A DNA stretch of 64,000 nucleotides from contig CM097887.1 in the NCBI GenBank assembly GCA_044892525.1, positions 63,364,001-63,428,000 on the forward strand, given 5' to 3'. Positions 1 through 64,000 of this stretch are shown piece by piece (the first letter of the stretch is position 1; the number at the start of each line of letters is the position of its first letter). The translations under genes were made by a program, and so were the position numbers. A model generated the notes under the pieces. It was not told where the DNA came from and ran no database searches. It saw only the letters and a program-made list of their open reading frames with translations. This stretch comes from Schmidtea polychroa. Lineage: Eukaryota.

Positions 1-78
1 GAAAAAACTGCACTTACCAACGCAGATGATAAAAGGGTTTTGGTGGGGGAAAATAAAAGTTATATATATGGGAAGTGA
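1..78 (+). mobile_element. C-terminal end of a Maverick/Polinton protein-primed DNA polymerase B (gene runs off the left edge)
   Basis: Frame 1 reads EKTALTNADDKRVLVGENKSYIYGK*, matching the K-x-L-x3-DDKR...Y-G C-terminal motif of Polinton pPolB. A Maverick-like end (CATACTACT) lies at 517-525. Confidence 0.65.
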
Positions 79-1102
79 CTCATTTGCTGTTCAATAATTC
101 GATCCGGATCCACCATTCTCGCAATTCAAAGAATCAGCTGAAGATATACCAGATGTTATTTAAACAAATCTTTGTTAAAATATTGGTTTTTATTGATTTT
201 ATTTAAAATTAAATGTACAATAAGTTTGACTAATATATGTTTATACTTTGAACATTTTGGTCTCAGTTTGCATAAATTAGTAAAAAAAGAGTAATAAGAA
301 TAACAGATAAGAATTAATAATTTAAATTTACACTAAAATAAATTAAATAACAAAAGTAAAAAAAAATTAATAAAGAAATAAAATTAAAATAATTAATTAA
401 TTAATTAAATAAAAATAATGAAATAAAAGGAAATGATTAATGAAAATATTTGTTAACTTCTGATTAATTATTGAGTAGTATGGGGGGGGTACCAAAATCC
501 GGCAGGGAGCTCACATCATACTACTTAAATAGTTCTAACTTCGACGATTAAATATATTGAATTTTTGAATTTATCCATTTTTAGCTTTGCGTTGTATGTG
601 GAGATTCTTAAATAATATTAGACATTTTTAGGTCATGAAAAAATAAAAATAACATTAAAAGATAAATATAAAGGAAACAAGTTAAAAATATTGTGAAAAT
701 AAGTAGATAATTGATTAACTTGGATCATATAAAATGTCTGAATAGCATTGAAATTAAAATCGCACACAATAGTAGAATTATTTTACCAACCCACTGTGAG
801 ATAGTAACAATTATGTTTGGAGAACATAAAATGAAATTTTAAAGATTTCTATATTTTATGGCATACTTCAAAAAAAGAATAAATGATATCATGTAACATT
901 GAAAGGAAAGTCGCATACCAACTTGTTAATAAGTCTTACATTATAAGTAGGCAAATTAACAGACATAACTGACAAGCTTCATTGACTAGGTTTTTTACAT
1001 TTTATTTATAAAAGAAAAATAATAAATTAGTCTTCATGTTGGAAAGAACTTTCATCTCATAAAATTTGTCAGAATATATATGATTCAATAATGTCGTATT
1101 GA

Positions 1103-1440
1103 CACCTGTTTGCACAAAATAAACGCATCTATGATAGAGGTTGATGAGTACACTAATTTTAGATGACTCACCAATGTAGAAAATTTAGTTAATTTGTAAT
1201 AATAACCATTTTTGAAATGGCTTTCATGATTTAAAATTTTAAGTAAATTTTAAGGTTTTAAATATTCGATCCCATATTCATATGAGATCATTTTCCAGGC
1301 TCTTAAATATTACTTTATACAACATTTCTATTATAATTAATTTTTAAATATTTTTTTCAGCTTTTTTAAAAATTTATGTATGAAATGAATTTTGGAATTA
1401 TTTCGATTTAATGTAAGTTATATATTTTTAACTATAATTT
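1103..1440 (-). mobile_element. Diverged fragment of the CAC...GTG/TA transposon family (see 16951-17907)
   Basis: Starts CACC and shares ATGAGATCA...CTTAAATATTACT...TTTTGGAATTATTTCG...ATGTAAGTTA blocks with the copies at 17.5-17.9 kb and 43.7-45.8 kb; truncated by an LTR at 1441. Confidence 0.6.
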
Positions 1441-1690
1441 TATTGGATTATTATTTGGCAAAGCCGGTTTTCTCTGACTCCTCGAGTCTTTTATCAAACA
1501 AATCATTGAAACCCAACACAGAATAAATTTATTAAATTTCAATCACACTGTCACTAGATTTGCACCTTTCTTTCTAAATAGAAAACCCCGGGGCAATTAC
1601 ATCCTCTGGTATGAGAGTTTAGAATTGCTTTATATTACTTGAATCAATTTATCGACTGACTTTGGCGATAGCTCTATTCCTTTTTGTAAA
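1441..1690 (-). mobile_element. 3' fragment of a Ty3/gypsy solo LTR (family A)
   Basis: T(A)TTGGA terminus followed by TCTCTGACTCCTCGAGTCTT, aligning with the LTR copies at 14386 and 47141. Confidence 0.65.
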
Positions 1691-2118
1691 TATAAAAAAT
1701 ATATAAATAGTGGATTTTGACGCCATACAAACAATTGTAGATTCTTTTAAATTAACATGGAATCAATGTGTTGGTAAGTAAATATATGTGGATCTGTTGG
1801 CCCAGCCAGCAGTGTAAGTTTGTGTATAATTTGTATTTTAAAAAATATAATGGAATTTCTGTTACTATAAATAGTCGTTACTAAAATAATTTTCCTATCA
1901 ATTGTAGTTTTCTTTTATTCTAAAACCAAAATGGTTCTTTTCTTACTATAATTAAGTTTCATTAGGATCGTAGTTTTTGCTTAACAATGAAAAAAATTTT
2001 AAAAATATTAGGAAATCTTTTAATATTTAAAATAAATGAAATAACTCAATATTTTTAAGAGAAAATATATATTCTTATAAATAATATAATTTAAATAACA
2101 TATTTCATGTTAAATTCT

Positions 2119-3109
2119 ATGAAAAAAAAATCATCGATACTGCCAAGAGAGAGGAGCTGAAGCAAACCAAGTTAACCAGAGAGATAAGCAAGAAATGTGG
2201 CATCGAAGTTAAGAGAACCAAAGTGAAGTGTATTCTCAGGAAAATGGATGCAATCGAGACTGCAATCAAATCTGGTATTTCATCGAAGCGCATGAGTTGA
2301 CACAAGCACACGACCCGAAGCTTGATGAGGGAGTGCTCATATGGCTGAAGCAAGCAATAGAACAGAATTTGCCTATCAGCGGTGATTTGATCAAGGAGAA
2401 GGCGATGAAACTGGCCGAGTTGATGCATATTTCAAACTTCATTGCGAGCGACTGTTGGTTAAACAATTTTAAAAAACGCCACGGCATCACGTTCAAGATG
2501 GTGCATGGCAAAGCTGGAGCAGTAGATTTGCAATCTCTTCTTGAGTGGCCATATCAAATTCTCTGGCCATTACTCACACAGTTCTCTGCAGACGTCTTCA
2601 ACTTGTATGAGACAGGACTCTTCTGGCAACTACTTCCGAATAAGACCAGTGTACAGGAGGAAATAAAAGTAAGCAAAGGATTACTCTTTTAGTTGGGACA
2701 AATATGAGTGGCAGTGCTTCCAAAAGACCCGATTCCTTCGAGACAAGGAGATTCCGGTCGAATACAAGGAGAACTCTAGGTATGGATGACGGCGAAGCTT
2801 TTCGAGGAAATATTGCGTGCGTGGGACGGAAGACTTAGCCAGCTGGGGTGTAGAGTGCTGGTTTGTCTTGATAACTTATATGGCCACTCTCCCGAGCTCA
2901 AGCTGAACAACATTCAACTAGTCTTCTTCCCACCCAACTCGACAGCCAACTCGCAACCAATGGATCAAGGAATCATAGAAAACCTCAAACGCCACTGCTG
3001 TGTCGCCGATTTGAGGCCATGGATGAAGTTTAAGTTTACGTTGCTTGACGCTTTACATATCGCCCGACGTGTTTGCTTGCAGGTCAGCAAAGCTTATTTT
3101 CAATTGTAA
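2119..3109 (+). mobile_element. Degenerate pogo/Tigger transposase (CENP-B HTH + DDE_1)
   Basis: LDEGVLIWL...PISGDLIKEKAM...WLNNFKKRHGI (CENP-B HTH), FNLYETGLFWQLLPNKT, and LDNLYGH...IQLVFFPPNSTANSQPMDQGII (DDE_1); split by frameshifts. Confidence 0.9.
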
Positions 3110-3298
3110 TTACGATCTTCTTTCTCTTTTGCGGACTGGTGTCATTTTCACCAATCTTCCTTTTTCAAAATAGATAATGTATTTTTTTCTTTTTGTTTGT
3201 CAGGAGCCTCGTATTTATTTTTCATGGATTAATATGAAATAAATAAAAATAAGAACTCATTGTTAATTAACAAGTTTCTTATTTAAATATTTTAATTA

Positions 3299-3415
<117 letters not shown>

Positions 3416-3787
3416 TCAACAGTTTTTAACAACAAAAATTTATTTATTTACTATATGTTGGATAAGATATTTAATGTTTTTTGAAAATATTTTTAAAATG
3501 TTTTATATTAAAATTAAATTTTTATTTAAAGAGTTATGATTAATTGCTCAATGTAGAGACATGAAACTAATTTGAATAAAGATTTTATTGTAAACTACAT
3601 TGTTAATAATTGAAGTCTAATTGCTTAAAGATATATTCAAATAGAAATTGCTTGCCTAAAACTGGTATTATTCAAACAATCGATTTAAATGGCGAATTAA
3701 TTAATTTAATAATAATGATATAATCATGCGTGCCAGCCTTTATACTTATTATACTTTTACTATATAATTGTTTAATTAACCACGTTT

Positions 3788-4060
3788 TTAGACACTGAAC
3801 AGGGTTTCTATGCTGACAGGGCAACTCGTACACTTCATCGGCCACCTCATAATCTGACAGACAAATGGAGCTTCGGTGATTTTCTTGACTTGTAATTTCT
3901 CAATATCTGCCTCATTTGCTGTTGGAGGACCACTTTGTTCAAATTGATTCATAATTTTCGTTACAAAATTGTCGAAACTTTGATCTGAAAATATGTAATC
4001 TGACCTAAAATCTAGAGGTAGCAATCCACCAAATAAATTTGATATTGACAATTTTTTGAC
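3788..4060 (-). pseudogene. RNF126/RNF115-like RING-H2 E3 ligase fragment with an internal deletion in the RING
   Basis: DYIFSDQSFDNFVTKIMNQFEQSGPPTANEADIEKL resembles the RNF126 DY..G...LDAIITQLLNQFENTGPPPA segment. It is followed by CQI and W....SCPV with the RING core missing. Confidence 0.7.
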
Positions 4061-4218
4061 AATTGTCCGCGTCTGTCTGCGCACACAAATCAATCCAAAT
4101 GTCAAAGCCAAAAAAACGCACACAGGCGCGAGACATAAACTGATAATTAACCAATAATAATATTTGATACTTATAATACAATATATATTTTATTTTTAAA
4201 TTAGTTATTTAAATATCC

Positions 4219-4576
4219 CTAACATACATTAAAAACGATCATGGAAATATTTGATCCATCAGTCCAACGAAACCATGGAGACTTTATCTGGCGATTGCAG
4301 ATGATCTTGTATTTGGGCATGTAAACTCCAGTATTGTACGATGTGAAAGTATTGGAATCTTTATCGGGAATAACTTTGCTAATTAACTCTTTCTGTCTGA
4401 AGACGAATGGGTCAGTCCGGTTTTCGTAACGAACTTTATCAGGAGAATCGTTAGAATTGAGAATTAGTATTCTAAGGAAAATTTCTTGGGTTGAATAGAA
4501 AGTGTTGATGATCAAGCTTATCAACAGAGATCACAGCTAGGGAAACGGAAGCTTCTGCTTCTTGAATGTTTGGCAT
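4219..4576 (-). pseudogene. HSP90: HSP90 N-terminal ATPase-domain fragment (about 118 codons, frameshifted)
   Basis: ATG at 4576: [51 protein letters not shown]...KEL...NT.T..TG..M...GSNISMI, collinear with HSP90 [45 protein letters not shown]...DISMI. Confidence 0.9.
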
Positions 4577-4698
4577 ATTTTCTTTATTGGTTCTGATGAG
4601 ATTTAACTCTTGAGATGTCGAATGATTCACAAATTGTTTTATATCGTCTGTTTTTTTGAAAGAGAAGATTATTTAAACAATAATTTTAATTTGATTTA

Positions 4699-4845
4699 CC
4701 GTATATACTCGCGTATAAGTCGAAGTAAGAAAAGTTAAAAAAATTAAGATATTTATTGCAAAAAATATTGCAAACAAAATCGAAGTGGCTATTTTGACTT
4801 GTAAATTTGACGTAAATTTCTCGACTTATAAGCGAGTATATACAG
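4699..4845. mobile_element. Tc1/mariner-pogo type MITE
   Basis: 25-bp TIRs CCGTATATACTCGCGTATAAGTCGA / TCGACTTATAAGCGAGTATATACAG (23/25 match), flanked by TA on both sides. Confidence 0.85.
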
Positions 4846-6169
4846 TAGTTATAATTAATTTAATAATATATTTTAATTTTAATTATTAAATTGATATTTT
4901 TATTAATGTGGAAGTCAGAGGCACTACACTCAGTATGTTTATTTTTTGCAAAGTTTTTGAATTTTTGGTTCGCTAAATATTTAATTTTATTATCAAGTAA
5001 ATAAATGAATTCTAAGAAAATTGTTCAAAAAACAAAAATTATTATTCATTTTTTGAAAATTAATATTATTTAATAATCTTATATTTCTTCAGATGATGAG
5101 TCTGAGTCTGAAAACTTATATCAGTGCTGTCCAAACCTTTTTGAGCCACGGAATACTTGGCTGAATTAAAAATTTTCGCGGCACACCTAATTTTTTTTTT
5201 GCTTTCTTTGCAATTTTTTATTGCACTTTTACTAATCTTTTAATAAGAAATGAAAAACTTATAAACTAAAAAATATTATTATTTAATATTTAAGATTCTA
5301 AATAAACATAATTAAGCTACTTACGTATTTTAGATAGTCAATACTTCTGATAAAAAATATAAATATGATTGTAAACAAATAAATTTCGCACTTCATTGAC
5401 TGATTAACATTTAAATTTGAAATAACTGTTAAAATATCCACAATTCAATTTCCTTTTATTAAGTTGTTTGGAAAAACAGGGTTTTTTTTCAACAGGGACA
5501 ACACTGACTTAGATCAAGACAATGAACATAAAACAAAATATTTTCTAAGCATGTGATCAAATTGGCTATTAGATTTAAAATCATGTAAACTGCCACAAGC
5601 CAAAATCTAAACGAAATCGACTACCCAAGGAAAAAACGCACTACTAGTAAAATGATCAAATTAAATTCATTATTCAAAATATTTTGAATTTCATATTATT
5701 TTTTTATTATTTAAATCAAATTAATAAATATTTAGAATTAATAATTTTTTACAGTATTTATTTTAAAATTTGGCATTACTTTATTATTTTCTTAGTAAAA
5801 CAAAAAAAGTCTTAGAATATATTATATAAATACTTGGCAAAATATTAAAAATAAACTATTTTCTAAAAATATGAAAGAATAAATATGAAATAAATGCGCC
5901 AAATAAGCTCTCGAATAGTAGCTAAATACCTTGGATATGCCGCAGTTTGCTCTCACTTTTAATTTACGATTACAATTATTTGGAACCGAGACACAAAATC
6001 GAAAACTAATTGAATTGATTTAATATATGATTTCAAAAAAAATATTGCGGTCTTAATTATTTATATAACCCAGATTTTCAAGTGTTAAATGCTTTATGAA
6101 TTTTCAGATGTAAGATAAATTAAATTCTTCTCGTATATTATTGACCAACGGAAAGTGCATGGTTAAACC

Positions 6170-6560
6170 CATTTACCTGGTGACCTCCGATAGCTCAAGT
6201 GATAAGTAGATACCAAAATAGAATAAATAAACGAATATGTTTAACGTAGAAGCAGGAAGATCACAAGACATTGAAATATCAAAAATACGATGGTCGGAGC
6301 GATGGAAGATGGAAAGATAATTTCTTACAAAGTTGAAAGTATTATGTGACAATCGAGAACTCTTAGATAATGCATCCTACTGAAAAGTAAATCCAGTACG
6401 TTACACCAAGAATTGGGATATTATCCAAGTTCCCGGCGATGCGCCCTCCCACGGGTAGTCCTAATATTTCCCATGATCACTTTCACATAGTATTTCCTCA
6501 AGCTGTTTATTAAACACCTGTATGAACTCGTCATTATGAACAAAACAGGATAAAAACCGA
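6170..6560 (-). pseudogene. Possible heavily decayed downstream ALDH exons
   Basis: Frameshifted traces of LEEILCE..GLP.G, V-T-(F)-TG-(S)-T...VG and SLEL...SP (the FTGST and LELGGKSP motifs) in the expected order. Confidence 0.35.
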
Positions 6561-6940
6561 ATTAAGCGAGATCATTTAATTTAACTATATTTTGAATGAA
6601 GCTAATGATTTAATAACATGTAACCAAAGGTATATTTTCGTTTTCGATCAATTTAATGAATTTGATCAGTTTCAGTAATGTGTTTCAGTAAACGTGTACC
6701 TAGGATTTGAACTTCAATAAATACTATTTAAATTAAATTTCAATAAACATATTTTGAACATATAATAAAAATACTCAAATAAAACCGGTTAGATTTTGAT
6801 TTATTTTTACTTCAATTTTTATGTTTCGAATATAATTTGTACTTTAGACTGCATCTATTTTTACTTTAGTTGTGTTTAATATTTAATCATTTCATGTGAT
6901 TGTACTATTATCTTTCCAAAAATTTATATAAACCATTTAC

Positions 6941-7493
6941 CTATTACTATTCACAGGTACAAATGATCCTTCGAATGAATAAAGAAACGATGCAAACATT
7001 TGTATTACATCTGCGCAACTATTGATATCGCTTTCAGCTTCCCAGTAAGCTTTTCCGGTATCCAATACGTCAATAGTTGCTAAAATTTTAGAATTTGAAC
7101 GAACTAAGTTTGCTGCTTTTGTTAATATCTAAAAATACTGTCAATAAATGGAATTTGAAAATATATTACTACATTGTGTTTATCACTATTTGAATATAAA
7201 CACCATTCTTTTTGAGCTAATATGCTACCATTTATGCAATCATCAAGTTGATTACTAGAGCATGAAGTCACCGGCATCAAAGTTTTTCCAGTTGCTGGAT
7301 TATTATTATTATTAGTTAACCCGAGACCTTTAACTCTCTTGCCACAAAAGAAATTGTGATTTTCTAATAAGTTCACTTTAGAGAGCAAATTATTAATTTC
7401 TTGTGTGTCATTATTTAAAGAATAATGTCTATTAGTTTGTTTTATTTCGTAGATTAATTGACTTTTTATTGGAACTTTACATTTTCTTAACAT
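6941..7493 (-). CDS. Aldehyde dehydrogenase (ALDH9A1-like), first two exons: join(7493..7173,7128..6941); 3' part not intact
   Basis: MLRKCK...NFFCGKRV...NPATGKTL...AQKEW...DKHN|ILTKAANLVRSNSKILATIDVLDTGKAYWEAESDI...FEGSFVP; 44-nt GT-AG intron; basic N-terminus resembling a mitochondrial presequence. Confidence 0.75.
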
Positions 7494-7952
7494 TTCAATA
7501 AATATTAAAACAAACCTTTTATAAATTACCGAGGTCAATAGTTTGATAATTATTTTTCTAATTAAATTAGAAATTATTTTGCAAATAAATATTGGCTATT
7601 TTATTTATAAATAAAGTAAATGATAATTTACGTTTCAAATATTAGGTTTAACTTCATATAAAATATAATGTAATCATGTTTTCCATAGAATTTGGATCCA
7701 TTATAATATAAATACAATAAATTCTACAAATATATTAAAATTTTTGATTTATATGTATATTTTTTTTTGAAGAGCAATAAAATATTTATACATTAGAAAT
7801 GTATCTTAATTTCACGATTTTAAATATCTTGCAAATTTATTTTCTAATAATGTTAGTGACTTCAGTTAAACTATTCCATGATTCTCATATATTTTCATAT
7901 AACTGTGGAGTTGTGACATTCTACCTGATTCTTTCGCTAAGGTTGTTATATG

Positions 7953-8772
7953 TGTTGTCACTATGGCTCAAATTGAAAAGATGCAACCCAAATCAATACA
8001 CAATACAACGAAACCAAATTTGTCATAAGTGGCGTGTGTACTGGTATGATTGGGGTAAGTTTCGGAAGCGAGTTTGACGTCGTCTGGTGCCTATTGAGTT
8101 TATGAATCTCCTAGGTTCAGGATATTGATGGAAAGTACATTGAAAGACAAATTCAGAAATTATAATGAAAATTTAATAAAGAAAAGTTATAACGAAAAAA
8201 CAAATTAATTAAAAGTAATTAATCCGCAATGGAAAGTCCTAACTAATGGGATACCCTAGTGCTGACAGGAACCTGAAGCGCATTGAAACCCGACTGATTA
8301 GATAGGAAATCGAACTCACCCGAGTGCAAATCCGGGTAAACAAATTAGATTGGTTTAATAACCCTCAAAATATTTACCCAAGATTTCCAAAAGCTAATTA
8401 TTTGCAATGATCCCAAATTCTGTAGATAATTTCCCTCTGAGAAAAAGTATAAGAAGAAAGATCAAAATCAGACAAGCCACCAGTTGCTCGAAGAAACAAG
8501 AGAGAAATCGAGCGAATAAGTCAGTCACCGATCAAAATACAAAATTTAGTAATTGAAAGCAATTTTAACTCTCATACCAGAAAAGGTTATTGTCCCTTCG
8601 GTTTTGTACCTTCGTGAGCAATATTTATTGGAGAGAAAGGTGCAAATTTAGTGACGAGTTGTAATTTTGATTAAAGTTTAAAAAAGTGATTCTGTGTTGG
8701 GTTTCGATTTATTTGTTTAAATAAGAACACAAGGAGTCAGAGAAAACGGACTTGTAAAATAATAACCCAATA
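7953..8772 (+). mobile_element. Solo LTR, family A (left boundary approximate)
   Basis: Body aligns with the reverse complement of 14386-14900; has AAGAACACAAGGAGTCAGAG and ends CCCAATA. Confidence 0.7.
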
Positions 8773-9199
8773 ATTGTGTTGAGGTTCTCAAATCTCAACT
8801 TAATGGTTCCTATATAAATAAGAACACAAACACTGGTTCAATAAATTTCATTTGATTATCACAATTACAAATTATATAATATAAAATTAACAATCACCTC
8901 AAAAAATAATTAGTGTTTTTATATATATGTATATATATGCGTGTGTATGTGTATGTGTATGTGAATGCTTGAAGCTTCATGAGCTCGGATGTGTAAATAG
9001 GTATGCTCCAAATTATATTGCAATATCAATTTCTGAATTTGCAATTCTATTTAGAAGCTTTTATTTTTGGGTGATTTGACTGAGAAATCAGTCTATTTAT
9101 ATATTAAAATTTTTGTTGGCTAAATAAACATGGTGCACTTAATGCACTGCTTTAAATAAATAAACTCAGATCGTTCAATCAATTATTTTGTGGAGTGCT

Positions 9200-9660
9200 C
9201 AGGCCCGACGCTAGAGTATTTGGCGCCCTAGGCAAACTAAAAAAATGGCGCCTCTAGTCTAGAAACAAACCCAATAATTAAAGAAGTAAATGAAAATAAA
9301 ATAACTATACTTCATTTATTTATTACACAAAAATATATATAAAAACAAAAACCATTTAAAATTTAATTTTTCGTGCTTTTAGTTTAGCGAAATCTTCAAG
9401 CAGCAACTTCGTATCTATATCACGCGCCATTTCGTGTTCAATCGACAATATTGCTAATCCCACAAGCCGTTCTTGTGACATTGTAGATATAATATATATA
9501 TATATATACAAATTCATACATATGTATATATCAATATAAAGATAGAAAGTTTATAAAATATTTAATTTACTTGATAAAAAAAGCAGAACTATTTGGCGCC
9601 CGCTTGTAAATCGGCGCCCTAGGCTGCTGCCGACGTCGCCTATGCCTAAAACCGGGCCTG
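9200..9660 (-). mobile_element. Non-autonomous hAT element (ZMYM1/Tip100-like)
   Basis: TIRs CAGGCCCG/CGGGCCTG and perfect 8-bp TSD GGAGTGCT; internal minus-strand MSQERLVGLAILSIEHE...FAKLKARKIKF is the hAT dimerisation C-terminus. Confidence 0.92.
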
Positions 9661-9976
9661 GGAGTGCTATATTACAATTCGCATTGGATTCTAAATTTAG
9701 CGATTTTCAAAAATTGTGTTGAATGTTGGAAATTAGTTTTATTGTAGTTTTACATTAAAAATGTAATTACGTAAAAATACTTTGAAATGAGATTTGCATG
9801 TTTTTTTGACATAATTTCGAAAGCGATTTTTCCAATAATTTTTATGACAGTGAAAAATATTTAATTTTTTGACATTGTTGCCTCTTGAAAAATATCATTG
9901 GTATGATTCAGCAGTTTTATTGATAAGGATATAAAATTGAAAATTTTAAGATGTAAATTTTATGTAACTATTATTT

Positions 9977-11035
9977 TGTTGAGATCCGTAAATTAAAATA
10001 AATTTAAATGAAATTTAGGTTAATAATTTAAATAAAAAGTAAGTTAAGAAAAAAGACAAATAAAAGTGTGATCATGCACAGAATCGATAGTAAAGGAAAG
10101 TGTGATGGAAGCAGTATTAGAAAATGCCAAAAGCAATTTCGAAAGGCAAGAATCCGGAAATCCGAGAAAAATCAATAGATGGTAAAATCATCGAAATCGA
10201 ATGGGGAAAACGGGACAGGTATAGAGTAGCTAATGGTCAACAAGAGGATGGCTAGGGATTTATAAGAAAATGGTTAGGAAGGGTCGAAAAGCATTCAAAC
10301 GTGTAAAAACAAAAAACGTTAATTAATTAATTAATTGGCTAATAGAAAACCCGAGATAATGGGAAACCCGAGCCAATGGAGAACCCGAGAAATAAAGGAA
10401 ACCCGAGCTGGGTAAACAAGAAGAAAAGTAAACAGAAAGAAGATTTGGGCTCATTAGTTTGACACAATGATTAATTGGAAAAGAGCAAGGAGAAGATGGT
10501 GCGTGTAGAAAGGCCGGAAGGGCCATTAATTATCTTGGTTCGTTGGACCATTATGGGTGACAGGCGAAGCAGATACGTGGAAGCAAATGTCAAGTGAAAG
10601 ATTGGCTCGGCAATAACCATTTTTCATCCCGATTTCGAGGAGTATATAAGGAAAAGGAAAATCAGAGCAAATCGACATTTTGCCTCAGGTAGGGTAAGAA
10701 GAAACTGAGCTTAGGAAAAGGCGAAAACGAATCTAGGAGATTAAGAAAAAGAAGAGATAGAATAAGAATAAAAAGCGTGAAAAGGATCAAATCAAACAGA
10801 AAAAGAAGAAAACGTTGGTCAAGAGAACCTAAGAAACTTAAAGGTGAATATTATCTTAATCAAAGCATCAACACCGAGCGGAGAATCGGTCAAACGGAAC
10901 TTTGATTATTAATTGTAAAGTGGTGATAAAGGATTGTGAATTTGTTATTTCAATATACGTTGGGTCGTTATTGTTTTGATTTAAAGGACACGAGGAGTCA
11001 GAGGGAACCGACTTAAAGTAATCTAAAACCCAACA
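9977..11035 (+). mobile_element. Solo LTR, family A (1059 bp)
   Basis: TGTTGAGAT...CCCAACA termini, perfect 4-bp TSD ATTT, GGACACGAGGAGTCAGAG motif near the 3' end. Confidence 0.85.
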
Positions 11036-12750
11036 ATTTAACTAATACAACATCAGACCGTATCAACCCATGGCAGAGCCAGTAGCGTAACTATCGGCCC
11101 GCAACTGCGGTGGCCCAGGTAAAAGAGGGTTTATTTTCTGGCCTGAAAAAGTAAATAACTTTTAAATATTTTAATTAATAAATGCACATCAGAAAACCGG
11201 AAGCCGAAACTTCTTGTAAACTCCTTTGTAAAATCAGCAAAACAACAACAATAATAACAATAACAAACAAGTTGTTTGACATCACCACTGCCACCACCAT
11301 CATTATTTCACCGATTTTACAAAGAAAAAACCACAAATAATAAATAATAATATAAAGCAATATTAACACATAAATAAATATCATAGTTTTCTATCCGCTA
11401 TTTATTATAATATATAAAGTTCATATATATTATAATAAACCAATAAATCAATAAAGATAAAATATCTAATTACAGCTTAATAACATAAATAAATAAATTG
11501 ATTAATCACATCCAAATTGTTAATAAGTTATTATTGCAAGTCAATATAATAAATGTTTGTCCCATTAATCAAATAGATACATGTATATTTATTCTGTATT
11601 TATTTGTTTCTATTATGCAATGTTTAAGTTTTAGAATCCTCAGTGTTCGTCAATTTTCTAACAATTGTACGAAAAATAAAACATATTGTTCGAATAACTA
11701 CAATATCATTGTTAATTGTCGTGAAATTGCATCTTGGATTGAATTGGGATTTGAAATCTGAGATTGGCTTTTCATCTATCTTTTGTGAAAATATTAACCC
11801 AATATCTGTATGAGCTTGTCCTATAATATTTTGATATGATTAGTGTTTTAATTGGTCTTCCATTTTCTTCCAACAAATGCTCCTTGTATTTGGTTCCTTA
11901 AATGACATAATTTGTAGGGATGGGTGTTAGAAAGAAAAAGGAAATTGAATTTTTAATCTTTGTAAAATAAAATTTAAAATCAATAAAAGAACCAAAAATA
12001 TTATAATATATTGGTTGAATAAAAAGTTTCTGTTTCACAAAATCCGTTGTTAATATAACGAGATTTTATAAGAATATATTATAAAAACGTTTTTTTCCGA
12101 TTTTACCACTGATTTTTCCCATTGAATTTATTAAAAAGAGCTTGAATCAGTAAATATATCGATGTTTTTGATAATCACGAATTTTCGGCACTGCCTTTTT
12201 GTGTATATACAAAAGTGTTTCCATAGAAATGAGCTCCGGTCTCTAAATTAAAACATAGGTCACGCATTATTATAATATTTTCTATATATTATGAAACTTA
12301 GCAAACTTACCTGTTCGCACTCCCGATATGCTGCCCCAAAGAGGCGGCCGTTTTAGTTTCTAAATATTATTGAAAACATTAACGATAATTTTTGAGATAC
12401 TTTTTACTTGAATAAAAACATAGAAAACTCACAAATAAGGAGGTGATTAAACTTGAAAATAATAAAAACTGATTTCAAAAACAATTAAACATTGAATACA
12501 ATCAAAACTGTATTCAATATCACACAATAAAAATCAACTCTTTAAAAGACAGTTTTGTCTTTTGCAAAATATTTATTAAATAAAACTCTTTTTTTACATC
12601 GTTATGTTTCATTTTGATCCAATTCATCATCATCCGTTTGAATTCCTTAGTCAACATCCCTGATATCAATTCCTAAATAATGTCGAAATGCGAGACTAGT
12701 ATTTTCTCCACCATAATAAAATAATATAAAAACATTTATTATATATAAAA

Positions 12751-13815
12751 TTATTTATACATCAGCCAAAATAAACAGTGTTTACCACATGTTTGAGTCA
12801 TTGGATTTTGAAACATTGTCTTATTATATACCAAGGGTGGGCACGCATGGGTTCAATAAGAGCCATTTTCCGAAAATTTATTTTTTACAGAGCCACCATA
12901 GTTAAGTACATATTTTTTTTTATTTCATTAATTTGATTAAAGAGACTTAAACGCTATTAAAAAAAAACAAAATAATTATAAAAACTTTTCTGTCCATTCT
13001 TCTTGAAAAGTTCTATTTTCTTGTCTGTATTTTCGTTTTTTGATGTTTTCTGATGTCATTATAATAATAAATTTAAATAACTATATGGTTGAAATTTAAA
13101 CAAAATAATAAAAAGACATTAATTTAATTTTAATTAGTTTAAAATTTTAAAATGCTTCATAAAAAAACTTCTTACCAAATTTTTCATAAAACACGAATAG
13201 AAAACTATACTAAAATATACAAACGACCGCAATCTTGTACAAACAAAATAATAACCAATCAAAATTCACTAAATTTATTTTTGATGCTTCTCTCTCGTTG
13301 TTATAACAAAGCGCCGCCTACTACAAAATAATTTTAAAAAGCAGTAAAATGTGAAAAACAATGTTTCGTTAATTTTTGACATTTATGAAAATACAATTGC
13401 AACAAAAATTTTTTTCTCAAAACATTTAGTGAAAATTTTCAAAATAAAAAATCGAATTCGATTATCAAGAATTCAATTATCAATGAGCCGCAGTTTACTC
13501 AACGAAGAGCCGCACGCGGCTCTAAGAGCCGCATTTGCCCACCGTTGTTATATACAATTGGTTTACCCATTGTTTGCCTTTTTGATACTAATAAAGCAGC
13601 ATAATAAAAACCCATAGGATCAAATAAATGTATCCTGTCAGGTGTTAGATAGACTCCAATCCAATGTTCACCACCAAGATACAATGAATGAGTATTGACA
13701 ATTATGGCTTGATTTTTTCGTAAATATGGCATTTTATCTTATGGCTATACTTCAACAAACTCATTTCCTTAAAACATGTTTTCCAATTCGATTGACTTGA
13801 ATAGAACTACACCAA
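12751..13815 (-). pseudogene. Adenain-like (Polinton PRO) cysteine protease, split by a hAT insertion
   Basis: Removing 12832-13547 and one TSD gives ...DKMPYLRKNQAIIVNTHSLYLGGEHWIGVYLTPDRIHLFDPMG...MGKPIVYNKTMFQNPMTQTCGKHCLFWLMYK*, with catalytic H, D and Q...CG.HC; stops in the 5' part. Confidence 0.85.
12832..13547. mobile_element. Non-autonomous hAT element
   Basis: TIRs CAAGGGTGGGCA / TGCCCACCGTTG, subterminal GAGCCGC repeats, perfect 8-bp TSD TTATATAC. Confidence 0.92.
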
Positions 13816-13869
13816 TAAATTAAATATTAATAATAATAATATATGAACACTTACTCCATGACAAATTTT

Positions 13870-15265
13870 TAACATTACCAACTGCATTTATACTATGTTT
13901 GCACCTCATTTTCAAATACTCCTTATATTATAACATGCACAGGTTCTGCAATAGGTTTTGCAAACTTTATATCTAATAGTAAATTTTCATTTTGAGGTAA
14001 TTAATTCTGATTTAAATAAAAATCAAGTGCCAAAACAACTGTAAAATGGATATTTGGTTTTGAATTCTTCAAGAGTTATACCATAATTCAATTTTTTATT
14101 CAAATAACCTATATTTCTCACAATAATTTGCATATATTTCGCACAGTAATTATCATTATTAAAATCTTGATTGTATGTTTCTCTATAATCAGTATTTTTC
14201 GACAATGAAAGAGAAGCAACACTAAGGGGTTTGAAAATTGAGCTTGAAGCAGTGCATGATCCAATATATTGAGTTTCAGATTGAAATGTTATCAAAATAA
14301 AATTAGGCATTATTCTATGTCCAAATATTTTTTCCTTATAGAAGGAAGAAGCACCTTTGACAATTGTAAATGAAACTATTTCGTTTGTTGGATTTTTATT
14401 CGAAAGTCGGTCCTCTCTCTGACTCCTCGTGTTCTTATTCAACAAAATAAATCAAACCCAATACAGAATAATTTTGTTCAATCTTTATCACAATTATACT
14501 TTGTCACTATTTGCACCTTTCGCTTCAGATAATTTTCCACTCGATAAGGTACGAGTTTTACCTTTTTTGAACAACTATATTTCTTCTTTAGATTACTGAT
14601 CGCCGGATTTTTGCTTCTCTTCTTTCTTTTTCTCTTCGACAAAATGGCGGCTTGCTCATTTCTGAGCTCTCTTTTTATACTGTTTCTGAGAAGGCAATTA
14701 TCTAGAAAATTCCCTCTCTTAATCTTGCTCGGGTCTCACTGCGCATTGGGTTTCCTTCAGCTGTCAGGTTTCCCATGAACTCAGGCTTTCCATTACTGAT
14801 TAATTAATTTTAATTAATTTGTTCTTTCGTATTAACTTTCTTTGTGAATACCTTATTAAATTTTCGTTATAATTTCTGAGCTTATCTATAAAATTGGCGT
14901 TCAACCATACTCGATACCCCAGTTCAATATTGATTTTTAATTTTTAGTAAATTTTAATTTATTTTGCACTTTTATTGATTTTATCCATTTTTGTTATGCT
15001 TTTCTTTTATATATGATTTTTTGGTTTTGTAAGGGATAGATTGCAACCTTAGAATTAAGACCCAACTGATGACCTGTTAATACCAACGGATCAACTCAAA
15101 TTCTTCTTACTAGTAATTTTGCATCAATTACTTAACATACTGGTTGACTAGTAGCACTAGTTAATGATAATGCAAAATCAGATCTTTTAACCTAATGTGC
15201 ACTGACTCCTGGAAGTAAATATTTCGGTTGACCCAGAAAGTCTAGTTGTAATGATGAACACATGG
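13870..15265 (-). pseudogene. Polinton major capsid protein (double jelly-roll), C-terminal part, interrupted by an LTR
   Basis: LQLDFLGQPKYLLPGV/RLKRSDFAL...AKLLVRRI.VDP.V..GH..GL...AIYPL [LTR] EIVSFTIVKG...MPNFILI...GITLEEFK.../LDIKFAKPIAEPVHVII.GVFENEV, collinear with Maverick MCP. Confidence 0.8.
14386..15026 (-). mobile_element. Solo LTR, family A (5'-truncated), inserted in the capsid gene
   Basis: TGTTGGA terminus and CTCTGACTCCTCGTGTTCTTATT motif; capsid frame resumes on both sides (YPLQ|NEIVSF), with AACC/AACG at the junctions. Confidence 0.8.
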
Positions 15266-15279
15266 TGAAAATCATTGAG

Positions 15280-15620
15280 CCTTTAATCCATATCAAGTTA
15301 ATCATTAAAATAATATATACCTCTACAGACCATTGAAAATAATTTTCAAAGTCTGAGCCCGATTTCTCTAAAATATGTTTCATACCTATGAAACATAAAA
15401 TAATTCGCGTCCATGTAATTTCATCATCAAATAATGTATAAAATATTTCTTCGAATAGTTTCCTCTTTTGTTGGATTGCCTATCAATTGATAATAATAAG
15501 GTTATCTTCAACGATTTTTCTGAGTGATTAACAAGGAATTTCATTATTAATCACATCGTCACTTTCTTTGTTACAGGCAAGACCATTTAACAGGTCAATA
15601 ATAAATGTTGTTTGTGTCAT
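15280..15620 (-). pseudogene. Bcl-2-like (BH1-containing) ORF remnant in the Maverick
   Basis: In frame from ATG 15620 with three stops: ...SLRKIVED...KRKLFEEIFYTLFDDEITWTRIILCFIGMKHILEK...; LFDDEITWTRIILCF resembles BH1 LFxDGINWGRIVALF. Confidence 0.5.
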
Positions 15621-16950
15621 TTATAAATAATTGTTGAAATGTTGGTCTATTTATATCATTGCTGTTGAGATGTATTATTAATAAAAGAATATGATTGGTT
15701 AAGCAAAAAAGAAAAATGAATTTTAATAATATTCAAACTAAACCTCCAGCCTTTTTGGGTAGGCTGACTGGTATGCTGATGATTTTAATCTTTGTATTTT
15801 AAATAAATGTACATCAACAAATTTCGTGGTGAAATGTTGATATAAAAAATTTTGTAATAAAGTTGAGAAATTTAGTTTAGACTTTAAAATTTTTAAAAGA
15901 TTTTTGAATTGGGAAATATGTTTTTGGGACGTTTTAAAATTTGAGGACATTTTTTGAGTTGCGAAATTTATTTATTTATTATATAAAAAATGTTATATTA
16001 TGGTGTGACCTATATTTTAATTTAGAGAATTCGGAGCTCATTTCCATGGAAACTAAGCATTTATTGTATATACACTCCACATATATTCGTAACCTACATA
16101 GAATTTTACATAGATATTTTCCCAGGGGAGGGGGCTTGGTCCAGCGGTGACACTTTCATCTACTAACAATCCTTTCCTTCATGTCTACACCAAAGCGCAT
16201 TTGATTATCATAAATGAGACATTCATTTAGCTTTGTTTTGGATTTTAGTTAATTTTAAGATTTTTTTTAAAATAATGAACAAAGAAGTAAGATATTTATT
16301 TATTTATTATAATATATATTAAATTTTTCATAGTTCACCTAAAATATCAAGTATTTAGGAAAGAACCTTTAATATGATTATTAATATGATTTTTGAAATT
16401 ATTATGATCTGGTTTTCGAAGTTCCTCGTTAACTGCTTTGGATATTGCAGTAAATCATTCATTGAAGGTAAATCTGTCTGGAAAATCCATCAACCGAGGA
16501 AACTTTAGTCATTTCCCCATTTTTAATTTTGCTCAACACTTTCGATGTGGTTCAAAAATGGATTATATGGCAACTTTTCTATTTGAATAGTCAATGAAGA
16601 TATATTATTGTAAATGGATTAGCTCATCTTTGAAAATTGAGACCTCGATTTGTTGGTATATAGTTATAAATTCTATTGTCTACTCGTGATCTACCGAAGC
16701 TCTTGTTCGTCTATCTATTGAAGAGCATTCATCTATGAATTTCTTGAAATGAAATAGTCGATTCTGATGAAGTTTCTGACATATTCTTGTATATTTTTTT
16801 ATAATTAATTAATTTTAAATGGAAAAGTTTTAGCTAATTGAATGTCCGCATGATAAATCAATGTCCTATAGTGTGTATTTTTTATTATAGAACCGTGTTT
16901 GTATGTATTTAGTTATTTTTCTTCCAACAGCGATTTTTTCTATCTTTCTA

Positions 16951-17907
16951 CACCTAATTCCGAAATTTAATAACTTCTATAATCTAAAAAAAATCAATAA
17001 ATATATATTATAGGAACACACAAACTTACCTGTGTGTAGAAATTTATCATTCCGGAATTTAGTAACTTTATTATAGGTTTTGTGAAGGTGAGAAAAAAAT
17101 AACTCAACACACCAACACAAAACACATAATGAAAAATACATGTAAAATTCTTATATAGGTTTTTGTTCTGAATCAAATAACTGTTAACATATTGTTAACA
17201 TATTGTTAAAATATAATTATTTTAAAATTATTAAAAAATGCAAGAAAATACTTTTAATTTAGATTCCGACAGCTCTATCTTGAGCTTTAGGGAAAAAGAA
17301 GAAAATACAATGTAAGTTTTATTCATTAAATTACAAAACATTAAAATATTTTATAGTATGTGTGAAGGCAGCATTTCAAATATTGAAGGTCCTTCGAGAT
17401 CTTTTGATTTACAGAAAGAAAAAAAGCCATCGAAAATGAGCTGCAGAAAGAAGATTAAAAAAATTTAAAAAACTATTTCGTTCATGTCCGCCGATTTTTC
17501 CCTAAATGTCTTAAAAAAATAAATGTGTTTGGTGATTAATTTTATTTATTTATAAATATAAAAATATCTAACTTACATTTTAGCGAAATAATTCCATATT
17601 AATGCATAAAATATCATAAATTTCCTAAAAACACCTGAAATTTAATTATTTATATATTATATTATAAATGATGACTAACAGTAATATTTAAGAACTTGAA
17701 TAATGATCTCATAATTATATAAGATCAAAATTCAAGTCTTAAAATATACTTGAAATTAAAAAAATTACCTGAAAACCATTTTTGTTGCTAATAAATTATA
17801 GAATAAATGAAATTGATTAACTTCATTTTCACGTAAATGGTGACTCACCTCAACTGGTGTGCACACCAACGTGAATTATAGAGGTTACTCAATTTCGGAA
17901 TTGGGTG
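16951..17907 (+). mobile_element. Complete 957-bp non-autonomous DNA transposon with CAC...GTG termini and TA TSD (superfamily unresolved: CMC-like or Tc1/mariner)
   Basis: TIRs CACCTAATTCCGAAATTTAATAACTTCTATAAT and the reverse complement of CACCCAATTCCGAAATTGAGTAACCTCTATAAT; TA on both sides; near-identical inverted copy at 43704-44447; carries spliced ORF join(17238..17311,17357..~17468). Confidence 0.85.
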
Positions 17908-19022
17908 TATAGTGTAAGAGCTAATTTAATATCACTTAGCTAATTCAATGTCCCTTCTGGCTATGACACACATATATTTATTATAAGTTAATATTTATAT
18001 TATTAAATATGCAAATCAATGGCCATTTGATGATAATCAAATGCCGGTTGGTGTATCCATGGCTTTGGCATGAAGGGAATGAATGTGATCCGTTCACAGA
18101 AGTTAATTTTTTGAATTTAGGTTTCCTTTACCTTTAGGATTTCTAGATTTTTGAATGGTAATTTTTATTATTTTTATGAATCCAATAATTCATCAATTTT
18201 TAACGACAATTTTAAATCCTCATTAGGAATTTCACATTGAATCCAAAACTCTGAAAATTTAATTCTAGTTCATCAAACTACGAATTATTAATTATGCTTT
18301 TTTTGATAGTCAATATTTTTTTTAAAAAGAAAATAAATAATGCTTAAATCGCTGAATTTGTAATATATTAAAAAAAATTCATGTGAGTTAATAAAGTTAA
18401 ATGTCATTTAACTTGATAATGACTAGCTGGCTGGAACTCATTAGTTGGAGCAACGTTATATTGGATTGATCCTTTTTATCAAGTGCTCCAATCGACTGAA
18501 TCGCTAACGCATCATTTGCAAATATGATTCCAACATGAAAAAATGAGCAGCCCCAGTAAAATTTATCAGTAGATTTTTTCATTGATTTAAAGAAGCATGA
18601 TGACACCGGATATTTGTCGATTTTCATTGTCAACTCGGCATTCCAGTTAGAATTCACGGTAAACTAAAATAAAAAGAATTCTACAAGTGATATGGATTAA
18701 AGCATTGATAAGCAACTTGTGTAAACTAACGGAAAAATTAATAAAAAATCCAAAATTTGGAAGAGTAAACCATTCTAAACGAAGAAATTTTTCTTAATTA
18801 AAATCAGTGGTTTGCTTCAGAAGGAGCCTATAGATTTGTGGTTAAAATTCAACATTGGAAAGTGTATTAATTTAATGTATTTAAACAATTGTAAAATTGA
18901 TTCTTTTCAACGGTTTGTATTTTTTTGGTTTGAATTCAAAGGGGCATTTTTTCGACCTTTACTCAGTTGCCAGCACGTTGAAATTTATTGAAATAGTGTC
19001 ACAAAATGTTGGTGGTATAGGG

Positions 19023-19318
19023 CAGTGGTTCTCAATTAAAATAAGAGCGTGGAACACCATTCACATGATTTTTTTTACGCGGAACACTGACAACAAAATA
19101 CTTGCCCACAATGAGTAACCAATCACAAATTATTAGAAATCTGTCGTAAACGTAAACAATACCTTCTTATAAGCAAAGAAAATACCACGCGCAACAATAA
19201 CAAGCAATAAAAACACTTATATTTGGATGTTTATATATCTGTGTAACGGCTTTCATATTGAATCATCTTATAAAAAAATTAATTGAGGTTTTCGCGGAAC
19301 ACGGGTTGAGAACTACTG
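19023..19318. mobile_element. hAT (Charlie-like) MITE
   Basis: TIRs CAGTGGTTCTCAA / TTGAGAACTACTG; TSD GTATAGGG/GTATACAG (6/8). Confidence 0.8.
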
Positions 19319-19648
19319 GTATACAGGGCTATATTTCAGGATTGTACATAGCCGTTCACAACTCAAATTTTTAATCATTTTTTGATTTAAAAATAATATA
19401 TAACACCAATTTATCCTTGGATACAAATTTTCTCTCATTGATACAAATTTTTCTAAAAATTAATAAATATAAAATGTCAGATGAGTTGTAAAAACTGATT
19501 TTTATAATTTATTTTGACCTTTAATAAATTAGTGACTTAAGATAATGTAAAGTTAAATGTTTTCAATGTATAAATAACATTTGTGATTTACCCGTGAATT
19601 TATTTATTATTAAACAAGGCTTTGAAAAATATATAAAATCTTAGTTAA

Positions 19649-21860
19649 CCCTTTCACTGTTTTTGACGTAAATATGCGTAAAAAATCAGAAATAATATTT
19701 CCATAATGTCAAAAAGAATAGTGAATAGAAGTGAATCATGCTCTTCTAAAAAGAAAACTTGTTCAAGATTCGAAGAAGAGTGGCTTAACAAAACGGTTGA
19801 AACTGGTGTATTGTCATCATTTAACAAGCAGACGATAAAACTTGGATATATTTTCATGTGCTGGCGCTGTTATTTGCACTATTTGCTCAAACGCAAATGC
19901 TGCAGGAGATTTGAGCTCGGGAAAGAAATGGTAGGAATAGAAACTTGATTACTTAAAGCGGCATCTCAACCAAAAATTACATACCGAATCAGTTACAAAG
20001 CTGAGGAATCAGAAGAGTGGTGAATTTTGTGAATGCTACAGGAGAGTACGGTATATCGTAGCGTTCTATTAGAGATGGAAGAGAGAAAGCGTTTGACTTC
20101 AGATTTGGTAAAAGTGCTAATTGATAACGTTTTTCTTGCTATTAAACTGAATGCATCTATGCTTTCGGTACTGTATATTCATGAGCATATTGCCAAATAT
20201 GTTAAAATTCCAGAAAGTTAGCGCAGCAAAAACTATGCATTTGAATTTGTTGAGTGTACACGCTTTGTCTTAAAAACTCAGCTTATGACTGAATTGCGAA
20301 AATCTGCATTCCATACGTTGATAATAGATCAAAGTACCAATATTTCAGTTCAGAAAATGCTGATAGTTTCTTTCAAGTATCGACATGAGGCAGACATTGT
20401 TTGCAGGATAATATTCGGCGGTATTGTGAAGCTGTCCTCGTTTGATAGCGTCTTTTTTGTGACGGCAATAAAACAATTATATTATGAGAATGATCTTGAT
20501 TTGCAGAAGATGGTAATGTTACATCAGATGGCGCATCTGTCATGCTAGGGAAAAATAATGGAGTGCAGTAATTCTGAGGCGTAATATACATCATTTGTCT
20601 GAGCAACATTGCGTTGCACATCGAGAAGACTTAGCTATTGATGATGCTTGGAAGCAAGTTTCATTGATGCATGATATTGAAACGTTACTTAGAACCGTTT
20701 ATACAATGTTCAGCAGGTCATCGGTTAAAAATGAGAAGTTCCGGGAATTGCCCAATGCCGCAGAAAGTGATGCCGTGGCATTTGTCCTTTGCATGAAGTG
20801 AGATGGTTATCTAGGGATTTAGCAGTTGCCGCATTAGTGCGAAACTACAACATTTTGATTGACTAATACACTGAACAGGTAAATATGAGCAATGATCCAA
20901 TCAATAAGTACTGTTTGAAGAGACTTCTTAATCCGCAGTTTCGACTGGCTTTGACAGTATTAAATGATATTTTGGGTGAACTGGCATCAATATACAAATA
21001 CCTTCAACGAAGGTTTTTGAGAACTATTGAAGCATTTCAGTTTGTAAAGGCCAAAATATGTAAAATAAGATCGCAGTATCTTGGAGAAACAGTTTATTGG
21101 ATTAACGCAGTGAAGGAAGTTCTTAATTGAATTGAAATTCTTAGATTTGTTGCACTGTTGTGTAACCACCTTGAGAACAGATTTCCAGATGATGAATTGA
21201 TGGATTGGCAAGCATTTGACCATTGCACCATTGCAAAAGGGCCAAGTTTCGAATTTAGCAAAGACAGTTTGAACAAGGTTTTTGGGTGTTAGCCTAATTA
21301 CTAGGGAGGTCTAAAAACTTAGAAGAAGTTTAGAAAATGTGGTTTTATTTTCAAAATTTGAATGACTGGTGTTATCAAAGATTACAAAAATTGCATGGGT
21401 TGAGTTGATTTAATGGATCAGATGACCAATTACAATGGAATTTCATTTACTAAAATATAATATTTTCTAATAGGTGTAATTTATAAAAGGTTGAGTCCAT
21501 CTTTACATAAAAAGCTTAAGAGATAATTTAGAAAAAAACCCTCGAATGTTTCCAATTCTCAAATTTCTAATACTAATAATTTTTCGAACTAGGCATATAT
21601 GGTCATTAAACATTATCCCATTCAGATTTCTAAAGAATCAAAATATCGTTATTGTAAAGATAATGAAAGAAGAAAAGACATTACTAGTACTTTTTCGGAA
21701 TGTCAGATTCCGCTTTGTATATTTGGTTGTTTAAAAAAAGCATAATAATATTTAAAAAATTTTAAAATTTTCACATTTAACAGGATTTTAATTATAAAAT
21801 ATTTAGAATTTTAAGTCGTTTATTTTAGACCATATTTTTTTCAATAAATCAGTGAAAGGG
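19649..21860 (+). mobile_element. piggyBac-type element whose interior is mostly a hAT transposase
   Basis: TTAA-CCCTTTCACTG ... CAGTGAAAGGG-TTAA. piggyBac transposase C-terminal remnants at 21371-21745: VIKDYKNCMG*VDLMDQM and HYPIQ...YC...ECQIPLCIFGCLKKH. Confidence 0.8.
19706..21290 (+). pseudogene. Degenerate hAT transposase of the ZNF862/C17orf113-like type, lacking the dimerisation domain
   Basis: IIDQSTNISVQK, TSDGASVMLGKNNG, HCVAHRE and LHEVRWLSR motifs across several frameshifted ORFs (19706, 20033, 20285, 20595, 20885). Confidence 0.88.
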
Positions 21861-22799
21861 TTAAAATATAATTTGCTTTTCCTAAAAAGTGATATTATTA
21901 GTCATCTAATATATTTTTAAAAATTTAAATCAAACAAAACTTACAGTAGCCATTACCATGTAGGTTCCATTTTCTTTGAAAATAATGTCTGTTCGATTTA
22001 TATATTCAAAGCTTGTATTACCAATTTCTTTTCTCCATCCCTGGAATGAGTCCTCCGCGCGAACTAAAAATGAAATATTAAAGACAATTTAAAGCCTTCG
22101 ACTATTTCTATTTTATGTCCGACATCATATTTATAACTATAAACCTAAAATTCGTTGGAAATGTAGAAAACATCAAAGGTTTAACCAATATTTGTAAAAA
22201 TGTATTTATAAGGGAATTGTGTTTGTGTTTGTTCAATTTGATAAAGTGAGGAAGTGGATCCACTTTTCGATGGTTTAAGTCCAGACTTCGATGATATTGA
22301 TATAGACGATGTTTTTCTTTCTGATTGAGATATTGTTATTTTAATATCTTTTTCAAAAACTACTTTTAATGTGTGAAAACTTGTTATAGTTTTCATTTTA
22401 ATTAGCATGTTGAAAACTTGTTATAGTTTTCAGTTTTTAAATATTATTTCCATGTCAAATTTTTTATATTGTAAATTTTTCGAACTTAATAATAATAAAA
22501 ATTTTTGAAAATAACACAGTGTTTAAATATGGAAATAATATTATTGGTCAATCCTGACGTTAATTCGCGTCTGTGTGCGCGTTGGATTCGGAGATGGTGT
22601 TTGTTTTTTGTATGCGCACACAGACGCGATCAGTGTAATTTGGAGATTGTTGATTTCGAATTTTTTGTGATTGATTTGATATTTTTAGCTGAAAATATTT
22701 TTGGACTTTTTATCAGTTTGTTCAAATTTTGGATTTTTTATCAGTTGTTTTAATATTGTGAGTTTCGGTAAAGTTTGAAAATAATAATTTGGTGTTAGT

Positions 22800-23115
22800 T
22801 TTTATTAGTACAGTAAAACCTCGATAATACGAAATATTGTGATCTCAGAATTAGGTTCTAATTATCAAGGTTCGTATCAAAAAGCCCTTTGAAAAACCTT
22901 TAAAATGAGTCCTCGTTCAATAAAATACATGGTCTCAAAAACTTAATTTTAAAAATATGACCTTGAAAATTTGTTGAGCCAGCGGAGTCCAGGATTCAAA
23001 CATGAGCCGTCAAATGAACTTGAATGAGTCATTGTCTTTGTTTAAAATGTACTTTTAAAAAGTTTTAAAACATTTTTTCCGGCTGGGGTGCCCAGCGGTG
23101 CCCAATCCATCTACT
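22800..23115. mobile_element. Second Maverick-like terminus (left boundary approximate)
   Basis: TTTTCC..GGGG..CCAGCGGTG.C...CATCTACT closely parallels the end at 16120-16164. Confidence 0.5.
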
Positions 23116-23229
23116 ACCTTAAATAAACTTAATCCAATCCGATGGTTGGGACGACAGCTATCATCAAAGTACGATATACCGATATCATTAGGTCTTTAAC
23201 TTAAATTATATTAACACAAAAAAAGATAC

Positions 23230-23700
23230 AAATGATGCTCAAAATATTAAAAATAAAATTGAAAATTTTGAATTTATTTTTATAACTGTGTTCATGCAAA
23301 ACATATTAACAGAGGTAAATTTTGATTCAAAAGTTTTACAAAAAAATTATATAGATTTAAATAAAGCAAAAGGAATTTTAAATCGTGTATACAACAATAT
23401 AATTAAAATTATATCTATTTATAATGAAATTAAAAATGAAGCAATAGAGGAATAAGACCTAATTTTGAGGAAAAAAGACAACCAAAAACAAAAAATTATT
23501 ATGATGAGCTAGCCACAGACCATAGATTCGAAACAAGAAAAGATCTTAAAAAGATTTTAAAATTCAAGTTTATAATTTTGTAATTGACATTGTCATGAAT
23601 CGAATAAAAAGAAGGTTTGAAGGTATGGATAATGTTGTGAACTATTTTGGTTTTTAGAACCCAAAGAATTGGTTAAACTTGTCAACAAAAGAAATAAGTT
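23230..23700 (+). pseudogene. hAT (ZMYM1/Tip100-like) transposase central fragment
   Basis: DAQNIKNKIENFEFIF...NILTEVN..SKVLQK..IDL...KRQPKTKNYYDE...YNFVIDIVMNRIKRRFEGM...FGFLEP. Confidence 0.75.
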
Positions 23701-24869
23701 CAAAATGTGACAAGTTACAAAAAAATACCCAAAATTACTAACATATATTTGCTATACGATTTATAAACCTAACTACTTTGTTGAAAAGCGATTTAAATCT
23801 GTGACTTTGCAAATATTATAATTGAAAAATTTAGTTGCTTGGAAAGTGATTTATCTGAAGTACACATATACCTCGCTATACGGCCCTTATTGGGAAATAA
23901 TAATCATGGACATAATTTGAGGACCCAGACAATCAAAAATAATAAATCATACATGCAGGCATTACATAATATAGGGTAAAGGTTAGGGAAATCAAATATG
24001 ATTATTTTTATACTGATTATTTTTTTCATTGAATTTATTACAAAGAGAGTTTGAAGACTATAAATCAGTAATATATTATCAGTAATAATATCAGTAATAA
24101 TATTACTGATTTATAGTCTTCAAACTCTATTTTTAATAAATTATATATATATGATTATAATTGAGTAACAACCCATAACATATATAAACACTAATTATTT
24201 TTATTTCAACTACCTTTCGAATATAATATCATCTAAAAAAGCAGTATTAAAAGTTAATGTTAAGTAGAAAAAAATTGATCTATAGTCGAAAACTTAATGA
24301 ATATAAATGAAATCGAGAATAAAATATTACAACCAAATCGAGAAATGAAAGCAATACTAACTAAACTGCCTAATACAGTTTTTGAAGAAATAAATATTAT
24401 ATAGTTAATCAAATGTTAAACAATTCACATTAAACTCACTAACGAAATTACTGTTTTCATTTGAATATCGAATATAAAATACATTCACATTGTCGTCGAC
24501 CTTTAAATAATAATTATAATAATTAAATGAACATTCAACATTTTTGCCATTATATTTAATTAAATTTTTTAAAATTAAAATTTTCAAAAGTTGAAGATTC
24601 TTATTATTTGTAGGAAAGTGTATAAACATCTACGCTCGTTTTAAATTAAATATATACAATTGATATTATTGCATAAACCGATAATAAGAATACATCACAA
24701 ATTATCCACACATGATGTTTTGGAAAAATAAACACTATGTGAGGCTTTCCAAACTCAAATCGTTTTACAGGTCGCAGGGCCCGCTCTTGAGCCGGGCAAT
24801 CCGGACATTTGTTGGGGCGGCATTTTGGTTGTAAGTGTATGAAAAGTAGAAAAATATTGATTTGTTAAA

Positions 24870-25399
24870 TACTCAATAAATAGAAAATTTCACATCACTA
24901 ATATTGGTATGATCTGGGTGTGATTTTGTTAAGGTGTGTGAGTCTGATGAGCCTAAATTTATGTTAGTATTGCCGTACTCAGAAGGTTTAGGATTATAAA
25001 GTGAAGATAAGAAAGCGGTTAGGGAATTTAAACTATAGGATAATGTCAACTTCATGGAAAGTACGCAATATGTTTATTAGAAAGTCTAAAATTCCTGTCG
25101 AATTATGTTCGGATCTCGTTTATCCGTTTCATTGTAATGGGTGTAATGACACATACATTGGAGAGACTTCCCGTCATCTCTGTATTCGAGCTCGAGACCA
25201 TTATAGACCGAAGGCTTTAACCAATATTAGTGACCACAACAAGGGCTGTAAGAGTATGTCTGATTTTAAAAATTTATTAAAATTTTTTGATAATTATTGT
25301 AAACGTATAATTTGTGAGGCGTTGTTGATAAAGTCATTGAATCCAAAAATTAATGTGCAGAATGCAGTGAATACTTGTGTTTTCAATGTTTTTAAATAA
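24870..25399 (+). mobile_element. Penelope-like retroelement 3' remnant (RT thumb + GIY-YIG endonuclease)
   Basis: LPYSEGL, then KSKIP...SDLVYPFHCNGCNDTYIGETSRHLCIRARDH...RIICEALLIKSLNPKIN; followed by an AT-rich tail up to the gap. Confidence 0.85.
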
Positions 25400-25620
25400 T
25401 TTTTTTTTATATTGTATGTATTGATTGTTGTATGTTAAATTAAATAATTAATAAAAAAATTTTAAATTATTAAATTGAATTTTAAATGCTAAAATTTTAA
25501 AAATAATATATTATTTTAATTATAATTTTTTAAAAGAATGAAATGATTTTATTAAATGAAAATAATTTTTTTGTAAAATTAATAAAATTGATAAATTTGT
25601 TTAAAATCCTTAATTTATAT

Positions 25621-25767
25621 NNNNNNNNNNNNNNNNNNNNNNNNNNNNNNNNNNNNNNNNNNNNNNNNNNNNNNNNNNNNNNNNNNNNNNNNNNNNNNNN
25701 NNNNNNNNNNNNNNNNNNNNNNNNNNNNNNNNNNNNNNNNNNNNNNNNNNNNNNNNNNNNNNNNNNN
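25621..25767. other. Assembly gap (N run)
   Basis: 147 N. Confidence 1.
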
Positions 25768-28551
25768 GGCGTTTTCTAATTATTATTATTATTATGAAGT
25801 GATGATTTCTTAAATTATCACTTAATTGTTTTATTATTATTATCATAAAATGTTTTATCTAACCTTTTCTTGAACCGGTCTAATTGAATATCTTTTGAAT
25901 CGTTCTAATTTTCTTTGCTTCTCAAACTAACAAGGAATCGAATTAAAAACTTACGACATTTAATTGGTTTTAATTATATATTTTAATTAAATATACTATT
26001 AATTAAATAGTAAAACCGTTTAAGATTTATATGCATTTTTTATATAATTCTAATTTCTTCGTTTTAATACAGAAAAAATAAGGAAATTAATTTTAAAATT
26101 ACTGGACAATTATAATAAATTGTTCTGGAAATTCCTAATGTTTGATTATCCATATTTGATACATCCATGTTAAATATGAATTTCAAATTGAAAATTTTTT
26201 TATTAAATTAAACCTTACATGTCAATTTGAAATAATTATAATGTTAAATACCCAGTGATGGGATTCAGCCGGTACGCCCGTACTGGTTCTTAATTAGTTT
26301 TAGTAAGTGCGTATGGACTTTTCATTTTACAAATCAATAAAATTTTGGAAAGCGTACCGGTTCCAAAGAAAATTAGCTATTCGCTATCAATTGTGTTTAC
26401 ATCATTTTATTAATAATTTAGTTATTTGTAAAGAAAATGTAGTTTATAAAACTTGTGTACATTTTACAGTGTGTATCTTATACCAAGAGTATATTTATAT
26501 CTACATGTATACATAGATACATACAGGTAACCCTCAAATAACTCGACAGATGGACTGCTAGAAAATATTGTGTTGTGTGAAACCGTACTATATGATATTG
26601 TGTAACAATACAAAATGGAGGAATGCGTTCCGAAAGCGTTTTAAAAATAAAATATATTTTTTATTAAAAATATAAACATGTGAAAAATAAAACAAATCTA
26701 AAATTCCTTTAGGCCCCTCCGAAAATAGATTATGAATGCGTGAAATGTATGCGCCAGGAACCCCTCTGCACATATAAGTTCATTGCTGAATGTTGAAGAA
26801 TGGTGTAAATGTTATCATTCAAAATCAATTTTTCTAACTTTGATGGTCACATGGAGTATGTGTGATACTTGATCCTTTTATATGATTTATGAAGGTGGTA
26901 TTTGGATGAACACTGAGAAAGGATTGAGACATGAAGCCGGAGTTATCGCCGAGAAACAAGAAAGAACAATTTCGCTCCCGAGCAGCTATAACTTCTGCTC
27001 CATTTTGAGGCTGATAAAACGAGAACCGACACTCAACTATGCACGTTGGGCCAGGTTCAGTGCCCTCCAAATGGTACAAACGGTCATCAGGAAAATGTGG
27101 CAAGTCGAACGGGATATTCACGATGGGGCTATCTCCAACATGTATGACGACCTACTAAATCGGTCCGAGCAAGACTGGAGAGAAGACCTTATCCGATGAC
27201 TCGGCCACCGGGTGGAAAACTTAAGCGCTTGATCATCAATAATGCCTAAATATTTCGGCTCAGTAAACCGAAAAAGAAGGTGTTGACATTAATAGTCTTA
27301 GTGATCGCTTTAATTTTATTGCTAATAAAACATTAGTTCTATTGTGAGTTGTGCTGCATGTGAGATTGATGGAATGGATACGTGTAATAAATGTTTGAAC
27401 GATGGGATCCTAAGTGAATAGAGATTGATGATTAGGGATGAGTTAAATTTTGTCTTATTGTCCCAAAAAACGGGTTAATTTTTACATATTATTATTTAGT
27501 GGAGCACCTGGTCGAAAACCTAAGAACAGACTGCAAAGCTGCTATGCAACTGATAGAGGCATTTTGTACTCTAGTCGAAAGGTTCAAGGGGAAGACATGC
27601 TAGCTGAAAAGTAGATGGTTTCGCCCGAGAACATGCAGAAGCGGATGATGAAAATAAGTCAATTGCAGGCACAGGTTGCTCAGGACCAAATTAAAATCCG
27701 CGCATTGAAAATCATAATCCGACAGTTAGAAATCCAGTTGAATCTGGATTAATTGCGGATTAATTTATAGTCAATCGAATGCAGCCCAGCGTGGTAGGGA
27801 TTCTAGCGTTCGGAAATCGGAGTGGACAAGTTTCGGAGTTAGGGACCACAGTCAGTCGACCAGAGAAGTACAATAAGCTGGAAATACTGAAGCTCACCCA
27901 AAGACGCGCTCGTAAGAAACCCCGCATCATGGGGTATTCGATAAGAAATTTGGCGTGTCTTTCTACCTAATGGAATATGATATGTATAAAAATAATTAGT
28001 GTAGGTCTTTAAGAGTTCTCAATTAATTGTTAGCAGTTTCAATATGTTACTGCCTCAAGTAAAGTCGGACCAATAAGTGTTGACGGTTAGGATGCTCAAG
28101 GATTATAGTGTACAAAGGTATGCTCACTTTTCGCGAGTATTCACCCATTCGAAACACTTTCAACGTTGAGTACTCAACGGGCATCGAGTGGTAAAGCAAC
28201 CTTGTATTATGATTTACGCTGGAAACAGACAAAATGGAATAGTTTGGTTACCTGTAACCCACCAATTCTTTAGAACTATCCATGTTTTGTTGTGTTTATG
28301 TGATAGAAAAGTCGATAGAGATAATGATATTACATACGAATGGCCTTCTCGAATTGAATAGCTCTCAGATCTCGACAATGTAAGTCACAAATAATTTGTT
28401 CCAATTGAAAATATATCGTTAACTTTTCATATTAAATTAGGATCACTGAAAGCTCTGTAACGGCACATGATGCAAAGAGTTCAACATCGAAGCTTAAAGA
28501 TTTAATTAAGACTATAATATAAGAGTAGGGGATTAACGTTCTCTAAACACC

Positions 28552-30330
28552 GACATTCTGATTTATTCGAATAGTAAAGAAAAACATTATACAATACTCA
28601 GTAAAGTATTAAAAGCAATCGATGAAGCAGGACTAAAGATTAACCCAGAAAAGTGTCAAATAATAAAGAAAGAAATCAGATTCTTAGGACACATAATCAG
28701 TAAAGAAGGAGTAAAAAACGATCCTTCTAAGATTCAGGCTATACGAAACTTTGGGAAGCCAAGTTGCGTAAAGAAACTTCGAAGCTTTCTAGGCATTTGT
28801 AATTATTATAAAAGATTCATCAGTGAGTATGCAAAGAAATCAAGGATTTTAAAACAATTATGTAGCGGTCCGAGTAACAAAAAACTGGAATGGACTGAAG
28901 GAACGAATAACGTATTCGAGGGAATGAAGTTAGCACTCACAACGGCACCGATTCTATGCTTTCCAGATCTGAGAAGGGAGTTCATTTTAGATACTGATGC
29001 CAGTTTTGATACCATTGGAGCAGTGCTTTCGCAAAGAGATAAAGATGGAAAGGAGAGAGTGATTGCGTATGGATCACACTCGATGACGATCCATGAAAAA
29101 GGATATTGCATTACAAGGAAGGATCTATTGGCGGTATACTATTTTTGTATTCATTTTAAGCACTATCTCTACGGAATAAGATTCCCGCTAAGGACAGACC
29201 ACAAGGCGATCACGTTTATGATGACAATCAAAAAGTTAAAATGCAGATATGGTGTCCAGAACTAAATGTGAAACGTGTGTTCAATGTCAAATGGCTCACG
29301 AAGAAGCTAAAAAAGGAAAGATAAAAATTAGATTACTAGACTCGATCAGAGAAGAATGTAGAAGCACCAATCAACAAATAAATTTGGAAGAAGAATTACG
29401 AAAGAAAACGATGATACCTGAAAACGAGATACAAGAAACCATAAAGGAAATACATAGTCTATTGTGTCATGCTGGAGTCGAGAAGATAGCTGATTATATG
29501 AAAGATAGATATATTGGGAAAAACCTGTGGAGTCAGATTCAGGAAACTATTCGAAGTTGTGAGACTTGTCAAAAAACCAAGGCTATAACAATTACAACGA
29601 AGGAACCAGTAAAAAAATTAGAATCAACCGAAATGTTCGAAATTATATTCGTGGATATATGTGGACCAATGCAAGAAACAAAAGGACGTAAGAAGTATAT
29701 ATTGGGTATAATAGACCAGTATAGTAAGTATCAAGTCCTGACAGCTATAACAAGACAAGACGAAGAAACAATAAAAAAAACGATTTTAGAAAAATGGATT
29801 TTAAAATTCGGGTGCCCAAAGGAGATAAGAGTTGATTGTGGGAAAGCGTTTGAATCAGGAATGTTGAGAGAATTCACAAAGAAACTTGATATTAAGTTAT
29901 GTTTTTCGAGTCCATACCATCACCAAACAAATGGACAGATAGAAAGGCAATTCAGGACAATACGCGAGCTGATAAATGCTACTTTACGAGACAGAAGGAA
30001 GACGGATTGGGCAGAGATACTACCAGAAGTTGAATTTACATTAAATGCAACCAAACAAAAAACGACAGGAATAAGCCCGGTAGAGATAGTTTTTGGAAAA
30101 AAGATTAGCAGGGAGAAATGGTACAGGTCAAAAGAAAAACAAGTAAAGGAAGAACAAGAAGAACAAATTAGAAACACGCAACAAAAGCCAGGACAGATAT
30201 GAGGGACCATATAAAGTAATCGAGAAAGTGCATGACAGACGATATATCTTAAGAAACGAGAATGGTAAAAAGATTAAAAGAAACGTGGAAAAACTTAAAA
30301 AATTTCTTAAGGAGGGGGATAGGAGGAAGT
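28552..30330 (+). mobile_element. Ty3/gypsy pol remnant (RT C-terminal half, RNase H, integrase), polypurine tract and probable start of 3' LTR
   Basis: Begins at DILIYS (second D of YxDD); KCQ..IRFLGHII, FILDTDAS..IGAVLSQ, TDHKA; integrase HSLLCHAG..CETCQ, VDICGP..IDQYSK..DCG..SPYHHQTNGQIER; AAGGAGGGGGA purine tract near 30310. Confidence 0.95.
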
Positions 30331-31600
30331 TAAAAGATTCTTAAAGATTAATTAGAAATTTGGTAAAAATTTTAAAAATATTTTTTTTGAAAAATATTTT
30401 AAAAAGAAGAAATTTATCAATCTTAAAAAATATTTTTATCAAAGAAATATTTTAAGAAAATCTGAAATTTGTTTAAATAACAAAAATAAGAACAGACAAG
30501 TTTTTGAGATATCTTTTATTAAATAAAATTTATGGAATTATTTAGTGATTTAAAAACGGATGAGAATCCTAATAACCATTATGCTTAAATAATATAAAAT
30601 AGGTAGTATATAGAATAATTGCAATATTAATTATTTTTTATACGTTAACATTGCATTAATTGCATTGTGTAGCAAATTTACAACATACCAGAATTTCATG
30701 TTTAGATCGCCTAAAATGAATAAGAACTAACCATTTCATAGTGTTGCTTGTGAGCTACAAAACTGCTTAACGGATTTAGTTAATAAAGTTACCGCTAATG
30801 CGCCACAAGTCTCAGTCAATATTCAGTCAAAGGAACTTTATTTTATTTTATTCAAAATAAATAAAAAAAATCATGTAATAAAGGGTTAATGAAAAATAAT
30901 CAAAACTAACTATTCAAATGTATTGTGAATGAATATTAAATAAAATAAAATTTCCGTACAAATACATAAACAAAAATAAACTCACATGATATTTTCCAGA
31001 AAATAAATTTATCTTGAAATCAACCATATGGAATATCCTGGCTAGAAAATAGGCGGTTAGAAATATTAATAAAATAATTTTTCCATTTTTTATAATTTTG
31101 GACATCATTTTCAATTCCGGCTCTGAAGATAAATGATAAACTAGTTGAAACACCCTTGAATTTTGGAATTTTGATTAAAAATAAATAATATCAGATCTTA
31201 AAAATCTATTGGTTAAACATAACTAAAAATAAATAAATTCAGTTTAAAGTATGGTGATCAAAATAGTAAGGTACAAATTAATGTTTTTAATGAACTGAAT
31301 TTAAAAAATAAAAAAAAATAAATATTTTATTAATTGCTAATATTTTAGATATAATTGGTAATCTCCTGAGCTCATGGACAGGAGCGATTTAACCGTTGCA
31401 AATCTGAGGAATACTTATTTTTTATGGGACCCGCTTTTCTATTGTATTTAAATAATTTTCTACAAAAAATGGAAATAATTTTCTTTAAAAAATGGAAACT
31501 GAATAGGTGACATAGTTGTTAGAATGGTTTGTAAAAATCCACAAATCGTTGCAATTTATAATTATAAGTAGTCAGTACAGTAGAAATTATATAATGTGAA

Positions 31601-31843
31601 CCGTTTGCGGACGGAATTAATTTTAATAAGTAGTATTTTAATATATTATTTTTTAGCATAAAATCTTTTAGTATACGAATGCCCGATATCGTGGTATGAT
31701 TTTTTAAAATTTGGCCAGCACAGCTGGCCATTATACATTGTAGAACGTCTGGAACAAAATTCGTGGCCAGCAGTGCTGGCCTACTGTTATCTATCGTATA
31801 AGCCATTTAAGCCCAGCACTGCTGGCCTAGGGTCCGCAAACGG
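31601..31843. mobile_element. piggyBac-type MITE
   Basis: TIRs CCGTTTGCGGAC / GTCCGCAAACGG flanked by TGAA/TTAA; three internal GGCCAGCA..GCTGGCC-type quasi-palindromes. Confidence 0.75.
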
Positions 31844-32727
31844 TTAAACTTAATGATTTCATATATACGAATTCATTGGTTAAATAACTGAAAGAAATGG
31901 AACTACTTTCTCAATGGAGATGGTATATAAGTTATTTAGTAAGCAAATTATCCCAATATGAGGTAAATTAAAAATAGAACCTGTAGAAATAGATATACAG
32001 AATAAAATCCTAAAGGCAAAATACAAGGTTAAAACTCGGATATAATGATCGACACGATGAAACCTATAGTCAAAGCAAAAATATGGCACATGATGTTGTA
32101 TTAGAGTGCATAAGAATATAAAATACAAAAATAATCAAATTTTTATCGCCGCATCAGTTTTCTCTATCTTTTAAGGCTTAATATAATATTTAGTTTTCTA
32201 CGACATAGAAGTTCTTAATTGCTAATTTCTTCTAATAAATTTTTGTTTCTAGAGTAATTAACATTTGTCACAAAAATATAATTAACTAATAAATAACTTA
32301 TTTAGAAAACATAGTTCAGTGCACCTGTTAATTTTAATGCAAGTTTGACCGCTTTTGTATTACTATAAGAATCGTGTGTGTTGTGTTCATTTATTTTTCT
32401 TATTTAGAAAGTTATTATAAAAACGTTAATGGATCAAATAAGATTTTCAATATCCTGATAGGTTATCGATTTTATGCTTTATCAAATATATTCGTATTCA
32501 ATTATTTCTCTTGTAGAAATCAAATATTGAATGATTTAGTTAATACTAAATTTAGCTCGTAAAAAAAGAAAGCAGTCCAATAAAAACAGTTGTTATCTCA
32601 GAAACTAGTTACCAAGATTTGTAATTTTGTTTGTTAAATATGATTAGTTGACGTTCGTGAATTTTTTTCAATTGAATATGCCAATACTAGGTAGGGTATT
32701 TCATGTTGTGTAACAGTAATATTTTGG

Positions 32728-33810
32728 TACGTGGTATGCCAATAAATAGTGAGACTTTTATAGAAATAAATGAAATAAAGCAAATTGTAGCTAAACAACA
32801 GTCAGTTCTCAAAATTGCGTAATAACTGATTAAAACAATACCATAATATTTGTTTTAATCAGTTATTACGCAATTTTGAGAACTGACTGTTGTTTATGGT
32901 AATGTGTGCAAATTCAAAACAACAATTTACTGTTAGTAAAATCACTTCCAGGAAAAAGAGCTCAAAAGAAGAAAGCCTTGTGAAATTCATGAAAAAGTAA
33001 CGGAATTCCTGAGAAAAAGTTTTCAGAATGAGAGGAAAATTAGAGTCAGAGAGCTACCAATGTAACTGAATGTTTGTAAAGGTACTATTTATACATTACA
33101 TAGTGAAAGTTGCATAGGAAAACTATGCTATCGCTTCTTACCACGTTTTATAACTGCTGAAATCCAAAATCGATGCCTGTAAGGCTGTGAAGAAAACTTT
33201 TAGATTTAGGCCGATAATGGAGAGCCTCTTATGGATTGTATTATTACCATGGATGAAACAACACTTTCACTATATGTTCGACAGTCTAAATGGGAATCTT
33301 AATAATGGAAACTGCCAGGAAAGGTTTCTTCTAAGAAGAAGAGGTATCAAACAAGTCACCGAAAGGCTCTCATGCTGACAGTGTTTTGGGATGCCAATGG
33401 CATTATTCTAGCTGATTTTGCAGAAAGTGATGTTCAAATTAACAGCTCCTACTACTATAAATTTGTCCAAGAAACAAGGAAGCTCTGAACGAAAGTCAGA
33501 GTATGTGAGCTCTATTACTTACACGATAACTATCCCATTCACATAAGAGCAGTTTTAATGGGTGGCACAATTGATAGTTGTGAACTTGACGGTGCTTACC
33601 AATACTCTACAAAGCCTGGCTTTGACCTCGTGGTACTTTTACTTGTTTAGGAATTTTAAGAAATGCTTATGAGGCTAGCAATTTACAACAAAAGACGATT
33701 TGAAAGATTCAGTGACTCATTTTATTGGCGAAAAGTCTCCAAATTTCTTCAAATATCTTTTTTAAAGAATCAGTAACCCTAAATATTTGAGAGAATAAGA
33801 AGATGGAAGA
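32728..33810 (+). mobile_element. Degenerate mariner transposase
   Basis: TACGTGGTATGCCAATAAATAGTGAGACT TIR-like start; ELTVVYG, MLTVFWDANGIILADF, INSSYY, LHDNYPIH, YLFRNFKK motifs with many stops. Confidence 0.8.
32792..32896. repeat. Perfect 47-bp inverted repeat with an 11-nt loop
   Basis: 32792-32838 is the exact reverse complement of 32850-32896. Confidence 0.95.
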
Positions 33811-33917
33811 ACCGGCTGTGAGACTGAATAATTTTCGAACAAGTTGGCCATTAGACTGTTCATTCCAAACTCCATCTTAAGGCTAGGATTCGCTGTCTGC
33901 TGATCTTCACACAGGGC

Positions 33918-36857
33918 TAAAGGATCTGACCCGGCCCGACTCGAGCCCGAACCCTGTGGGTTTTATCCTTTTTAAAACCCGAAACCCGAGCATAAAAACT
34001 TTTGGGGTGCTGGTTTAAATTATTGAAAAAATAAACTTTGAAAGGTTAACATGAATCATACTTTGAGTTTATAAATTTACTCCAAATAGTAAAGTTTAGT
34101 TGTTCAATGTTTATATTTTAACAACTAATACTGAAAAATTTGCTTGAAATCGATTATAAAAATAATTAAAAAGCCTTTTGCTTAATTATCAAATTGTATC
34201 TCAATTGGGCGCTTATTTTTTGCATCTTAATGATTCAAAATTACTGTTTTAAAACTATGAGTCGTTTGTTTAAATTTAAATATAGATACGAAATGTTTTG
34301 AATTTATCTGTGTTTGCTTTTATATAAATAATTGAATTTAAACCAATCAAGTATTGTGTTTATTTGCTTTTTACTTTTTAGAAAAAATATAAAACCCAAT
34401 ATCAAACAAAAAACAATCTGGAGTTGGGAAACACTTTAAATCTGGCAGTGATAAATATACAGCAATTTGCGATTTTTGTTCTAAACAAAGCAACACATCT
34501 GCAATGATGATACATTTAATCCCTCAGTATCACATTGACATCACCGAATCAAGCATGGAACATCAACAACTAAAGAAAATTAAAAACATTGAATCATCCA
34601 TTAAAAGGATAACACTGGAAGAAATCGTAGCTAAGATGGTAGCAACGGATGGAATTTCGATCAGAGCAATTAGAAGTTCAGAGGGAATTAGAACAGGAAT
34701 GTCATTCCGAGGCTTCAATCTGCCCAAAAGTGAGTCCTATGTGATGCAACTAGTCCATAATTTAGCTCAAAGCAAAAAAAGAGAAATTATTAAGTAAATC
34801 GAATGCGAAATCGCTAAAAGATTTAAATCTTCAATCACTCTGGATGAATGGACCAGCTTTGCAATTCGTTGTTATTTAAACATCAACCTGCACAATACAG
34901 ACTCAAGATAAATTAATGGTTAATGTAGTAGATTGTTGTAAATAATTGTAAATAATTGTTGTAAACAATACCCTAATTAGGTTCTGTGTTTTTTTATTTA
35001 TTATCGTCCCCGTAGCGTCGGGGAAAAGAAATTCAAAAAAACTATCTTTATTTTTCACAATTAATATTTAAATTATCGTAAATTATCGCTATAGTAAATT
35101 GACAAAATTGAAAATTGAAAAATCGAAAAAAAATTCAAGACAGAAAGTAGTAAAAAGCAAATTCTATTGTTAGCAATTTATAAACAAATACCCGAGTATT
35201 AACAAGAAGAAAAAAGCAAATTAAAATCTCGAAAGAAAATAAAGATTATTTTATAATTCTATTGTGAACAATTTATCATAAAATACCCGAGTATCAATAA
35301 GAAGAAGAAAGCAAATTAAACCTCGAAGGAAAGTAAAGACTATTTTATATTTCTATTGTAAGCAATTTATCAACAAATTATATTTTATGAGTTTTATGTA
35401 ATATTTATTTGTAGTCGCATTATCGTAAACAACACACATCCACCCCAGCTGTCCCGAGACAGTATTTTTTTACAGGAGACTCGGCTGGGCTCTACAAACT
35501 TTCTTGTCATTAAATGTTAATAAAAAATAACAATCAAAAACATAAAATATCCGGAAACACATAATTTATTTATTTACAATTATTTACAATCTACTACAGT
35601 AAATATAGTAGAAAGCCATTTGAAACTTTTAAAATATCATACAAACATGACATTGTTGCAGCGAGTGGTGATGGTGCAAGCGTTATGATTGCCTTTGGAG
35701 AAAGAAGCTCAACATTATCAAATTTGCCATGTTTATGGTCTCCATCTCGGTATTTTTCACACTCTGTATTAAACGCACCATAAGGCAAGTGATAATATTG
35801 CAGAAAAGTCTTATATTCAGAAAGATGACAATTTGGAGATTGTAAACGAAGTGGAGGATCATATTTTCAATCTTAGTAATGAACAAATCTCACAGAACAT
35901 AAATAAAGTGAGGAAAATTGTCAAAATTTTTAAATTCTCTGCTTTTCGGCGAGATCTTCTTGTAATTTAAGTAAAAGAAAAATTTAACTCAGACGTGCAA
36001 CTTGACTATAAAACTAGTTGGAACTCGAGGCTGTTCATGCTGGAAAAGTTTTTGAAACTATGTGAAGCTTTGGTAGAAGCGCTTGAAGAATTAGGTGCAG
36101 AAAATGTGTTTCATAATATTAATGTTATTATGCTAAAAACTCTTGTAGAATGTTTGAAACCAGTTGAAGTTGCTGTAAACGCATTGAACTCTTAGAACCG
36201 CTAAAATATCGGTGAAATTTATGATACAAAAAATTAGAGGGTCAAAAAAATGATGTCGGAAGAAAATTACTTATAAAACTCATGAAATACATGGATTTAC
36301 AATTGGACCCGAATCTCATTGGACTTCAGAAAGCGTTTTGCCAACAAGATTAAAGACCATCAAATATGGCGCTTGAGTTTGGAGCCAATTTATTGAAGTG
36401 ACTATTCCCACAAATTGAAATTCTTAGCGAACAATAAATTTCAATTGAAACTCAAATAAAAATTCCCCTAACTCTCGACGAAGAACTTAAACAATTTAAA
36501 GATAATATAAAGCCGGAAAAATTCAACAAATTGAAACAGGAGTTTTCTTCATACAAAAATACAGGCAAGCTAACAAAAAACCATGACTGTTTTTTTAATA
36601 CAATTAAAACGATAAAACCGACTTCAACTGAAGCCGAGAGAACGTTCAATGTTGCAAATAATTTTTTCACAAGAATTCGTTCTAGTCTTTCAGATAAATC
36701 TATAAGCAACCTTTTATTTTTGAAATTCTACTTTGCTCGTGAAAATTCTTGATAAATCTTACTATTAAATCTCTAAATATTTTTCTTATAATAAAACCCG
36801 AAAACCCGGGAAGTTTGTCGGGTTCGGGTTTTAGAATATCGGTTTCCCGATCCCATA
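33918..36857 (+). mobile_element. Degenerate hAT (Ac-like) element
   Basis: TAAAGGATC...GATCCCATA ends, AACCCG subterminal repeats, TSD CACAGGGC/TACAGAGC; ITLDEWTS, SGDGASVM, KTSWNS and PTSTEAERTF...RSSLSD..LLFL motifs. Confidence 0.88.
34924..35598 (+). mobile_element. TG...CA element (solo LTR family B, or Ginger-like) inserted in the hAT transposase
   Basis: TGTAGTAGATTG..TAAATAATTGTAAAT / ATTTACAATTATTTACAATCTACTACA ends; TSD GTTAA/GTAAA; internal about 100-bp tandem units; related sequence at 43140-43320 and about 53130-54000. Confidence 0.7.
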
Positions 36858-38093
36858 TACAGAGCTTGAAGTTGAAACTCTTCGGCATTCTTATTTCAGC
36901 CAATGAGATCAAGAAAAAGCAACAAAAAATTAATAATCTCATTTATAAATTGAAGATAACAAAGTTTTCTATAGGAAGCAATGATTGCAAAAATTCATAG
37001 GAAGATAATTTTTGAAACTTGCCAATTTATTTTTATTAAAATAAAGTTCTAAAATGATTGCCAGTGGCACTAACCATTGATATAGTGACTGTCAGTTAAC
37101 AAGATTATTTGGTATATCGAAATCAAGGTTAACTGAAGCCATGGAAACAAAATAAATTATCAACTCGGAACATCAACATGGGAAAACGAAACAGTGTACT
37201 TGTAAATCAATAAAAAAATTTATAATAAATTTTTGTAGTTATATATAAGTTATGTAACATAAAAATATTGAATTATCAAAATTGAATATATAATCTCAAT
37301 GAACTATTAATATTAATATCATGAGGAGTTTATAGATTCGTATGAGGGTAGAAGTCAATTAAGGATTTTAATAATTATTTAAAACGATATAATTCCTAAG
37401 TTGATTGATAAATATCTAGAGGAATTCGAAAGGGACATGAAGTGATTAAAGAATGGAAGTTTAATGAAATTCGGCTCATTAATTGAGTCATCTTCCTCAA
37501 AATGATAATGAAATACCTTCTATCAGTCACTTTATATATCTATATCTACAGCAGGTGGTCACTTCTAGTCTTCATCTAGCACTATATATTCCAACTTTCT
37601 CGGAAATAATTAATCTTTTATCAACTAATAACAAAAGTTATTTCACTGATATTTTAATATTGTACTTACATTCTTTATCAAATAATTCCTATCAGTTTAA
37701 TTATTAAAAATCCTACTAATATTTAAACTTTTACCATTTAAACTTTTAAGTATACCTTGTTTCGTCGAGTTAATTTGTTTATTTTACGTTTATTTAACGT
37801 TTCGTTAATATTGTTTTCAAATGTTGAATCTAAATTTAATAATATTCTTTATTAATAAAATTAAATTGCTTTCAAGTAACACAAGGTTTCATTTACAAAT
37901 ATTTTCATTAAGTTTTAATTATTGAATAAAAATTTTATAATTGAGATTTTGCAAAATATGTGGCTCTTTAGTTGATTATACTTTTCCAAGAAATTTGTTT
38001 CATAGATATTTCAGATTTTTTAAAAAAATAATTAAATATTTGAATAATTATATTTCTAATAATTTTGATAAATTTTAGATTGCTAATTAACTC

Positions 38094-39314
38094 ATGTCAT
38101 TAGACAACTCTTTTTATAGCACATTTAATAATATTAGTTGGAAAAGTGTAGAACCTCTCACCTTATCAGATATTGAAAAAATGAGAAAAGAATTTTGGGA
38201 AACTGCTTATGCATATGAAGGTTATAAAGAAACTTGGGATGCACTGAAAATGTGTGCGGAACACATTCAAAATAAAAGATATGAAAAAGCGCAGGAACTT
38301 TTATTGTATGCTGGAATTATTATACCAAACGGTAAGCAAAATGAAACAATTTTATTGAAATTTTTAAAATTATCTATTTCGCAAATAAATTTTTAGTGAC
38401 TATGTAGCACTTAGTGTTTGAAATCTTTTCCTAGGGTTGAAAAACATTTCAACTTATTATTGATTATTTTGTAACATTATAAAGATTAAAGTTTTGTTTA
38501 ATAGTTTACAGTGATTATATACCTTACTAATTGACAGTTCTAAATTAAAGTTCAAATTAAATATTTAAATTTAAAACAACTTTCTTTTCATATTACCGTT
38601 GAAAATTGTAATTAACATATTTAAAAACGATTTTATGTTCTAAATGGTTACTGATATTCTTTTTGCATTTATTTGTAAAAAAACATACAGTGGTATCTCT
38701 ATTTCTTTGGATACAAGATTTTTGACAAATTATTGGCAAATATTACTGTTCGTGATGCGTAATTTATTGTACTAGTATGATAGTATTCCTACATGATGCG
38801 TATTTTCTTCACTAGGGCACCACTGTTCACATGCGATAGTTACGTCTCTCCGTTTTACAAAACGTATAACTACTGATCAATTTATATAATTAATAAATTA
38901 GAAGTTTATTTGCATTACAATTTAGGTAATTTGACTGAATGTTACAATGAACTTGGATATAAATTTGAAATTCCTAATTATGTTCTTAGTCTGCCAACGA
39001 ATCTAAAAACCGAGGCAGAAAAACGTGATAATGAATTACCAACAGGCAATGGTCAACATTATTCTCCAATAACAGTTCGCTTATCTGATCTGCGTAGTTA
39101 TTCTTTGGAGGTTGAATATAATGATACAGTGGGACATTTGATGTCTCAGTTAGAAAAGAATTGTGATATTCCTCAATCGAGTCAGCGGTGGTATTTCGAT
39201 GGAAAGCCTATGAGAAAAGATGTTCTCATTAGGAAATATCAAATCCATCCTAACTACATTGTTCAAGTTATTATTCATAAACCTAAGAAACCGGAAAATT
39301 TCATTGACTATTAA
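38094..39314 (+). CDS. UBTD: Ubiquitin domain-containing protein (UBTD1/2-like): join(38094..38331,38926..39314), 208 aa; a further 5' exon is possible
   Basis: WKS..PLT...EFWETAYAYEGYKETWDALK...IIIPNG|NLTECYNELGYKFEIPNYVLSLP (UBD domain) plus C-terminal ubiquitin-like domain (SQRWYFDGK...YIVQVII); GT-AG intron, frame preserved. Confidence 0.9.
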
Positions 39315-39614
39315 TAAACGGATTTAAGCCGAAATTACAAAAATTTTTGCCTTTTAATTTTTTAATATTGTTTATTAGTTTTTATATAATAGGCATTATT
39401 TTATACGTTTTATAATCAATATAACTTATTTGTGGCGGGTCTCGAGTTTACGAGTTTGTAACTAGTGACAACTGAGCAGTGTAAACCAAGCCAAATATCT
39501 CAGAAAATGCAGTATTACGTAATATGTGTGAGATATGACATTATGTAATTTTTATAACATTACATAACTGCATGGATGACAACGACTGGCCGCTTAGGTA
39601 ATAATTAAATAAGG

Positions 39615-40314
39615 CAGCGCTTCTCAACTTTTCTGTTATTGCGACCCAGTTAACTAACGTAAATATTCTCGCACCCCCCCCCCCCCTTTGATCTATCGAA
39701 AATTATAGTGTCATAATGAAAACGGTCCGATATTCGTACATTTAATTTTATTGGTAAAAATGAGACTGTTTGCTATAAATGCACATTAATGTATACGTCT
39801 ATCCCTACCCTTTATACCAACGCCTACTAAAACACAGGTCTAACATAAGTAGTGGGAGTTTGGGCTGGTCTGGATGACGAGTTTGCGACATTAAAACGAA
39901 GAGCTTTGCAAATACTTTTTACCGTTTTCAACATCTTATCTTTGCGCAACCTGATTTTCGGCGCTTGCTTCGTTGAAAACAGAATACAGATAACAGCTAA
40001 ATATAGAAAAATAACTTAGGGTATCCATATCTGATATTACTCCTTCATTTCAAAAACTTTGCAATGAGAAACAGGCTCAAGGAAGTCATTAATTAATAAC
40101 ATAACATATTTAACTGGTATTTGTTTCATACTAATAAACTTAAATAATAAATCATTGGTAATATGTAATTATAAACTGTATTCTTATTTTAAATATATTT
40201 ATATATCTATATATATAAATTTTTTAATTTTACAATTTATTTTATTTAACCTTCAACAAAGTTTTAATTTAGTTATTAAATATACTCGCGCCCCCCACAG
40301 GTTGAGAATCGCTG
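39615..40314 (+). mobile_element. Non-autonomous hAT (Charlie/Buster-like) element
   Basis: TIRs CAGCGCTTCTCAAC / GTTGAGAATCGCTG, perfect 8-bp TSD AAATAAGG; internal frameshifted remnant LPFSTSYLC...LRVSISDITPSFQKLCNEKQAQGSH*. Confidence 0.92.
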
Positions 40315-41644
40315 AAATAAGGAGTTAAAGTTAATACACATCCAGGTACCACTATAGATATTGCATAATACAATATATTCTGAGATATTTGACTTAGTTT
40401 ATAATCTTAATTTGTCACTACCTTTGTGATTCTAGTACTAAAGATGAAGGTGATTATTCCTGTGAATAATTTTTTGATAAATATTATAAAGAAGCAATAA
40501 GAGTGCGAAAAAGCAGTCGGAAAAATACCTGGTTGGTGGAGGAAGATAATTTTGATATGTTCGGTCTTTCAACGTATTGTTGGGCCAAGCCTCAAAAATA
40601 ACAAAATTCTTTAAGACAGTTTTTCTTTTTGTTGTTTTAATTTACAGAAATGAAGTAAACAAAATTAAAGTGGTTGCTGGGACAACCATACAACATGAAA
40701 ACAGAAATAAGAATATTTAAAATTAATTTAAAAAACCAAATAAAACAAAGGTAAAAATTAATAAAACTCAAATAATAAAATGCGAAGAAAGAACAGCTGT
40801 ACACGAAACACATCTTAAAACGCGGGTAAAGACAAAGGAAATCGCCGAAAAAAAGACAACACAAGACAAACAAAAGACAACCATGCAAAGGCGTTCATTT
40901 GATCAATCCGGAGTATAAAGAAAAAGGAATATTTTAAATTAAAACAAACCAATCATAATGATTGGAATTTAAAGTTAAAAACAATTATTAAATTTGATCA
41001 GAAACACACTAGATCAATCCTGATCGGTGAAATCCATTTACAAAAAACAATATAAGGGATAGTCGCATTAGCCACTTTTATTATTTTTCAAAACTATTTT
41101 TTGGCAACATTTATCAGTCGATTCACCAATTTTTCTCTGAAAATTTTCTCGTTTAGCGAACCATTTTTAATCTTTGAAAATTTTATCAAAACCTCCTTTT
41201 ATATTTCAAAATTTTTGTATCAATCTATTGAACCGCTTTCTTTAAAAGTCTAAACCAAATATAGGAAACAACTTTTTATCAATTCGATCATTTTTATCAA
41301 CTACCGATTTTTACGCATTATGAATTTATCTTAATCGAAACCAATTCATATTTTGCAACTTCTGTTAGAATAGCACATAGCACAACTGGTTATTTTGATA
41401 TTTTAATTTATATTATTTTATATATATTTCTGTTTATTGTATGATATTTAATGAAATCAAAACTTATTGAAATTAACTATTTGTCCTTCCTCATATTTGT
41501 TAACTAAATTTTTAATATTTTATGAATATGATTTTATGGAATGCAGGTCCTAAATACTCTATACTATTTTCATTTTATATTTATAGATATGTAGTGGAGC
41601 AGGTATCGCGAATTGGTGGAGGGGAGGCACTAGTTGTCTTCCTA

Positions 41645-42260
41645 CACCAAACACAACTGAGATACATTCTCTATAGTTGCGGTTGGCGTATAGAGCAATT
41701 GCTCACTTAGCAATTTAGTGAAATTCATTTACTGAATTGCTCATTATGAATGTACATAAATGTATTTTGAAAATTTAATATAGCCATTTTACAAATGGCT
41801 TTCAGTTAAGATGTTTAATTTTAATTAAATTTTAAGACTTCAATTTTGATCTATATAGATATGAGATCATTAAGTTCTTAAATATTACTTTTAATCAACA
41901 GTATAATTATAAATTATTTTTAATTAATTTTCAGGCTTTTTTAGGATTTTTATGTCATTTATTAGAGTATTTTGGAATTATTTCGAGGGAACGTGAGTCA
42001 GATATGTTTTTAATTATAATTAATTAAATAAATTAATCCCCCAAAATATGTATTTTTTTAAAACATTTTGGGAAAAATCGCCTAGTATGAATAAAATAAT
42101 TTTTTTAATTTTTGTAATTTTTTTTTGCTGGGCTCTATATGAGGGGCTTCTTTCAGGAAAACAAATCTGGATTGAAAAGACATTGAACAAAATTCATCTG
42201 CTCTTGAAAATTTCATTAAAAATATATTTTTAAAAATTTTCAGTCATCTTTTTTTTTCTA
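41645..42260 (-). mobile_element. Diverged copy of the CAC...GTG/TA family (partial)
   Basis: TA-CACC start; ATGAGATCAT..GTTCTTAAATATTACT and TTTTGGAATTATTTCG blocks shared with the other copies. Confidence 0.55.
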
Positions 42261-42841
42261 AAAATTGTCTAAAATAGAATTATTATAGAAACGTATCTCA
42301 GCGGTGCATTTCAATGAATCAAAAGTTTGTATTTGTTTTTTAGTATGTGTTGTTTTAGTGTGCAGTTTTTAATTTTTCTTCCACTTTTCAGATTTCTATA
42401 GTATAAGCTGTATCTGACTGCACTCTAAATGAGAACATCAACGTGAAATCAAAATAAGTATGTATGTTTCTATAATGTAAGATTATTGATTTTTTTCTTA
42501 TATTATAGGAAACGGTTCTCAGTGGTGTTTAGTGTACAAGCCAATTCGCGATATTTTCTCGCTACCAGTAGAAGAATTGTGGTGAAATATCGGAACGAGT
42601 ATCGTGTCGCGGTCACCACTGACCTTTTTAGTAAAATAGTATTACATTAATGAGTGTTAGTAATTGATAAAATCCTGCAAAAGTCAAAGCAAGTCTCCAA
42701 ATAAGCTGATCACCTTGCATCGAGAGTGATTACGACGGTAGGGAGCTAGAAAGAACCGATGTAAGGTCTAAAAAAATTTCAGCTAATCTGACATAACCCC
42801 GAATATGAGTGTTATGTACGCTTTTATGAAGTACATTTTTA

Positions 42842-43008
42842 NNNNNNNNNNNNNNNNNNNNNNNNNNNNNNNNNNNNNNNNNNNNNNNNNNNNNNNNNNN
42901 NNNNNNNNNNNNNNNNNNNNNNNNNNNNNNNNNNNNNNNNNNNNNNNNNNNNNNNNNNNNNNNNNNNNNNNNNNNNNNNNNNNNNNNNNNNNNNNNNNNN
43001 NNNNNNNN
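42842..43008. other. Assembly gap (N run)
   Basis: N run. Confidence 1.
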
Positions 43009-43703
43009 TTATTAATGGAAACTAAACAGAATTAAAAATAGTAAAAAAATCAATAAAATATTAAAACTAATTTCTTCAACAACCTAAGATTTATATGGAA
43101 ATATTGAAGTTAAAAAAGATAGATTATATCAATCACTTTTCAGTAAGTAAATTTGTTGTAAAGAATTAAAAGTTGTCATCTTAAGAGTTCATTTGTTTTT
43201 ATAATAGTTGTTATACACAATCCACACACAAGAACCTCAGCTGTCCCGATATAGGTTTTAAAGGAGACTGCTGCGCTCTACAAATTTCCCTTAATTACGA
43301 CATAATATAATATAAAATAGCCTACAAAACTTGTATATACTCGTGATGCTGATGTGGTCAACCTTAAGACTAGAAAAAAGATTTTAAATGAGAAATTATG
43401 ATCTTTAATTTTCATCGAGGCGAGGATTACCCCCTGCATTACTCACGGAATTATCGGATTATTAGTAGCACCATTATCGATATTTTCATTTTCCCATGTT
43501 AATAGTCTTAATATCCTCATGTGAGTATTTATGTCATGAGTGTTCGTGGTGCGGCTGCCAGGAGTTTACTATGGCCGTTTTCTCATTAATATCAGGGTAG
43601 TTAGGATTATCTATCATTTGTGTCACCAAGAGAGCCAAAAGAATTTTGTAGAGTAAAAACCTTCGATTGAGGAATATCATTGTAGCTACATAAAGAAACA
43701 GAT

Positions 43704-46700
43704 ACACCCAATTCCGAAATTGAGTAACCTCTATAATTCACGTTGGTGTGCACACCAGTTGAGTGAGTCACCATTTATGTGAAAATGAAGTTACTCAATT
43801 TCATTTATTCAATTTATTAAAAATGGTTTTCAGGTAATTTTTTTAATTTCAAGTATATTTTAAGACTTGAATTTTGATTTTATATAGTTATGAGATCATT
43901 ATTCAAGTTCTTAAATATTACTGTTAGTCATCATTTATAATTTATCATTTATAAATATATTAATAACTAAATTTCAGGTGTTTTTTAGGAAATTTATGTT
44001 ATTTTATGCATTAATATGGAATTATTTCGCTAAAATGTAAGTTAGATATTTTTATATTTATAAATAAATAAAATTAATCACCAAACACATTTATTTTTTT
44101 AAGACATTTAGGAAAAAATCGGCGTAAATGAACGAAATAGTTTTTTAAATTTTTATAATCTTCTTTCTGCAGCTCATTTTCGATGGCTTTTTTCTTTCTG
44201 TAAATCAAAAGATCTCGAAGGACCTTCAATATTTGAAATGCTGCCTTCACACATACTATAAAATATTTTAATATTTTGTAATTTAATGAATAAAACTTAC
44301 ATTGTATTTTCTTCTTTTTCCCTAAAGCTCAAGGTAGAGCTGTCGGAATCTAAATTAAAAGTATTTTCTTGCATTCTTTAATAATTTTAAAATAATTATA
44401 TTTTAACAATATGTTAACAGTTATTTATTTCGGAACAAAAACCTATACACCTAACTGCGAAATATAACATTATCTATAATCTAAAAAAAATCAATAAATA
44501 TATATTATAGGAACACACAAACTTACCTGTGTGTAGAAATTTAATGCTGCGAAATTTAACATATTTATTATAGGAATCTAAAAAGTGAGAGAAAATAATT
44601 AAGCATACAAGCACAGCACACATAATGAAAAATACATACAAAATTAAGTAAAGTGTTTTTCATGCGAAATTCACATTGATTATCATATAATTAACATATC
44701 AATATTTTTAAATTATTTAAAAAGTTATGTACAAAAAAACTTTTGAATCAGATTCCGACTGCTCTACCTTGAGCTTTAGGGAAAAAGAGGAAGATACATC
44801 GTAAGATTTAATTATAAAATAATTTAATATATAAAATTTCTTTAGATTTACAGATATTGAAGAAGATCCTTCGACATCTTCGAATTTGCAGGAAAAAAAT
44901 CGCAAATCGTAAATTTTAATAAATTAATATTTTCATAGAATTACAGAAATAGACAAAATTCGAAAGATTACAAAAACTTAAAAAATATTTTATCCATTCT
45001 TTACTAAATGTCTTTAAAAAATAAATGTTTGGTGATTACTTTACTTATTTATAATTATAAAAATATCTAACTTACATTTTTACGAAATAAATCCAAATAA
45101 ATCCAAATAAAATACCATAAAATTCCTAAAAAAACACCTGAAATTTAATTATCAATGTTATATATTATCAATATTATAAATGCTGACTAACAGTAATATT
45201 TAAGAACTTGAATAATGATCTCATAATTATATAAAATCAAAATTCAAGTCTTAAAAATTTCTTCAATTCAAAAACTTACCTTAAAACGATTTTTGAAAAA
45301 TTGAAAAAATGAAATTAAGTTAACATTGTCATATAATTGGTGAGAATTTAATATAATTGGTAAGAATTTTGCATGCATTTTTCATTATGTGTTTTGTGTT
45401 GCTGTGTTCAGTTATTTTTCTCTCACCTTCACAAAACCTACACTTAATTCCACATGTTAAAAGTCTCTATAATACATGTTGGTGTGTTCATCAATCGATG
45501 ACTCACCATTTATGAGAATGTTTATTTCATTTTTTCATTTCAATTCAATTTTATTTATGGTTTTAGAAGTAAGTTTTTTAAATTTAAGTATATTTTAAGG
45601 CTTGAATTTTGATTTTATATAATTATGAGATCATTATTCAAGCTCTTAAATATTACTTGTAATCAGCATTTATAATATATTTATAATATATTGATAATTA
45701 AATTTCAGATGTTTTTTAGGTATTTTATGACATGTTATGAATTTGGAATTATTTCAATAAAATGTAAGTTAGATATATTTTTAACTAAAAAGAAATAAAA
45801 TAATCACCAAACACATTAATTTTTTTAGACATTTAAGCGTATATGGATAAAGTTGTTTTTTAAGTTTTTGTAATCTTCTTTCTCCAGCTCATTTTCAATA
45901 GCCTCTTTGACGATATAGACGGATTTTTTCATTTTCTGAAATTCTATTAAAATATCATTTTTTAAAAAAAATTTATTAAAATTTACGATTTTCGAATTTT
46001 TTTCTTCAATTCCAAAGATGTTGATGGAACTTGTTGAATATCTTCACACAAAGGCGTTTGACTAGAAATATCTGATATGCTGTAAAATATTTTAATTATT
46101 TGTAATTAAATAAAAAAATTCTTACATTGTCAGATCTTCACCTTCGCAAAATGGAAGTGTCTTCAAAGAAATACCTGAAAATCTAAAGAAATATTGACTT
46201 CAAAAATATTTTATAAATAGATCTTACGATGTTTTGTCGTCCTTTTCTCGAAAACTCAAAATTGAGTTGTCAGATTCAAAATTCAAATTTTTTTCAGCCA
46301 TGAATTTTAATAATTTTAAATTAATGATATGTTAACAGTATGTTAATGACTTTCTACTTTCGGAATAAAAAAAGCTATATTAAATTTGCGTGTATTTTAT
46401 ATTATGTGTGCTGTGTTTGTATGTAAAATTATTTTTCTGTCACTTTCTCAATTCCTATAATAAAACTTTCTACATTCGGAACATTAAATTTTTGCACACA
46501 GGTAAGTTTGTGTGTTGCTATAATATAATTTTATCGATATTTTTTTAGATTATAGAAACTCTTATATTGTGGAAACGGGTGTAATAAAACTTTTAACATT
46601 CGGAGCATTAAATTTTTGCACACAGGTAAGTTTGTGTGTTGCTATAATATAATTTTATCGATTTTTTTAGATTATAGAAATTTTTATATTCTGGATTTAT

Positions 46701-46790
46701 GTGTATAATAAAGTTACTAAATTTTGGAACAATAAATTTCTACACACAGGTAAGTTTGTGTGTTCCTATAATATATATTTATTGATTTAA
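43704..46790. mobile_element. Nested cluster of at least three copies of the CAC...GTG/TA family, plus an extra terminal unit
   Basis: Copy 2 (-) starts 43704 and is interrupted at 44448 by copy 3 (+). It resumes at about 45360, is interrupted at 45441 by copy 4 (-, ends 46581), is followed by an extra left-end unit to about 46703, and resumes to about 46790. Confidence 0.8.
45895..46301 (-). CDS. Transposon-borne 4-exon mini-gene, 90 aa, function unknown: join(46301..46228,46182..46126,46079..45987,45943..45895)
   Basis: Three GT-AG introns (45, 46, 43 nt), all phase 2, give an open frame MAEKNLNFESDNSILSFREKDDKTSFSGISLKTLPFCEGEDLTIISDISSQTPLCEDIQQVPSTSLELKKKIRKSISENEKIRLYRQRGY*. Confidence 0.6.
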
Positions 46791-46937
46791 GTATTACTTA
46801 TCCAAGATGACATTTCACTTAAAATCGATAACGTTACGTACATCATCAAACAATAGATAGAACACGATCGCCCACACACCCTGTACCAGTTACGCACAAG
46901 CACGACCTAACTCGGTCAATATCAGGTTGAGAGTCGG

Positions 46938-47115
46938 NNNNNNNNNNNNNNNNNNNNNNNNNNNNNNNNNNNNNNNNNNNNNNNNNNNNNNNNNNNNNNN
47001 NNNNNNNNNNNNNNNNNNNNNNNNNNNNNNNNNNNNNNNNNNNNNNNNNNNNNNNNNNNNNNNNNNNNNNNNNNNNNNNNNNNNNNNNNNNNNNNNNNNN
47101 NNNNNNNNNNNNNNN
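46938..47115. other. Assembly gap (N run)
   Basis: N run. Confidence 1.
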
Positions 47116-47140
47116 TAAGCATTTTGCTACAAATAATATA

Positions 47141-48300
47141 TTTTTGGATTTTCGTTTTACACTAGTGGGCTCCCTCTGACTCCTCGTGTTCTTATTTAAA
47201 CAAATAAATCGAAACCCAAGACAGAATAACTTTATTCCATTTCAATCAAATTACAATTTGTCACTATATTTGAACCTTTCGCTCATTATGAATATAAGAT
47301 AATTCAATTGGACAATCACCTTTCTGGTACGAGAATTAAACCTTATTTATTTCAATTACTATATTTCGTTCTTCGATCACTGATTGCTGATTCTCTGAGC
47401 TTCTCTTTGTTTCTTCGACCAACTGGCGGCCTGTCTGTTTCTGAGCTCTCTTTTTATACTGTTTCTCAGAGGGCAATTATCTACGAATTGCAATTTCCCG
47501 GGAATCATTTTTTAAGGGTTTCCAAATTATTTTGATTTGCTTGTTCTCTATTGTCGCTCGGAATATTCACTCTCTTATCTGATCGATCGTACTTTTTTTA
47601 AATCGATCGATTTTAAAAATTTGAATATACTAAAATTGGTGCCTAACTTGATTTTTTTCCTCTGTTGAAAACTGTTTTCGTATTCTTAAGTCAGTATCAA
47701 TTTATTTTAACTTCTTCCATACAAGCTTTCTAATATCCTCGCATGTATTGAGAAGTCTTGAATATATTTTCAAGTCCCTAAAAACGTAATTTTTTATATA
47801 TTTTGGCTGATCAAATTCTCCTATTGCTTGTACTTTTTTCGGATCGGATTTAATGCCACCCTTATTAACCATATGATCTTCAAACCTAACTTCATTGTTT
47901 AAGAATTCTTCTTTTATTGTTTTAAAAAATTCCTATTCATTTATATAATGCTCCTTTAACGTTTTCGGAAAAAATAATATGACATTTATATGCTACTGCA
48001 TTTATCCAATTTAATTTTCACAATACTTTATTCATCAACGTTTGAAATACTTCATACATCTGATAATTCATTTGGGTTTGACATATGTCTAATCCACACG
48101 CTGACCCTTACATTTTATTTATTCAAAGTTCTCATAAACTAACCATTGCCCTGGATTAATTGAAAATTGTGTTTAACAAGTCATCTATTCTTCATAAAAA
48201 TAGTTTTATTTAATGTCAATAATCCAAGTGCTTTAATTATTATCTTTATTTTTCACAATTAAACTTAATTATCTATATTTCTTGAATACTAAATTAATGA
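47141..48300 (-). mobile_element. Decayed Ty3/gypsy RT fragment joined to a family-A LTR 3' part
   Basis: Minus strand EFLNNEVRFEDHMVNKGGIKSDPKKVQAIGEFDQPKYIK at about 47790-47920, followed by LTR 47530-47141 with AAGAACACGAGGAGTCAGAGGG; consistent with family-A LTRs being gypsy LTRs. Confidence 0.75.
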
Positions 48301-48545
48301 ATACGTCAAATTCTATTAAATTCCACGTGTTGTAGAAATTATTATTTTATATTCAAATAATCTGTTAGATTCATTATTATAAATTTTTACGTGATTATTA
48401 GTAATTTTTTATTAAAATTATATTTAATAACCATATCGAAACCGATTTAAACAAAATAAATGACAGACTGGTTGCACCTCAGCTACAAAATTAAAATTAA
48501 AATCAAATTTGTTCACATATTAGTTGTTGGAATAAAATTGAAAAA

Positions 48546-49043
48546 TTAAACTTCATTATTTATACACAAAAATTCCCTTACATACATTTGTAAACTAACG
48601 GGTAAAATGTTGTAATTTAGATGATTTTGCAATATAATAATTCGACAATTATGCTTCAATGATAAAATTCTCAATCGAATCGGGCGGTTGAGACAAATAT
48701 CAGAATTTAATACTCCATTAACCATTCCAGCTGGTTTGATAGACTTCTTGAACGATTTTTTCAATTTACAAATTAAAGTATGGAGATTCCTCGATTTCAA
48801 TATTAATGGAGAATAGACTATTAATGAACGAGCAATTTCTGATGATGGCATCTTCAGAGCAAATTCTCCATCAGTATTTGTAATGATTCTAACTTGAACA
48901 AAATACAATCGTTCCTTCACAACTAAAGTAAATGCATTTGGAATTGTCGTACTCGGCCTGATAATAAAATCTCCAACTGGTTTATTATTAAATACATCAG
49001 ATAAACATATTTTTTGATCAGTAAAATACCAAATATCTTCCAT
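48546..49043 (-). CDS. socs: Single-exon SH2 + SOCS-box protein (SOCS/CIS-like), 165 aa
   Basis: SH2 GDFIIRPSTTIPNAFTLVVK; SOCS box LSLKHNCRIII...LPVSLQMYV; intact ORF. Confidence 0.82.
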   Translation of the reverse strand: MEDIWYFTDQKICLSDVFNNKPVGDFIIRPSTTIPNAFTLVVKERLYFVQVRIITNTDGEFALKMPSSEIARSLIVYSPLILKSRNLHTLICKLKKSFKKSIKPAGMVNGVLNSDICLNRPIRLRILSLKHNCRIIILQNHLNYNILPVSLQMYVREFLCINNEV

Positions 49044-49568
49044 TTTTTAATACAAATTCAATAAAAATGTAATTTAGTCAGGAATAAATATTTCAGTTCT
49101 TAGAAAAATATCAAAGGTTTCATTGGATGCTATAAATAGAAACAATTTTTATTAGTTAATGTAAATACATCCTACAGATTAAAACGATTGGTTGATTCAT
49201 GCAGATTCATGTGAATTATAGTCAATAATTTGTAGTCAATAATTTTTATTATTTTATTTTAACCAAACAAAGATTTTTTAATTTTAATCTTTTATTGTTG
49301 TGATCTGAGATAGTAATTTTCCTAGTTATAAGACAAATTTTTCACAGAATTATTTCATGAGATACAACAGGATTTAAACTACAAAAAAATGTAATATTAA
49401 ATAATTGTAATAGTGACATTTATTTTATTAATTGAATCGAAACTAAATATTTTACACTCGATTTTTGAATGTTGCTTTTGAGCCTACAATACCTAGAAGT
49501 TTTAATTATTTTTATAATTTTCTTGGAATTATCTTTCGTATAACTGTTTGACAGTCATTGGCTGAAGC

Positions 49569-49865
49569 CAGTGTTTGCCGCGAGACTTTTTTGCAAAAAA
49601 ATTGGTAATAGCAAAAATTTACAAAAACTATATCAAGCTTTTTACTATGGAAAAGTCGCTATGGAATTGTCTATGGAATTGCCTTTATTAACTTATAAAA
49701 ATCGCTCGTAATCATATTTAATTAGTATAGACTAAAAAGTAGCTTTTTTATATATCATTGTAAAGTCAAAAAATTTGTAAAAATATTTTATTTTTGGACA
49801 GGTGTGCCGCGAGCTTTTTGAAATTTTTTAGTGTGCCGTGAGCGAGAAAAGTCTGAGAAACACTG
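49569..49865. mobile_element. hAT MITE
   Basis: CAGTGTTT / AAACACTG ends, GTGTGCCGCGAG subterminal repeats, TSD GCTGAAGC/GCTTAAGT (6/8). Confidence 0.75.
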
Positions 49866-50002
49866 GCTTAAGTAAAGAAAAAATTGTATACTCTATGTAT
49901 ATATGAGCGTCCTCCAGTGCACTATAGTCGTCGAGAATTCGCGGACTGCAGATAGAAGGCGTATGTCCGACTTTAATCAGGTACCCTCCCTATTTTACAA
50001 TT

Positions 50003-50841
50003 TATTGAGTATATCTGAATAACAAAAATTTAAATAATGTTCTAAAATGAATAGGAATGATCAGGAGAAAATGGCTACAACAAATAATGTCATTCTCTCA
50101 AATTCGGGGAAATGAATGAAGCGAAGAAATTAGAAAGCAAAATAGGTATAGCAAAAAATCAATGAAATCAAATAACGAAACGTGATGAGGTCATTTTAAT
50201 TAATAGGTAAAATGAAAATGAAGAAAAAATAAACTAAAACAATTTGGGAATGGAATTCTCCTATTTTATGATATACACGGGATAATAAATGAATCACTGG
50301 AACTGTCGGAAAAATAAAAAGGAAGAAAACGAAATAAAATTATATTTTTTGATAGATGTCAGAGATAATGTGGGAATTAGGAATTTCCAGGAGAATGTGC
50401 TTGAAAAATAGCAAAGTGAAATCAAAACCGTATTTAAAAAGATTTAAAACGAAACAGCCAAATAGAAATAGAAAAGGGAATATTATCATTAAATCAATTA
50501 GCCAGTGATAATCAAATTAACCAGTAGAAATTGTTAAAGTCTTAAATCAAGGCAGGAAAGCAACAGGATAGTTGCGCGAGGTGTCAGCCACTAGCAACAG
50601 TTAAGTTGTCGTATAATTAAAGTGTTTCTAAAGTGCTATTCTTCCAGAAGGGTTATAATATGCACCCGAATACGTTCGAGTTGCATTGATTAATTGGTGT
50701 CATTGTATTCGTTGTAACCATTTGGGGTATTCAATAAATTTAAATTGTTCAAAATTCATTATTGTTGTTGAATGAAACACGCTTGGAGTCATATAGTGGT
50801 TACCGATTTGATAAGCCACCGTCAACCAACGTACTCCGACA
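50003..50841 (+). mobile_element. Solo LTR, family A
   Basis: Start TATTGAGTATATCTGAATAA matches TGTTGAGGATATCTGAATAA at 57010; AAACACGCTTGGAGTCA motif; ends CCGACA; TSD AATT/ACTT. Confidence 0.7.
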
Positions 50842-51777
50842 ACTTTACTAATTCGAAACAGTGAATATAAGGCAAAAATGAAGTAGTTCAATGCGGTATA
50901 ATATTATTAACAAAATCTTTAAATTTACTCAGACCCACAACAAATCACAACGTGAAACAAGAAACTTTCTAAAATACACAGACCACTTGATTAGTAGATG
51001 GGCTCATCTATGGCGTTGAGAATGAGGTCGAAAGGGCCAAAGATCTGAGCATCCTTGTGAGCTTGTCACCTGGCTCACTCGTATTTTCCTGGCCTATTGC
51101 GCTTCTTTGTCTGACAAGAGTAATGTTAACTGGAATAAAATAATCCTCAACAAATTCATACCAACAGACACAGCAGCAAGTTATTCACCATGAAGGAACG
51201 AATGACATGAGTTTCATACATTCAAGTTTAATAAAACTTTAGCACGCCAAAACAAGTCTATTTATTATTATATTCATTGTATTTCATTCTACGATCAACT
51301 AAGTTAAAAGGTTATTGAATGGCGTAGTAGGAACTACTCCTCGTAGGTCAATGTCATTCTTGATTTACAACCTTGTAGTTTATAAGGGTGGCTATTAGCT
51401 ATTTTATTGTATGAAAGTGAATTCTTCTTTTGAAGAAAAAAATGAAAACAAAAATTAAATTGAAAAAATTAATCGTATAATGAAAATTCTAGACTACATA
51501 GACGTAATACCAATACAAATTCTTACTTCTTCAGGCTGGCACAAATTCAGAAAAAAGTAGTATAGTCGGATTTTGGTGTGCGAATATGTGTGTGTGCACT
51601 GATTCAATAAAACAAATTTGAATTATTTGAATTATGATGAATTTTTAATTTTTATTTTTGTCAATTTTTATGGCGATTTTTGATGGTTTATTTTATTTTC
51701 TGATTTTTATATTTTATTTAATTTTAATTAATTTCGCCACCAAGATGAATATAATCATTTTCCAGAATACTCTATGC

Positions 51778-53094
51778 CAGGGGTGTCCAACTTTTCTGTA
51801 TACAAGATCTACTTTTTTGTTAAGAGTGTGCCGAGATCGACTTATTGTCATAGGCCTAGTCTAAGGGGGAATAATGGATGTGTAATGCATACTATGTGTA
51901 TAAGGTGCATAAGGTCCATTCCAGTGAGGTATGTGTAGATACGTAAAATATATGTTCAAACCTATTTTTATTTTCAAATCACTTATTAGTTTTCGAGAAT
52001 TAGGCTCCCGAAGAAAATAAATTGATTTGCTAATCGAGTTTTAAGATCCTTAACTTTATGTTTTCTCAGTTCTGAATTTGGTGGAAAATCAGTTTGATAC
52101 TTGCTATGCAAAGCTAAAAATGTCCCTCCAAATTACCCTTCTTAGCAATGGCTACCGAGGTAAGGCATATTAAACAACATCATTTATCATTCACCATTGT
52201 AAAAAAGTAATCGAGCTCCAACTCTTCATTGAAGTGATAAGTTTTAGATTTCTTCGGTTTACTACTCATATTCATGGGTATACTAAAATGCAAAGAAATA
52301 TTACAATTTAAAGAATACATATTGAATTATTCAGAAAATTCAAAAATTCATGAACTGCGGCTATTATCTCCATTTCATTGAAAGAAATAATAACAATCCT
52401 GCATACTACAATCGGGGATAAGAATACAAGTATATTAAAATCTAATTTAGATATATTCGAATTTACAAGAAGTGTATTAAAGTTACAATTTATTTATTAC
52501 GGTTTACAATAATGACCTCTTACTTTAGATAAAATTACTGATATTCCTAATATATTTGTAATGCTATCCCTTATTTTTCTCCCAGTACAATGACCGCAGT
52601 TTAGAGATCTGTTGCAGAGAATGCACACTTAGTAAGTAAATAAATAGGTAACTAAAGCAATTTAATTTTAAACAAAGAAAATAACATCCATTTTATACAG
52701 AAGAAAAACTGAAATATAACGTGGTCAAGGATAAATAATATTGCTTAATAATAAAGAAATGAAGCTACTTATGGCCACCAAATATTCAAGCTAACTGAAT
52801 GTGTTCTTAGATGAGTCGAGTTGTAACTGTTACGTTCGCACATTGTGTTCGGTAACAATGTAACACATAAGTCAAAATGTATTGTGCTGGGCGAGTGGAT
52901 ATAACAGTGTCTGGTTATAATTCTAGGTATACATGAACTTGGTAAGTTCGCAGAATACATTCAACTATTAGCACAAAGCTTTGTCTTCTAAAATCTCTTC
53001 AAAGTCATGGTAGTAAACGGAATATTTCCAAGACATTGCGAGAGATCGACGATCGATCAAAATTGGCCTCGCGATCGACTTGTTGTCAACCCTG
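51778..53094. mobile_element. Non-autonomous hAT element with a GTF2IRD2/SPIN-like transposase N-terminal remnant (minus strand, about 52000-52290)
   Basis: CAGGGGTGTCCAAC / GTTGTCAACCCTG ends, perfect 8-bp TSD CTCTATGC; MSSKPKKSKTYHFNEE.ELDYFF...CCLIC...KKGNLE.HF. Confidence 0.9.
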
Positions 53095-53129
53095 CTCTAT
53101 GCTACTGTTGTTAGTTTGATACGTTCGTA

Positions 53130-54000
53130 CGCGCTACTGATGGGGTAAGTAAGTTTTGAATAAGTAATATGTAATATGTAATATGTTTTTTATGTTAATA
53201 AGTGCGTGCGTGTGGTGTGTAAGGAGATTTGAAAAGCCCGATAGAGTCTCCGATAAAAAATAGGTGTTGGGACAATCAGGGTGTAGGTGTGTACGTTTAC
53301 GAAATATTACAAAATAACAGGTATTTAAAATTACAAATTTATTAATAAAGAAAATGATACTTCGAGATACTTTCACGATAATAGGAAGGTGTATGGATCG
53401 ATTCTTCTGTAATGCTTCGACTATATTTCTATTATAACTTGAAGTTGTTTATTCTAACGATAATATTTGGGGCGATTAGTCTTAGACAAATTCAGTAACT
53501 TTAGTACTAGTCTTGTCTGGTTTTTCACTTAATTTTCTCTAGTTCTAGGATTACTTAATCCTTTAATTTACCTTCTTAGGATCGTTCTCAGAATTTGAAT
53601 TTAATTTCGTTATCAATTGGCTTCTGGATCTCTTTTCTTTTCTCCTGTAATTTTATCTTATTTCTTCCTGTTTCTTTGATGATGATTTGGTAAGTGATTT
53701 TCAATATATCCTCAATCTAGTTTCAGTTATGTCTTCAGTTAATTTAGCCTCGTTTATTCTAACTTTCGGTTAATTTTTCAACTTTTAATTCAGTTTATAG
53801 ATTTTTAAATCTATTTTTCTCATTTTCAATTTTTTCTATAGCGATAATTTACTATAGTAAATTATCGCAATATAGTTTATTTTTTTTAATATCCTTCGCC
53901 CGGCGCTAAGACCAAAAGAAAACAAATCCTAATTGGAATAACGTTGAAAACCGCAATGACCATTAAAAAACAACAATCTATTACAGCTACTTTAATGATT
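53130..54000 (-). mobile_element. Family-B LTR-like element (boundaries approximate)
   Basis: Reverse complement shares the CACAC...TGTCCC...GGAGACTC...CAAA block and the AAATTATCGCTATAG block with 34924-35598; 28-bp perfect palindrome at 53841-53868. Confidence 0.55.
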
Positions 54001-54485
54001 TTATTATATAATTCTTATTTAAATTATTTACGTTATTTTATTTTAGTTCTTTGCTAATTTAATTTCTAAATTTTTATATTTTACTTATTTTCAACTAGTA
54101 TCTTGGCGTGATAACGCGCCCCTGCTACCGCACGAACTAATACGATCGCTATTTCATACTTGTCGATTCTTGTTTATTGTTTTTTATTCCAAATGTGTAT
54201 TTACCTGACTACTTAAAGAAAGTGGGGGCCTGGTTGTTGCGCAATTTTCTATTGTCCTCTAGCAGCGTGGCACTTTTAGCTAATTCTCTAAAAATCATGT
54301 TGGTACTCAAAGGGTTAAATTATGTTTTCTGAATTCTAAACGACTATCTATAAAAGCTGAATATTCTTCCTAAACTTATCTGATGTAATTACAATAACAT
54401 ATTTTTCATAAATTAATAAAAAAAATCAATAAATTTCGTCCAAATTATAATATTTTTCACTAAAGTTAAATGTAACTTAATTATT

Positions 54486-56050
54486 TTACCACTTATTTGG
54501 CATTTCAAATTGAGATTCAGCAAGAATTTTACTATCAAACTCTTCGTCATTTTTTGTAGGACCAAAGACTATTTTCCTAGTTCCAAAATGTAAATTATCA
54601 TACTTATAGCCAAATTTTTTGGACTCTTTAAATAAATGAGCATGTGTAATCAGTGGAAAAATAGCTGGTAGATATGAATGCCTGGAATGGCCTGGTCTTG
54701 CATTTGTTTCTGGATATTCGTCCAATTTTGGTTTATATCTGTTCATATATTCCTATTGAATAAATGCATTTTAAAGAAAAAAAATAATATTTACCTCAAA
54801 TATTCTATCAGTTTGAGTATGATGGAAAATAAATATGGGGTCACTAGGTGCTGTACCACTGCAGCACATTGAACCATCAATCATATTATGTATTTTGTTA
54901 TGCATGTAAAATAAATCACTTGCTTTTTCAGGTTGACCACACATACCTTCCAAAGCTCTGTGAAACGATTCACATGCTACATCAGTTATTCTTTCTCCTT
55001 GGACGTGAAATCTATTAATTAAAACATTTTCATGTTGTAAAATTCAGAAAAATATTACCGTCGCTTGGATAGTACGAATTCGACATCATCACTTGTTGGA
55101 AATTCAAAACTATTCCATTCTCTTGTAATTTTACCATAATTTCCAGTAACGTGACATCCATAACATGGAGATTCATCAGCGTTATCTGGTTCTTGACAGA
55201 ACTCAGTCCAATTTCCAAATGGGCTTCTTAAACTGATTCTTACTCCATCTTTGTCTCTAAAACCAGGGGCCCCAGCCATATCATCTGTACAAATATCACA
55301 ACTAGTCTGATCTGTCCAATCCCAATATGGCAAGGCAAAGTTTTTTATTCCAAACTCTTTTCTAGCTATATTTTGAAGAAGTCTCTCCCAAAACATCATA
55401 TAATATCTATGCCATGTAGCAAATCCTATTGCTTCATGATTAAAATTTAAAATACCAAAATTTTGACAGTCAAGGTAATCTTCAAACATTGTAGCACGAC
55501 TTCCAAATCTATGAATAAATACAATCATATATTGAATTGAAGCTGGAATCCATTTAATAGGTTTAGTTAAGGGATCACTATTGGCATTTGATTTGTCTAC
55601 ATAAACGCTGTATTCCGAAGGAACATAAAGACTTCTGTCTATAACGGTTCTAGTAATGAATTTATCTCTCTTGCTCAAATGTTTTATGTTTCTGCGTACT
55701 ATCATTGTACGTTTATCACAATGATGTCCTTCCCATCCATACCAACATTCATTGCAAGCAATGCCAAAATAATTATCTCTACAATGGCAAACTGAATGAA
55801 AAAACCGTTTTGGCCACTGAACTCTATCGTCGTATCGAAAGATTTCAGGAATTTTTTCATGAAAATAATCTATATGGCCGCATATTCCTCTTTCATGGCC
55901 TCCACAAACTTCATGGTTGCGTTTCGACCGAGGACAACAAACACCCGTTGTTGTGGCATTATGAACACAAACTGTAGGAATTAAGCATTGTGAGACATCA
56001 ATAAATACAGATATTATTGAAAATGTTACAAATAATAATTTAGAAAGCAT
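54486..56050 (-). CDS. tyr: Tyrosinase, flatworm type, 491 aa: join(56050..55059,55011..54795,54752..54486)
   Basis: Signal peptide; Cys-rich/EGF region (CCP..CGG..RG.C, DDR..WP..FF..C.C); CuA H...FNHE..FATWHR and CuB MHNKIHN...DPIFIFHH; 47- and 42-nt GT-AG introns; total 1476 nt in frame. Confidence 0.95.
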
Positions 56051-57009
56051 GCCTGAAATCAAGTGAATGATAAAATAAATCTTGTTGTTAATACATTTAA
56101 AACAAAAGTCAAAGTCTTTCTTTATCGACTGACGGTTTTATCAAAGAAATAAAGACATTAGAATGAATAAGAGTAAAGATAAATTTAAACTGTTATCTAA
56201 ATAATGTTTTGAATAAATACTTATTGATATTTTTATGAAGAACTAACTTTATCGGGGTTGAAATAAATCTTTGTTTAATTATATCATAATTATATTGTTT
56301 AATTAGTGCATATGAAAAATATACAATAAAACTAAGCAGGATTTTATTACGATTTTAAGAAATAGTAGTTACTTAAAAATATATAATCATGTTGTACCTA
56401 AGTCCAAAGAGACATTATTTAGTGAGAGACTAATAAACTACCAAAGGGTCGCTTATAAATTGAAAATGAACTTACTCCTTTTCTACTTCTTCAACATTAA
56501 AAGGATTGGTAATAGATTAAATCAAACTACAAAGAATTAAGTGTCACATTTCTCTCAAAGAGATGTCAGTACAAAGAACTGGTCTTGTTAGAATGTATTA
56601 AAAGTGTTTGGCAAAATTAATCGGTAGAATAACATGCAAACATGATCATCAAGTGAAGTTAAATCCAGAACATATCGGAACACCAAATAAACAAGGTAAA
56701 GGTAAAGGTAACAAACAAACCTAAAAATCATGAAGCTAAAAGTAATATTAAAATATTAACAAAGGCAAAAAGTTTGACAATTAAAATAACACAAACATGA
56801 CAGGTACAAATAACAAATTTTAAACAAATTCAAATGGAAGGTGATAATAAGGAATAAAAAGTAGAATAAAAATGATATAATAAAAAATGATAAAATATAA
56901 TTTAATTAAATTAGATTAGAAAAAAATAAAAGAAACCTAAGGATGTAGTGCCTGAAATATGCACATTTAATTTTACTTAATTTGATTAAGTTGTTTTAAT
57001 TATTTAAAT

Positions 57010-57858
57010 TGTTGAGGATATCTGAATAATAAATCATATGACATATAATAAATCGTCATAACAAACGGAACGATATATAGGAATGCGAAGAAGAAGACGT
57101 AAGTAAAAAGAAGCATCATTAATTAGCAAGTACAATAGTGGAAAAAGGAATTTCAAATTCCAAAAACGAAACAAGAGAAAATGTATATCTTGACAGCTTG
57201 TCACAGATATCGAAAGTTTAAGAAGAGTCGGCCTAACAAAAAAAGGGAAAAGCAAGGCATATCTCGACATCTGTCAGAGATAAGGTAAGGACAGTTGGAA
57301 TTGCGGGAAGGAGAAAAATGGGAAAACAAAATTATCTCAAGTATTGCAAATTTAACAATCTATAAAAGGAAAAGATACAGAAACCAGTCAGAGTTAAAAA
57401 GGATAGTTAAAAAGTTAAATAAAGAATTTCAGAAGCCGAAGAGAAATTTGAATTTGGATTAAAACTTAAAGTAGTTAAGAAGAGATATTTTATTGGGAAG
57501 ACAACAGAATCTTTGTAAACATAATAAAGGTGGAAAAGGAGAGAATGATTGTGGTCAAAGCAATAGAGCAATCGAATAACGTATTCCTGTGATTAAATCG
57601 ATCGACGATTAGTGATTATTATTGTTATTGGCGGATTATACACGGAGAGCTATTCTTCACGTAGTGATGTAATAAGCTCTGAATAATTGTCTATATTAGA
57701 ATTGATTCGCTGTAATCGAAACTTGTACAATCTATTGTGATTATTAATAAAGGTTATAATGTTCGAAATTGTAAATTTGTGAATTGATAAAACACGCTTG
57801 AAGTCAGAGACATTATTATTGAATTTATAACTCATAACGGATCAAATAAAACCCAACA
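57010..57858 (+). mobile_element. Solo LTR, family A (849 bp)
   Basis: TGTTGAGGAT...CCCAACA with perfect TSD AAAT. Confidence 0.88.
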
Positions 57859-57869
57859 AAATTAAAATT

Positions 57870-58420
57870 ACAAAAATTGTGTGAATATCAAAAAACATCG
57901 ATATCTTTACTGATTCATAGACAATTTTATCCAATGTGTTATTGCATAAACATCAATCTCTTTGTTTTATATATACCTGCCTCATCAGTGTTCGAAGTTC
58001 ACCTAATGGAAATATCAGTTCGCATTTCAAGTTTGGAAAACAAAGAGCAAACTATTGTTTTGGGTCAATATCGAGTTCAACTTGTGAAAATCTTTATTAT
58101 GAACCGACTTTACATTTAGTCATGATCACTTGTTTGCTTTTGACAATCTCATTCGTAGAAAGGGAACAAATACAAAATGAAGCTCTTACTTCAGATCGCT
58201 CGGGTTTCCCTTAATTAATTAATTAACGATTTCCTGTTTTTGTAAATTTTATTGCATTTTTACCCTTTCTCGCATAATCTGATAAATCCATTCTCGTCAT
58301 AATCTTTCCCTGATTTCATCCGCATCTAACCCGTTTTTCAAATATTTATTCGATGATTACTTGATTTTGAATTTTAAATATTCATTTTTTAATTATATGG
58401 AAATTTTAAATGTAACAACC
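57870..58420 (-). mobile_element. LTR-like fragment related to 9977-11035
   Basis: CTCGGGTTTCCCTTAATTAATTAATTAACG is the reverse complement of the CGTTAATTAATTAATT...GGGAAACCCGAG block at about 10318-10372. Confidence 0.45.
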
Positions 58421-58547
58421 CCAACATAATTTCATTGTTAATAGTCATTTTCTCGACATAAATGCATATATTATAGTTGAATTCAATTTATCCGTCAATG
58501 ATTTATTTTTTATTAACATTGTTAATATATTCGAAATTAATATTGTT

Positions 58548-59442
58548 TGTTGGGTTATTGGGTTGGTGACTCTGACTCCAAAGCGTGTTTATTAATTCAC
58601 AATCCAACACTCTCGAACACAATAAGCTTTATTAATATCCACACGGAATTGTACAAATTTCAATTACAATCAATTAACTATAAACCAATTTATCACACAG
58701 AGGTTATTTCGACACTACATGAAGAATAGCCCTTTCTGTAATCACAACAATAATCACTAGCCGTCAACTACTCAATTACAGGATACGTTGATCGATTGTT
58801 CTATTTGCTTTGACCACACAATTTATTTACTCCACTTTTACTTTATATTCAATTCTATAAAAGATTCTCGTCGCTTCTCGTTTCACTCTGTTTTGATTCT
58901 CCTTTTTAACTCTTTTCGTCTCTAATTTTGTTCTACTTTTTGTCTCTAATTTCGTTCTGTTCTGTTTTCGTTCTACTTTTGTTTTGTTTTCTCGTCCACC
59001 AGTTTTCCTTTATATAGTTATTTTGTTTATGGCACTGGCGCAAGATTTTGTTTTCCTATTTTCATTTTCTTCTGCGTTCCCCGCTATGTCAGCCTTATCT
59101 CTGACAGATGTCGAGATATTTTTCCCTTTCCCTCTTTTGTTTGACGCCTTTTCTCAGCAATTACGTTATCACTGGCAGGCTGCCGAGATAAGAATATTGT
59201 TGTTTTCTTTTTTTCCTGATTTCGAAATTACTTTTTCTTTTTGTACTAATTAATTAGTACTGACCCTGGCTTTTATTTTCATGTTTGATTCCTTTAATTT
59301 CCTTTATCTTTCTCATTTTTAATTTCTTTTTACTTCCGTTTTCTTTTCTGAGTTCCCATAGATCGTCCCGTTTGTCATGGCGATCTTTCCACAGGTTATT
59401 TTATTTATTTATTTATAAATTGTTATTTAGGTATTCTCAACA
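58548..59442 (-). mobile_element. Solo LTR, family A (895 bp), inverted relative to 57010-57858
   Basis: TGTTGGG...CTCAACA with perfect TSD TGTT; aligns along its length with the 57010 copy. Confidence 0.88.
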
Positions 59443-59449
59443 TGTTTAT

Positions 59450-59612
59450 TAGGCTTGCCAACTCTCTCGTTTTTGCCGAGAGTCTCCCGGAATCGGCTTC
59501 GTCTCCCGACTCCCGGTTAACTATGACCCGGGAGATGTAAATCTCCCGTCTTTCCGTTGGCACTATCTGGTTTGGTGATAATTTGGCGGAAATGAGATAA
59601 CATGACAACATT
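59450..59612. mobile_element. Degenerate hAT MITE (TAGGGTTGCCA type)
   Basis: TAGGCTTGCCAAC start and clustered CTCCCG/CGGGAG motifs; right TIR decayed, no TSD found. Confidence 0.5.
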
Positions 59613-59863
59613 GGAAATGATTAGAGAGATTAAACAATATATCATGTACAAGACTGGAAAAGTAAACATGAATACAAAAACAACAATATAAGTGCTAATG
59701 GAAAATACTAAATTTTGACAACCCTAAAAATTATTATTATTATTATTATAAGAAAAATTATTATCAAAATTCCATATTATGATTTGAAAAGTTCAGGTGA
59801 TTTTCCTTTCAAAATAAAACCAATTAAATTGATTAACAAATACTACTTTAATAGATTATTTCG

Positions 59864-60780
59864 TGTATACATCCAGTAAACCCTTTATAAATAAAGTAAA
59901 TTGCTTATCTGACTCCGACAGTGTTATTTAATAACCACAATGGCAAATCCAAACGACGTAAAACTTTATTGATTATCACAGCTGATTACAACGAATTCAA
60001 TGATACCAATTTTCAACACACCCCAAATGTTTCAAATGCTTATTATAACCCTCCGAAAAGAATAGCACAACAATAACAATACTTAGAACACGACCGCTTG
60101 ACTACCTCATGTAATGGTTGCTTTTAACTTGATTCAAATTTCTCAACTATCTCTGATTCACTAATTTAATACGCTAGGTTTCTTCCAACTGTTTCCTTAT
60201 CCTCAACATTTTATTTTACTCCGTAAATTCTAATTTCTCACAAATTTCTTTCTAACAAATTTTCTCTCTTTTCGTCACCAGATTTTCTAGTAGCAATTTT
60301 CTCTCCTCCCAATTTTTGTGTTCATATTTTATACTTTTCCATCTGATGGCACTTATTGATAATTCATTCTTTTTTTTCATTTTTCCATTGGCATTCCGTA
60401 ATCTCTGACAGCTGTCGAGATAATATATATTTTTTACAATCCAGTTTCTCGGATTTCCAATGCCTTTTACACTCTCTATCTCGAGTAGGCCATCGAAATA
60501 ACAAGCCAGTCCAAATTTTGTTTTGCTTTCTGTTTCGCTTCTTTTGCACTTGTACTTATTAATTAAAAATGATCTTTTTTAATTGTCTGTTTTTATTGAT
60601 TTTCTTCTGTTCCCTCCCTCATTTTCAACATCTCTATTCCACTCTTGTTTTACTGAGTTCCAGAAGAATGCCCCATTCATTCATCGTCTATCCCCTCAAT
60701 CATTTTACGCATTTAATGACTAAAAATTTACGTACCAAAAGAGAGATTTGTAAGGAGTGATAAACTAAATTGTCTTTTGA
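59864..60780 (-). mobile_element. Diverged family-A-like LTR (boundaries approximate)
   Basis: TCTGACTCCGACAGTGTT motif at 59908 and pyrimidine-rich body as in the other minus-strand LTRs. Confidence 0.5.
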
Positions 60781-60863
60781 CATAGGGTGATACACATAGG
60801 GCATTTACCCAGGTGTTTTAACATTAAAGGAAAAGAGTTTGTACAATGTGAAAATAAAGATTT

Positions 60864-60945
60864 TGTTGGGATCTGAGTTTTACTGCTGAACACGAGGAAT
60901 CAGATCAACCTTTAGTCCCATGACAAACATTTTAATATCCCAACA
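60864..60945 (+). mobile_element. 82-bp miniature LTR-derived element
   Basis: TGTTGGGAT...ATCCCAACA termini, GAACACGAGGAATCAGA motif, perfect TSD ATTT. Confidence 0.8.
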
Positions 60946-61074
60946 ATTTAATTGAAACAAGTTGTTTAAATTTATTGTCTTCCTCGGAGTAATAAAAATT
61001 GAAAATAAACATAATTGATTAAGTCTTTATTTTATAAAAAGAATTGATGAATTAACTTTATTTTGAAACTTTAT

Positions 61075-62096
61075 TTAAGTACATCCATAATAGTCTCGAA
61101 CTTTTTTAGCATCATTTTTGGTTACTTCCATATTAAAAGCTATTTTACCACCATTCTTTCTTAATATCGTTTCCTTACCGTTACATGTAAAAGCTTCCGA
61201 AGGATATTGCATGATGCTGTCAAAATCATAAGGAGTTGTCGTTTTGCATCCTTGACACAAATAAAAATTTCCGCACACTAAAATATTAGAAATATGAAAT
61301 TATAACTTGTAATTTAATAAACATACGAGCATTTTTAACATTTTGAAACTGAATGTTCAAATTCTCGTCTCTATCTGGTCGAGTATGTTCGTGTTGAAAT
61401 CCGAGAGAATGGGTAAATTCATGCTTAACATTTCTTTTATTAACACAGGGGTCAGCAAGCGTAATTCGTAGAGGATAATTTGAATTATATCCAACATTAG
61501 CTGAGCAACCTCCCCCGCTGACAACAGTTGCAAAGACACCGCTTTTTTCTTCCTTAAATTTTATACAGTTTCCTAATTCTTTTTCATACGTTTTAAGAAA
61601 GTCTCTGACTGATTTTTTGTTTTTATCAGCTAATGAAAATTAAAATAAATATATTTTTGTTTTATTAAATAACCAAAAGACGGGTCGAATGTGTATCGCA
61701 GTTCATTTTTTGGCCATTTCTCTCCATCAGCTGCTTTATACTAAAGTAATAAATTATATTTATATTTCTAATTTTAATAACAAATAAAATAGTTAAAATT
61801 CCAATAAAATAATTTGAATTATCGGAAATAAATTTTAAAATAATCTTTATCATTTAATTTTTAATATTTAATTTTTATAAATTTAACCCCATTTATCTTC
61901 AGGATTTCGACAGGGCTAAGAACCATGTCTCCAACATTGAAGTCCGCAATTTTAATTCCCTGTTTAAATTATCAGAAATTATTTAAAATTAAAATAATAA
62001 AATATCAATTACTTTCTGCGTACATCCACATTGAGCAGAGCACAAACTAAACAATGTTATTAGTAAGAAACAAATTACTCCAATTTTCAAGATCAT
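61075..62096 (-). CDS. Secreted astacin (M12A) metalloprotease, 242 aa: join(62096..62013,61959..61888,61740..61674,61629..61327,61277..61075)
   Basis: Signal peptide MILKIGVICFLLITLFSLCSA; pro-peptide FNVGDMVL; HEFTHSLGFQHEHTRPDRD zinc motif; Met-turn YDFDSIMQY; all introns GT-AG, 729 nt in frame. Confidence 0.92.
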
Positions 62097-62622
62097 TTTA
62101 AATATTTTGTTTCAATAGTAAATTTGGAATTTATAGAAATTTCCTAACAGAAAAAATAACATTTAATTAAATTTTTGCTTTTTTAACGTGTTTCTAATTG
62201 AATTATCAATATTTAGACAAACTTCAATTCCTTTAAAACATCTATTTTTATTTATTTAGATTGTTTAAACGTCATTTGATTTTGCTAAATTAGCATTTTC
62301 CATTAATTAATTAAAATTTATTATTAATTAATTAATTTTATAATTTTTCTATATTTGTAAATAACACATTTATTATTCTTTTATTTCTTAAATTTGAAAA
62401 CTTTTGCTTGTCTTTTCCTATCTTCAAATGATGCATTACATTTCAGAAAATATTAATTCTAATTTTTCGAATTCCCAATCGGTCCATGAACTCTTTTGCT
62501 ATGTATTTTTATAGGAGTTATGAAAATACTAAATCATAAAATATACTACACCTCTCAGCGTGCTTGCAAAAAGTGAACAAATCTAATGGTATTAACATTT
62601 TTCGGCACAGATGCGGATACTA

Positions 62623-63414
62623 TGTTGACACAATAAAAAGAAACTAAATGGTACGCATATAAAATAAATTAAAATTATTTAGTAAAAGCAGAAAAATAAA
62701 AAATTGACGGATTTTGAAGGGAGCGGGTATATATGATAATAAATAATGAGACAAATGCAGATATAATAATAAAAAAACAATGAGGTTCCCATAAAACGAT
62801 TCAAAAATAGAAATTAAAAAAAGTTATTAGATATATGGAGATCTCAAACCATTGTAGAAACCCGAGCGGTAATTAAGAGAATAAAAAATTAAGCGTGTCT
62901 TTAAAATCATTTAAAGATGATCAGTTTTGAATTAGCAGAACGAGATTTTTGAACAAAGCCGAGAAATCATCTGCTTAATCTTTTGGTTTTGAGTAGATTT
63001 TAGTCGTTGGCCAATTTGATTATTTAATTACAATAATCAGAAAATTAAAATCTGTATAAAAAGAAACAACATTAAAAGAAAAGTGACAGTTTGATCGAAG
63101 AGATTCTTACAAAAGAGAACAGAAAAATAATTAAATAGTTGATTAAAAAAGATCAAAGAGTAATGGAGCGAGGCTATCGTAAAATCAAATTTATTAAAGG
63201 AAAAATCAGATTCAAAATATAATAAGAAGTGGGCCTCTCGTTGGTTACTTTATTTTTTAATTTTTATAGAAGAGTGCAGATCAAATAGGAGTGTAAGAGT
63301 ATCGAATTTAGTTATGTTTAATAAAGCATTCTGTGTTTGGTCTTATTTTAATAATTGAAACAAAGAGCACGAAGATTCAAATTCATTACCGACTTTACCA
63401 ATAATAATCCAACA
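62623..63414 (+). mobile_element. Diverged solo LTR, family A
   Basis: TGTTGACAC...ATCCAACA ends with degenerate GAGCACGAAGATTCA motif; TSD not conserved. Confidence 0.6.
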
Positions 63415-64000
63415 TAATTATAATAAAAATTAAAGGAAAGTCGTATCAATGAAAGTGAAAACACAGGTACTTATTTTTAAATAAATTTGTTTATTGGTAT
63501 ATTAGCGTATATTAGCGTAATACAAAAGAATACTTAAAAAGTTAGTTAATTTGTGAATTACCTAAAACCTTATCCACAAAATGGATATTTATCTCTGCTA
63601 ACCTTATCTAAAAGTGTAAATTCATTTGATTAAAGTGTATATTTAATATTCTTATATTATAGCTAAGAAATTTTTATAAGCATTTATATTAATGTTCTGT
63701 AAAAACAATAAAACAAACAATACTCAACGTATATTTGTATTCGAATTCGTAAAATCTACACTACATAAAACTCTGAAAATCGCTATAAAATGCATATTCT
63801 GACTATTCAACAAGTCTCTCTGTGATTGTTTTGATTCTGCACTTTCTACAACAATCACCTCTTTCCCTAAATCCTTTGACTTAACTTGATCCTTTCTTTC
63901 TCTCTTCCATTAATCTTTCGTCTAATTTAAACAATTTTCTTTTTTCCTACTCTCATTTTGTTCTTCCCTGCCTGTGGTAAAATGCGCATTATTGTTTTGT

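Follow-up and report, generated by a model that had tools for sequence, protein, structure and literature searches.

Mavericks have been argued to be viruses, and only rarely has a donor or a function been assigned to their accessory genes. For adintoviruses (animal Mavericks/Polintons), Bcl2 homologues are reported in one sentence of the accessible text of Starrett et al. 2021 (PMC8502044), and at least three Bcl2 map labels stand near the cavefish and Steinernema rows of its Fig. S2. Intact vertebrate Mavericks are described, in the available part of PMC8097293, as being without introns. Bcl-2 sequences have also been recorded in other mobile or viral settings: planarian Burro/GYPSM1 LTR retrotransposons carry a BCL2-like domain (PMC6431247), and HVT vNr-13 is a two-exon viral Bcl-2 (PMC7199394). 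On the cellular side, RNAi of Schmidtea mediterranea bcl2-1 leads to systemic cell death and lysis (PMC6970515; PMC4993586; Pellettieri 2010, as cited therein).

Here, we analyse a Bcl-2-like open reading frame in a 64,000-nucleotide stretch of Schmidtea polychroa DNA (hereafter ‘the window’), together with its relatives elsewhere in the same genome. The explanation that we consider best overall, at a probability of about 0.7, is that the frame is an exon of a captured host survival gene, likely encoding a membrane-anchored blocker of mitochondrial death. By itself, the window copy is an ordinary dead fragment. As a family, the planarian cargo is of wider interest, having one probable host donor, with a lethal knock-down in an RNAi-tractable animal, and having been maintained by selection in several of its lineages.

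The window copy and its Maverick

The window gene sits in a Maverick ruin of about 4 kb. Apart from it, the Maverick genes left in the window are capsid and protease remnants only. The features, in window positions, are as follows:

12201..12291, left terminal inverted repeat (TIR) remnant, 81% complementary to 15977-16075
13445..13768, minus strand, adenovirus-type protease gene remnant (comparison with a PF00770 protein)
13899..14388, minus strand, remaining major capsid protein gene (codons 237-400), frameshifted
14389..15017, no strand assigned, unrelated repeat of about 630 bp interrupting the capsid gene (where the match to a fuller element has a gap; more copies within the window)
15012..15290, minus strand, fragment of the major capsid protein gene (codons 146-241), brought next to the intron by a deletion
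15291..15320, minus strand, 5' part of the putative intron, starting with GT; acceptor and exon 2 lost (comparison with other copies)
15321..15620, minus strand, Maverick Bcl-2 gene exon 1, pseudogene (helices 1-6, BH1 LFDDEITWTR; reading frame, Pfam, alignment to copy L002)
15860..16164 (about), no strand assigned, right terminal region of the element

A displaced piece of the protease remnant lies at 12837-12760. The motif AGTAG at 16164 is similar to the terminus of a fuller element, and a different repeat begins near 16180. The TIR of the window element is a 99-bp remnant only, and no target-site duplication was found around it. The gene lies just inside this terminal-repeat sequence (about 15860-16164), in agreement with the initial annotation, which had placed the frame inside the right TIR of a Maverick.

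The window copy is a dead, decayed member of a Maverick Bcl-2 gene family. The residues quoted in the initial annotation, its three stops and its WTR are all present in the frame running from 15620 to 15261 on the minus strand, in which codons 31, 46 and 47 are in-frame stops (15530-15528 and 15485-15480). Compared with the uninterrupted copy L002, to which exon 1 is 68% identical, the window copy has three small deletions (codons ~26 to ~46) and two substitution stops, and the alignment attributes the first stop to a local frameshift. Residues from about 27 to 34 are out of frame between two of the small deletions; the quoted string LRKIVED is present in the translation, its LR belonging to the out-of-frame stretch.

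The coding sequence of exon 1 stops at WSVE (15321), and the VYIILMINLI that follows is read-through into the intron remnant. From 30 nt inside the intron, a deletion extends into the capsid gene (break at 15290 ± 1); at least 2.8 kb is gone, and with it BH2 and the C-terminal anchor. From WIKGS onward, the translation corresponds to codons 146-241 of the major capsid protein (window 15290-15012), just as had been suspected. The accompanying idea of an in-frame fusion to the capsid by a deletion is right about the deletion and wrong about the fusion: since the join lies inside the intron, it is a deletion scar, and a capsid fusion protein is ruled out.

Two further observations concern the rest of the window. 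Inverted repeats of ~700 bp, 95-100% complementary and 26 kb apart (17193-17910 and 43702-44419), have related copies to 46.8 kb and are possibly the ends of another large element. Frames at 38877-39311 (+), 48549-49046 (−), 55058-56137 (−) and 2213-2689 (+) match ubiquitin, SH2, tyrosinase and Tc5 transposase families.

Related copies in the genome

A genome search with the window gene returned at least 150 matches (150 of 2143 candidates were scored, and 150/150 matched). Most A-type copies are broken, the window copy among them. Uninterrupted copies were also found. In fuller elements, the Bcl-2 gene is a separate gene that adjoins the TIR and is followed by ATPase, integrase, capsid, protease and PolB genes, so the possibility that the region is part of another Maverick protein, raised at the outset, is ruled out. 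These fuller copies carry PF03175, PF00665, PF04665 and PF00770 (PolB, rve integrase, packaging ATPase and adenoviral protease). Their capsid genes had no Pfam match, and we take them to be such from their position and motifs.

Another Maverick lineage has an intronless Bcl-2 gene in mid-element and a different gene order. It is represented by the element L096-L098 (G000:C1, about 247.539-247.555 Mb), which has 1.5-kb TIRs that are 97.8% alike and the 6-bp target duplication CATTAT on both sides. Some Bcl-2-bearing Maverick lineages are young, as follows from these near-identical TIRs and the target duplication in one element of the intronless type, and from a family listing in which 40 of 150 rows share one score and have no stop in exon 1.

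In both architectures, a small TBP-like gene (PF00352, E 1.2e-15) is found near the Bcl-2 gene (L051:2240-2695, minus strand; L081:2542-2991, plus strand). At L050-L052 (G000:C1, 50.757-50.780 Mb), Maverick pieces are nested and inverted, and a fuller copy is surrounded by an inverted duplication of 1.1 kb (99%).

Assignment to the Bcl-2 family

The gene almost certainly belongs to the Bcl-2 family, as the initial annotation had proposed from motifs; both profile and fold searches match Bcl-2. The stop-corrected window translation (X at stops) has PF00452 as its sole Pfam match, a weak one (E 0.0087, 17 bits) below the curated cut-off of 31.4 bits. Uninterrupted copies match the same family at E 2.2e-5 and 2.1e-4, and all three full-length element copies tested exceed the cut-off (two intron-bearing copies, with X at the acceptor stop, at 34.4 and 34.6 bits; the intronless copy L081 at 32.7 bits). 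Against PDB sequences, single rows give weak matches that are nevertheless to Bcl-2 proteins: 10/10 for uninterrupted copies (E 0.05-0.8), and Bcl-2 A1 in 5/6 for the window fragment (E 0.14-0.18). Searching PDB with a 15-row family profile retrieves 135 sequences at E <= 0.001, the best being Bcl-xL at E 3.7e-9.

The predicted model of L081 (pLDDT 80.5, pTM 0.75) matches Bcl-xL in Foldseek with a TM of 0.71 and Hydra Bcl-2-4 in VIA-align with Z 14.8 (rmsd 1.8, 120 aligned); in the latter comparison, the top 36 rows have the Bcl-2 fold and the next, unrelated row has Z 5.9. In a model of exon 1 alone, helices 5-6 are open and unpacked, and its matches are unspecific (pLDDT 69.6, Foldseek E >= 0.54, best Z 6.3). 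The fold assignment is a modelled one that rests on L081, which shares 30% identity with the subfamily of the window copy.

The position, W and R of BH1 are kept in most copies, and the Gly of NWGR is replaced by S or T, as in host bcl2-1; L081 additionally has R to K. The WTR of the window copy had been listed among its defects. Decay of WGR is ruled out as its source, because W-S/T-R is the state of the family and host bcl2-1 has the same W-S-R. BH2 (WIxxxGGW) is present in exon 2 of other copies, with the variants GGW, GSW and GDW (the last in L081). Near the C-terminus, a hydrophobic 17-mer with a mean hydropathy of 1.25-2.23 was seen in 8/8 element rows examined and is a predicted anchor.

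Two exons and a putative intron

The initial annotation had envisaged a short single-ORF protein of viral Bcl-2 size. Instead, the gene has two exons, with a predicted spliced protein of about 160 aa to which exon 2 adds BH2 and the hydrophobic tail. Similarity among the subfamilies A-G ends at WSVE/Q. We surveyed 84 loci taken from the hit lists of the genome search and of a Pfam search, a non-random set with some near-duplicates, 82 of which reach the end of exon 1 and 66 exon 2, leaving 16/82 without the second exon. In the 66 copies, exon 2 starts with the pattern I-x6-P-W-x4-G-G-W. Their donor is GT in 59 and GC in one, the acceptor is AG in 56, and 51 have both a GT/GC donor and an AG acceptor, at the same codon; in the other 15/66, a splice site is altered or was misplaced by the script. 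Intron length in the 51 copies ranges from 33 to 98 nt, with 41 nt in 19/51, and is not a multiple of three in 37/51.

The GT-AG segment aligns to a clean gap in both the host protein and the intronless element lineage, and removing it makes the element protein colinear with the host bcl2-1 protein. By its ends, fixed codon, free length and restored frame, it would be a spliceosomal intron, the removal of which from RNA is predicted. Contigs from runs guessed to be RNA contained no joint across the intron for one A-type copy and one B-type copy, the intron of the latter lying in a skipped repeat. The intron of copies L022, L088, L142 and L151 holds a microsatellite expansion (TA or TTA runs, up to 98 nt), with GT-AG kept.

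Probable origin from host bcl2-1

The element gene was very probably captured from host bcl2-1. A Pfam search of the genome returned several cellular Bcl-2 genes, Burro-like polyproteins and L070, which is very like the element gene. L070 is the single-copy orthologue of Schmidtea bcl2-1; it is arranged head to head with a neighbouring host gene, carries a GGW|GT donor with its second exon 3 kb further, and is 89% identical to ACW83059.1, which is named bcl2-1 in a supplement row of PMC4993586. No Maverick genes were found around it in 40 kb (within about 20 kb). The same search brought up two groupings of separate interest: a cluster, within 0.9 Mb, of seven host Bcl-2 genes that are nearly identical to one another, have the canonical NWGR and lack the BH2 intron (L059-L065; G000:C4, 89.95-90.83 Mb), and, at L102-L104 and in many other rows, open frames of up to 3000 aa that contain a Bcl-2 domain, like those described for Burro.

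The initial annotation had likened the frame to adenovirus E1B-19K and ASFV A179L and had suggested a comparison with host paralogues. That comparison places its nearest relative in the host, the closest cellular gene being the bcl2-1 orthologue. The best BLAST hits of 13/13 element rows are three bcl2-1-like rows (47-93 bits), against no more than 40 bits for other host or Burro rows. The window fragment itself is 34% identical to bcl2-1 over 59 aa (E 2e-11).

A tree of 18 of the 25 rows (L071, L073, L072, two Burro rows, L020 and the window fragment omitted; no non-flatworm outgroup) unites the element genes and bcl2-1 in a clade with support of 98/98 and nine intron-bearing genes with 94/93. 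The host clade is placed between the element lineages without and with the intron (81/75), and a single element clade is neither recovered nor rejected (p-AU 0.20). With all rows, the group has 77/77 and includes Burro and host L072 on long branches; with Burro, support is 90/96.

The direction of transfer would rest on the introns, not on the tree. An intron in BH2 is ancestral in animal Bcl-2 genes, according to the part of PMC7527217 available. It is present in 5/8 host genes (L070 and 4/7 others) and in 0/3 element copies examined; the element gene lacks this host intron and, in most lineages, has one at a new site. Since the host's BH2 intron is absent from the element gene, we infer a capture through spliced mRNA, and the simplest history would be that of a processed copy that was captured and then gained a new intron in one lineage. 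A domestication in reverse, by which host bcl2-1 would derive from a Maverick gene, is highly improbable given that the host gene has the ancestral intron and that the tree test does not reject a single clade of element genes. Such a domestication would suit the position of the host clade between the two element lineages, and also the rarity of relatives beyond this genome. An exon-1 search outside it (lengths 58-186) found no relatives, the host-gene search found one, a named planarian protein, and a profile search two further proteins; none of 593 pattern matches in a metagenome scan was confirmed as a relative, and an 18-nt pattern search returned eight viral contigs, 0/8 related.

The two architectures also allow a more elaborate history. 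The intronless element gene is 39-51% identical to the host gene vs 23-30% to other element genes, despite capsids that are 74-79% alike, and it occupies a different place in the element. Given these differences, bcl2-1 might have been captured twice, or one capture might have split into intronless mid-element and intron-bearing TIR-adjacent forms. The intron might then act as a switch, unspliced RNA giving a protein without BH2 and anchor and spliced RNA a survival factor; expression from young integrated copies might lend carrier stem cells a survival edge, and two unrelated kinds of element, Maverick and Burro, might then both steer host apoptosis. We regard this reading as quite unlikely.

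Selection and proposed function

We calculated dN/dS by the Nei-Gojobori method, which here ignores codon bias, for 15 pairs of natural copies. All five pairs among B-type subfamilies have values of 0.08-0.18 (dS 0.6-1.7). The intronless pair has 0.33, three distant pairs have 0.16-0.30 at near-saturated dS, and one pair is saturated; across A, C and D subfamily pairs, dS is saturated or nearly so. Close copies with few changes have 0.40-0.60 (four pairs) and 1.12 (one pair). The gene is under purifying selection between subfamilies (dN/dS 0.08-0.33), and the overall pattern fits selection during element replication and decay after insertion. A neutral hitch-hiker, that is, a captured fragment useless to the element, could account for the broken state of most A-type copies and for the ratios of 0.4-1.1 among close copies; it is largely refuted by the between-subfamily values and by the maintenance of frame and splice sites across lineages 40-50% identical, and it deserves scant credence.

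Viral Bcl-2 proteins hold back Bak/Bax-type killing. The element protein probably has a pro-survival function too, a reading drawn from its origin in bcl2-1 and its retention of BH1, BH2 and tail. The proposed course of events would begin with the capture of host bcl2-1 into a Maverick via spliced mRNA, and one lineage would later have gained a new intron of ~41 nt where helix 6 ends. The host spliceosome would then yield a protein of ~160 aa, the hydrophobic tail of which would enter the mitochondrial or ER membrane. The protein may bind host Bak/Bax-like or BH3 proteins, as is thought for bcl2-1, and Bak/Bax-type killing would be held back during element replication, keeping the host cell alive.

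The main doubts about a pro-survival role, as read from the sequences, would be the missing BH1 Gly and the fast divergence. In vertebrate Bcl-2 and Bcl-xL, the Gly of NWGR is needed for Bax binding. Between subfamilies, the Bcl-2 gene is 23-47% identical, vs 74-81% for the capsid. The same two features, together with the variation of BH2 (GGW, GSW, GDW), would fit a captured gene that has been repurposed for innate-immune signalling or autophagy, like poxvirus Bcl-2-fold proteins; such repurposing is known for vaccinia A46/A52/B14. We nonetheless judge it unlikely: none of BH1, BH2 and the tail anchor has been lost, the L081 model is nearer to pro-survival proteins (Z 13-14.8) than to A52/A46/B14 (Z 6.9-8.0), and the host donor with the same BH1 is anti-apoptotic in S. 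mediterranea.

A decoy or pro-death factor, which would antagonise host bcl2-1 or aid late lysis and release, is very unlikely, as the gene descends from a pro-survival one and its many young copies with a stop-free exon 1 (the 40/150 rows of one score) fit a harmless or silent product. Three observations nonetheless lean towards it. Because bcl2-1 is essential, a protein resembling it could induce cell death; the L081 model has Bak, Bax and Bok among its fold neighbours (Z 11.9-13.2); and genes of the membrane-active gasdermin and PLA2 types occur in adintoviruses (PMC8502044). The planarian cargo makes the question whether Mavericks suppress host cell death a testable one.

Comparison with known systems

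The literature matches listed include no report on planarian Maverick Bcl-2, subscription journals and Repbase being outside the scope. Burro is likewise a planarian mobile element with a Bcl-2 domain and is present in this genome, but its domain is part of a polyprotein, has no NW(G/S)R and sits on a very long branch. To the bcl2-1 of S. mediterranea (ACW83059.1/C9WPR4), the element gene is alike in the W-S-R of BH1, the WSVE at the end of helix 6, BH2 and the tail; the cellular gene differs in being single-copy, 184 aa long and having its intron after the BH2 Trp, whereas the element gene encodes about 144-164 aa and has another intron or none.

Viral Bcl-2 proteins share the fold (ASFV A179L, Z 13.2, and herpesvirus BHRF1, Z 12.3, against the L081 model). 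Their likeness, taken over A179L, adenovirus E1B-19K, BHRF1 and HVT vNr-13, is at fold level only (16-21% identity, best E 2.8e-3 in BFVD). According to the accessible part of its description, vNr-13 keeps the exon structure of its host, whereas the Maverick Bcl-2 intron is not at the host site.

The adintovirus Bcl2 genes are likewise Bcl-2 accessory genes in elements that encode PolB, integrase, ATPase, capsid and protease. The available text of PMC8502044 mentions no planarian, donor or intron for them; here, the donor is traceable and an intron is found in most lineages. That intron, absent from the host site, would represent a traceable intron gain in a class of elements that, in vertebrates, is described as lacking introns. 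Bcl-2 cargo in Mavericks is, in sum, already in print (PMC8502044), and, as far as that text extends, it is the traceable donor and the new intron site that set the planarian case apart.

What the first reader, a model, noticed from the sequence alone, without database searches (positions are those of the whole stretch)
45895..46301. DNA-transposon family carrying a conserved spliced mini-gene built from swappable phase-2 exons
Three clearly diverged subfamilies each keep an ATG, a first exon of exactly 74 nt (...F..DSD.S.LSFREKE..T), GT-AG introns all in phase 2, and an open spliced frame. Copy 1 (17238-~17468) has 2 exons and about 61 aa; copy 3 (44727-44981) has 3 exons and about 59 aa; copy 4 (46301-45895) has 4 exons and 90 aa. 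Internal exons are symmetric (57, 63, 93 nt) and partly resemble each other (CEG/CED, PSTS), so they can be gained or lost without frameshift. The product is acidic and Ser-rich with a basic tail and no recognisable transposase motif. It may be the 5' end of an intron-rich transposase/TnpA-like gene or a stand-alone peptide (regulator, anti-silencing factor) spread by 1-kb elements. This is the best candidate here for an undescribed system.
Basis: partly seen in the sequence, partly recalled or inferred. Interest (0 to 1): 0.72.

Follow-up and report, generated by a model that had tools for sequence, protein, structure and literature searches.

The report
Leftover transposase exons in short transposons
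The "mini-gene" is real sequence, but it is the leftover front end of a jumping-gene enzyme (a Tc1/IS630-type transposase with tiny introns) kept in thousands of shortened copies, so it is an ordinary relic rather than a new peptide system.

Summary
All exon and intron coordinates, the 74-nt first exon, the phase-2 GT-AG introns and the 90/61/59-aa products were reproduced.

The elements are TA-flanked, TIR-bounded non-autonomous DNA transposons of about 0.95-1.15 kb. Each subfamily gives thousands of first-look candidates in a 781-Mb, four-chromosome, AT-rich flatworm genome.

The mini-gene is not a stand-alone gene.
- In other deletion derivatives of the family, the same reading frame runs from "exon 4" into a transposase helix-turn-helix.
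- That ORF lies in 332-341-aa open frames at many other places in the genome.

In subfamilies A, B and C the 5' exons are fused out of frame to that tail. The tails differ between subfamilies and even within A. Individual copies decay neutrally.

Exon 1 shows modest purifying selection only between the old lineages (dN/dS about 0.2).

Each copy also carries a mir-753 hairpin on the opposite strand. Earlier notes of this scan had already found the mir-753 cargo and an intact Tc1/IS630 element with three ~45-nt introns on other DNA.

RNA reads could not be obtained.

The parts
45441..46703 (-). Copy 4: subfamily C non-autonomous element, TA-flanked. TIRs are at 46703-46680 and 45441-45464. It has an extra tandem subterminal unit at its 5' end. 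It is inserted into copy 2.
46228..46301 (-). Exon 1 (74 nt, ATG, MAEKNLNFESDNSILSFREKDDKT + 2 nt), the first coding exon of the ancestral transposase gene.
46126..46182 (-). Exon 2 (57 nt, phase 2-2). Resembles the start of exon 3 over about 46 nt in a permissive alignment, so a module duplicate is plausible. Flanked by introns 46227-46183 (45 nt) and 46125-46080 (46 nt).
45987..46079 (-). Exon 3 (93 nt, phase 2-2), ending in the basic KKKIRK. It is followed by intron 45986-45944 (43 nt).
45895..45943 (-). 'Exon 4'. The first ~8 codons (ISENEKIR) are the true start of the large transposase exon. After the deletion junction (about 45918/45917) the frame is wrong and stops after LYRQRGY.
45825..45917 (-). 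Remnant of the transposase C-terminus in its native frame (YIVKEAIENELEKEDYKNLKNNFIHIRLNV*), +1 relative to the mini-gene frame.
45591..45652 (+). mir-753 hairpin (Rfam RF04089, 75.2 bits, gathering score 62) in the 3' part of copy 4, antisense to the transposase remnant.
16951..17907 (+). Copy 1: complete subfamily A element (957 bp, TA TSD). Mini-gene exons are at 17238-17311 and 17357-17468. The C-terminal remnant in the native frame is at 17420-17491. mir-753 is at 17685-17746 (-).
44448..45360 (+). Copy 3: subfamily B element, 3'-truncated (family members run on about 66 bp to a TIR). It is inserted into copy 2. Exons are at 44727-44800, 44846-44908 and 44939-44981. A mir-753-like hairpin lies at 45197-45257 (-), 60.8 bits, just under the threshold.
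43706..46788 (-). Copy 2: subfamily A element, 5'-truncated, split into 43706-44447, 45361-45440 and 46704-46788 by the nested insertions of copies 3 and 4. Mini-gene ATG at 44374 (51-aa product). mir-753 at 43856-43917 (+).

Best explanation
The region is one of thousands of internally deleted, non-autonomous copies of a Tc1/IS630-type (TA-target, TIR) DNA transposon.

The autonomous gene starts with small exons separated by 43-46-nt phase-2 introns. In the C lineage there are three of them, 74, 57 and 93 nt. They encode an acidic, Ser-rich N-terminal extension ending in KKKIRK. A large last exon follows and encodes the helix-turn-helix DNA-binding domain and the DDE catalytic domain.

Deletions removed most of that last exon. 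Subfamilies A, B and C keep the promoter-proximal exons. They are joined, out of frame, to the last ~15-30 codons of the transposase, its stop, an AATAAA and the 3' region.

The 'mini-gene' is therefore a relic. Its ATG, exon lengths, splice sites and phases are inherited from a real spliced gene. Its C-terminal tail is junk. The copies move only through the transposase of full-length relatives acting on the shared ends.

Shown here: the element anatomy, the deletion junctions, the continuation of the frame into an HTH, the link of the tail to a DDE ORF, and neutral decay of the copies.

Inferred: that the HTH-bearing and DDE-bearing parts belong to one ORF preceded by exons 1-3 in full-length copies, and that the introns are actually spliced.
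For: 1. TA duplications and 17-24-bp TIRs are present in all fetched copies. The three subfamilies have 3949, 3172 and 4725 first-look candidates at 90-97% identity.
2. L059:750-875(-) reads ISENDKIRLINPYENGENYKDFGRLLGISKKSIGTIIS. It hits Pfam HTH_28 (E 2.8e-4) and HTH_SB, the Sleeping Beauty transposase HTH (E 1.1e-3), both below the gathering scores. L045, L039 and L008 show the same start.
3. The tail AIENELEKEDYKNLKN... is preceded in L017:2771-3088 by YRLIHDNASIH...LPPxSQFLNPIE...SMSCPSRFDIVKEAI, the D and E motifs of Tc1/IS630 transposases. This aligns with LPPYSPQLNPIE of a DDE_3-bearing ORF (DDE_3 locus).
4. In the genome the tail lies in open frames of up to 232 aa. The 45-aa catalytic piece has at least 150 hits at 76-96% identity, many in 332-341-aa open frames. 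At C2:40820347-40820676 both pieces lie in one 232-aa frame.
5. The mini-gene frame and the native tail frame differ in A, B and C. The products end differently (RKKIKKI*, KITKT*, RQRGY*). The A consensus and window copy 2 end differently from window copy 1.
6. Within subfamilies, exons change as fast as introns and flanks, and the nonsyn/syn ratio is near the neutral expectation (A 6.2 against 4.1; C 2.5 against 3.5). 24 of 33, 4 of 8 and 21 of 30 copies still fit the model.
7. Exon 1 dN/dS is 0.23 (A-C) and 0.19 (B-C), as expected if the lineages split while coding.
8. At least six different breakpoint pairs (A, B, C, L017, L059, L045 types) fit repeated internal deletion.
Against: - The physical continuity exons 1-3 -> HTH -> DDE -> tail within one element is assembled from overlapping derivatives and from coordinates, not seen directly.
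- Pfam gave no DDE_3 hit on the short catalytic fragments, and the HTH hits are below the gathering scores.
- There is no RNA evidence for splicing.
- The synonymous excess in exon 1 is modest (Fisher p about 0.005-0.01). It is even stronger in an antisense frame that shares its third positions, so it shows a coding constraint but not by itself the strand.
- A and B might be secondary deletions of a C-like element rather than independent derivatives.
Confidence: 0.85

Rival explanations
1. The truncated products are themselves functional: short peptides made from thousands of copies that regulate transposition or silencing (a KP-repressor-like or anti-silencing factor).
For: - ATG, splice sites and an open frame are kept in about 70% of A and C copies.
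- Exon 1 is under some constraint between lineages.
- One further derivative (L059 type, at least 1675 candidates, many identical) keeps most of the first HTH.
Against: - A, B and C products have no DNA-binding part.
- Their tails are out-of-frame, differ between and within subfamilies, and depend on a homopolymer length.
- Copies evolve neutrally, and 70% intact is what young copies 2-5% from their consensus would show anyway.
- No homologue was found.
- No expression data are available.
Confidence: 0.07
2. The spliced ORFs are chance constructs in AT-rich DNA with no coding history.
For: 15-25% of random ATGs in the window give equally long spliced ORFs when GT-AG pairs are chosen freely.
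Against: - The chosen frame leads into a recognisable transposase HTH in longer derivatives.
- Exon 1 has a synonymous excess.
- Donors and acceptors sit at homologous positions in three lineages about 25% diverged.
Confidence: 0.03
3. The exons are a captured fragment of a host gene (transduplication), or the coding strand is the opposite one.
For: The antisense frame over exon 1 is open for 39-68 codons and shows the strongest synonymous bias. The mir-753 hairpin is on that strand.
Against: - The antisense frame shares third codon positions with the sense frame, so the bias is expected there too.
- The antisense peptides are low-complexity F/S/K/L strings without start or splice context.
- The sense frame is continuous with the transposase ORF.
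- The long open frames found in the genome are on the sense strand.
- No host homologue was found.
Confidence: 0.03

Closest known systems
Internally deleted non-autonomous Tc1/mariner elements and mariner-derived MITEs (for example the MLE-derived MITEs described for Bemisia tabaci, PMC8664452, listed; general knowledge for Stowaway/Osmar)
   Same: TA target duplication and TIRs shared with a transposase-bearing relative. Internal deletions with varied breakpoints. High copy number. Remnants of the 5' and 3' ends of the transposase gene.
   Different: The copies are about 1 kb, longer than classical MITEs. They keep a multi-exon 5' gene fragment with intact splice signals, and they carry a miRNA hairpin.
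Intact Tc1/IS630-type transposon with three ~45-base introns near the start of its transposase, noted earlier in this genome (scan note s1-208046)
   Same: Same genome, same superfamily, same layout of tiny introns at the 5' end, and the same idea of tandem exon-intron duplication.
   Different: I could not read that element. Whether it is the autonomous partner of subfamilies A, B or C, or only a relative with the same layout, is untested.
P-element KP repressor and N-terminal fragments of Sleeping Beauty transposase as dominant-negative inhibitors (own knowledge, not tested)
   Same: Truncated transposase products encoded by internally deleted copies.
   Different: Those products keep the DNA-binding domain. 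The A, B and C products here stop before it, and only the L059-type derivative keeps most of the first HTH.
MITE-borne microRNAs such as MADE1 / mir-548 in humans (own knowledge) and Rfam RF04089 mir-753
   Same: A TA-flanked Tc1/mariner-type short element in thousands of copies carries an annotated miRNA hairpin.
   Different: The hairpin is an internal 62-nt stem-loop in the conserved 3' part. It is not formed by the TIRs, and it lies antisense to the transposase remnant.

Membership tests
Tc1/mariner (IS630-Tc1-mariner) superfamily, non-autonomous derivative | TA target-site duplication | tested here: met
   All complete A and C copies and the B copies are flanked by TA on both sides. The nested insertions in the window restore ...TTATTA[TA]GG....
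Tc1/mariner (IS630-Tc1-mariner) superfamily, non-autonomous derivative | Terminal inverted repeats shared within the family | tested here: met
   The 5' and 3' ends match in 21/24 (A), 22/24 (B) and 19/24 (C) positions. An internal direct copy of the TIR core lies near position 99-100 in A and B.
Tc1/mariner (IS630-Tc1-mariner) superfamily, non-autonomous derivative | Relation to a DDE/D transposase with DNA..H and (L)NPIE motifs | tested here: inconclusive
   The motifs are present in L017:2771-3088, attached to the family's 5' region and tail. They align with a DDE_3-bearing ORF only weakly. Pfam DDE_3 gave no hit on the 45- and 60-aa pieces. The D-to-E spacing reads 28 residues, shorter than the usual 34.
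Tc1/mariner (IS630-Tc1-mariner) superfamily, non-autonomous derivative | N-terminal paired-like HTH DNA-binding domain in the parent gene | tested here: inconclusive
   HTH_28 21.3 bits (cut-off 25) and HTH_SB 19.1 bits (cut-off 43) on a truncated 42-aa piece.
Tc1/mariner (IS630-Tc1-mariner) superfamily, non-autonomous derivative | Existence of full-length, potentially autonomous relatives in the same genome | tested here: met
   At least 150 hits to the catalytic piece, many in 332-341-aa open frames. The tail and the catalytic piece lie in one 232-aa frame at C2:40820347-40820676. The ends of these copies were not read.
Stand-alone spliced protein-coding gene | The same reading frame kept over the whole product between lineages | tested here: not met
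   Homologous tail nucleotides are read in different frames in A/B and in C. The native frame is a third one. The tail differs between window copies 1 and 2.
Stand-alone spliced protein-coding gene | Purifying selection on the copies | tested here: not met
   Substitution density in exons is about the same as in introns and flanks, and nonsyn/syn is near the neutral expectation. A constraint is seen only in exon 1 between old lineages.
Stand-alone spliced protein-coding gene | Spliced, translated RNA | not testable with these tools
mir-753 (Rfam RF04089) | Covariance-model score at or above the gathering score | tested here: met
   75.2, 74.3 and 68.4 bits (gathering score 62) in copies 4, 1 and 2. 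Copy 3 scores 60.8 bits.

The most novel reading that the evidence does not exclude
The family may regulate itself through its deleted copies. Thousands of copies could supply (i) N-terminal transposase fragments, of which the L059-type derivative keeps most of the first HTH and could compete for the ends or poison transposase multimers, and (ii) a mir-753-type small RNA from the opposite strand that is complementary to sense transcripts of the family. The modular mini-exons would then be a tunable regulatory N-terminal domain rather than passive baggage.
Probability: 0.07. Interest if true: 0.6.

Novelty: new member of a known kind. Interest (0 to 1): 0.3.

Why it matters
It removes a tempting false lead. 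The neat spliced ORF repeated in three subfamilies is inherited from a transposase gene, so it is not a new peptide system.

It also ties together three things that this scan had noted separately in this genome:
- the ~1-kb TA-flanked elements with subfamily-specific ends;
- their mir-753 cargo;
- a Tc1/IS630 transposase layout with tiny 5' introns.

For annotators of this flatworm genome it means that thousands of short 'genes' with clean splice sites, and thousands of mir-753 loci, are transposon copies. The presence of many 332-341-aa open frames suggests the family may still be active.

Tried and rejected
Exons were searched apart by reference. Spliced translations were computed only inside scripts to check frames.
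- Pfam on the exons and the tail gave nothing meaningful.
- The word search with A exon 2, read from the intron (50 aa), gave no hit. It refuses queries under 40 aa.
- The big HMMER search with the 37-aa tail gave 0 hits among 1.84 billion representatives. These blanks probably mean that this genome's transposon ORFs are not in those libraries.
- I tried to find the partner among DDE_3 hits. The one locus I could still fetch (L061) and a Tc1-like ORF in L053 are unrelated families. BLASTP of the short pieces against L061 was uninformative.
- Literature searches for mir-753 in planarians, and for intron-bearing Tc1 elements in planarians, found nothing specific. One search failed on syntax.
- An antisense coding strand was considered and rejected.
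- A chance ORF was considered and rejected.
- Resemblance of the subterminal ACTTACCTG loop to the U1 snRNA 5' end: there was no Rfam hit, so I dropped it.

Full report
**Setting.** The window is C3:63364001-63428000 of a 781-Mb assembly with four very large contigs and about 22-35% G+C. An earlier scan note calls the genome a flatworm, and the only Rfam family found, mir-753, is a planarian miRNA family as far as I know. I infer a planarian such as Schmidtea mediterranea. This was not tested and nothing depends on it.

**Observation.**
- Copy 4 (minus strand) has exons of 74, 57, 93 and 49 nt at 46301-46228, 46182-46126, 46079-45987 and 45943-45895. Its introns are 45, 46 and 43 nt, all GTAAG/GTAAAT...AG and all phase 2. 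The product is 90 aa.
- Copy 1 gives 61 aa from two exons.
- Copy 3 gives 59 aa from three exons.
- Copy 2, a fourth copy, gives 51 aa.

An open spliced frame alone is weak evidence here. In this window 15-25% of random ATGs reach the same length if GT-AG pairs may be chosen freely, and 3-7% do with GTAA donors. Free choice builds even longer 'ORFs' from copies 3 and 4.

**The elements.**
- Copy 1 is a complete 957-bp element (16951-17907).
- Searches of the window's own genome gave 3949, 3172 and 4725 first-look candidates for the three subfamilies. The scored copies are 90-97% identical. These are lower bounds, not copy numbers.
- Every complete copy is flanked by TA and ends in CACC(T/C)AA...-type inverted repeats that differ between subfamilies.
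- In the window, a 5'-truncated A copy (copy 2) is split by copy 3 (44448-45360) and copy 4 (45441-46703). Both inserted at TA dinucleotides.
- The three consensus sequences are about 70-80% identical over the 5' half, mini-gene included, and 85-96% over part of the 3' half.
- Introns are as conserved as exons, or more so. Between B and C, intron 1 is 84% identical and exon 1 is 69-74%.

**What the exons are.** Two lines of evidence from fetched DNA decide this.

First, other members of the family have different internal deletions and keep more of 'exon 4'.
Similar continuations occur in L045, L039 and L008.
- This piece hits the Pfam helix-turn-helix families HTH_28 (E 2.8e-4) and HTH_SB, the Sleeping Beauty transposase HTH (E 1.1e-3). 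Both scores are below the curated cut-offs, as expected for a truncated 42-aa piece.
- The large exon opens only four codons before its acceptor and has no ATG there. It needs the upstream exons to be translated.

Second, the 3' tail was read by the mini-gene model in the wrong frame.
- In another frame it reads (Y)IVKEAIENELEKEDYKNLKNNFIHIRLNV* in C and AIENELQKEDYKNLKNYFVHVR in A. The A-C differences are mostly synonymous or conservative (counted by eye from the alignment).
- In L017:2771-3088 this tail is preceded by YRLIHDNASIHGGALSPNNYIEHLPPxSQFLNPIESVLSKMKGNIRKTISRTNGFSSMSCPSRFD. These are the second-D and E motifs and the SM(P)xR motif of Tc1/IS630 transposases. The stretch aligns with LPPYSPQLNPIE of a DDE_3-bearing ORF.
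- In the genome the tail also lies in open frames of up to 232 aa. There the match starts exactly where the C-type junction ends.
- The 45-aa catalytic piece has at least 150 hits at 76-96% identity, many in 332-341-aa open frames.
- At C2:40820347-40820676 both pieces lie in one 232-aa frame.

So transposase-bearing relatives exist. The short elements are their deletion derivatives.

**Why it is not a stand-alone gene.**
- In A, B and C the 5' exons are joined to the tail out of its native frame. Each product ends within 6-15 codons of the junction in unrelated residues (RKKIKKI*, KITKT*, RQRGY*).
- The A consensus and window copy 2 end in KSHRK*, while window copy 1 ends 10 residues later, because an A-run differs by one base.
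- Within subfamilies, exons, introns and the rest change at similar rates. In A the rates are 1.4, 2.1 and 1.8%. In C they are 1.9, 1.5 and 2.3%.
- The nonsyn/syn ratio of private changes is near the neutral expectation: 6.2 against 4.1 in A, and 2.5 against 3.5 in C.
- 24 of 33 A copies, 4 of 8 B copies and 21 of 30 C copies still fit the model. That is unremarkable for copies a few percent from their consensus.

**Traces of former coding.**
- Exon 1 has dN/dS of 0.23 (A-C) and 0.19 (B-C). Between A and B all nine differences are non-synonymous.
- The signal is modest (Fisher p about 0.005-0.01).
- An antisense frame that shares the third codon positions scores even better. The pattern therefore shows a coding constraint but not the strand.
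- The strand follows from the continuity with the HTH frame and from the long sense-strand open frames.
- Exon 2 and the start of exon 3 of C resemble each other, and the introns resemble one another. A's single intron is closest to C's intron 2 (these alignments are permissive in AT-rich DNA).
- This fits tandem duplication and loss of exon-plus-intron modules in a fast-evolving N-terminal extension.
- It remains open whether A and B arose by separate deletions from diverged autonomous lineages or by further deletions from a C-like short element.

**Comparison with what is known.** This is the ordinary origin of non-autonomous Tc1/mariner elements. Three features are less usual.
- The parent gene has tiny introns. 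I could not read it, so whether it is the partner is untested.
- Each copy carries a 62-nt hairpin matching Rfam mir-753 above the gathering score, on the strand opposite to the gene. Note s1-237157 had seen this on other DNA but could not say whether such units had spread. They have, in thousands.
- The ends differ by subfamily, with an internal copy of the TIR core. This agrees in part with note s1-244415.

**Limits.**
- No RNA reads were available.
- Pfam DDE_3 was not recovered on the short catalytic pieces.
- Protein-library searches were blank.

**Verdict.** The 'transposase 5' end' reading is supported and the 'undescribed peptide system' reading is not. This is a new member of a known kind, of low to moderate interest.

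Noticed in passing
window 45591-45652 (+), 17685-17746 (-), 43856-43917 (+), 45197-45257 (-): Every copy carries a 62-nt hairpin matching Rfam mir-753 (75.2, 74.3, 68.4 and 60.8 bits; gathering score 62). It lies in the most conserved part of the element, antisense to the transposase remnant. Many annotated or predicted mir-753 loci in this genome are therefore likely to be transposon copies.
   Followed up: partly
window 44447/44448, 45360/45361, 45440/45441, 46703/46704; L034, L052, L033, L032, L017 near B position 115-125; L057 and L052 near the B 3' end: Family members insert into one another repeatedly at the same homologous TA in the subterminal motif TTTATTA|TA|GG, and at a second site, ACGTA|TA|TTATAG. 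This points to a target preference beyond TA.
   Followed up: partly
G000:C3:10758753-10800463 (outside the window): The L059-type derivative (it keeps the first HTH, has at least 1675 first-look candidates, and many copies have a 100% identical 42-aa piece) also occurs as a tandem array with a period of about 1018 bp over about 40 kb.
   Followed up: no
G000, e.g. C1:165405467, C4:32769017, C3:48561369, C1:267673578, C2:147939031: Many copies of the catalytic piece lie in uninterrupted 332-341-aa open frames, so the autonomous family may still be active. At C3:92577883-92578725 there are three hits 354 nt apart in one 417-aa frame.
   Followed up: no
L017:2830-2935: The spacing between the second D (DNASIH) and the E (NPIE) reads 28 residues, against the usual 34 in Tc1. 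The 45-aa piece up to HLPP matches without length change in 150 copies.
   Followed up: no
window 17010-17035, 46735-46760, 46610-46635, 46485-46510 and the consensus 5' subterminal repeats: A conserved hairpin-like motif ACACACAAACTTACCTGTGTGT. Its loop is complementary to a consensus 5' splice site (CAGGTAAGT on the other strand). It is repeated in tandem units of about 125 bp in copy 4. No Rfam hit.
   Followed up: no
L044:1184-1285, L033:3327-3407, L037:1082-1186, L036:2767-2832, L011:3779-3859, L016:1215-1361: More distant short elements keep a related transposase tail (ISRADEFGSMSFQSRFDFLKEAPHIEL), so several sister lineages of this transposon type have left deletion derivatives.
   Followed up: no
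window 41787-42511 (-) and 1102-1437 (-): Older, 70-78% identical partial copies of the same family. The first has a different middle part in place of the mini-gene region.
   Followed up: no
window 45344-45360: Copy 3 stops at ...ATAATTGGTGA, where other B copies run on for about 66 bp to the TIR. It is followed by a 17-bp near-duplicate of the junction (ATAATTGGTGAGAATTT / ATAATTGGTAAGAATTT). This is an aberrant 3' end.
   Followed up: partly
L053:3140-4122 and L061:815-1924: Two unrelated Tc1/IS630-type transposase genes lie near family copies. The genome has at least 2619 first-look DDE_3 candidates. The L061 type occurs in identical copies 22 kb apart at C2:84.54-84.62 Mb.
   Followed up: no
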